Shown here: piece by piece, positions 1 to 7,517 of the stretch
How positions within the stretch are numbered: position 1 is the stretch's first letter
Layout: each line of letters begins with the position of its first letter
IMG/VR virus record: IMGVR_UViG_2706794686_000005
DNA from: a virus
Taxonomy: Duplodnaviria > Heunggongvirae > Uroviricota > Caudoviricetes
Direction: 5' to 3' (one strand)
DNA length: 7,517 nt
The notes under the pieces: model-generated
Databases searched by the model: none
What the model saw: the letters and a program-made list of their open reading frames with translations, nothing else
Told to the model about the DNA's origin: nothing
Translations under genes and position numbers: made by a program

Positions 1-87
1 CCCCGGCAGCCTTCAGGGAAAAATATCATCAGATGGCTGCTTAAAAAAAGAACAAATGGTAGTGTCCGCTATTGCCAGTACACCTCA
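1..87. repeat. Left copy of an 87-bp perfect inverted repeat; its reverse complement is 7420..7506
   Basis: Manual reverse-complement of 7420..7506 matches 1..87 base for base; match breaks at 88 vs 7419. Window begins exactly at the repeat boundary. Confidence 0.9.
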
Positions 88-286
88 TCCATCACCGAAA
101 AAAATTGGCTTTTACACCATTGGCGATAAAAGCATTTACCTGTATGACCTACGCCGCATGGATGAAATCATGGAGGCTCTTGATAATCGTTCGTCGATGG
201 ATTGGTGTGTTGCTGTTCATGATATGAATGCAGGGTTTGATGAAAAGATTTTGTTCCCCTCATCAGTTGAAAGCACTGCGGGTTAA
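56..286 (+). CDS. Hypothetical protein (76 aa from ATG 56); frame is open back to position 2, so may be 5'-partial
   Basis: ORF in track; no Shine-Dalgarno before ATG 56 (aaaaaagaacaaATG); no in-frame stop between position 2 and 56; first 10 codons lie inside the inverted repeat. No family recognised. Confidence 0.35.
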   Translation: MVVSAIASTPHPSPKKIGFYTIGDKSIYLYDLRRMDEIMEALDNRSSMDWCVAVHDMNAGFDEKILFPSSVESTAG

Positions 287-296
287 GGAGTAACAC

Positions 297-464
297 ATGA
301 CCACTATTACCAAAGAACGTATTGAATTGTTCATTAAAAACCCGCTTGAAAACGGGCTTACCCGTGGTGAACAAATGGAACTGGCACGGATTGCGCTGGC
401 ATCGCTGGAAGCAGAGCCGGTTGTGTTCTGGTTTGAAAAATATCAAGAAGGGGCTACGGCATGA
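297..464 (+). CDS. Small hypothetical phage protein, 55 aa ([12 protein letters not shown]...); not in the ORF track (below length cutoff)
   Basis: Strong RBS AAGGAG at 285..290, 6 nt before ATG 297; stop TGA overlaps next start as ATGA at 461..464; shares motif [10 protein letters not shown] with the 114-aa ORF downstream. Confidence 0.5.
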
Positions 465-805
465 CGACTTTTACCAGAGAGCAGTTAATAGCTCACGCAG
501 AGGAGACTATTGAAGCACAGAGACTGTGCATACCGGGCACAATCGACCATGACATCATCCGCACATATAAGATGGATATTGCTGTTCTGGAAATCGCACT
601 GGTATCGCTGGCAGCAGAGCCAGCCGGTAAATTGCATGAATACAAACCAGTGGGATATCAGCGTCTGGTCGATGAGTTAACCATGCTGGTAAAGCAGTTA
701 ACCTGGCAACTGAGGAAAGCGAAGCCAGACTGCAAATTACCGGATAAGGCGATGAGTTATCTGGAGCGGAACGGACTGATAAGCGTGGAGGATATTTTAC
801 GATGA
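461..805 (+). CDS. Hypothetical phage nin-region protein, 114 aa
   Basis: ORF in track; ATGA overlap with upstream ORF; purine-rich aagggg 8 nt upstream; paralogous motifs shared with the 55-aa and 80-aa ORFs. No family recognised. Confidence 0.55.
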
Positions 806-885
806 CCTGGCCTGAAGCATTAACAACGGTAGGAATTGCGATGGCGGTGGCGCTGGTGGTGTATTCGATTTGCCGCTGGGGATAA
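802..885 (+). CDS. Putative small hydrophobic peptide, 27 aa ([27 protein letters not shown])
   Basis: ATG 802 overlaps the stop of the 114-aa ORF (ATGA); single predicted membrane-spanning hydrophobic stretch; too short for statistical support. Confidence 0.25.
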
Positions 886-1096
886 AAACGGTTTGCGGGA
901 AAAGGAGAGTTAAGTAGAATTGCAGCGGGTGCTTGAGGCTATCTGTCTCAGGCATGAACACCAAAAGGCAGATAGAGAAAAGCCCCAGTTAACATTACGC
1001 GTCCGGCAAGACGCTTAACATTAATCTGAGGCTCAATCTATGAACGGCAAATCTAGGTTAGCCTCTTACGTGCCGAAAGGCAAGGAGAAGCAGGCT

Positions 1097-1252
1097 ATGA
1101 AGCAGCAAAAGGCGATGTTAATCGCCCTGATCGTCATCTGTTTAACCGTCATAGTGACGGCACTGGTAACGAGGAAAGACCTCTGCGAGGTACGAATTCG
1201 AACCGGCCAGACGGAGGTCGCTGTCTTCACAGCTTACGAACCTGAGGAGTAA
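1097..1252 (+). CDS. hokD: Hok/Gef family type I toxin, 51 aa (host-killing membrane peptide); closest to HokD/RelF by memory
   Basis: Translation MKQQKAMLIALIVICLTVIVTALVTRKDLCEVRIRTGQTEVAVFTAYEPEE matches the Hok family signature (N-terminal TM helix, conserved Cys, C-terminal TGQTEVAVFTAYE) as I recall it; SD AGGAG at 1083..1087. An in-frame upstream ATG at 1040 (SD GAGG 1028..1031) would give a 70-aa extended form. Confidence 0.85.
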   Translation: MKQQKAMLIALIVICLTVIVTALVTRKDLCEVRIRTGQTEVAVFTAYEPEE

Positions 1253-1320
1253 GAGACCAGGCGGGGGAGAAATCCCTCGCCACCTCTGATGGGGCAGGCA
1301 TCCTCAATGCACCCACACTT

Positions 1321-1347
1321 AACCCGCTTCGGCGGGTTTTTGTTTTT
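1321..1347 (+). terminator. Rho-independent terminator after hok
   Basis: Stem CCCGC (1323..1327), TTCG tetraloop, GCGGG (1332..1336), followed by TTTTTGTTTTTATTTT. Confidence 0.7.
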
Positions 1348-1360
1348 ATTTTCAACGCGT

Positions 1361-1390
1361 TTGAAGTTTTAGATGGTGCCGGAATAGAAT
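1361..1390 (+). promoter_or_regulatory. Putative sigma70 promoter for the downstream operon
   Basis: TTGAAG (1361..1366), 18-nt spacer, TAGAAT (1385..1390); sequence match only. Confidence 0.3.
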
Positions 1391-1472
1391 CAAAAATACT
1401 TAAGTAGCGCGCAGGGAGAAGAGGGATGGACCCCGAACAGGGGAGTGCTATTTATCTGGAAGGATTCTGTTG

Positions 1473-1754
1473 ATGAAAATCGAAGAATTACGTGAAATTT
1501 TTAGTGAAGATGGCCTCTATACTGTGCGCGTTGAGAATGGCGCTATTGTCAGCCACTGCCTTCCAGACTACACAATTCTGATAATTCAGCCGTCTTTGCC
1601 AGCAGGCACGGGCGGCGCTCTCACGCATTTAAATCTGATTGGTACCAGCATCCCCCATGCACTGAAGAACAGGCCGAATGGCTCATTCAGTGTTACCGCA
1701 GGCGCGGATGCGAGGTTAAAAAAGCCCTTAGCCTCGACTACCGTCACTGGATAA
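1473..1754 (+). CDS. Hypothetical protein, 93 aa (MKIEELREIFSEDGLY...)
   Basis: ORF in track (TTG 1470 / ATG 1473); SD GGAAGGA at 1459..1465. Sits where rem-like genes lie upstream of ydfU in some prophages, but family not recognised. Confidence 0.45.
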   Translation: MKIEELREIFSEDGLYTVRVENGAIVSHCLPDYTILIIQPSLPAGTGGALTHLNLIGTSIPHALKNRPNGSFSVTAGADARLKKPLASTTVTG

Positions 1755-1829
1755 TCTCCGTCAGGCTCCCTTACTCCGAACGGCCAACGCGTCCGTCCCG
1801 CACATTCCAGCAACGGATCTGGAGGTAAT

Positions 1830-2888
1830 GTGCGGGTATTACTTCGACCTGTTCTGGTACCGGAACTCGGTCTGGTTATCGTTAAGCCAGGCCGTGAATC
1901 AATGTCAGCATTCCATAACGGCAGAATACTGGTGGAGCCGGAACCAAAAAGCATGCGTAATCTGCCGTCCGGGGTCGTTCCTGCCGCTCGCCAGCCGCTG
2001 GTGGAAGACAAAACATTGCTGCCGTTTTTCAGTAACGCACGGGTGATTCGTGCTGCTGGTGGTGCTGGTGCATTGTCTGACTGGCTGTTGCGCCATATTA
2101 AATCCTGCCAGTGGCCACACGGCGATTATCATCACAGCGAAACCGTCATTCACCGTTATGGTACCGGCGCAATGGTGTTGTGCTGGCACTGCGACAACCA
2201 GCTGCGTGACCAGACATCCGAATCACTCGAGCAACTTGCTCATCAAAACCTGTCAGCATGGATGATTGACGTCATCGGTCACGCAATAAGCGGTACGCAG
2301 GAGCGTGAATTATCTCTGGCTGAATTATCCTGGTGGGCGGTCCGCAATCAGGTGGCGGACGCGCTACCGGAAGCGGTATTACGTCGTTCGCTGGGGTTGC
2401 GTGCGGAAAAAATTCGCTCTGTGTACAGTGAAAGCGACATCATACCGGGAGAGCAGACAGCCACCAGCATACTGAAGCAGCGCACAAAAAATATTGCGTT
2501 ACTGCCTCACGTCCACCAGCAACAGAACCCACCACAGGAAAAGACGGTGGTCAGCATTGCCGTTGATCCGGAGTCACCGGCTCAGTATCTCCAGCGCCAG
2601 AAATCACAACGGGAAGAGATGCCTGTATACACGCGCTGGGTAAAAACGCAGAAATGCATGACGTGTGGCAATCAGGCAGATGATCCGCATCACATCATTG
2701 GTCATGGACTGGGAGGGATGGGAACAAAGGCTGATGATTTGTTTGTTATTCCGTTATGCCGTAAATGCCGTAACGAACTACATGCCGGAGTAAAAGATTT
2801 TGAAGAGAAACACGGCAGTCAGCTGTTGTTGCTGATTCGTTTTTTAATGCACGCGAGAAATTCGGGTGTTCTGAAGTGGAAAGCATAA
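1830..2888 (+). CDS. YdfU-like DUF968 family prophage protein, 352 aa, with C-terminal Cys/His cluster
   Basis: Long ORF; GGAGG at 1821..1825 before GTG 1830 (alternative start ATG 1902); C-terminal motif CMTCGNQADDPHH...CRKCRNELH resembles the DUF968 zinc-binding region; position immediately upstream of rusA and Q is typical. Confidence 0.75.
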   Translation: MRVLLRPVLVPELGLVIVKPGRESMSAFHNGRILVEPEPKSMRNLPSGVVPAARQPLVEDKTLLPFFSNARVIRAAGGAGALSDWLLRHIKSCQWPHGDYHHSETVIHRYGTGAMVLCWHCDNQLRDQTSESLEQLAHQNLSAWMIDVIGHAISGTQERELSLAELSWWAVRNQVADALPEAVLRRSLGLRAEKIRSVYSESDIIPGEQTATSILKQRTKNIALLPHVHQQQNPPQEKTVVSIAVDPESPAQYLQRQKSQREEMPVYTRWVKTQKCMTCGNQADDPHHIIGHGLGGMGTKADDLFVIPLCRKCRNELHAGVKDFEEKHGSQLLLLIRFLMHARNSGVLKWKA

Positions 2889-3269
2889 ATGACCGAGCGC
2901 ATAGAATTTGTTTTACCTTACCCGCCGACGGTGAACACTTACTGGCGTCGTCGTGGCAGCACATATTTTGTATCAAAAGCCGGGGAGCGTTATCGCCGGG
3001 CAGTGGCGCTTATTGTTCGCCAGCAGCGGCTGAAATTAAGCCTGTCCGGAAGGTTGGCAATAAAAATTATTGCAGAACCACCGGATAAGCGCCGCCGTGA
3101 CCTGGACAATATTCTGAAAGCGCCGCTGGATGCGCTGACGCATGCGGGGTTGCTAATGGACGATGAGCAGTTTGATGAAATCAATATCGTTCGTGCTCAG
3201 CCAGTATCTGGTGGACGTCTGGGGGTGAAGATTTATCCCATAATGCTTGAAGGGCAGGTCAAAAAATGA
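2889..3269 (+). CDS. rusA: Crossover junction endodeoxyribonuclease RusA (Holliday junction resolvase), copy 1, 126 aa
   Basis: Translation contains the RusA acidic core PDKRRRDLDN...DALT...DDEQ; start abuts the ydfU-like stop; stop overlaps next ATG (ATGA). Confidence 0.9.
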   Translation: MTERIEFVLPYPPTVNTYWRRRGSTYFVSKAGERYRRAVALIVRQQRLKLSLSGRLAIKIIAEPPDKRRRDLDNILKAPLDALTHAGLLMDDEQFDEINIVRAQPVSGGRLGVKIYPIMLEGQVKK

Positions 3270-3471
3270 AACTGGAAGATTTACCGAAATACTACTCCCC
3301 AAAATCCCCCGGCCTGACTGATGCATCGGCCTCAACGTCGAAAGATGCGCTGAGTATCACTGATGTGATGGCCGCGCAGGGCATGACACAGAATCGGGCT
3401 GAGATGGGGGTTTCTGCGTTCCTTGGGAAAATGGGCATTAGTATGAATGACAGAGAGCGGGCAACAGAATT
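3266..3471 (+). CDS. Lambda-Q-family antiterminator, N-terminal 69 codons only; 3' part lost in N-run 3472..3721 and probably truncated or chimeric
   Basis: MKLEDLPKYYSPKSPGLTDASASTSKDALSITDVMAAQGM... aligns with the lambda Q N-terminus (MRLESVAKFHSPKSPMMSD...SGTDVMAAMGM). In-frame sequence after the gap (WLSGDSGGQSTDIFCLWTRKVHGCFPLP*) does not resemble a Q C-terminus, and the total would be 180 aa at most. Confidence 0.5.
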
Positions 3472-3721
3472 NNNNNNNNNNNNNNNNNNNNNNNNNNNNN
3501 NNNNNNNNNNNNNNNNNNNNNNNNNNNNNNNNNNNNNNNNNNNNNNNNNNNNNNNNNNNNNNNNNNNNNNNNNNNNNNNNNNNNNNNNNNNNNNNNNNNN
3601 NNNNNNNNNNNNNNNNNNNNNNNNNNNNNNNNNNNNNNNNNNNNNNNNNNNNNNNNNNNNNNNNNNNNNNNNNNNNNNNNNNNNNNNNNNNNNNNNNNNN
3701 NNNNNNNNNNNNNNNNNNNNN
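3472..3721. other. N-run, 250 nt of unresolved or masked sequence
   Basis: Run of n in the sequence. Confidence 1.
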
Positions 3722-3887
3722 TGGTTGTCTGGAGATTCAGGGGGCCAGTCTACGGACATTTTCTGCCTGTGGACCAGGAAAGTGCACGGGTGCTTTCCAC
3801 TCCCATGAAGCCCGGCAATCCGCGCAGATACAGTAATAAACGAACTGACAGCAGTAAGATGGAGCGTTTCTTTTGAACAACCAGACA

Positions 3888-4130
3888 ATGACTTTTACCC
3901 CTGAACAATTGCGTAAACACGCGCAGGAAATGCTGCGTCATGCTGAACAACTCGAAAAAACGGGCATAACAAAAGACGCTATCCGTAAAGATATGGTACC
4001 CGCGCTTCGGGAACTGATGCAGGCGAAGCATCGCGCACAGAAAGCAGTAGATGAGCTGGTGGACTGTGTGGCAGAGCTGGAAACCAGAGTCGGAAAGTTT
4101 GAAAAACTGGTGCAGGAGGTGCTGCGCTGA
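3888..4130 (+). CDS. Hypothetical protein, 80 aa from ATG 3888 (85 aa from TTG 3873); predicted helical/coiled-coil
   Basis: ORF in track; stop TGA 4128..4130 overlaps the rusA copy 2 start (TGATG); N-terminus MTFTPEQLRKHAQE resembles the 114-aa [18 protein letters not shown]; weak RBS. Confidence 0.45.
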   Translation: MTFTPEQLRKHAQEMLRHAEQLEKTGITKDAIRKDMVPALRELMQAKHRAQKAVDELVDCVAELETRVGKFEKLVQEVLR

Positions 4131-4504
4131 TGCGCCATGAGTTTATTTTACCTTATCCGCCGACGGTGAATACTTACTGGCGACGTCGTGACAACACATA
4201 TTTTGTATCAAAAGCCGGTGAGCGTTATCGCCGGGATGTGGCGCTTATTGTCCGTCAGCAGCGACTGAAATTAAGCCTGTCCGGAAGACTGGCGATAAAG
4301 ATTATTGCAGAGCCACCGGATAAGCGCCGTCGTGACCTGGACAATATCCTGAAAGCACCACTGGATGCACTGACACATGCGGGAGTGTTAATGGACGATG
4401 AGCAGTTTGATGAAATCAATATCGTTCGTGGTCAGCCAGTATCTGGTGGACGTCTGGGGGTGAAGATTTACCCCATAATGCATGAAGAGCAGGTCAAAAA
4501 ATGA
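4130..4504 (+). CDS. rusA: Crossover junction endodeoxyribonuclease RusA, copy 2, 124 aa; divergent paralogue of copy 1
   Basis: Same RusA core motifs; SD AGGAGG at 4113..4118; differs from copy 1 at the N-terminus and at 7 internal residues, with many synonymous nucleotide differences. Confidence 0.9.
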   Translation: MRHEFILPYPPTVNTYWRRRDNTYFVSKAGERYRRDVALIVRQQRLKLSLSGRLAIKIIAEPPDKRRRDLDNILKAPLDALTHAGVLMDDEQFDEINIVRGQPVSGGRLGVKIYPIMHEEQVKK

Positions 4505-5175
4505 AACTGGAAGATTTACNNNNNNNNNNNNNNNNNNNNNNNNNNNNNNNNNNNNNNNNNNNNNNNNNNNNNNNNNNNNNNNNNNNNNNNNNNNNNNNNN
4601 NNNNNNNNNNNNNNNNNNNNNNNNNNNNNNNNNNNNNNNNNNNNNNNNNNNNNNNNNNNNNNNNNNNNNGCCCTTGTTGCTATGGGGAAAAATTTATTGA
4701 AAGCGTAGTTTTTACAAACAAGGTCCAGTATCCGGATGGTAAGCCGCCGGTATGGGCAAAGTGTACGAAAGGTGTGTATCCGTCTTACTGGGAAGAATGG
4801 AAAAAAGTCAGGGAGGTGGTAAAAGTTGCCTGTCCGGAGTGTGGCGGAAAGGGTGAGGTTTCCACCGCCTGTAAGGATTGCCGTGGGCGTGGTGTCGCCA
4901 TTCATCGTGAAGAGTCGGTAAAACGTGGTATGCCTGTTATCAGAGACTGCCAGCGTTGTGGTGGTCGTGGCTATGAAAGACTACCATCAACGGAGGCATT
5001 TAATGCTATATGCGAGGTGACAAACCAGATAACACGCGCGTCATGGGAAAAAACAGTTAAGAAATTCTATGATGCGCTGGTGACTCGGTTTGATATTGAA
5101 GAAGCATGGGCTGAGCGGCAGTTAAAAAAGGTAACTAGGTTGATTTTTCCGGAATCTGTGGTAAATTCGTCATAA
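4501..5175 (+). CDS. Q: Lambda-Q-family late-gene antiterminator, 224 aa; codons 7..56 masked by N-run
   Basis: ATGA coupling to rusA; first 19 nt identical to the Q fragment at 3266; zinc-finger-like CPECGGKG...CKDCRGRG...CQRCGGRGY and C-terminal TVKKFYDALV parallel lambda Q (CRDCHGTG...CGRCKGVGY...TVKPLYDALV). Confidence 0.8.
   Translation: MKLEDLXXXXXXXXXXXXXXXXXXXXXXXXXXXXXXXXXXXXXXXXXXXXXXXXXXXPCCYGEKFIESVVFTNKVQYPDGKPPVWAKCTKGVYPSYWEEWKKVREVVKVACPECGGKGEVSTACKDCRGRGVAIHREESVKRGMPVIRDCQRCGGRGYERLPSTEAFNAICEVTNQITRASWEKTVKKFYDALVTRFDIEEAWAERQLKKVTRLIFPESVVNSS
4520..4669. other. N-run, 150 nt, inside Q
   Basis: Run of n in the sequence. Confidence 1.
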
Positions 5176-5178
5176 CTA

Positions 5179-5215
5179 TGGGCGTTTTATGCCTGACGTT
5201 AGAAGAGTTTCTACA
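5179..5215. repeat. 37-bp direct repeat, copy 1 (tgggcgttttatgcctgacgttagaagagtttctaca), ending at N-run
   Basis: Identical to 5483..5519; true extent unknown because the inner side of each copy abuts N. Confidence 0.85.
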
Positions 5216-5482
5216 NNNNNNNNNNNNNNNNNNNNNNNNNNNNNNNNNNNNNNNNNNNNNNNNNNNNNNNNNNNNNNNNNNNNNNNNNNNNNNNNNNNNN
5301 NNNNNNNNNNNNNNNNNNNNNNNNNNNNNNNNNNNNNNNNNNNNNNNNNNNNNNNNNNNNNNNNNNNNNNNNNNNNNNNNNNNNNNNNNNNNNNNNNNNN
5401 NNNNNNNNNNNNNNNNNNNNNNNNNNNNNNNNNNNNNNNNNNNNNNNNNNNNNNNNNNNNNNNNNNNNNNNNNNNNNNNNNN
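5216..5482. other. N-run, 267 nt, in the expected pR'/qut position downstream of Q
   Basis: Run of n in the sequence. Confidence 1.
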
Positions 5483-5519
5483 TGGGCGTTTTATGCCTGA
5501 CGTTAGAAGAGTTTCTACA
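5483..5519. repeat. 37-bp direct repeat, copy 2
   Basis: Identical to 5179..5215. Confidence 0.85.
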
Positions 5520-5520
5520 A

Positions 5521-5542
5521 CCCGCCGCCGAGCGGGTTTTTT
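5521..5542 (+). terminator. Rho-independent terminator, tR'-like, downstream of Q
   Basis: Stem CCCGC (5521..5525), loop CGCCGA, GCGGG (5532..5536), then TTTTTT; the CGGG-TTTTTTAT ending resembles the lambda tR' 3' end as I recall it. Confidence 0.65.
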
Positions 5543-5662
5543 ATGACTGAAATCGCGTCAGTACAGTAAACGCGCTGGTGGCGGTGAATACCTGTCTTTC
5601 AGCTTGCTGGCTTTTTCGACAAGAGTTATTGGTGTGTCACGTTAACCGGAAAAGGAAAAGAC

Positions 5663-6370
5663 ATGCTAAAACAGCAGGATATGACAGAAACCGCCAGAGT
5701 GGTGTTTAATGAATTAAGCGTTNNNNNNNNNNNNNNNNNNNNNNNNNNNNNNNNNNNNNNNNNNNNNNNNNNNNNNNNNNNNNNNNNNNNNNNNNNNNNN
5801 NNNNNNNNNNNNNNNNNNNNNNNNNNNNNNNNNNNNNNNNNNNNNNNNNNNNNNNNNNNNNNNNNNNNNNNNNNNNNNNNNNNNNNNNNNNNNNNNNNNN
5901 NNNNNNNNNNNNNNNNNNNNNNNNNNNNNNNNNNNNNNNNNNNNNNNNNNNNNNNNNNNNNNNNNNNNNNNNNNNNNNNNNNNNNNNNNNNNNNNNNNNN
6001 NNNNNNNNNNNNNNNNNNGATTGAGTGTTTGTTATACGGTCTAATGGTTTTTTCAGCATTAAATATTTATCATTCATATGGTGTGGGTAGAGTGAATATT
6101 GATGAGGCGTCGGGGTGTTTCATCCTTAGGCAGCGTATTGATATAGTCAATGCAGCACGAGCAAAGGCCTTCAGCCGTTTGACAGTTTTGTTCTGTACTC
6201 CTGATCGTCTTTCGGGAAGAGACGTTATTATTCTGAATAGTGATGCTATACAGAGGGTTTGCGATGAGTTCATGGTTGCTAATTCAGAATTATTTGCTCT
6301 TGTTCAGGAGTACAACAGAATAGCCAGGACCTGTGGTATGGATGAACTTCGGATTACTCATCTGGGGTAG
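5663..6370 (+). CDS. Hypothetical cargo protein; 235 aa only if N-run 5723..6018 preserves frame and hides no stop; otherwise two genes
   Basis: Good RBS (aaaaggaaaag) before ATG 5663; 117 open codons after the gap; AT-rich codon usage with rare AGG/AGA/ATA/CTA; competing minus-strand ORF 5706..6077 lacks an RBS. No family recognised. Confidence 0.4.
   Translation: MLKQQDMTETARVVFNELSVXXXXXXXXXXXXXXXXXXXXXXXXXXXXXXXXXXXXXXXXXXXXXXXXXXXXXXXXXXXXXXXXXXXXXXXXXXXXXXXXXXXXXXXXXXXXXXXXXXXIECLLYGLMVFSALNIYHSYGVGRVNIDEASGCFILRQRIDIVNAARAKAFSRLTVLFCTPDRLSGRDVIILNSDAIQRVCDEFMVANSELFALVQEYNRIARTCGMDELRITHLG
5723..6018. other. N-run, 296 nt, inside the cargo ORF
   Basis: Run of n in the sequence. Confidence 1.
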
Positions 6371-6696
6371 ATACATATCTGGATTATCACCTGTTACGGT
6401 AAAAAGTGATTGCTTACTGTTTTTGTGAATGGCATTGCAGCAGCCGGATAATGTCAGTGCTGGCTGACGGTGTGCTGGTGGCGGGTGTGGTGGTTGTTGC
6501 TTTCCCGTTGCTGAAAAAGAAAACGCCAGACTGTTAGCCGGGTATCAGTTAGCGGGAGAAATTTTTAAATACTTCACAATTCAGGCGGTTGACTGTTGTC
6601 TGGTTTGCGGGGAGTTTGTTAAAAGAAACTGGCATGGTGAATCCCCCTGTGCGGAGGGGCTGTTTATATTGATTTTGTCAGATGTGAGTAAACTCC

Positions 6697-7032
6697 TTAT
6701 GGACTTTGTTGTTTTAGTCCATAAGGACATATTTGCAGAGTGCAACGGTTATTAAAGCATTCATTCAATACGTTATCTGTATTTGTAGGGCATTCCTGGC
6801 TATTTTTGATTGAATTCCAGAATGTTTTATTGAATGGTACTACGTTGTAAATGGTTACAGGTAGCACTTTGTTATTGAGCATGATGCCTGTGTGAGTCAG
6901 TGTAAATATACTTTCAGGAGGTAAGAAAGCATCCGATTGATACCAGATTATTAATTTTATTTTACTCCATATGACTGAAAAAGATATTCCGCATGATGGC
7001 TGGATAACTGTATCAATCACAATCCACTTCAT
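6697..7032 (-). CDS. Hypothetical protein, 111 aa, Cys/Trp-containing, in AT-rich DNA
   Basis: Minus-strand ORF with no overlapping plus-strand gene; RBS AAGGA about 6 nt before the ATG (plus-strand 7030..7032 is cat); candidate promoter TTTACA-N17-TACTTT upstream on the minus strand. No family recognised. Confidence 0.45.
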
Positions 7033-7292
7033 TTAGTTTCCTTGTTTATGCCTTGCTGGTGATGTTCTGAAAAGTATAAATGATATTTTTGAATGTAAAC
7101 CATAGAGCAGAATTATTTTTCTGATGTTGTTTATTGTTTATTTAAATGCAGGGTGGTTTATATCTCGTCTTGTAGTTTATCCATGCATATCTGCTTGATA
7201 ATCAGGTTTTTATTTAAGGTATGGTTTTGTGTTTTTTCTGTATTACATGTCAGGTATTTTAAAGAATTATTTTTCAGATGGTGGAAAGAACC

Positions 7293-7466
7293 ATGGCATT
7301 TAAACACTATGATGTTGTCAGGGCGGCGCCGCCGTCAGATCTTGCGGAAAAGCTGACACATAAACTGAAAGAGGGCTGGCAGCCGTTTGGTAGTCCGGTG
7401 GCCATAACCCCTTATACCCTGAGGTGTACTGGCAATAGCGGACACTACCATTTGTTCTTTTTTTAA
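7293..7466 (+). CDS. Small hypothetical phage protein, 57 aa (MAFKHYDVVRAAPPSDLAEKLTHKLKEGWQPFGSPVAI...); last 15 codons encoded by the right inverted-repeat copy
   Basis: ORF in track from ATG 7278; ATG 7293 preferred because of ggaaag upstream; the GWQP.G motif is reminiscent of small phage proteins in the DUF1737 class, but that is uncertain memory. Confidence 0.4.
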   Translation: MAFKHYDVVRAAPPSDLAEKLTHKLKEGWQPFGSPVAITPYTLRCTGNSGHYHLFFF

Positions 7467-7506
7467 GCAGCCATCTGATGATATTTTTCCCTGAAGGCTG
7501 CCGGGG
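7420..7506. repeat. Right copy of the 87-bp perfect inverted repeat (reverse complement of 1..87)
   Basis: Verified by manual reverse-complement in 10-nt blocks; followed by 11 nt (agatattcccc) to the window end. Confidence 0.9.
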
Positions 7507-7517
7507 AGATATTCCCC

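Follow-up and report, generated by a model that had tools for sequence, protein, structure and literature searches.

Does a phage sequence that begins and ends in a perfect inverted repeat form a unit that can invert? The question is raised by the 7,517-nt viral stretch analysed here (the window), in which positions 1-87 are the exact reverse complement (100%, direct comparison within the window) of 7420-7506. With three mismatches tolerated, none of 200 dinucleotide-preserving shuffles gave a match, and the arms diverge abruptly at 88 (TCCATC...) and at 7419, confirming the pair and its sharp limits as described in the original prediction. That prediction had gone further, proposing that the repeat brackets a 7.4-kb nin-Q-cargo segment, that it would serve as a substrate for RecA, and that a window starting exactly at the repeat reflects a meaningful unit.

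Each arm corresponds to the end of IS600 next to its IRR; IS600 is an IS3-family element of 1264 bp present in many copies in Shigella. A search of other genomes for the repeat, as had been suggested, found 7415-7517 at 99-100% identity in 6104 places in 2887 E. coli genomes, where RefSeq annotates the matches as 'IS3-like element IS600 family transposase'. The left arm comprises the final 87 nt of the element and the right arm side the final 98 nt, the arms carrying the last 13 codons and the stop codon of transposase orfB followed by the right terminal repeat (IRR):

1..87, plus strand: 3' end of IS600, last 87 nt (RefSeq IS600 annotation; full copy in locus L008).
Within 1..87, plus strand: C-terminus of orfB, PAAFREKYHQMAA, with its stop codon at 43-45 (comparison with the full copy in L008).
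Within 1..87, plus strand: IRR ending ...CCAGTACACCTCA at 87; IS600 lies to the left of the window and reads inward.
7420..7517, minus strand: 3' end of another IS600 copy, last 98 nt, inverted relative to the first (IRR tip TGAGGTGTAC... at 7420); the element lies to the right of the window.

The extent of 87 bp is set by the edge of the window rather than by the repeat itself. IS600 continues beyond it, and in the related contig L001, which has both junctions as in the window, the arms measure 107 nt. Likewise, the near-palindrome with an 11-bp centre that circular joining was expected to create is merely further IS600 sequence, as 7507-7517, the 11 nt past the right arm, are the next 11 nt of the element. 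Flanking sequence, which the original prediction had recommended inspecting, extends the repeat in relatives to full 1264-bp copies. The full copy in L008 has TG...CA ends and encodes orfA of 100 aa and orfB of 272 aa; across the full 1264-bp copies in L008 and L014-L033, the coding capacity is either 100 aa plus 272 aa or a 385-aa fusion, with orfA assigned by Pfam to HTH_Tnp_1 and orfB to rve. The terminal inverted repeats are imperfect (5'-TG...CA-3'; IRL TGAGGTAGCCTGAGTTTAACGGACACTCC, IRR as reverse complement TGAGGTGTACTGGCAATAGCGGACACTACC), and the window holds the IRR twice along with the orfB tail and no other part of IS600. Both the arms and the adjoining full copies match the known element throughout, the element itself showing no difference. 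IS600 is one of five IS elements expanded across all Shigella species (PMC7373316). The inverted repeat is thus a known and commonplace feature rather than the mark of a special 7.4-kb unit able to invert.

Each arm adjoins a phage gene that is cut at the junction:

88..286, plus strand: remaining 3' portion of a small nin-region gene ('gene A') cut by IS600; the match to intact prophages begins exactly at 88.
7293..7419, plus strand: 5' portion of a DUF1737 gene cut by IS600; the match to intact prophages reaches as far as 7422.

The intact homologue of gene A has 87 aa (WP_000224233.1; intact gene at L012 8936..9199), and Pfam identifies the truncated 7293..7419 gene as DUF1737 (E = 1.1e-15). 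Intact E. coli prophages carry both interrupted genes uninterrupted, and among the sequence matches to the window ends neither junction was present in complete E. coli genomes. The sequences of both junctions are found unchanged in 12 IMG/VR contigs and in many independent closed chromosomes, S. sonnei 53G (HE616528.1) being one. Exact scans of collections of genome contigs and of metagenome contigs gave no match to the right junction, and a gapped pattern spanning the 150-nt N run described below gave none in viral contigs. As had been noted before, the left arm contains the ATG that opens ORF 56..286, and ORF 7293..7466 ends within the right arm. These are IS-fusion reading frames, and the codons supplied by the arms, likewise noted before, are a trivial outcome of IS600 truncating two phage genes. 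The fusion ORFs were found in 795 (left) and 888 (right) blocks, 83 and 73 of which are on chromosome-size contigs. The right-junction gene lies on 2-5 kb contigs in 614 of its 888 blocks, as expected for a separate 3.6-kb P2 piece between an IS2 end and IS600.

What lies between the arms is not one sequence. The window consists of five pieces split by four N runs, and the pieces match, in the order P1, P2, P2, P1, P2 and at 99.97-100% identity, two paralogous lambdoid prophage remnants of Shigella sonnei, of which P1 adjoins ompW in closed genomes and P2 adjoins an IS2/IS21 cluster:

1..3471, plus strand: piece c1, P1 (99.97% to L018 9946-13416).
3472..3721, no strand: N run of 250 nt, a scaffold gap or mask.
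3722..4519, plus strand: piece c2, P2 (100% to L024 6505-7302).
4520..4669, no strand: N run of 150 nt; the true distance in P2 is 330 nt.
4670..5215, plus strand: piece c3, 3' part of the P2 Q antiterminator gene (100% to P2, 97.4% to P1).
5216..5482, no strand: N run of 267 nt, flanked by the same 37-nt sequence before and after.
5483..5722, plus strand: piece c4, P1 (100% to L018 14077-14316; P2 matches only 5483-5544).
5723..6018, no strand: N run of 296 nt; the same flanks in relatives are 402 nt (L001) or 1749 nt (L003) apart.
6019..7419, plus strand: piece c5, right part of P2 (100% / 99.8% to L024 8606-10127).

Besides the IS600 end and nin genes, piece c1 carries hok/sok, DUF968, RusA (126 aa), and the initial 206 nt of Q. 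The first 31 nt of c2 (3722-3752) come from the very end of a different multicopy IS3-family element, where the repeat ends at about L024 6536; it occurs in 22,901 places in E. coli under the generic annotation 'IS3 family transposase', and we take it to be IS2 from its terminal sequence. An 85-aa ORF, RusA (124 aa), and the opening 19 nt of Q follow further into c2, which breaks off after the first 30 nt of a 56-nt run in which P1 and P2 do not differ. Piece c3 includes a 343-nt run in Q identical between the two remnants. In c4, a 62-nt stretch common to P1 and P2 gives way to 178 nt specific to P1, the start of a 65-aa gene upstream of a DNA methyltransferase. Piece c5 carries a 117-aa ORF, DUF3927, an IraM-like gene (6697-7032, minus strand), and the truncated DUF1737 gene. 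The lengths of the N runs disagree with the true distances in relatives, and the 1749-nt L003 counterpart of the last one holds methyltransferase and tRNA genes.

In closed genomes, the two junctions part company. Each of 20 chromosome-scale loci, displayed with 10 kb on each side, has only one of the two junctions, and in all 20 each junction stays in its own locus. Nowhere in these 20 loci was c1 found together with c2 or c5, nor was the piece order of the window. In CP022457.1, the sole closed genome yielding both loci and hence the one source of the spacing, the two IS600 copies lie at 4,096,952-4,098,215 and 3,361,287-3,362,550, identical to each other, inverted, and with 734,401 bp between them. 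The alternating P1 and P2 pieces bear out the suggestion that two prophages are involved. The same data do not support the bracketed segment: the intervening 7.4 kb is broken by four N runs and is not seen as one contiguous piece in any of the 20 chromosome-scale loci, and the junctions that were to bracket it belong to different prophage remnants, 734 kb apart in CP022457.1.

Thus, the window is very probably a chimeric scaffold whose arms are IS600 ends and whose junctions lie in different prophage remnants, and the 7.4-kb 'unit' is most likely an assembly construct. The nin-region gene at 87/88 and the DUF1737 gene at 7419/7420 are truncated by two oppositely oriented IS600 copies whose right ends point inward. 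A short-read assembler is unable to pass through a multicopy element, and the sequence accordingly halts 87 and 98 nt inside IS600, leaving a 'terminal inverted repeat' of arbitrary length. The window start at the repeat reflects such a contig break, not a meaningful unit. The N runs would be scaffold gaps, and the gapped scaffold would interleave pieces of P1 and P2, which have long identical runs in the rusA-Q region. The 343-nt run in Q explains how mis-scaffolding from short reads could have joined the two loci. The 37-nt overlap across the gap at 5216-5482 speaks for this reading, the duplicated sequence having a single occurrence in every relative. These features are those of repeat-induced contig breaks and mis-scaffolding: the window likewise ends inside a multicopy IS, and c2 is likewise bounded by an IS end and a P1/P2-identical run. 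Here they come with the cross-gap overlap, gap sizes unrelated to true distances, and interleaved paralogous loci.

Counter-evidence comes from other short-read contigs. L001, L009, and the 8160-nt contig IMGVR_UViG_2693429621_000002 (L010 + L003) join P1-left to P2-right without long N runs, the crossover lying in the 62-nt stretch common to P1 and P2 in L001 and in a shared tRNA gene in IMGVR_UViG_2693429621_000002. The segment could accordingly be real and contiguous in the source strain, a hybrid remnant with the left half of P1 and the right half of P2 that arose by gene conversion or double crossover between the prophages, with Q and the right-hand IS600 as anchors. A full IS600 copy would stand at each end of it, the two in inverted orientation, and homologous recombination could flip the segment. 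A similar architecture exists nearby, since P1 in closed genomes is itself a nin-Q-methylase segment of 6.4 kb flanked by two IS600 copies, one inverted relative to the other (L014 8769-10032, plus strand, and 16398-17661, minus strand), and conversion anchored in Q and IS600 could make the hybrid in some lineages. However, no hybrid was found among about 25 plus 26 chromosome-scale contigs, and the crossover points in short-read assemblies vary from one assembly to the next, always falling in exact P1/P2 repeats of 62-82 nt. Moreover, the window also has P2-left (c2) and P1-right (c4), which means that all four arms of the canonical two-locus arrangement exist in the source, and, P1 and P2 being directly oriented, one crossover between them would remove about 734 kb. 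We therefore regard a contiguous hybrid in the source strain as unlikely, and hold it very doubtful that a P1-P2 hybrid is real in some lineages, forming a small IS600-bracketed flip-flop segment.

The inverted IS600 pair around phage DNA also recalls a composite transposon, in which the two copies would mobilize the prophage segment between them as a unit. Simple IS600 insertions show a 3-bp target-site duplication, as at the P1-right copy (GGA/GGA), whose empty site is found in L015, L020, and L007, and at an extra copy in L031 (GTG/GTG). Unlike these, the copies adjoining the window have no matching duplication (TTT/TCC and TAG/GGG, both checked against the present outer flanks). This rules out either of them as a simple insertion with its present outer flank and implies a secondary rearrangement of their flanks. 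For the pair as a unit, the flanks at the outer (IRL) ends, TTT and TAG, share no common target-site duplication and belong to the unrelated loci described above, and the junctions always occur in the same genomic contexts, with no sign of unit movement. Mobilization as a unit is highly improbable.

Its position exactly at the ends of a plainly fragmented assembly might cast suspicion on the inverted repeat as an artefact, for example a hairpin or a chimeric-read palindrome formed at contig ends; this is barely credible and is refuted by the verbatim junctions in independent closed chromosomes and IMG/VR contigs. A dedicated site-specific invertible switch or a phage or plasmid telomere palindrome, for which the presence of an inverted repeat speaks and nothing more, is refuted to a probability close to nil, as the ORF list and Pfam yield no invertase (Hin/Gin/Fim type), recombinase, or telomerase gene in the window and the arms consist of the IRR and the end of a transposase coding sequence, with contiguous IS600 as the 11-nt 'centre'.

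The real inverted pair is the two identical 1264-bp IS600 copies some 0.73 Mb apart, ordinary substrates for RecA-dependent exchange. The predicted RecA substrate survives in this form: closed genomes do show flank exchange consistent with homologous recombination, and the true repeat is the full IS600 pair, not the 87-bp arms. The 8768-nt sequence outside the P2 copy is joined to the P1 copy in L022 and L008 (99.93% identity), giving one type of recombinant junction that leads from the flank with a 203-aa gene through IS600 into P1. CP045932.1 shows this arrangement, as expected from IS600 x IS600 exchange. Closed genomes thus show both flank combinations (L022/L008 versus L014/L024). The copies differ by 0-3 SNPs, and none inside the L022 IS600 copy is informative as proof of a crossover; the flank swap probably arose by homologous recombination.

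IS600-IS600 recombination of this kind is known biology, and IS-flanked inversions in S. sonnei are documented (PMC12795559). As in those inversions, identical inverted IS copies, here the P1-left/P2-right IS600 pair, would act as recombination substrates. In contrast, the approximately 734-kb interval of CP022457.1 is not among the inversions given in the consulted part of that source. On evenly balanced grounds, the IS600 pair may mark the breakpoints of an inversion polymorphism of about 0.73 Mb in S. sonnei, with CP022457.1-type genomes on one side and CP045932.1 and the L008 strain on the other; it would be a specific large inversion unnamed in the portions of the literature consulted.

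The locus invites comparison with the IS600-flanked defective Stx prophage of S. dysenteriae type 1, likewise a Shigella lambdoid remnant with IS600 by the late-gene cargo region; IS600 upstream of stx has been mentioned (PMC7819885). It differs in species and locus, and the readable window and related loci are without stx genes. Stx genes hidden in the N runs were considered and rejected, as what relatives have at those places is methyltransferase, tRNA, and small-ORF sequence.

The case serves as a caution: in a draft contig from an IS-rich genome such as Shigella, perfectly inverted ends usually mean no more than the same multicopy IS met twice, and N-gapped scaffolds can merge paralogous prophage remnants into units with no real counterpart. 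For Shigella itself, the truncation of prophage genes by IS600 fits the established IS-driven plasticity of these genomes and calls for no new mechanism. The insertion polymorphisms with 3-bp duplications show that IS600 was recently active, and the element supplies identical 1.26-kb inverted repeats that swap flanks between genomes.

A perfect inverted repeat spans the ends of the window: positions 1-87 and 7420-7506 are 100% complementary over 87 nt, as determined by a repeat finder and by direct string comparison, and identity is lost at once at 88 and 7419. The 87-mer is present exactly twice in the window, once on each strand, and zero times in 200 dinucleotide-preserving shuffles, even when up to three mismatches are allowed. 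The original observation is thus correct.

In complete E. coli genomes, homology starts exactly at 88 on the left side of the window and stops at 7422 on the right side, so the arms do not belong to the prophage backbone. Searched alone, 7415-7517 matches at 6104 positions across 2887 E. coli genomes, both chromosomal and on plasmids, where the annotation reads 'IS3-like element IS600 family transposase'. A full IS600 copy of 1264 bp on the IMG/VR contig L008 extends from TGAGGTAGCC... (left terminal repeat, IRL) to ...GGTAGTGTCCGCTATTGCCAGTACACCTCA (right terminal repeat, IRR) and codes for orfA (100 aa) and orfB (272 aa, C-terminus ...PAAFREKYHQMAA). The repeat is an already known feature, the ends of IS600:

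1-87, plus strand: left-hand IS600 end, final 87 nt with the orfB tail (stop 43-45) and IRR
7420-7517, minus strand: right-hand IS600 end, final 98 nt of another copy

Given these positions and strands, both right ends face inward. IS600 runs on past the right arm, and the related draft contig L001 shares both junctions, its arms being 107 nt long; the extent of 87 is thus set by the sequence end and not by biology. The start of the window at the repeat, which had been taken to suggest a meaningful unit, reflects a contig that broke off within a multicopy IS, and the 11 nt past the right arm, envisaged as the centre of a near-palindrome on circular joining, are further IS600 sequence.

Two genes that are whole in intact E. 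coli prophages are interrupted here: a hypothetical nin-region gene of 87 aa (L012 8936..9199) at the left junction and, at the right junction, a DUF1737 gene that lies upstream of the holin (L013 9394..9579). As predicted, ORF 56..286 begins within the left arm and ORF 7293..7466 finishes within the right arm; both are truncated phage genes joined to IS-end sequence. The lost 5' part of the nin gene lies 3 kb off and inverted (L018 6644-7030, minus strand). There it runs straight into the 3' end of the integrase gene of the prophage, beside ompW, to give an ORF of 128 aa whose joint lacks an IS. One endpoint of this inversion is exactly at the IS end, the other is without an IS. The 5' part includes TCC, which also opens window position 88, and from sequence this doubled TCC appears to be the original target duplication of IS600.

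Four N runs interrupt the window between the arms (3472-3721, 250 nt; 4520-4669, 150 nt; 5216-5482, 267 nt; 5723-6018, 296 nt), and the five pieces match two paralogous lambdoid prophage remnants of Shigella sonnei, P1 and P2:

1-3471 (c1): P1, 99.97%
3722-4519 (c2): P2, 100%
4670-5215 (c3): P2, 100%; 97.4% to P1
5483-5722 (c4): P1, 100%; P2 has only the first 62 nt
6019-7517 (c5): P2, 100% / 99.8%

In closed genomes, the two remnants are arranged as follows:

P1, left: ompW ... DUF4014(-) ... DUF977(-), IS600(+)
P1, middle: nin genes, hok/sok, DUF968, RusA-126, Q-273, 65-aa gene, DNA methyltransferase, tRNAs
P1, right: IS600(-), nanS-like gene, holin
P2, before IS600: IS2/IS21 cluster, 85-aa ORF, RusA-124, Q-284, tRNAs, DUF3927, IraM-like gene, truncated DUF1737
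P2, from IS600 on: IS600(-), 203-aa gene ... Dam, resolvase, cmoA/B

The N-run lengths differ from the true flank distances: the 150-nt run corresponds to 330 nt in P2, and the 296-nt run to 402 nt in L001 and 1749 nt in the draft contig L003. The same 37-mer stands on either side of the third gap (5179-5215 = 5483-5519) and occurs once in every relative. Piece c2 opens with 31 nt (3722-3752) from the end of a further multicopy IS3-family element, which we take to be IS2 on its IRL terminal sequence, and stops 30 nt into a stretch identical in P1 and P2. In closed genomes, the IS2-like element (L024 about 3150-6536) is itself split by an IS21 copy (istA/istB) and forms the left boundary of P2. 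Moreover, P1 and P2 share an identical run of 343 nt inside the Q antiterminator gene (L018 13614-13956 = L027 7688-8030; window about 4725-5067), and each of the four arms expected around a two-in, two-out repeat is present in the window (P1-left, P2-left, P1-right start, and P2-right). Together, these features are the signature of a chimeric short-read scaffold, which would have chained contigs of two paralogous loci via a collapsed repeat. Typical short reads are shorter than 343 nt, and the Q run is able to defeat short-read assembly.

Gene conversion could also act on this run and might have created a real P1-P2 hybrid, an unlikely reading that none of the closed genomes examined supports. 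Public assemblies contain the two fusion proteins in 795 and 888 blocks, of which 83 and 73 have contigs >1 Mb, among them HE616528.1 of S. sonnei 53G, and 20 of 20 chromosome-scale loci (10 kb each side) carry a single one of the two junctions. The right-junction gene lies on 2-5 kb contigs in 614 of the 888 blocks, fitting a separate 3.6-kb P2 piece from the IS2 end to IS600. Further, P1 and P2 cross over inside the 62-nt common stretch in L001 and L009 and in the common tRNA-Arg gene in an 8160-nt contig, and L006 repeats the RusA-124 piece; this variation between assemblies favours assembly ambiguity over one real structure. A composite transposon of two IS600 copies fails, as in closed genomes the segment is not contiguous and no shared target duplication flanks it. 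An artefactual repeat is refuted by both junctions being found verbatim in many closed chromosomes, and an invertase switch or telomere palindrome finds no support. The apparent 7.4-kb unit between the repeats is thus most likely an assembly construct.

The window also carries two RusA genes in series (2889-3269, 126 aa; 4130-4504, 124 aa; ~90% identical DNA), covered by repeat D1 (2897-3196 / 4132-4431). As the pair is split between the two remnants in closed genomes, the apparent tandem duplication comes from the scaffold. Other features are:

927-1102: sok RNA (RF01794, 112 bits)
1040-1252: Hok/Gef-family ORF (Pfam E = 3e-23)
6697-7032, minus strand: IraM-like anti-adapter gene, between Q and the DUF1737 gene

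Positions 927-1252 constitute a hok/sok type I toxin-antitoxin module. The E. coli homologue of the IraM-like gene is 'anti-adapter protein IraM' in RefSeq and its precomputed Pfam match is PmrD. When the 110-aa translation was scanned afresh against Pfam, nothing matched at E <= 0.001. An indel polymorphism lies at 1560/1561: an extra 250 nt (L015 11506-11755), in or beside an ORF matching Pfam 'Rem' (PF27490), is carried by L015, L020, L006, L007, and L011 and missing from the window and L014-type genomes. In closed genomes, P2 encodes the sRNA STnc100 (RF02076, 132 bits; L024 9190-9379). Of this sRNA, the window at about 6603-6671 is without 121 internal nt (L024 9248-9368, bounded on each side by a GGAGGGGC motif) and has no Rfam match there, which could reflect a real deletion or assembly collapse.

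Our inference is that no such 7.4-kb unit exists. The earlier interpretation is partly supported, with the proposed RecA-mediated inversion standing only at the scale of IS600 against IS600. In CP022457.1 (coordinates converted from locus ranges), the P1-left copy (4,096,952-4,098,215) and the P2-right copy (3,361,287-3,362,550) are identical in sequence and oppositely oriented with IRR inward, 734,401 bp apart. The real repeat pair is these two 1264-bp copies ~0.73 Mb apart, which are good RecA substrates.

This picture does not depart from the IS600 and Shigella literature. Five IS elements, IS600 among them, have expanded in every Shigella species, and IS600 appears in the list for S. sonnei 53G (PMC7373316). 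It lies beside a defective lambdoid prophage in S. dysenteriae 1 (PMC7819885), and inversions flanked by IS elements have been documented for S. sonnei (PMC12795559). IS600 has been recently active at the P1/P2 loci. The P1-right copy (L014 16398-17661) separates the methyltransferase/tRNA region from the nanS-like gene and is polymorphic: it is a simple insertion flanked by a 3-bp GGA duplication, and L015 (about 16636-16656, GGCCTGGAAGGATAGCGGTCA), L020, and L007 keep the empty site. L031 has an additional strain-specific copy inside the Dam gene, where GTG is duplicated. The window-adjacent copies have no target duplication in their present flanks (TTT/TCC, TAG/GGG), which fits earlier exchanges. 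In L022 (CP045932.1) and L008, the IRL side of the P1-left IS600 consists of 8768 nt (99.93%) of the P2-right flank; in ten other genomes this stretch adjoins the P2-right IS600. This swapped 8.8-kb flank (L022 1-10032 and L008 7355-10847 compared with L024 10128-20174) contains the 203-aa gene ... Dam, resolvase, and cmoA/B. On sequence comparison, the swap means that two IS600 copies, ~734 kb apart in CP022457.1, have exchanged flanks, probably by inversion, with one of the two reciprocal junctions being seen.

Follow-up and report, generated by a model that had tools for sequence, protein, structure and literature searches.

Positions 892-1346 of the 7,517-nt stretch of viral DNA that was analysed (the window) very probably constitute an intact type I toxin-antitoxin module, a hok/mok/sok locus of the HokD/HokW clade with an R1-type mechanism. 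hok/sok is a textbook type I toxin-antitoxin system, and the module in the window is an already known, ordinary prophage form of it, which an earlier note on this DNA had correctly recognised as a hok locus. The Rfam sok model RF01794 matches positions 927-1102 on the plus strand with 112.4 bits (E 1e-25), against a gathering score of 59; the toxin reading frame matches the Pfam Hok family (Table 1), and DNA identity to the annotated mokW/hokW/sokW locus of phage 933W is 92.7% over 465 nt. The window displays a small hydrophobic toxin ORF, a mok frame with its own Shine-Dalgarno (SD) sequence, a convergent Sok promoter, a tac/fbi long-range pairing, alternative partners for tac and an RF01794 score above gathering. 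All sequence elements of the module are present, intact and conserved with covariation, and no frameshift, truncation or IS insertion is present within it. What we say of the transcripts, their 3′ processing, the coupling of translation, cleavage by RNase III and the biological role is inferred from work on R1 and on 933W/Sp5; activation by 3′ exonucleolytic processing, cleavage of the Sok-hok duplex and killing upon Sok decay are known for R1 and, in part, for hokW-sokW.

It should be noted that the strand of the Rfam match might be taken to place Sok on the plus strand. We do not follow this reading, as RF01794 finds the hok-mRNA strand at an R1-type plasmid locus and at the 933W locus as well, and sokW is annotated on the opposite strand. 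The plus-strand match thus reflects the way the model was built and is not a property of the locus. Two other small RNA models aligned with positions 1256-1342 and were likewise set aside: both IsrK (25.8 bits against 50) and RsmX (24.8 bits against 56) are below threshold, and their alignments consist of the GC hairpin plus terminator, a likeness of shape only.

Table 1. Coordinates of the elements of the hok/mok/sok module in the window
Feature	Position	Strand	Remarks
hok/mok promoter	892-920	+	weak -35 TTTGCGG 892-898 (from spacing only); -10 TAGAAT 915-920
Full-length hok mRNA	927-1343	+	about 415 nt; predicted start and end, from RF01794 start at 927, 5′ end homology to R1-type GGCGCUUGAGG and terminator 1321-1338
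tac (translational activator element)	927-938	+	5′-terminal GGGUGCUUGAGG; pairs with 1302-1314; nearly invariant in family
Nascent-transcript (metastable type) hairpin	929-939 with 945-955	+	minimum free energy (MFE) 5′ structure without the 3′ end
Leader hairpin	939-948 with 966-975	+	10 bp, -14.1 kcal/mol, z -2.8; consensus helix 2
ucb / anti-SD box	980-987	+	AAGCCCCA; closed form pairs with mok SD region 1027-1032, open form with tac
Sok-target hairpin in hok mRNA	988-1025	+	complement of Sok stem; imperfect; z -2.9
mok Shine-Dalgarno	1028-1031	+	GAGG, 8 nt 5′ of ATG 1040; GAGGC conserved in family
mok ORF	1040-1252	+	70 codons; in frame with hok, common stop; length and position as annotated mokW
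Invariant box and hok-SD hairpin	1060-1087	+	box AGCCUCUUAC; hairpin 1063-1067 with 1083-1087; consensus helix 4, 99.2% paired
hok Shine-Dalgarno	1082-1087	+	AAGGAG; inside sequestering hairpin
Long-range helix closing coding region	1095-1105 with 1221-1232	+	5′ side in hok start codon region; consensus helix 6
hok toxin ORF	1097-1252	+	51 aa; Pfam PF01848 HOK_GEF, E 3e-23, 81.6 bits against cut-off 22
3′UTR hairpin	1260-1268 with 1273-1281	+	9 bp including one G-U, -18.8 kcal/mol, z -3.8
fbi (fold-back inhibitory element)	1302-1314	+	CCUCAAUGCACCC; pairs with tac 927-938, 12 bp, one bulge
Intrinsic terminator of hok mRNA	1321-1346	+	stem 1321-1327 with 1332-1338, then T-run; z -4.1
Sok promoter	1083 to 1055	-	-35 TTGCCT 1083-1078, 17-nt spacer, -10 TAACCT 1060-1055; from homology and published mutagenesis
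Sok antisense RNA	1048 to 978	-	71 nt, predicted; coordinates transferred from 933W misc_RNA sokW

The translated aa sequence of hok is identical to that of Escherichia coli K-12 HokD at 51/51 residues; identity is 47/51 (92%) with 933W HokW and 42% with R1 Hok. An in-frame start upstream of hok had been proposed in the earlier note, and the ATG at 1040, with its GAGG, does open the mok frame. The GAGG corresponds to the SD sequence of R1 mok, which is likewise GAGG (PMC9841398). By homology to the family, translation of hok in the window would be coupled to that of mok.

Important for the position of the hok/mok promoter is a -10-like hexamer that ends 6 nt 5′ of a conserved GGGTGC/GGCGC in all family members examined (28/28), the upstream flanks of which are unrelated. 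Its forms across these 28 members are TAGAAT, TATAAT, TACAAT, TATATT and TAGTAT, with TATGAT in the R1 type. The promoter hexamers are poor matches to the consensus, and a generic promoter scan of the window flagged neither the hok nor the Sok promoter. With the mRNA start placed at about G927, on the start of the RF01794 match and the conserved -10, the leader is shorter than the 886-1039 first assigned to it, positions 886-926 being promoter.

Structure modeling of 927-1345 gives an MFE of -169.5 kcal/mol (z -6.6), and this fold contains the tac/fbi helix. The 5′/3′ long-range pairing that a fold of the mRNA was expected to reveal is therefore found, and it is both conserved and compensated in relatives. 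The tac/fbi duplex has an energy of -21.5 kcal/mol, compared with -13.7 ± 2.1 kcal/mol for shuffles, and an equally good duplex is reached by 2 of 2000 shuffled versions of the 3′ region. Among all 13-mers at 927-1200 (the first 274 nt), none pairs better with the 3′ end than the 5′-terminal one. In 36 of the 38 loci that have a full leader, the 5′ 13-mer has a complement at a distance of 341-382 nt, measured from the 5′ end, and compensations within the helix are a U4-A to C-G change in Photorhabdus and a G12-C to A-U change in Kluyvera. The resemblance to the structured hok mRNA suggested in the earlier note is thus borne out as to the presence of a fold-back pairing, but the hairpin at about 1261-1282 is not the fold-back element, which is fbi at 1302-1314.

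Related loci, 53 in number, were gathered from Escherichia, Shigella, Kluyvera, Citrobacter, Pseudocitrobacter, Photorhabdus, Erwinia and others. For 26 non-redundant members, from seven genera, a MAFFT alignment was made, and the consensus structure was computed with RNAalifold. The consensus keeps six helices: the 5′-3′ helix, the leader hairpin, the ucb/mok-SD helix, the hok-SD hairpin, the coding-region helix and the 3′UTR hairpin. In the 26 relatives 95.8% of the cells at consensus pairs are paired, compared with about 43% in slid controls, and 21 consensus pairs are changed on both sides in a compensatory manner (0/500 shuffles as good). Because of this covariation the hairpins are supported beyond chance. 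The helix that closes the coding region is 97.3% paired, with compensatory changes in 3 pairs, and the 3′UTR hairpin, consensus helix 13, has 3 compensated pairs. The leader hairpin is 99% paired in the family, with one A-U pair replaced by U-A or G-C in compensated form.

Three inverted repeats had been pointed out before, and all are confirmed with small coordinate corrections. The ctatctg/cagatag repeats are at 939-945 and 969-975, inside the 10-bp leader hairpin; gcgtc/gacgc (999-1003 and 1010-1014) make up the tip of the imperfect hairpin 988-1025; and ggcggggg/ccctcgcc, at 1260-1267 and 1274-1281, belong to the 9-bp stem with one G-U pair. The tip of the Sok-target hairpin (alignment columns 91-112) is an insertion found solely in the Escherichia/Kluyvera clade.

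The 5′ end of the mRNA can adopt more than one fold. The nascent-transcript hairpin shows 96.2% of cells paired across the 26 relatives, with 4 compensated pairs, and is matched by 0/500 shuffles. A U-to-C change at column 4 is compensated both in fbi and in the nascent hairpin, and couples tac to both. The RNAalifold consensus has the ucb/mok-SD helix, 982-987 with 1027-1032, and compensatory changes are found in its extension. The MFE folds pair the mok SD (1028-1033) with 1060-1065, which by analogy to R1 is a candidate dcb. The alternative stem between tac and ucb, 927-934 with 980-986, is the MFE structure of the isolated 5′ domain (927-990); it is 98.7% paired across the family but invariant, and thus without covariation support. 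In the whole-molecule MFE of the 3′-truncated RNA this stem is not chosen, a constrained fold placing it 4.7 kcal/mol above the MFE, and the nascent-type 5′ hairpin is found there. Since the fold of the truncated RNA lacks the tac/ucb stem, the evidence for the open conformation is the isolated-domain fold together with conservation.

At the 3′ end, the hairpin at 1260-1281 is likely the terminal stem-loop that protects the processed mRNA from exonucleases, by analogy to mutagenesis of R1 (PMC9841398). The terminator of the hok mRNA is common to K-12 hokD.

The prototype of the family is hok/sok (parB) of plasmid R1, and its elements are found in the window in the same order: the -10, tac as GG(G/C)GCUUGAGG, the leader hairpin, ucb as AAGCCCC, the mok SD GAGG and the AGCCUCUUAC box, followed further 3′ by the convergent Sok promoter (TTGCGC-17-TATCCT in R1), the hok SD as CAAGGAG, the GC hairpin of the 3′UTR and an fbi complementary to the 5′ end. 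The two differ in that the loop of the R1 leader hairpin is 16 nt larger, whereas the Sok-target hairpin of the window clade has a 22-nt extension, and in that R1 hok/sok is a plasmid addiction module whereas the module in the window is prophage-borne. A blastn search with the window mRNA gave no match to the R1-type locus, similarity being too low, and the relationship was shown by RF01794, the MAFFT alignment and the element-by-element comparison. The alignment to R1 and to chromosomal loci called for in the earlier note extends to chromosomal Escherichia loci of the hokC/gef type (mokC/hokC/sokC), with about 74% identity, which share all helices. These differ from the window in belonging to another clade (Hok 80-82% identical), in lacking the hairpin extension and in having a core-chromosome context. 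The R1 model comprises a closed form with tac/fbi pairing, masking of the mok SD by ucb, 3′ processing, an open form with tac/ucb pairing and a metastable 5′ structure (summarised in PMC9841398).

Applied to the window, the R1 model would run as follows. Transcription from the weak promoter, with its -10 at 915-920, would begin near G927 and yield a stable mRNA of about 415 nt, the 5′ end of which would fold into the local hairpin at 929-955 while synthesis is under way. In the finished transcript tac (927-938) and fbi (1302-1314) would be paired, ucb (982-987) would mask the mok SD and a local hairpin would mask the hok SD. In this closed full-length mRNA neither mok nor hok would be translated, and Sok would bind poorly. 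Slow trimming of the 3′ end back to the 1260-1281 hairpin would remove fbi, so that tac could pair with ucb and the mok SD would be freed. Translation of mok (1040-1252) would then open the hok start and allow synthesis of the 51-aa membrane toxin. The short-lived 71-nt Sok would prevent this, its 5′ tail pairing with the mok start region, blocking mok translation and triggering cleavage of the duplex. Once Sok is no longer made, because the element has been lost or the prophage induced, the processed hok mRNA that has accumulated would kill or permeabilise the cell.

The module is part of a lambdoid prophage and lies in its early-right (nin-like) region, with hok in sense with the early-right operon. 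The genes 3′ of it are of the Qin/lambdoid early-right type: a rem-like ORF, DUF968, RusA and a Q-like gene. A search for tRNA genes across the window found none.

The closest characterised locus is hokW/mokW/sokW of 933W and the Sakai prophage Sp5 (AF125520; Takada et al. 2021, PMC8621323). It has the same mok and hok lengths (70 and 51 codons) and shares tac, ucb, the Sok-target hairpin, the 3′UTR hairpin and fbi. The differences are at 4 C-terminal residues of Hok, in a cluster at 1043-1053 that affects the Sok 5′ tail and mok codons 2-5, and 3′ of fbi, where the two diverge and the window has a K-12-type terminator. The 933W module also lies near the tail-fibre end of its record, in contrast to the nin-like position in the window.

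The module may serve prophage addiction, may assist lysis and release, as reported for Sp5, or may act in abortive infection; we are less certain of these roles, and the sequence does not decide between them. The chances seem about even that the same mechanism serves faster lysis and phage release on induction, or abortive infection, and not prophage stabilisation. After mitomycin C, hokW-sokW brings growth arrest about 40 min earlier and doubles the release of Sp5, and sokW RNA disappears upon induction, an effect that depends on RecA (PMC8621323), though the reported hokW-sokW effects are modest, at about 2-fold, and the 933W module lies elsewhere in the phage genome, so that these results may not transfer to the window. 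Also in keeping with such a role are the lowering of T4 plating by R1 hok/sok, the enrichment of hok in prophages (bioRxiv 10.1101/2025.08.07.668861) and the placing of hok in sense inside the early-right operon, 5′ of DUF968-RusA-Q; against this, no sequence feature distinguishes a role in induction or abortive infection from addiction.

For the R1-type module preferred here, the convergent arrangement suggests one tentative and rather doubtful extension. On induction, N-antiterminated read-through from pR might interfere with the convergent Sok promoter, by occlusion or by head-on collision, and cross the hok terminator, with the consequence that Sok would be lost and stored hok mRNA translated. 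If this is true, transcriptional interference would be a built-in sensor of induction, and it would bear on a question left by Takada et al., namely why sokW RNA vanishes in a RecA-dependent manner.

The K-12 gene hokD (relF) of the cryptic prophage Qin is about 98% identical to the window at the DNA level from position 1084 through the terminator into rem, and its 3′ neighbours, rem and ydfU/DUF968, are those of the window (K-12 order relB-relE-hokD-rem-ydfU). The homology to K-12 begins at about 1084, directly after the Sok -35, and window positions 892-1083 are homologous to 933W and to other full loci. In K-12 everything 5′ of about 1084 is replaced by relBE, and hokD is without the hok promoter, tac, ucb, the mok start and the Sok gene and promoter, all of which the window has. 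No RelE or RelB ORF is found upstream among the ORFs of the window. The possibility that the window holds a truncated relic of the K-12 hokD/relF type was thus rejected by alignment. Since the locus is not such a relic, its toxin is not unregulated, and the two alternatives entertained in the earlier note, an unregulated toxin and an inactive relic, are both excluded by the alignment with K-12. The module in the window looks like the untruncated form of K-12 hokD, and K-12 hokD would then be a truncated derivative of the prophage module seen here.

A more modest version of inactivity supposes a module whose sequence is intact but which is physiologically silent, a domesticated or decaying copy in which Sok always outcompetes the toxin and which has no role. 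This is improbable, although K-12 hok genes are mostly inactivated (PMC12214031) and the native chromosomal hokA, hokB and hokC, according to work cited in bioRxiv 10.1101/2025.08.07.668861, show no post-segregational killing and no response to rifampicin. Of 5426 complete E. coli genomes, 4937 contain sequence related to the module, and the number of places in a genome has a median of 2 and a maximum of 10, so that a single copy may be redundant. The regulatory elements of the window copy, however, all obey the covariation of the family, it is free of the lesions that decay would leave (IS insertion, frameshift or truncation), and it retains the entire 5′ portion that K-12 hokD lacks. In addition, the 92.7%-identical hokW-sokW is a working toxin-antitoxin pair with an induction phenotype, and the exact 47-nt sok/mok-start variant of the window (segment 1022-1068, with the Sok tail, the -10 and the mok start) is kept at an identity of at least 99% in 1619 genomes, about 30% of the complete E. 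coli genomes.

Returning to the reading of an intact and regulated module, the antisense promoter was assigned as follows. The minus-strand candidate of the earlier note, TTGCCT/17/TAACCT at 1083 to 1055, is exact to the base, and by alignment it is the sokW promoter, base for base: positions 1054-1119, with both hexamers and the spacer, are 100% identical to 933W. It is the only TTGCCT-17-TAACCT match in the window. A promoter in this position is found in most of 30 loci printed, the R1 type included, with TTGCCT, TTGACC or TTGCGC as -35, a spacer of 17 nt and TAACCT, TAATCT or TATCCT as -10; exceptions among the 30 are a few loci with a 16-nt spacer or a divergent -10. The hexamers themselves are poor (4/6 and 3/6 against consensus), and the loose pattern TTG-N20-TAnnnT, with about 4 occurrences expected by chance in the window, is not above chance. 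Because the scan missed the site and the generic pattern is common, homology and published mutagenesis are the basis of the promoter call, and hexamer quality is not. In the promoter-less sokW mutant, the mutagenic primer YO-421 converts TAGGTTA to CCGGCTC, which corresponds to window positions 1054-1060 and includes the -10. Protection is lost in this mutant, and sokW in trans restores part of it (PMC8621323). The same 933W/Sp5 work showed that hokW has toxic activity, that sokW transcribed from its native promoter neutralises this toxicity, and that sokW RNA is visible on northern blots (PMC8621323). The function of the antisense partner, left open at first, has thus been shown for the 92.7%-identical hokW-sokW locus and by homology would hold for the window.

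The transferred sokW coordinates, 1048 to 978, agree with the antisense RNA anticipated in the earlier note, which was to start near 1047 and cover 1028-1042. In the predicted Sok a single-stranded 5′ tail of 14 nt (1048 to 1035) is followed by a long hairpin, and the 3′ end is GGGGCUUUU with a U-tail; the fold of this RNA has an energy of -31.4 kcal/mol (z -5.3). It covers the mok SD and AUG, and the free 5′ tail is complementary to the mok start. The first 12 transcribed nt differ from those of sokW, and this difference in initial transcribed sequence might in principle have an effect on promoter escape or on stability. That the minus-strand promoter is inactive in the window variant, leaving hok controlled by mRNA folding and mok coupling alone, is scarcely credible in spite of these 12 nt, the weak hexamers missed by the scan and the commonness of the generic pattern, given a -35, spacer and -10 identical to those of the functional sokW promoter, a position conserved back to R1 and the lethality expected of hok without Sok once its mRNA is processed.

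The sequence around the Sok tail is the most variable part of the module. Divergence among seven close relatives peaks at 1035-1052, at 0.36 compared with a mean of 0.10. As this variable stretch serves as the recognition tail of Sok, the peak points to copy-specific pairing, and hypervariability of the 5′ tail and of the mok start there may keep co-resident prophage copies mutually orthogonal.

As a discovery the module carries little weight, prophage hokW-sokW having been characterised already and the window variant being common in E. coli. Its practical value is for annotation. At such loci RefSeq gives the label ‘hokD’ alone, with mok and sok unannotated, and in the 1619 genomes that share the 47-nt segment there is no annotated feature beneath it. 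The full module with its element coordinates, as collected in Table 1, is transferable to other loci.

The nt divergence among close relatives of the hok/mok/sok type I toxin-antitoxin module is concentrated in a hot-spot at 1035-1052, which comprises the 5′ tail of the antisense RNA Sok and mok codons 2-5. Mean pairwise difference in this segment is 0.36 vs 0.10 overall (7 sequences), and the promoter and hairpin beside it are invariant among these relatives. Judged from the sequence comparison, this divergence may set copy-specific Sok/hok pairing where a genome has several copies.

Conservation in the toxin gene includes codon 47 of Hok, a UAC followed by G, and the resulting UACG at 1235-1238 (+) is the TadA A-to-I editing motif. 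The sequence TTACGAA is almost invariant throughout the hok family alignment. Tyr-to-Cys recoding at this conserved Hok position is reported for the hokC, hokD and hokE mRNAs, with a recoding level of 6% in K-12 hokD (PMC12214031).

Coordinates of features flanking and downstream of the hok locus
Feature	Coordinates	Strand	Remark
27-codon hydrophobic ORF	803-885	+	conserved in 933W
Promoter-like site TTGAAG-18-TAGAAT	1361-1390	+	between hok terminator and rem-like ORF (ATG 1473)
RusA Holliday-junction resolvase gene	2889-3269
RusA Holliday-junction resolvase gene	4130-4504
N run	3472-3721		250 bases
N run	4520-4669		150 bases
N run	5216-5482		267 bases
N run	5723-6018		296 bases

On the 5′ side of hok, the start of the 27-codon ORF overlaps the stop of ORF 461-805 (ATGA), and its 3′ end lies just short of the hok promoter. 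The small ORF is absent from the annotated features in the related records examined, those of the Stx2 phage 933W and E. coli Ch1. On the 3′ side, the promoter-like site is kept in the K-12 cryptic prophage Qin. On the hok 3′UTR hairpin and terminator, at 1256-1342 (+), the Rfam families IsrK and RsmX match weakly, with 25.8 and 24.8 bits respectively, and these identities were discarded as structural coincidence.

Farther downstream, the two RusA gene DNAs are 91.9% identical over 381 nt (2904-3284 vs 4139-4519) and each gene is followed by a Q-like ORF; the rusA-Q module looks duplicated or recombined. Q-like and downstream ORFs are broken up by the four N runs, the third of which sits between the two copies (5179-5215 and 5483-5519) of a directly repeated 37-nt sequence.

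At its two ends, 1-87 and 7420-7506, the window has an inverted repeat of 87 nt that is perfect. Because the E. coli genomes that match 1-3471 best align only from base 88 onward, and with the repeat at the ends, base 87/88 is identified from these alignments as a junction, whose origin is either an inter-prophage rearrangement or an assembly artefact.

Located 3′ of the Q-like region, the stretch 6603-6790 (+) matches the Rfam sRNA STnc100 with 37.8 bits (E 1.4e-5), below the gathering score of 47; within it, a CCCCCUGUGCGGAGGGG hairpin is well conserved.

Follow-up and report, generated by a model that had tools for sequence, protein, structure and literature searches.

The window, that is, the whole stretch of 7,517 nt analysed here, is best explained as a draft scaffold, and not a continuous piece of chromosome, assembled from short reads of a Shigella sonnei-type genome, and its two side-by-side rusA-Q modules as the product of stitching short contigs across repeats; we put the probability of this reading at about 0.88. 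The rusA-Q pairs themselves are real and ordinary parts of two different decayed lambdoid prophages, named here loci A and B. Inverted IS600 ends close the scaffold on both sides, and four N-runs interrupt it. The pieces are interleaved in the order A-left, N, IS2 end plus B-left, N, 3' part of Q-B, N, a 240-nt A piece, N and B-right, as follows.

1 to 87, minus strand: terminal 87 nt of IS600 on the side downstream of the transposase, repeated in inverted orientation at 7431-7517; left scaffold end.
88 to 3471, plus strand: contig A1, left part of prophage remnant locus A (ompW side).
2889 to 3269, plus strand: rusA-A, RusA Holliday-junction resolvase gene, 126 aa (PF05866, E=1.5e-16).
3266 to 3471, plus strand: first 206 nt of the antiterminator gene Q-A (PF03589, E=3e-12), cut by the end of contig A1 and not by biology.
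3472 to 3721: N-run 1, 250 N, the sole link of module A to module B.
3722 to 3752, minus strand: IS2 terminus of 31 nt; contig B1 begins on its left with this repeat.
3753 to 4519, plus strand: remainder of contig B1, left part of locus B; exact match to L013, 9593-10390.
4130 to 4504, plus strand: rusA-B, RusA gene, 124 aa (PF05866, E=1.8e-16).
4520 to 4669: N-run 2, 150 N, inside Q-B, replacing 330 nt of real sequence.
4670 to 5215, plus strand: contig B2, 3' part of Q-B (stop at 5175) and 40 nt downstream; exact match to L013, 10721-11266.
5216 to 5482: N-run 3, 267 N, with the same 37 nt on either side (5179-5215 = 5483-5519).
5483 to 5722, plus strand: contig A2, a locus-A piece amid locus-B pieces; exact match to L023, 12303-12542.
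5723 to 6018: N-run 4, 296 N.
6019 to 7419, plus strand: contig B3, right part of locus B; exact matches to L013, 11694-12335 and 12457-13313.
7420 to 7517, plus strand: terminal 98 nt of IS600; right scaffold end.

Every non-N piece (A1, B1, B2, A2, B3) was traced, with 99.8-100% identity, to finished S. sonnei chromosomes, where the pieces fall on two separate loci. The left arm is identical to CP104423.1, CP146298.2 and Ss046 (CP000038.1) at 3470 of 3471 positions. The two rusA genes have the same orientation in the finished chromosomes and lie 670,067 bp apart in CP104423.1 and 664,665 bp apart in CBDDMI010000001.1, and the two flanks of N-run 1 belong to loci 670 kb from each other in the former. 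The original prediction placed the modules in tandem. This placement is not upheld, as the link consists of Ns only, the loci are ~665-670 kb apart, and tandem adjacency was absent from the gap-free assemblies of the same lineage, where all 32 loci from Mb-scale chromosomes showed a single rusA within ±10 kb.

Locus A reads IS600, small ORFs, hok/sok, DUF968, rusA-A, Q-A, a 65-aa ORF and a methyltransferase gene, and locus B reads IS2/IS21, helicase, an 85-aa ORF, rusA-B, Q-B, tRNAs, iraM, DUF1737 and IS600. The gene tables of ~60 contigs showed an intact Q-A after rusA-A, and IS2/IS21, not module A, ahead of rusA-B. A 343-nt exact stretch of Q, which lies within contig B2, a 62-nt terminator segment and tRNA genes are common to both loci. 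Contig A1, which gave Pfam and Rfam hits, holds sok/hok (927-1252), DUF968/ydfU (1830-2888), rusA-A and the beginning of Q-A (206 nt) besides small ORFs, and the annotation of NZ_CP065613.1 placed the 3' end of a replicative helicase gene (to ~3875), the 85-aa ORF (3873-4130), rusA-B and the first 19 nt of Q-B (4501-4519) on contig B1. Contig A2, of which locus B shares only the first 62 nt, carries a tR'-like terminator (5519-5538), and the 65-aa ORF that comes after Q-A starts on it (at 5663). Contig B3 contains a DUF3927 ORF (6406-6537), iraM (6697-7032, minus strand) and a DUF1737 gene (from 7278) truncated by IS600.

The junction between the modules contains no uninterrupted sequence: it consists of 250 N, then the terminal 31 nt of IS2, then the 3' end of the helicase gene. 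The IS2 terminus (3722-3752) is joined to 790 nt of IS2 in L036 and is annotated as IS2 in E. coli records. Its junction recurs at position 9593 in L013-L022, and an exact-pattern scan of the genome contig collection for the IS2/helicase junction gave no match. The gap lengths are inconsistent with the real loci. At N-run 2, positions 4519 and 4670 of the window fall on 10390 and 10721 of L013, so that 150 N stand for 330 nt. N-run 3, contig A2 and N-run 4 together occupy 803 positions where the real locus B has 427 nt, two tRNA genes included. The 37-mer that stands on either side of N-run 3 occurs only once at each real locus. Moreover, the region downstream of the junction is not collinear with any one real locus, as the locus-A piece at 5483-5722 sits amid locus-B pieces. 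In-place masking of a finished genome was considered and ruled out, because the N-run lengths are unequal to the sequence they replace and the pieces of the two loci are interleaved.

All four N-runs sit where the real loci hold repeated sequence (IS2/IS21, the near-identical 5' part of Q, the 62-nt terminator segment and the tRNA genes). Contig B1 carries exactly 31 nt of repeat at each end, namely the IS2 terminus and the start (4489-4519) of 56 nt over which the two loci do not differ, which fits the expectation for a de Bruijn unitig with k near 31. Contig A1 ends one base before an A/B polymorphism, and contig A2 starts two bases after one. One k-mer model for all contig ends was rejected: k ~31 fits both ends of B1, but the scaffold ends hold 87 and 98 nt of IS600, B2 runs 38 nt into a repeat, and A1 and A2 stop beside polymorphisms. 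Since no single k fits all contig ends, the exact behaviour of the assembler is something we infer.

The Q genes and their downstream regions are near-identical between the loci, and for this reason the assembler would have broken its contigs at these repeats and retained one version of the 3' part of Q. The scaffolder may then have placed A1 and B1 as left arms, B2 as the collapsed Q piece and A2 and B3 as right arms in one row, with N-runs between them. A repeat node with two paths in and two paths out, linearised in this manner, would mimic tandem rusA-Q modules. In six IMG/VR draft scaffolds that share this IS2/helicase junction, single-N gaps connect the A and B pieces; their order takes at least five different forms, and one scaffold has three rusA copies.

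An alternative is that the outer frame of the scaffold is real and the tandem is not. Homologous recombination in the shared 343 nt, for instance following an inversion through IS600, would produce recombinant loci (A-left with B-right, and B-left with A-right), and the scaffold would have merged both recombinant paths. The window does open with A-left and close with B-right, both adjoining IS600; two IMG/VR contigs, L035 and the N-free L037, run from B-left through a hybrid Q to A-right; and LR213449.1 and CP045932.1 have IS600 inversions that would set the two loci in inverted orientation. However, a chimeric contig formed through the 343-nt exact repeat explains L035 and L037 equally well, and all finished chromosomes examined show the parental configuration. 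With the shared 343 nt lying between the informative sites, the scaffold itself reads the same for parental and recombinant loci. We regard this explanation as unlikely.

A real tandem bridged by IS2 appears more improbable still. It supposes an IS2 inserted in Q-A after nt 206, followed by recombination with the IS2 of locus B, or by a transposition-associated duplication, which would set a copy of module B immediately behind module A. N-run 1 is indeed bordered on its right by a genuine IS2 end, and IS-mediated rearrangements are common in these genomes (L028, L031). Contig A1 also precedes B1 in the draft scaffolds L034 and L036, which could reflect a real arrangement in some strains and not a systematic artefact, and in L034 it ends at exactly the nucleotide where it ends in the window. 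Beside A1, however, there is no IS2 sequence, and the A1 contig of L036 passes the supposed insertion point by 27 nt of normal Q-A sequence; an IS2 insertion in Q-A was therefore rejected as the cause of the A1 break. Simple IS2-IS2 recombination between the direct loci would delete ~670 kb of the chromosome, and a bridged tandem leaves the locus-A piece between locus-B pieces and the wrong gap lengths unexplained. No finished chromosome examined has this arrangement. Should it be true, one prophage remnant would hold two diverged, potentially active RusA resolvases 0.9 kb apart. A recent local tandem duplication of one module with later divergence is scarcely credible. It would account for the same gene order and the identical ATGA junctions, but the copies differ by 9% at nucleotide level, mostly at synonymous positions, their upstream neighbours are wholly different (DUF968 for module A, helicase and 85-aa ORF for module B), and for each copy a locus of its own, with 100% identity, exists elsewhere. 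The modules are thus diverged homologues from two different lambdoid prophage lineages, in agreement with the original prediction, which traced them to two different lambdoid phages and not to a recent duplication.

Each module is a standard lambdoid pair of rusA (Holliday-junction resolvase) and Q (late antiterminator) with an ATGA stop/start overlap. The two predicted RusA genes of 126 and 124 aa with ~93% identical proteins were borne out by the ORFs and by the alignment (114 of 123 residues identical, 93%). Both proteins score 61 bits against PF05866 (cutoff 22.8 bits), and the match spans 1-123 of the 124 profile positions. The genes differ at 34 of 372 aligned nt (~91% identity), with 22 synonymous and 9 non-synonymous codons. 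The catalytic residues of E. coli RusA are D70, D72, K76 and D90/D91 (PMC1636454), and in the alignment to this protein they correspond to D71/D73/K77/D91-D92 in copy A and D69/D71/K75/D89-D90 in copy B. RusA-A also aligned without gaps to PDB 1q8r (E=9e-22), with the catalytic residues (DLDN...K and DD) at equivalent positions. The acidic catalytic motif is retained in both copies, as had been predicted. Among S. sonnei-type loci, rusA-A is 100% identical in 12, and rusA-B is 100% identical in 9 of the 10 S. sonnei chromosome loci examined and 99.7% in L014. In the protein collection, exact RusA-A was found in 8,626 blocks and exact RusA-B in 2,654.

The coupling of each rusA to a Q start through ATGA, with an identical first 19 nt (ATGAAACTGGAAGATTTAC) in both modules, is likewise present in the sequence. 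In the finished genomes the identical stretch at the Q start is 56 nt and not 19; the 19 nt mark the place where contig B1 ends. Within the window, N-runs interrupt both Q genes, whereas both are intact in the finished genomes (Q-A 273 aa, Q-B 284 aa); in Q-B an 8-nt deletion removes the stop codon and adds 11 aa. The upstream Q had been described as truncated or chimeric. This look arises because the ORF at 3266-3808 reads through N-run 1 into unrelated DNA. The downstream Q, described as full length, is broken in the window by N-run 2, and its 3' part on contig B2 matched PF03589 with E=1.6e-31. The original prediction had also allowed that the N-runs might be artefacts and that a single rusA-Q copy exists; the N-runs are indeed artefacts and the tandem is probably mis-scaffolded, but both copies exist, at separate loci. 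A terminator scan found a hairpin with a T-run at 5519-5538, which lies ~60 nt past the Q stop in the real loci, and a simple scan for a late promoter after Q gave no sigma-70 consensus.

The modules resemble the nin-region rusA-Q modules of lambdoid (pro)phages in gene order (DUF968-rusA-Q or helicase-small ORF-rusA-Q), in the D/D/K/DD catalytic residues of RusA, and in a PF03589-type Q followed by a putative hairpin terminator. There is no difference of substance, and the two S. sonnei prophages are both IS-riddled remnants. Module A matches the 'PPompW'-type prophages of the ompW site (ydfU/DUF968-rusA-Q), and module B has the context helicase-hyp85-rusA-Q. Matches of ~90% at nucleotide level included phages annotated 'holliday junction resolvase | antitermination protein Q' and PPompW records. 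Adjacent or nested lambdoid prophages, as in LC567818-LC567834 (Stx2a phage and PPompW), also bring two prophages with their own rusA/Q into one region, and one record had two matching places. There, however, tens of kb of complete prophage lie between the modules without gaps, whereas here the rusA genes would be only 0.9 kb apart and joined only by Ns.

The window also resembles collapsed-repeat mis-scaffolding of short reads in IS-rich Shigella genomes: the contigs break off at IS2, IS600 and paralogous prophage sequence, the gaps have the wrong size, contig ends recur beyond a gap, pieces from two paralogous loci alternate, and other drafts give other orders; it departs from this pattern in that k ~31 fits some contig ends only. 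The biology behind it, a standard rusA-Q pair in each of two decayed lambdoid prophages, is already well known, and the juxtaposition, even if real, would simply add to the IS-mediated rearrangements for which this genome is famous. The main value of the finding is one of caution, since N-containing drafts of IS-rich, multi-prophage genomes such as Shigella can mimic tandem modules, truncated genes and chimeric ORFs.

Compared with all finished genomes seen, contig B3 lacks 121 nt at 6660/6661, and exact-pattern scans of the genome, viral and metagenome contig collections for the deletion junction returned no match. At the left scaffold end, positions 1-87 match the IS600 end annotated in NZ_CP065613.1 at 100%, and the IS600/locus-A junction is also present in S. 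sonnei chromosomes. An IS600 inversion was seen in L028 and L031, and real IS-mediated rearrangement is frequent in Shigella genomes.

The same IS600 terminus stands in inverted orientation at both ends of the 7,517-nt window (1–87 and 7420–7517), each copy matching an annotated IS600 end at 100% identity, and four N-runs break the sequence between them. As insertion sequences bound it and the N-runs are of irregular length, the window looks like an entire small scaffold of a draft assembly made from short reads. It was compared, by BLAST and exact-string comparison, with RusA-bearing Mb-scale chromosomes obtained from exact-protein look-ups of each RusA, including Shigella sonnei 53G (HE616528.1), 75/02 (CP019689.1), and Ss046 (CP000038.1) (strain names from PMC5447701). 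We found that the window is a mosaic of two separate loci, A and B, both decayed lambdoid prophage remnants in S. sonnei chromosomes. The pieces, named by source locus, and the N-runs are as follows:

1–3471, A1, locus A (3470/3471 identical)
3472–3721, N-run 1 (250 N)
3722–4519, B1, locus B (exact)
4520–4669, N-run 2 (150 N)
4670–5215, B2, locus B (exact)
5216–5482, N-run 3 (267 N)
5483–5722, A2, locus A (240/240 identical)
5723–6018, N-run 4 (296 N)
6019–6660 and 6661–7517, B3, locus B (exact)

In this order, a locus-A fragment sits among locus-B fragments.

The two RusA genes of the original prediction were confirmed as ORFs of 126 aa (rusA-A, 2889–3269) and 124 aa (rusA-B, 4130–4504), which both gave full-length PF05866 matches and matched 1q8r, the solved structure of E. 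coli RusA (E=9e-22). RusA resolves Holliday junctions in a Mg2+-dependent manner, and its residues D70, D72, K76, and D90/D91 are reported to be critical for cleavage (PMC1636454); both copies conserve these residues and keep the acidic catalytic motif, as predicted. The ATGA overlap, in which each rusA stop runs into the ATG of a Q gene (PF03589 type), was also present, followed by 19 identical nt. The proteins share 114 of 123 residues, and aligning the genes over 372 nt gives 34 differences (22 synonymous and 9 non-synonymous codons). This divergence refutes a recent duplication of the module, in agreement with the prediction.

Both modules are typical lambdoid nin-region rusA-Q pairs, already known and very common among prophage genes. 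Module A (rusA-A and Q-A) is about 90% identical to the PPompW prophages at the ompW site and to two Escherichia phages annotated with ydfU, Holliday junction resolvase, and antiterminator Q, and the rusA-Q of module B shows 87–93% identity to other lambdoid phages. The proposed origin from two lineages is borne out.

In the finished chromosomes, locus A adjoins ompW and consists of IS600, three small ORFs, hok/sok, DUF968, rusA-A, Q-A (273 aa), a 65-aa ORF, an N6/N4 methyltransferase, and IS600. Locus B, which has an ipaH-type effector gene nearby, runs from an IS21-interrupted IS2 through the 3' end of a replicative helicase gene, an 85-aa ORF, rusA-B, and Q-B (284 aa) to two tRNA genes, DUF3927, iraM, DUF1737', and IS600. 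The rusA genes start at 1,863,428 and 2,533,495 in CP104423.1, 670,067 bp apart in the same orientation, and the distance in CBDDMI010000001.1 is 664,665 bp. A nucleotide search for rusA found a single copy per ±10 kb in 32/32 loci from Mb-scale chromosomes, and module A never appeared upstream of rusA-B in the gene tables, where IS2/IS21 was found each time. The claim of a tandem was not supported, as the modules are linked only by N-run 1 and lie ~665–670 kb apart in two finished chromosomes.

The window itself also contains signs against the tandem. N-run 1 is followed on the right by the terminal 31 nt of IS2 (3722–3752) and then by helicase-gene DNA. The gap lengths are wrong: N-run 2 gives 150 N in place of 330 nt of Q-B, and N-run 3, A2, and N-run 4 give 803 positions in place of 427 nt. 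In the true loci, every N-run falls at sequence repeated elsewhere in the genome, namely IS2/IS21, the near-identical Q 5' region with exact stretches of 56 and 69 nt, a 62-nt terminator segment common to A and B, and tRNA genes common to A and B. B1 begins and ends in repeats of exactly 31 nt, on one side the IS2 terminus and on the other the opening 31 nt of the 56-nt stretch identical in A and B, a pattern that fits a de Bruijn unitig with k near 31. The same 37 nt flank N-run 3 on both sides, and this 37-mer is single-copy at each real locus. A/B polymorphisms lie one base beyond the end of A1 and two bases before the start of A2; A-type Q between these points is absent from the window, where only the B-type (B2) is found, including a 343-nt stretch identical in both loci. 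The upstream Q had been described as truncated or chimeric, but ORF 3266–3808 is a read-through of Ns, and in the gene tables every rusA-A is followed by an intact Q of 273 aa. This apparent Q and, almost certainly, the tandem arrangement are products of scaffolding across repeats.

The IS2/helicase junction is common to six IMG/VR draft contigs, in which A and B pieces are joined variously via single-N gaps:

L033, B path only
L034, A1, N, IS21/IS2, B1
L035 and L037, B-left, hybrid Q, A-right
L036, A1, N, IS2, B1, Q, N, second rusA-B, Q-B, A2 (three rusA)
L038, B path, A pieces, B3 again

Joins this varied would not arise from a fixed, real arrangement. In L036, rusA copies of types A, B, and B follow one another over single-N gaps (~1460–4880); the second B copy matches the first at 100% identity, a clear redundancy artefact. 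Its IS2/helicase junction has 790 nt of unbroken IS2, unlike finished S. sonnei, where IS21 (istA/istB) is inserted in the IS2 upstream of locus B (~6286–9623 in L013–L022; also 2233–2549 in L034). L035 and L037 run from the IS2 end through helicase', rusA-B, a hybrid Q (B 5', A 3'), and the 65-aa ORF region to IS600, L037 without any N; they are either real Q-A/Q-B recombinants or contigs chimeric through the 343-nt identical stretch.

On the simplest reading, the Q region would have been collapsed into a single copy, and its left arms A1 and B1 and right arms A2 and B3 would then have been set in one line, a layout step that we infer. A real IS2-bridged tandem in the strain of the window is very improbable: it needs extra events for A2 among the B pieces and for the wrong gap sizes, and a simple IS2–IS2 exchange between the direct loci would remove about 670 kb. 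Moreover, the A contig in L036 extends for 27 nt after window position 3471 as ordinary Q-A coding sequence, so that strain has no IS2 inserted there. Somewhat more plausible, though still unlikely, is that the strain of the window has recombinant Q-A/Q-B loci, in which case the outer frame from A-left to B-right would be real. The reciprocal B-left/A-right join of L037 is consistent with this, as are inversions mediated by exactly this pair of IS600 copies in LR213449.1 and CP045932.1; even so, the tandem of rusA genes would be artefactual.

In these two finished chromosomes (L028 and L031, ~1–8215), a resolvase/Dam/203-aa block lies left of the locus-A IS600, and in other strains it stands right of the locus-B IS600, implying that the ~670 kb between the two oppositely oriented IS600 copies bounding the window was inverted. 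In NZ_CP065613.1, filed as E. coli FDAARGOS_944, module B is 99.7% identical, IS600 splits the helicase gene, and pseudogenes are many; this IS load is Shigella-like in a record labelled E. coli.

Q is the antiterminator of the late genes; the type found here is PF03589, with CXXC motifs resembling those of zinc fingers, and the Q-A and Q-B proteins are about 96% identical. Compared with Q-A and with the homologue in E. coli FDAARGOS_944, Q-B of S. sonnei carries a deletion of 8 nt (window 5140–5175; L013 11185–11226) by which the stop codon is lost and 11 residues are added, extending the protein from 273 to 284 aa (…KKVTRLIFPESVVNSS). A hairpin terminator lies downstream of Q at 5519–5538. 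Just downstream of Q-B, the real locus B has a tRNA-Met(CAT)-like gene and a tRNA-Arg(TCT) gene (L013 11329–11581, missing between window 5545 and 6018), and locus A has three tRNA genes; the window lacks them all because their positions fall in gaps.

The window also contains a complete hok/sok type I toxin-antitoxin locus (927–1252):

927–1102, sok RNA (Rfam RF01794, 112 bits)
1040–1252, Hok/Gef ORF, 70 aa (PF01848), its leader overlapped by sok RNA

At 6660/6661 (L013 12336–12456), 121 nt present in all finished S. sonnei and the top E. coli matches are missing; they lie within an A/B-common stretch, bounded by a 9-nt direct repeat (CGGAGGGGC) in hairpin-like sequences, and their absence reflects either a deletion particular to this strain or an erroneous merging of contigs. 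Window 6020–6370 holds the C-terminal 116 codons of an ORF found in locus B only (92–108 aa in L016 and L017), which had no Pfam hit, and the apparent 235-aa ORF at 5663–6370 is its false fusion over N-run 4 with the 65-aa ORF of locus A.

Follow-up and report, generated by a model that had tools for sequence, protein, structure and literature searches.

An apparent Q-gene junction in a Shigella sonnei-like draft scaffold: probably a join of two paralogous prophage remnants

A gene for a lambda-Q-family antiterminator (Q1) begins in this 7,517-nt stretch of DNA (the window), then gives way to a run of Ns and to sequence that leads into a second rusA-Q pair. Does this arrangement record an antiterminator gene that was cut short and fused to a second module, or was it assembled from pieces that lie apart in the genome? 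The first-pass annotation, made from the letters alone, had taken it for a module junction with a breakpoint in or near 3472..3872. We compared the window with finished Shigella sonnei chromosomes, with sibling draft contigs from IMG/VR, and with complete E. coli genomes. Two chromosomal loci proved relevant, called the type-1 (left) and type-2 remnants below.

The Q1 stub and the gap that follows it

The left side of the apparent junction reads as follows.

2889..3269, + strand: RusA1, a 126-aa RusA-family Holliday-junction resolvase of the type-1 (left) remnant (ORF list; Pfam PF05866)
3266..3808, + strand: Q1 ORF read through Ns (ORF list, 180 aa)
3266..3471, + strand: readable 5' part of Q1, a lambda-Q-family antiterminator of the type-1 remnant (68 codons plus 2 nt)
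3472..3721, no strand: N-run of 250 nt, most plausibly a scaffold gap between contigs of two loci, its length unreliable

The Q-like N-terminus reported at 3266 is real and lies far above chance. The 68 readable residues are 50% identical to residues 1-66 of lambda Q (taken from NC_001416; E 2e-22), and the stub passes the Pfam Antiterm family (PF03589) with 46.8 bits against a cut-off of 26.7. Equally sound was the description of what comes next: the N-run spans exactly 250 nt (3472..3721), and the sequence to its right is unrelated, with none of the three frames Q-like. Past 3471 the readable sequence contains neither the Cys-rich zinc-binding region nor the C-terminal domain of Q; the N-run is followed by an IS2 end and the tail of a helicase gene.

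The claim that Q1 is truncated found no support in finished S. sonnei chromosomes, which carry a complete Q1 of 273 aa with its zinc-finger region. Window 1..3471 is 99.97% identical to two loci (L009 and the finished L032) in which the Q1 gene extends to this length, with the Cys-rich region and the C-terminal domain in place. Q1 was intact at 273 aa in 10 of the 10 finished type-1 loci examined; in one further record (L013) the gene is split into two called ORFs, one of 58 aa and one of 214 aa. The exact RusA1 protein adjoins a full-length Q in many finished genomes, as found by exact-protein look-up. The apparent truncation of Q1 is probably not biological, and it is unproven since the N-run is the sole link between the stub and the second module.

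An IS2 end, a helicase remnant and a second rusA-Q unit

To the right of the N-run, the window contains the following features.

3722..3752, - strand: terminal 31 nt (IRL end) of IS2, IS3 family (annotated IS2 ends; alignment with the finished locus L016)
3753..3757, no strand: CGGAC, right-hand copy of the 5-bp IS2 target-site duplication, the sole copy visible in the window
3753..3876, + strand: what is left of a prophage replicative helicase gene of the DnaB type: its 3' end, from the last base of codon 423 through codons 424-463 to the stop
3777..3798, + strand: small hairpin inside the helicase coding remnant (GGAAAG at 3777, CTTTCC at 3793)
3873..4130, + strand: 85-aa ORF, with a TTG start that overlaps the helicase stop (ORF list; sub-threshold Pfam matches only)
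4130..4504, + strand: RusA2, a 124-aa RusA resolvase of the type-2 remnant (exact-protein look-up)
4501..5175, + strand: Q2, a lambda-Q-family antiterminator of the type-2 remnant (true gene 855 nt, 284 aa)

The IS2 end (TGGATTTGCCCC...) was recognized from its distribution and its neighbors. Of 5426 complete E. coli genomes, 4814 contain the 39-mer at 3722..3760 (median 4 sites each), and this 39-mer matches the ends of annotated IS2 or IS3-family elements at 97-100%. Where genes annotated as "IS3-like element IS2 family transposase" lie at the 39-mer, it stands in the end position and the gene is on the opposite strand. The finished locus L016 is 100% identical to window 3722..4519, and there the IS2 end aligns with annotated IS2 positions 1176-1331 at 99.4% identity. 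The window shares with IS2 the terminal 31 nt, and the finished-genome element is flanked by CGGAC; the window differs in that these last 31 nt are all that is visible, and the finished copy differs in being interrupted by an IS21-family element and lacking 46 nt. The element points leftward, so that its transposase would sit on the minus strand inside the gap. In finished loci the transposase is present, disrupted by the IS21-family element; in L016 the split IS2, with istA and istB of the IS21-family element and with 46 nt of IS2 missing, occupies 2276..5623.

L016 also reveals how IS2 came to its site. It brackets the element as ...TATAACGGAC, IS2, CGGACATTTT..., with CGGAC on both sides and helicase sequence on both sides, which argues for simple transposition into the helicase gene and places the far end of IS2 outside Q. 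In the same locus, IS600 interrupts the helicase gene 41 nt further upstream of IS2. The helicase remnant in the window is 100% identical to intact helicase genes of 463 aa, and its translation is their C-terminus, ...YNGHFLPVDQESARVLSTPMKPGNPRRYSNKRTDSSKMERFF. Residues 177-422 of the 463-aa protein make up the DnaB_C domain, which is therefore absent from the remnant (codons 424-463), a non-functional gene fragment. The sole biological breakpoint in the flagged interval is thus the outer end of IS2 at 3752/3753; the proposed breakpoint in 3472..3872 stands to this extent, with the correction that it marks an IS2 end inside a helicase gene and not inside Q. Neither the IS2/helicase junction nor the arrangement as a whole was found in any record of the complete E. 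coli genome search, in which the best match covers 79% of the window and is a prophage with single copies of DUF968, RusA and Q.

The helicase remnant contains a hairpin to which the first-pass annotation had drawn attention. The stem letters are present at 3777..3798, and the stem extends to 9 bp with two G-U pairs, but its stability is no better than chance (z -1.20; an equal or better fold in 28 of 200 shuffles). Six-bp stems of this kind number 16 in the window, against 14.3 +/- 4.6 expected. The hairpin is not followed by a T-run, and the corresponding interval of L016, a finished locus of identical sequence, yielded no terminator-like site. We therefore rejected it as a terminator or regulatory element.

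A second RusA-Q module does follow, as had been proposed; its first element, however, is the 3' tail of the helicase gene and not the small gene of 80 (here 85) aa. In intact relatives the 85-aa ORF always comes directly after the helicase gene, and the overlap of the helicase stop with the TTG start is that of intact prophages. The exact RusA2 protein occurs in finished S. sonnei chromosomes, where the order is IS2::IS21, helicase remnant, 85-aa ORF, RusA and Q. Q2 measures 284 aa in 10 of 10 finished type-2 loci examined, matches Antiterm and DnaJ_CXXCXGXG, and ends in the tail LIFPESVVNSS, which Q1 lacks because of an 8-nt indel. A terminator-like hairpin lies downstream of Q2 at 5519..5538, with no promoter-like site found; finished type-1 loci have holin genes downstream.

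Both genes are at home in the lambda Q family (PF03589). The Q1 stub has the family's N-terminus, complete Q1 and Q2 from finished genomes give end-to-end alignments with lambda Q, and both genes lie between rusA and a terminator-like hairpin, in the customary nin-Q order. They differ from lambda Q in length, 273 aa (Q1) and 284 aa (Q2) against 207 aa. The extra roughly 66 residues correspond to an expanded Cys-rich insert with sub-threshold similarity to DnaJ CXXCXGXG. A further difference is that only 68 codons of Q1 can be read in the window.

The neighborhood of IS2 and rusA2 recalls a known case. In K-12 rus-1 and rus-2, IS2 or IS10 inserted upstream of the DLP12 rusA activates that gene (PMC1636454). 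In the window, the IS2 end likewise lies upstream of rusA2, at 377 nt, with the helicase stub and the 85-aa ORF between them. In the equivalent finished L016 sequence, a search of the stretch from the IS2 end to rusA2 found no outward sigma-70-like promoter. We take the likeness as a resemblance only and have rejected an outward IS2 promoter driving rusA2, as no promoter-like site was found.

Two loci in finished S. sonnei chromosomes

Finished chromosomes were retrieved by exact-protein look-up of RusA1, RusA2 and the 352-aa DUF968 protein. Among the accessions, HE616528.1 and CP019689 are S. sonnei 53G and 75/02 (PMC5447701). All five readable segments of the window match a single finished S. 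sonnei chromosome, CP104423.1, at one or the other of two loci, L032 (type 1) and L016 (type 2).

1..3471: L032 (about 1.86 Mb), CP104423.1, 99.97% identity
3722..4519: L016 (about 2.53 Mb), CP104423.1, 100%
4670..5215: L016, CP104423.1, 100%
5483..5722: L032, CP104423.1, 100%
6019..7517: L016, CP104423.1, 100% / 99.8%

The two loci lie 669 kb apart in the same orientation on CP104423.1, and a second chromosome-length record, CBDDMI010000001.1, has the same separation (L033 and L017). Every switch of source between L032 and L016 falls inside an N-run. The order of features at each locus is given below.

Type 1: IS600, three small ORFs, hok/sok, Rem-like ORF, DUF968, RusA1, Q1 (273 aa), methyltransferase, IS600
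Type 2, left part: IS600, 41 nt of the helicase gene, IS2 split by an IS21-family element, last 40 helicase codons
Type 2, right part: 85-aa ORF, RusA2, Q2 (284 aa), tRNAs, DUF3927 and STnc100, IraM, truncated DUF1737, IS600

The arrangement of the window occurs in none of the finished records examined (10 type-1 and 10 type-2). The two loci share a near-identical rusA-Q unit, with exact repeats of 343, 69, 63 and 56 nt. The type-2 stretch that is missing from the window after Q2 holds two prophage tRNA genes; such genes are typical multi-copy gap-formers. Both ends of the window are IS600 (87 nt at 1..87 and 98 nt at 7420..7517), inverted and 100% identical to annotated IS600 in L001, which gives the window the appearance of a complete short scaffold with collapsed IS copies at its ends.

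The four N-runs in the window are listed here; the finished loci provide a measure of two of them.

3472..3721: 250 nt
4520..4669: 150 nt
5216..5482: 267 nt
5723..6018: 296 nt

The run at 4520..4669 has flanks 100% identical to finished L016, where 330 nt separate them. Since 150 Ns stand for 330 nt, Q2 is really 284 aa long, and its apparent 224 aa are a product of the N-run. In finished loci of both types, the flanks of the run at 5216..5482 have a 37-nt overlap; the window accordingly has an exact 37-nt direct repeat (5179..5215 and 5483..5519), which lies inside the 63-nt exact repeat common to both loci. The 267-nt gap is therefore spurious. As N-runs are not true to length, the lengths of 180 aa (the maximum for Q1) and 224 aa (the downstream copy), which the first-pass annotation had used as evidence of truncation, presuppose what is contradicted and are meaningless. 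We infer that scaffolding left the N-runs as gaps and that the strain is similar to those with finished genomes. Searches for the 6660/6661 junction, which is specific to the window, in viral, genome and metagenome collections, and for the IS2/helicase junction in the genome collection, did not recover the window itself.

Six sibling contigs in IMG/VR have the identical IS2/helicase junction, and they arrange the type-1 and type-2 pieces in six different orders. Their switches of type occur across gaps or inside exact repeats of both loci; the repeats at gap-free switches are listed here.

L029a: 69 nt
L028 and L030: 343 nt
L029b: 63 nt

The place of the N-run 3472..3721 is taken in sibling drafts by 318 or 818 positions of differing content. 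L027 breaks into a gap at the very same position as the window, and an IS21 end and 128 nt of IS2 come next. L029 continues for 27 more bases identical to finished Q1, followed by a gap and about 790 nt of IS2 interior. Q1 sequence that reads into an IS end was found in none of the records; the link is always N. The assembler may have produced the uninterrupted IS2 path in L029 by walking along a generic IS2 consensus.

Several other differences between the window and its relatives were observed. At 6660/6661 the window lacks 121 nt that are present in every relative. In L016 these 121 nt lie inside a full-length Rfam STnc100 match (RF02076, 132 bits; 8278..8467), and the window has no STnc100 match, so that the sRNA gene appears internally deleted in this strain. 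The Rem-like gene has a 250-bp presence/absence polymorphism at 1560/1561: the extra 250 bp are present in L027 (71..320), L029 and the finished L039 (about 7482..7731) and absent from the window, L009 and L032, which have a fused 94-aa ORF (1470..1754 in the window). A link between this 250-bp difference and the 250-nt N-run was considered and rejected, as the difference is a real strain polymorphism in the Rem-like gene. The window also carries a hok/sok type I toxin-antitoxin at 927..1252, with sok RNA (Rfam RF01794, 112 bits) and a Hok-family ORF at 1040..1252. In two finished records, L038 (LR213449.1) and L041 (CP045932.1), type 1 has on its left the sequence (genes of 139, 107 and 203 aa followed by IS600) that other strains carry to the right of type 2; this swap implies that IS600 mediated an inversion of about 0.67 Mb between the remnants.

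Scaffold join or rearrangement

The reading that we favor, with a probability of about 0.8, is that the apparent junction is a scaffolding join of two paralogous IS-riddled prophage remnants, and that truncation of Q1 is not demonstrated. It draws on the identities of the pieces, their separation in finished genomes, the unreliable lengths of the N-runs and the target-site duplication. The window would be a short draft scaffold of an S. sonnei-like genome, bounded by collapsed IS600 copies, in which contigs of two paralogous IS-eroded lambdoid remnants were threaded into one string with N-filled gaps. The left branches A (the Q1 side) and B (the IS2/helicase side) would have been placed one after the other ahead of the shared Q segment, and the two right branches in series behind it, because short-read assemblers cannot separate the shared rusA-Q repeats. 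The stretch 3472..3721 would be one such join. Independently of the assembly, IS2 transposed into the prophage helicase gene at 3752/3753 and left the 5-bp duplication CGGAC. The first-pass annotation had named a frame shift as the artifact that could undo its claim; the artifact here appears to be a scaffold join instead.

The window has much in common with mis-scaffolded paralogous prophages: contigs that end in IS elements, gaps at repeats, wrong gap sizes, overlapping flanks, two interleaved loci, and sibling assemblies that order the pieces differently. It departs from them in that no obvious long repeat has its boundary at the contig end 3471. Contig A breaks off at Q1 nt 206, and in a map of diagnostic sites no long exact Q1/Q2 repeat starts there. 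Simple collapse of a Q1/Q2 repeat was therefore rejected as the reason for the stop, and a further cause is needed; candidates are assembler heuristics, low coverage and a third copy of Q.

Could the strain instead have undergone a real event, in which IS2 or IS600, or recombination in rusA-Q, moved the type-2 module into Q1? Q1 would then end after about 70-80 codons, and next to it would come IS2, in part or in full, then the helicase tail and the second RusA-Q. That the Q1 stub lies upstream of the IS2/helicase contig in three independent drafts (the window, L027 and L029) is in keeping with such an event, as is the occurrence of IS600-mediated rearrangements between these two loci in some finished S. 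sonnei strains (L038 and L041). The gap-free contig L030, in which RusA2 and a hybrid Q are joined to type-1 downstream sequence, leaves room for real exchange between the loci. Against this, no record reads through from Q1 into an IS element, Q1 in L029 is unbroken up to its gap, and IS2 in finished genomes has helicase sequence and target duplication on both sides. The window, moreover, has type-1 sequence again at 5483..5722 and type-2 sequence after that, so that three further exchanges (four in all) would be required, each hidden by an N-run. The arrangement was seen in none of the 10 type-1 and 10 type-2 finished records examined, and with the loci in direct orientation 669 kb apart, simple crossing-over would delete the interval between them. 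We consider a real rearrangement unlikely.

Another reading takes the N-runs for length-preserving masks on a true contiguous sequence, in which case Q1 would be fused within 250 nt to an IS2 remnant of <=281 nt and Q2 would have an in-frame 180-nt deletion. Some sequence collections do contain masked stretches, and 150 and 330 are both multiples of 3, which makes an in-frame deletion formally possible. Masks blind to content, however, would have to coincide with three source switches, and also with the 180-nt length discrepancy and a 304-nt apparent insertion flanked by the 37-nt repeat; the constant 284-aa length of Q2 in finished type-2 loci (10 of 10) likewise speaks against a deletion. 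This reading strikes us as very unlikely. It is also very unlikely that IS2 activates rusA2 in the manner of rus-1, or that the remnants are truly fused in this strain as tandem rusA-Q units.

Under the scaffold-join reading, the "module junction" is not a real biological feature and is best classed as an ordinary artifact combined with known IS2 and IS600 decay. All of its components are known: an antiterminator of the lambda Q family, RusA, IS2 with a 5-bp duplication, IS600, and eroded Shigella lambdoid prophages. In Shigella, the IS2 insertion in the prophage helicase gene, the IS600 truncations and the two paralogous rusA-Q remnants are well known. A genuine junction would add one more case of IS-mediated prophage rearrangement and would matter only locally. 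If IS2 did activate rusA2, it might switch on RusA2, and possibly Q2, and so could provide a constitutive back-up Holliday-junction resolvase in an IS-laden pathogen. The broader meaning of the locus is a caution for genomes rich in IS elements and prophages, such as those of Shigella: N-runs in draft scaffolds can fake truncations, tandem duplications and module junctions, and the lengths of ORFs read through them are untrustworthy.

Follow-up and report, generated by a model that had tools for sequence, protein, structure and literature searches.

A 37-bp direct repeat at a lambdoid late leader is probably a scaffolding artefact from two paralogous prophage remnants

In phage lambda, the late control region is arranged in the order Q, pR', qut, leader and tR', and the leader is the 6S RNA of about 194 nt. 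The sequence AACGAT at +1 to +6 of lambda pR', which resembles a -10 element, and the GGG that follows it lead to a sigma70-dependent pause at +16, where Q loads (PMC4005639). We analysed a stretch of 7,517 nt from the IMG/VR record IMGVR_UViG_2706794686_000005 (Caudoviricetes), referred to as the window. A first-pass annotation, made from the letters alone, had described a 37-bp direct repeat around an N-run of this window and had expected pR' and qut to lie in the masked DNA.

The module of the window was compared with that of lambda, using also two prophage remnants, loci A and B, that are introduced below. The antiterminator Q gene lies directly 5' of the leader and has its stop codon at 5173-5175 in the window. 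The full-length Q proteins match the profile PF03589 'Antitermination protein Q' with E values of 7e-55 (locus B) and 1.6e-53 (locus A). A putative pR' on the + strand (5140-5167) consists of TTGATT (5140-5145), a 16-nt spacer and a TG-extended TAAATT (5162-5167; TG-TAAATT at 5159-5167). Its score of 8/12 was below the threshold of the consensus scan (9/12), so that it was not called; its -10 element and the surroundings align with lambda pR' (NC_001416). Between 5160 and 5182, GGTAAATT-CGTCAT-AAC(T/G)ATGGG can be aligned with the lambda sequence GGTAAATT-TGACTC-AACGATGGG without any change of spacing, and both AACTATGGG of locus B (window 5174-5182) and AACGATGGG of locus A are found at the same distance from the -10 element as AACGATGGG in lambda. 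AACTAT and GGG on the + strand (5174-5182) are the counterparts of the lambda pause element AACGAT at +1 to +6 and of the GGG discriminator-like sequence. From this alignment, we infer that transcription would start at about 5174, inside the Q stop codon. By homology, the 37-mer would then cover the late leader from about +6 to about +42, i.e. the presumed sigma70 pause and Q-loading region directly upstream of tR'. A terminator scan placed a tR'-like intrinsic terminator at 5519-5544 (+), consisting of a hairpin (5519-5538) and a T-run, and RNA folding predicted a 7-bp GC-rich hairpin before the U-run; beyond this hairpin, folding of the leader RNA yielded nothing significant (z = -1.6). The position of the repeat between Q and a tR'-like terminator was thus confirmed. 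The expectation that pR' and qut are hidden by the Ns did not hold, as the -10 element (5162-5167) and the pause element (5174-5179) are both visible 5' of copy 1 in the lambda alignment.

The likeness to lambda comprises the PF03589 Q protein, the spacing between the -10 and the pause element (a 6-nt spacer) and the intrinsic terminator downstream. There are also clear differences. Lambda Q has 207 aa (a CDS of 624 nt), whereas the Q proteins analysed here have 273-284 aa with a DnaJ-like CXXC region. The spacer between -35 and -10, which is the site of the Q-binding element in lambda, has an unrelated sequence, and the leader, counted up to the last U of the U-run, has only about 67 nt and is much shorter than that of lambda. 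Furthermore, unlike in lambda, the putative promoter of locus B is located inside the 3' end of Q, which encodes 284 aa, spans both the -35 and the -10 element, and has a stop codon that overlaps the presumed transcription start. Locus A carries an 8-bp insertion near the 3' end of Q (GGTAACTAGGTAACAAGG, versus GGTAACTAGG in locus B; about 10240-10262 of the locus A record L048, 7180-7195 of the locus B record L058, and 5125-5140 of the window). Because of this insertion, Q of locus A has 273 aa and ends 45 bp before the 37-mer.

A sequence search agreed with the described repeat: TGGGCGTTTTATGCCTGACGTTAGAAGAGTTTCTACA is present exactly twice on the + strand of the window, at 5179-5215 (copy 1) and 5483-5519 (copy 2). 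Further copies with up to three mismatches were not found in the window, and the chance expectation for such a pair was 0.00 (200 shuffles). The N-run between the copies (5216-5482) comprises 267 N; copy 1 ends at the base before the first N and copy 2 begins at the base after the last. The window contains three additional N-runs, at 3472-3721 (250 N), 4520-4669 (150 N) and 5723-6018 (296 N). An overlap of the flanks was found only at the gap 5216-5482, where it amounts to 37 bp, and was 0 at the other three gaps. At this gap, the repeat abuts the Ns on both sides, which is a characteristic of scaffold-join artefacts.

A real change of the late leader could also explain the repeat, either a tandem duplication of 304 bp comprising the end of Q, pR' and the leader, or an insert of about 267 bp between +42 and tR' that is flanked by a 37-bp duplication. 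The visible sequence is compatible with both, the interior being N, and related proposals had been made before, namely a tandem duplication of the pR'-qut region and a target- or att-like duplication around an inserted element. Neither proposal found support in the relatives. Two phages, mEp460_ev081 and Stx2_EH1910, contain a single copy, as shown by an overlap of exactly the 37-mer between their matches to the left and to the right flank. In the best 60 of the complete E. coli genomes listed, a query of 824 bp (window 4900-5723) mapped to 521-529 bp, so that the extra 304 bases have no counterpart there. All 43 exact occurrences in IMG/VR have the 3' end of Q on the left and, with or without a terminator SNP, ACCCGCCGCCGAGCGGGTTTTTT on the right, and all six metagenome stretches contain one 37-mer, preceded by Q and followed by the terminator. 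The representative genomes of GTDB contain no exact match to the 37-mer, and a search for the contig of the window itself in the IMG/VR and metagenome sets did not detect it. Among the finished loci, the IMG/VR occurrences and the metagenome occurrences, two 37-mers on one molecule were never found in gap-free sequence; wherever finished or gap-free sequence was inspected, each Q module had one 37-mer. Likewise, none of the relatives from E. coli, IMG/VR or metagenomes contains an insert that separates the 37-mer from the terminator, and all of them have empty sites. The only record with two copies is the IMG/VR record L039, in which the two halves are joined by scaffold N.

General considerations point in the same direction. 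A short-read assembler would collapse a tandem duplicate of 304 bp rather than stretch it with Ns, and usual target-site duplications are far shorter than 37 bp. In addition, as shown below, the flanks of the gap belong to different loci, and the other N-runs of the window are not faithful in length. A real duplication or insertion is therefore regarded as extremely unlikely. The same holds for a reading with about 267 bp of extra DNA between +42 and tR' in the form of a small insertion or of a duplicated Q-loading and pause region with two tandem qut-like leaders, which we consider scarcely credible; if it were real, the extra leader DNA could alter the set-up of the Q-modified polymerase.

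The origin of the flanks was clarified with finished chromosomes. Locus A was reached via the intact DUF968 protein of the window (1830-2888) and locus B via the second of its RusA genes (4130-4504). Locus A is a prophage remnant that adjoins ompW in finished chromosomes of about 4.8 Mb, with the order IS3-family element, hok, DUF968, RusA, Q (273 aa), a 65-aa ORF, an N6/N4 methyltransferase and an inverted IS. The order of locus B is IS21, an 85-aa ORF, RusA, Q (284 aa), DUF3927, an IraM/PmrD-like gene, DUF1737 and an IS. Both loci are present in the same chromosomes (CP104423.1 and CBDDMI010000001.1), and in CP104423.1 their 37-mers are 670,053 bp apart, as computed from the locus ranges. 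Each finished locus, A as well as B, contains the 37-mer once. Locus B is also present in HE616528.1 and CP019689, which are named in a paper as Shigella sonnei 53G and 75/02, and thus the draft that gave rise to the window is probably derived from S. sonnei or a close relative.

Two variants of the sequence downstream of tR' were observed (L046 9119-9194; L045 7462-9158; L047 9202-10899). The ATGACTG-type variant contains the 65-aa ORF, a DNA methyltransferase and tRNA-Ile/Arg/Arg. The ATTGCGG-type variant runs nearly straight into tRNA-Ile according to the annotation of FDAARGOS_944, and looks like a deletion derivative. The sequence 3' of tR' in locus B includes TTTTTTATTGCGGAATTAATTACGG.

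The five N-free segments of the window were compared by BLAST with locus A (L048) and locus B (L058). All five are in + orientation, and they alternate between the two loci. The first contig (1-3471) is derived from locus A, the remnant near ompW, is 99.97% identical to L048 6172-9642, and carries hok, DUF968 (1830-2888), RusA (2889-3269) and the 5' end of the locus A Q gene (from 3266). It is followed by the gap of 250 N (3472-3721), which conceals a switch from A to B. The second contig (3722-4519) is 100% identical to L058 5593-6390 of locus B and contains the 85-aa ORF, RusA (4130-4504) and the start of the locus B Q gene (4501). After the gap of 150 N (4520-4669), the third contig (4670-5215) also represents locus B, being 100% identical to L058 6721-7266, and covers the 3' part of Q together with the pR'-like promoter, reaching about +42 of the leader, so that copy 1 is the locus B copy of the 37-mer; its identity to locus A is only 97.4%, with six mismatches and the 8-bp indel. 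The gap of 267 N (5216-5482) conceals a switch from B to A. The fourth contig (5483-5722) is 100% identical to L048 10303-10542 of locus A, matches locus B over only its first 62 bp, and contains copy 2, tR', A-specific downstream sequence and the start of the 65-aa ORF (5663). The last gap, of 296 N (5723-6018), again conceals a switch from A to B, and the fifth contig (6019-7517) is derived from locus B (6019-6660 is 100% identical to L058 7694-8335, and 6644-7517 is 99.8% identical to L058 8440-9313). It contains the DUF3927 region, iraM (6697-7032, - strand), a fragment of DUF1737 and an IS600 end (7420-7517).

The beginning of the window (1-87, - strand) is a terminal sequence of IS600, an IS3-family element, and is a 100% inverted copy of 7420-7506. 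This terminal sequence matches the end of the annotated IS600 in FDAARGOS_944 as well as the IS ends that flank loci A and B. Judged by these matches, the window of 7.5 kb represents an entire scaffold, which breaks off in an IS600 copy at each end, as expected of an IS-rich draft of the Shigella type.

Two further features of the window were inspected. The two RusA genes (2889-3269 and 4130-4504) are 90% identical over 300 nt and resemble a local duplication; this interpretation was rejected, as they belong to the separate remnants A and B. Compared with finished locus B, 121 bp (L058 8336-8456) are missing from the window at 6644-6660. A probe for the long form was contained in 51 fetched loci, and the junction of the window was found in 0 of 74. 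This junction is situated between the near-identical 17-nt palindromic motifs CCCCTGTGCGGAGGGGC and CCCCTCTCCGGAGGGGC, and it may have arisen by true deletion between the short repeats or by a further collapse during assembly.

The segment assignments also revealed the nature of the N-runs. The N-runs, which account for 12.8% of the window, contain each change of source locus (first A to B, then B to A, then A to B) as well as the one discrepancy of length within a locus. If masks had been placed independently, the probability of such a coincidence would be about 0.002 with the three switches alone, and about 0.0003 when the length discrepancy is included as a fourth event. The distances also disagreed with the finished sequences: from 4519 to 4670, the 150 N of the window stand against 330 bp in locus B; from 5215 to 6019, the window has 803 bp and locus B 427 bp; and from 3471 to 5483, the window has 2011 bp and locus A 660 bp. 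Not one N-run has the length of a true distance. The alternative would be that the Ns are length-preserving masks over a contiguous mosaic, and that the strain had undergone multiple real recombination events between A and B. Masking by N-runs is documented for some stretches in one collection, and gap-free contigs with A on the left and B on the right (L007) as well as B on the left and A on the right (L025) exist. However, masks would have to cover by chance not only the three switches but also an in-frame deletion of 180 bp in Q, their lengths match no relative, and the contig end at position 9642 of locus A recurs in an independent scaffold (L015). We consider masking very unlikely. Since the gap flanks are not adjacent in finished chromosomes (loci A and B are about 670 kb apart) and the gap sizes disagree with finished sequence, we take the N-runs to be scaffold joins. 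On this view, the period of 304 bp is the sum of 37 and an arbitrary estimate of the gap, and nothing biological would lie between the copies.

The overlap of 37 bp can be traced to a block that is common to both loci. Loci A and B share an exact block of 63 bp, composed of one base, the 37-mer and 25 bases of the terminator, to TTTTTTAT. On the left, it is limited by a T/G SNP 2 bp before the 37-mer, and on the right by the divergence into ATTGCGG (locus B) versus ATGACTG (locus A). The locus B contig (4670-5215) enters this block for 38 bp from the left, while the locus A contig (5483-5722) lacks only the first base of the block and covers the other 62 bp from the right, and hence the two contig ends share 37 bp. 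These ends suggest a k of 39 for locus B (38 bp) and of 63 for locus A (62 bp), so that one assembler k-mer size was rejected as their common origin; this misfit with a single de Bruijn k counts against the reading proposed below. The other contig ends of the window do not coincide with boundaries of exact A/B repeats.

The most serious alternative retains an artefact, but at one locus. If the source strain were a recombinant with a B-type Q 3' end joined to A-type downstream sequence, the two contigs would simply overlap, and the true gap would be -37 bp. The exact abutment of the repeat on both sides of the gap fits such an overlap, as do two complete E. coli records that match the collapsed join of the window with a single mismatch. 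Gap-free parts of L023 and L025 indeed join B on the left to A on the right via a single 37-mer; in L023, a gap-free stretch contains a Q that is 99.6% identical to 4670-5215, followed by sequence that is 100% identical to 5483-5722. This also counts against our own reading, as the contigs of the window may be physically contiguous in some strain. Both records may, however, be chimeric paths through exact repeats of 40 to 343 bp. An exact copy of the collapsed join, moreover, was found in none of 5,426 complete E. coli genomes, where the closest match had one mismatch. A further argument comes from the alleles. In 7 of 7 IMG/VR cases with a visible continuation, the T allele that lies 2 bp upstream of the 37-mer in copy 1 ('AACTA') was followed by the ATTGCGG variant, and the same pairing was found in the finished locus B records that were compared, with an exact match in E. 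coli FDAARGOS_944. The allele evidence thus favours two physical copies of the 37-mer over one overlapped locus, and the remaining scaffold plainly interleaves two loci. An overlap at a single locus is therefore judged to be rather unlikely.

Sister records from IMG/VR, which belong to the same group of drafts and had looked gap-free, showed similar arrangements. In L015, L018, L023, L039 and L042, pieces of loci A and B are interleaved and separated by single Ns, which resemble the way in which SSPACE treats negative gaps. None of 13 gaps in the sister scaffolds had overlapping flanks, and therefore the 37-bp overlap is not a routine signature of the pipeline. The 37-mers of L039, which are 1,593 bp apart, were considered as a real tandem of Q-pR'-tR' modules. 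This was rejected, because one half is a B contig and the other an A contig, with a single N at 2769 as the join. The L039 arrangement was collinear with none of the complete E. coli genomes, and the best match consisted of three pieces with 95% identity, extending over 3.2 kb for a query of 2.4 kb. The N-free contigs L007 and L025 are reciprocal arrangements, and they represent either a real exchange between the remnants via an exact repeat of 343 bp in Q, or chimeric assembly paths.

Taken together, the results are best explained by a scaffolding artefact that involves two paralogous lambdoid prophage remnants, without any biological duplication, and we estimate the probability of this reading to be about 0.8. 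The window would be a scaffold of a short-read draft that is bounded by IS600 copies. The scaffolder would have strung contigs of the remnants A and B, both of which contain a Q-pR'-leader-tR' module, into one line. The end of the B contig and the start of the A contig, which reach into the common 63-bp block, would have been placed around a gap whose size was a guess. In the finished genomes examined, copy 1 leads into tR' and then into the sequence of locus B, and about 670 kb away, copy 2 follows the 3' end of the locus A Q gene; the same presumably applies to the source strain. In the usual textbook case of mis-scaffolding, an overlap at a single locus has simply been left unmerged. The window shares with mis-scaffolding at a paralogous repeat the alternating loci, the switches inside gaps, the wrong gap sizes, the IS ends and the common repeat, and differs from the textbook case in that the contig ends most likely stem from two genomic copies. 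The earlier suggestion of an artefact from unmerged overlapping contig ends was thus upheld with regard to the artefact, whereas the ends probably belong to two loci and not to one. The observation named earlier as evidence of an assembly artefact was a resolved sequence with one 37-mer and no gap; a single 37-mer was found in each locus, but the gap would not just close, as its flanks are derived from loci B and A.

Three ORFs of the window are artefacts of the joins. The ORF 3266-3808, which runs through an N-run, fuses the 5' end of the locus A Q gene to locus B sequence. The ORF 4501-5175 represents the locus B Q gene, cut from 284 to 224 aa because a stretch of 330 bp is shown as 150 N, by chance in frame. 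The ORF 5663-6370, also through an N-run, fuses the 65-aa ORF of locus A to locus B DNA.

The gene order of the window is not real but that of a chimera of two prophage remnants, and the value of the finding lies mainly in quality control; prophage architectures inferred from L015, L023, L039, L018 and L042 are likewise unreliable. The biology of Q, pR', the leader and tR' is already well understood from lambda, and the module is of an ordinary, known kind that is present once per prophage and is common to many E. coli and Shigella prophages.

Follow-up and report, generated by a model that had tools for sequence, protein, structure and literature searches.

The published anti-adaptor gene iraL in the accessory slot of a decayed Shigella sonnei lambdoid prophage, within a window most likely scaffolded from two prophage remnants

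The window, a viral stretch of 7,517 nucleotides (IMG/VR record IMGVR_UViG_2706794686_000005), was analyzed over the interval that follows the lambdoid antitermination gene Q. The features of this interval are collected in Table 1. The Q gene ended at position 5175, and a terminator scan identified a hairpin with a T run at 5519-5538, in agreement with the first-pass annotation of this DNA, which had placed a tR'-like terminator after Q. The same terminator segment was present at two S. sonnei loci, L005 (2142-2203) and L030 (11244-11305). With N positions excluded, the GC content was 49.7% at 88-5215 versus 39.0% at 5550-7292. Within the interval, GC was 44.5% at 5550-5722, 41.5% at 6019-6370, and 45.7% at 6371-6696, with minima of 34.5% in iraL (6697-7032) and 29.6% in the spacer (7033-7292). 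The sharp drop in GC previously noted after Q and tR' is genuine, at 50% to 39%, though it is concentrated mostly in iraL and the spacer upstream of it.

Table 1. Coordinates of the features in the interval downstream of Q and at its right-hand border, with the basis for each.
Feature	Position	Strand	Basis
tR'-like intrinsic terminator	5519..5544	+	7-bp GC-rich stem and T run, downstream of Q; terminator scan
First 20 codons of the 65-aa gene (phrog_331)	5663..5722	+	100% identical to UTI89 L003 7118-7177 and to L030 11424-11483
296-N run	5723..6018	.	Behaves as a scaffold gap; joins DNA from two loci; not length-preserving
108-aa ORF, phrog_2873, function unknown	6044..6370	+	phrog_2873 1-108/108, E=2.8e-70
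43-aa DUF3927 / TciB-like small hydrophobic protein	6406..6537	+	PF13064, 95.6 bits (cutoff 25); phrog_1470
STnc100 prophage sRNA remnant, central 121 nt missing	6603..6671	+	Comparison with Rfam RF02076
iraL, predicted 111-aa RssB anti-adaptor, IraM/IraL/RssC family	6697..7032	-	Identity to CFT073 IraL; NF007393; 8twd
iraL 5' UTR and promoter	7033..7099	-	TSS 7065; TATACT 7078-7073; TTTACA 7099-7094; RBS AAGGAAA before ATG 7032
AT-rich spacer (about 30% GC) from iraL to the DUF1737 gene	7100..7292	.	GC; kept together with iraL
5' part of DUF1737 gene, first of the lysis-side module, cut by IS600	7293..7419	+	PF08410, 57.6 bits
IS600 end	7420..7517	-	Annotated 'IS3-like element IS600 family transposase'

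The 111-aa reading frame described on the minus strand was present and, judged by its sequence, is iraL, an already published RssB anti-adaptor gene that forms the main cargo of the interval. The predicted protein shared 110 of 111 residues with IraL of E. coli CFT073, the sole substitution being S74 in the window for L74 in CFT073. The NCBIfam model NF007393 ('anti-adapter protein IraM') matched residues 1-110 of 111 with 162 bits (cutoff 121), and PDB chain 8twd_A (IraM) matched at E=6.3e-31 in an ungapped alignment of query residues 1-78 to chain residues 4-81, which is the crystallized RssB-contacting core. Against K-12 IraM (YcgW), 65 of 107 aligned residues matched (61%, or 58.6% when taken over all 111 residues). 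PMC4045071 delimits the IraL subtype by an identity of at least 95% with CFT073 iraL and of about 59% with K-12 IraM, and on both identities the window ORF falls within it. The label 'anti-adapter protein IraM' is also the one given by NCBI PGAP, and iraL together with its spacer was found at 90% identity or higher in 1446 of 5426 complete E. coli genomes. The precomputed Pfam label of the window protein is PF11183 (PmrD); our own hmmscan against Pfam-A returned no PmrD hit at E<=0.1. The earlier statement that no visible protein belonged to a recognizable family was thus wrong for this ORF, given the NF007393 score above cutoff and the 8twd match. The ranking of the interval as the best candidate for an undescribed accessory function also falls, as its main cargo is 99% identical to a characterized protein.

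The published 5' RACE sequence of iraL is ACATCACCAGCAAGGCATAAACAAGGAAAC (PMC4045071). It matches the minus strand of the window when read from 7065 toward lower coordinates, and we placed the transcription start at 7065. The upstream region was the same as that of CFT073 at 277 of 281 positions (four differ) and identical to that of S. sonnei L005. The ribosome binding site and promoter-like sequences that had been proposed for this ORF were both recovered, the first as a GGA-rich site and the second as the published start and promoter sequence just upstream. Similarly, the AT-rich region described at 7033-7292 was confirmed; it lies between iraL on the minus strand and the DUF1737 gene on the plus strand, and the start site at 7065 is inside it. 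The spacer was near-invariant among CFT073, 042, and S. sonnei. The terminator scan found no terminators on the minus strand. From this arrangement, a sigma-70 promoter belonging to iraL itself would drive leftward transcription of the gene, antisense to the late operon of the phage, and iraL would thus be expressed while the prophage is repressed. Expression by Q read-through, as first proposed for the cargo here, does not fit iraL because of this orientation and promoter.

Between the N run and iraL, the plus strand carries the 108-aa ORF, the DUF3927 peptide, and the STnc100 remnant. The start of the 108-aa ORF may be ATG 6044, with GTG 6092 or a hidden TTG at 6017 as alternatives, and the conserved core begins at about 6095 (NIDE...). 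The dN/dS of this ORF against a 57%-identical homologue was 0.27, versus 0.8-1.2 in non-coding frames. We found 23 close relatives of the protein, and 20 small ones in an exhaustive profile search; all were from Escherichia or Shigella where named. Searches of Pfam and NCBIfam gave nothing above noise. An AF2 model (pLDDT 75.7) predicted a strand, two long helices, and a strand, and Foldseek of this model against PDB returned only generic helical hairpins (best E=0.11), with no significant fold match. The DUF3927 peptide is annotated under that name in E. coli 042, ST131, and CFT073. These two are the only truly uncharacterized pieces of the interval, and both belong to catalogued families of unknown function. 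More generally, the interval elements other than iraL (phrog_2873, phrog_331, DUF3927, and STnc100) can be matched end to end and have no demonstrated function, and STnc100 is internally deleted in the window.

The full STnc100 of S. sonnei L005 (3190-3379) scored 132.4 bits against RF02076, while the window copy scored 37.8 bits, below the gathering threshold of 47. The central 121 nt were present in 19 of 19 reference loci, and the deletion junction had no match in metagenome contigs or viral contigs. As the deletion is not shared by the references, the source strain appears to be somewhat different from them and could differ elsewhere. A hybrid hairpin at 6644-6659 with a T-rich tail was identified by the terminator scan as terminator-like in the remnant.

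The first-pass annotation had suggested a defense, anti-defense or virulence cargo for this interval. In its narrower form, the 108-aa protein and DUF3927, possibly with STnc100, would make up an undescribed cassette for defense, anti-defense, or superinfection exclusion, expressed from the late promoter. In favor of this reading, both genes sit in the sense orientation behind pR'/tR', a position typical of morons, and the PHROG of DUF3927 carries the label 'TciB-like inhibition of cell division or resistance to colicin'. Purifying selection acts on the 108-aa ORF, for which neither a family nor a fold is known. However, PADLOC-DB 2.0 models gave no match for IraL, DUF3927, or the 108-aa protein, and the one match to the 65-aa protein was at noise level (E=0.006, 13 bits), so that no defense model was matched above noise. 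The family is tiny and restricted to Escherichia/Shigella prophages, PGAP makes no call for the 108-aa ORF in 042, CFT073, or ST131, and its ambiguous start codon has no clear RBS. The modules are also separable, as mEp460 has the 108-aa and DUF3927 genes without iraL. We consider such a cassette improbable. A broader proposition is slightly less so, while still unlikely: that phrog_2873, with or without DUF3927, is a new late moron (e.g., for exclusion or anti-defense), or that prophage induction silences iraL, or both. The second part follows from the convergence of iraL with the Q-antiterminated late transcript, through which induction could silence iraL by transcriptional interference. If true, this would couple lytic development to RpoS destabilization.

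The interval would represent the accessory (moron) slot of a decayed S. sonnei lambdoid prophage. The proposed order of the true locus is Q, pR'/tR', tRNA-Ile(CAU), tRNA-Arg(UCU), the 108-aa phrog_2873 gene, the DUF3927 43-aa membrane peptide, STnc100, iraL on the minus strand, and DUF1737 cut by IS600. A tRNA scan of the window found none, the tRNAs of the true locus being absent from the visible sequence. The CFT073 potB prophage, E. coli 042, and ST131 carry the same cassette between Q and DUF1737/holin, which upholds the original reading of the region as a moron slot with low-GC accessory cargo. Several properties expected of a moron were observed, including a position between Q/pR'/tR' and the lysis cassette, a GC content of 34.5% in iraL versus 49.7%, and an own transcription start known from published mapping. 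The slot is shared with the late morons of lambdoid phages (stx in Stx phages, bor in lambda), which are likewise situated after Q/pR'/tR' and before the lysis genes. Stx phages further resemble this locus in the tRNA-Ile/Arg genes alongside, and the GC content in the slot is below that of the phage backbone. In contrast to these morons, iraL is antisense to the late operon with its own promoter, and its product regulates host physiology rather than acting as a toxin. At the right-hand border, the DUF1737-IS600 fusion protein was found under Shigella names only, and the DUF1737/IS600 junction had no match in genome contigs. Positions 1-87 of the window are an inverted copy of 87 nt of the right-hand IS600 end, and IS3-family transposase genes adjoin the locus in L005-L020.

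Segment mapping indicated that the window alternates between two S. sonnei prophages, A (L030) and B (L005), at 99.8-100% identity, and that the switches occur only at N runs. One run of 150 N corresponds to 330 nt in L005, and another is flanked by a 37-nt overlap duplicate, in which 5483-5519 repeats 5179-5215. The N runs that would be scaffold gaps lie at 3472-3721, 4520-4669, 5216-5482, and 5723-6018. Ahead of prophage B, complete S. sonnei genomes have IS21 and an IpaH-type gene in place of the left half of the window. Since the switches fall only at N runs and one run is of the wrong length, the window looks like a scaffold and not like one locus. It most likely consists of two paralogous prophage remnants interleaved by a scaffolded short-read assembly. 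A tandem duplication of rusA-Q in one prophage was ruled out, as the copies map to two prophages, and a single composite element bracketed by IS600 was rejected, since the two IS600 copies are assigned to different prophages, the left to A and the right to B.

The N runs could also be length-preserving masks over a contiguous recombinant locus, in which case the window would be a hybrid prophage formed by gene conversion. The rusA-Q regions of the two prophages are 91-97% identical and could recombine, and IS-mediated rearrangements abound in S. sonnei genomes. However, a hybrid would need four switches, all exactly beneath N runs, an in-frame loss of 180 nt from Q exactly beneath one N run with flanks 100% identical, and a 37-nt duplicate around another. 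Furthermore, all 16 of the 16 retrieved S. sonnei iraL loci keep the L005 arrangement, and none has the hybrid arrangement of the window. A true hybrid is accordingly very unlikely, and the interleaved scaffold remains our preferred origin of the window.

The state of the prophage bears on whether iraL itself is still in use. A non-functional passenger, decaying in a dead prophage remnant, would be in keeping with heavy degradation around it, as IS600, an IS21, and an IS end interrupt the prophage, the lysis and structural genes have been lost, and the adjoining STnc100 is internally deleted in the window. Against this, the iraL ORF is intact, its promoter and UTR are the same as in other S. 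sonnei copies and near-identical to those of CFT073, and the exact window protein is listed in 4016 blocks of the assembly collection. In addition, deletion of iraL in S. sonnei leads to lower sigma-S in log phase (PMC4045071). Decay of iraL is therefore a highly improbable account, and an intact anti-adaptor gene within a decayed prophage is the reading we retain.

The plus-strand ORF described at 5663-6370, 235 aa in length, is an artefact and not a gene when compared with its unmasked copies. It is open only through 296 N translated as X, and this read-through joins two unrelated genes. The content of the N runs was deduced from other S. sonnei and E. coli genomes and not read directly. The left part belongs to a 65-aa gene (phrog_331, E=2.8e-37), and the complete 65-aa ORF stops in every unmasked copy. 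The home of this gene is prophage A, on the ompW side, where a DNA methyltransferase gene comes next. A winged-helix identity for the 65-aa protein (TrmB, MarR_2, HTH_24) was considered and rejected, the matches being below the Pfam cutoffs. The right part is the 108-aa ORF; all unmasked copies, L005 included, have two in-frame stops ahead of it. The two halves match different PHROGs (phrog_331 versus phrog_2873), so the frame failed a one-gene test, and each has a 100% match in a separate S. sonnei prophage locus, the left in L030 and the right in L005. Real genomes have stops between the two pieces, which occupy different loci or are 2 kb or more from each other. BLAST of 5483-6420 against 5426 E. 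coli genomes gave no record with both flanks joined, and the 5722/6019 junction, sought with a gapped pattern, was absent from genome contigs and metagenome contigs. The masked 296 nt, whose recovery had been proposed, could thus not be retrieved from any genome or metagenome contig. A real fusion, in which the 65-aa gene lost its end by a deletion that also took the methyltransferase and the tRNAs, and was thereby joined in frame to the 108-aa gene, is barely credible: both modules do lie in one prophage in the same orientation, about 2.2 kb apart in ST131-type genomes, where a deletion could join them, and the start at 5663 and stop at 6370 share a frame across the 296 N as written, but that frame means nothing if the run is a gap estimate (elsewhere 150 N stand for 330 nt), all references have the two in-frame stops just before 6019, the flanks are two different S. 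sonnei loci at 100%, and the junction was in none of the 5426 E. coli genomes, GTDB representatives, or metagenomes.

Taken jointly, the window is very probably a scaffold that includes the moron slot of a decayed S. sonnei lambdoid prophage, with iraL as the main gene and the 235-aa ORF as an artefact. Of the initial description, the composition, the terminator, and the minus-strand ORF stand, while the plus-strand ORF and the undescribed status do not.

IraL of CFT073 binds RssB and stabilizes sigma-S in log phase (Hryckowian et al. 2014, mBio, PMC4045071), and both the mechanism of IraM on RssB and the PmrD-like beta-barrel fold of IraM have been described (PMC10844676). The near-identity of the window protein to the studied one (99%) suggests the same RssB binding and RpoS stabilization. 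In this mechanism, the small IraL protein would bind RssB, the response-regulator-type adaptor, and RssB so bound would not hand RpoS over to the ClpXP protease. With RssB blocked, RpoS would therefore be high even in exponential growth.

Compared with the CFT073 gene, the window copy has the same length, promoter, start site, and UTR, with DUF3927 upstream, DUF1737 downstream, and Q/tR'/tRNAs farther upstream; unlike it, the window copy sits in a remnant cut by IS600, whereas that of CFT073 is in a full-length lambdoid prophage at potB. K-12 IraM is of the same family and likewise prophage-associated (iraM adjoins the e14 prophage), but differs in genomic context and regulation, and the window IraL has four extra C-terminal residues. 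Mg2+ starvation induces iraM; iraL, in contrast, acts in log phase without stress and had other RssB contacts in two-hybrid assays (PMC4045071, PMC10844676). The relationship to PmrD is one of fold and type of target: IraM is PmrD-like, and IraM and PmrD both bind the receiver domain of a response regulator (PMC10844676). The target of PmrD is PmrA, in contrast to RssB for IraM/IraL, and the outcome for an anti-adaptor is a block of proteolytic delivery.

The chief value of this analysis is one of correction, as the 'undescribed cargo' is the published iraL and its large companion ORF is a translation artefact of an N run. ORFs that cross N runs should not be scored, as such a run may be a scaffold gap whose length is wrong and whose flanks come from paralogous prophages. 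Stabilization of RpoS by a prophage-borne iraL is already in the literature. For S. sonnei, the locus would represent a moron through which a prophage rewires the stress physiology of its host via RpoS stabilization, and which is kept intact amid prophage decay.

The window was compared by BLAST with two Shigella sonnei loci, L030, which carries prophage A adjoining ompW, and L005, which carries prophage B with iraL; both prophages are remnants. Each segment of the window was matched by one or the other (see the table), and all switches between prophages A and B fell at runs of Ns. Four such runs were present, of 250 (3472-3721), 150 (4520-4669), 267 (5216-5482), and 296 nt (5723-6018). The 150-N run represents 330 nt of L005, and copies of a 37-nt duplicate (5179-5215 = 5483-5519) stand on either side of the run at 5216-5482. 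The 5722/6019 junction was absent from all genomes and metagenomes searched. Upstream of prophage B, complete genomes have IS21, further IS copies, and an IpaH-type gene in place of the left half of the window. On the simplest reading, we infer that the N runs are gaps in a scaffold built of short-read contigs from two paralogous prophages. Features spanning N runs in the window are unreliable.

Features of the window and of the prophage loci matched to it
Feature	Window position	Locus position	Remarks
Prophage A segment	1-3471	L030 7113-10583	99.97%; adjoining ompW
Prophage B segment	3722-4519	L005 505-1302	100%
Prophage B segment	4670-5215	L005 1633-2178	100%
Prophage A segment	5483-5722	L030 11244-11483	100%
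Prophage B segment	6019-6660	L005 2606-3247	100%
Prophage B segment	6644-7517	L005 3352-4225	99.8%
hok/sok type I toxin-antitoxin module	927-1252		sok RNA, Rfam RF01794, 112 bits
Terminator-like hairpin and T run	5519-5538		after Q gene ending at 5175
tRNA, anticodon CAU		L005 2241-2316	annotated tRNA-Ile; Met by ARAGORN
tRNA, anticodon UCU (Arg)		L005 2417-2493	
DUF3927/TciB-like peptide	6406-6537		43 aa
iraL	6697-7032		111 aa, minus strand

The 7517 nt contain late-regulatory genes of lambdoid prophages, namely hok/sok, a DUF968 gene, and two rusA-Q pairs. The sok RNA and the leader of a HokD-like ORF (1040-1252) overlap. Tandem duplication of rusA-Q (2889-3471 and 4130-5175, ~90% identical over 300 nt) was rejected because the pairs belong to two different prophages, one in prophage A adjoining ompW and the other in prophage B adjoining an IpaH-type effector gene. 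Both ends of the window are inverted copies of an IS600 end, and the DUF1737 protein truncated by IS600 at the right end was found only under Shigella names, mainly S. sonnei. Exact-protein look-ups showed that the right-hand arrangement recurs in many complete genomes. A 31-nt sequence at 3722-3752, TGGTTGTCTGGAGATTCAGGGGGCCAGTCTA, resembles an IS2 terminal inverted repeat (the region concerned in L005 is 322-535). An IS21-family element (IstA/IstB) directly precedes it in complete S. sonnei genomes; were TGGTTGTCTGGAGATTCAGGGGGCCAGTCTA an IS2 end, one IS would have inserted into another there, at the left end of prophage B.

The first-pass annotation had listed a plus-strand ORF (5663-6370; 235 aa), which arose only because the 296 Ns were translated as X. 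The visible 5' part (5546-5722) matched UTI89 and many ExPEC genomes at 100% identity; there a 65-aa gene starts in the equivalent of this stretch and ends in a stop, with a DNA methyltransferase and tRNAs after it. The visible 3' part was almost the same as in E. coli 042 and phage mEp460, which have tRNA-Ile and tRNA-Arg upstream of it and stops in frame before it. Unmasked S. sonnei copies translate as MLKQQ...RRLPQ* for the 65-aa gene and as ...CQK*KFC*VLIECLLYGLMVFS... for the other part. PHROG profiles likewise split the two parts, the 65-aa protein matching phrog_331 and the 108-aa ORF (ATG 6044) matching phrog_2873 over positions 1-108 of 108. Alternatively, the source strain could carry an ST131-like prophage with both genes ~2.2 kb apart, although the 65-aa and 108-aa pieces would still be separate genes. 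The 235-aa ORF is thus an artefact of the N run and not a gene.

The 108-aa ORF behaves like a genuine gene. Another prophage has a 57%-identical homologue in its own Q-to-DUF1737 interval, and dN/dS between the two was 0.27; the non-coding frames gave 0.8-1.2, except the antisense frame sharing wobble positions. The family is tiny (23 close matches; 20 among 1.84 billion representatives), and its relatives were all Escherichia/Shigella where named. An AF2 model (pLDDT 75.7) predicted a strand, two long helices, and a strand, with no significant fold match in the PDB; PADLOC also returned no match for the protein. The uncharacterised pieces of the interval, phrog_2873 and DUF3927, are already catalogued as families of unknown function, and no result singled out a specific role for them.

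The minus-strand ORF exists as described, and the statement that it belonged to no recognisable family did not hold. It matched NCBIfam NF007393 (162 bits, cutoff 121) and the crystallised IraM core (PDB 8twd, E=6e-31), and was 61% identical to K-12 IraM and identical to CFT073 IraL at 110/111 residues. By sequence, it is iraL. The same DNA in E. coli is annotated by NCBI as "anti-adapter protein IraM", and iraL with its spacer was present in 1446/5426 complete E. coli genomes. [quoted passage not shown] IraM, a beta-barrel of PmrD-like fold, bridges the two domains of RssB, reshapes the linker, and occludes the face to which sigma-S binds (PMC10844676). The precomputed Pfam label of the 6697-7032 protein is PF11183 (PmrD), and hmmscan against current Pfam-A gave no PmrD match at E<=0.1. 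The link to PmrD is structural, through the PmrD-like fold of IraM.

Read as its reverse complement, the window from 7065 downward gives the published 5'-RACE start of iraL mRNA (PMC4045071), and therefore the supposed divergent promoter region holds the mapped iraL promoter. TATACT and TTTACA hexamers lie upstream of this start, and from the first iraL codons to the DUF1737 start 277/281 compared positions were the same as in CFT073. Expression of the cargo by Q read-through, as proposed, fails for iraL, a gene transcribed from its own promoter in antisense to the late operon.

A full-length gene for the prophage sRNA STnc100 (132 bits; L005 3190-3379) lies between DUF3927 and iraL in the intact S. 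sonnei locus; a 2026 preprint discusses STnc100 as a PasD-related marker of prophages. The window copy (6603-6671, 37.8 bits) lacks the central 121 nt, which are kept in 19/19 reference loci. The two hairpin halves in which the deletion ends are near-identical (GGAGGGGC), and none of the other sequences searched had the junction.

Q is followed by a tR'-like terminator, and a moron slot with low-GC accessory cargo was borne out. Intact relatives keep the order Q, tR', tRNAs, 108-aa gene, DUF3927, STnc100, iraL (minus strand), DUF1737, and holin. The CAU and UCU tRNAs of L005 immediately follow tR', an arrangement shared with Stx phages, and are not in the visible window sequence. The GC drop is real but uneven. 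Without Ns, GC was 49.7% in 88-5215 vs. 39.0% in 5550-7292, and was lowest over the minus-strand ORF (34.5%) and over the spacer at 7033-7292 (29.6%); the plus-strand parts were only mildly low (41-46%). The cargo is already described, with iraL as its main gene, and the long ORF on the plus strand is artefactual. In another E. coli prophage (L023 1810-3658), the Q-to-DUF1737 slot holds a TolA-like 142-aa gene and an AraC-type (HTH_18) regulator, both upstream of a diverged phrog_2873 homologue. This different content shows that the cargo of the slot is interchangeable.
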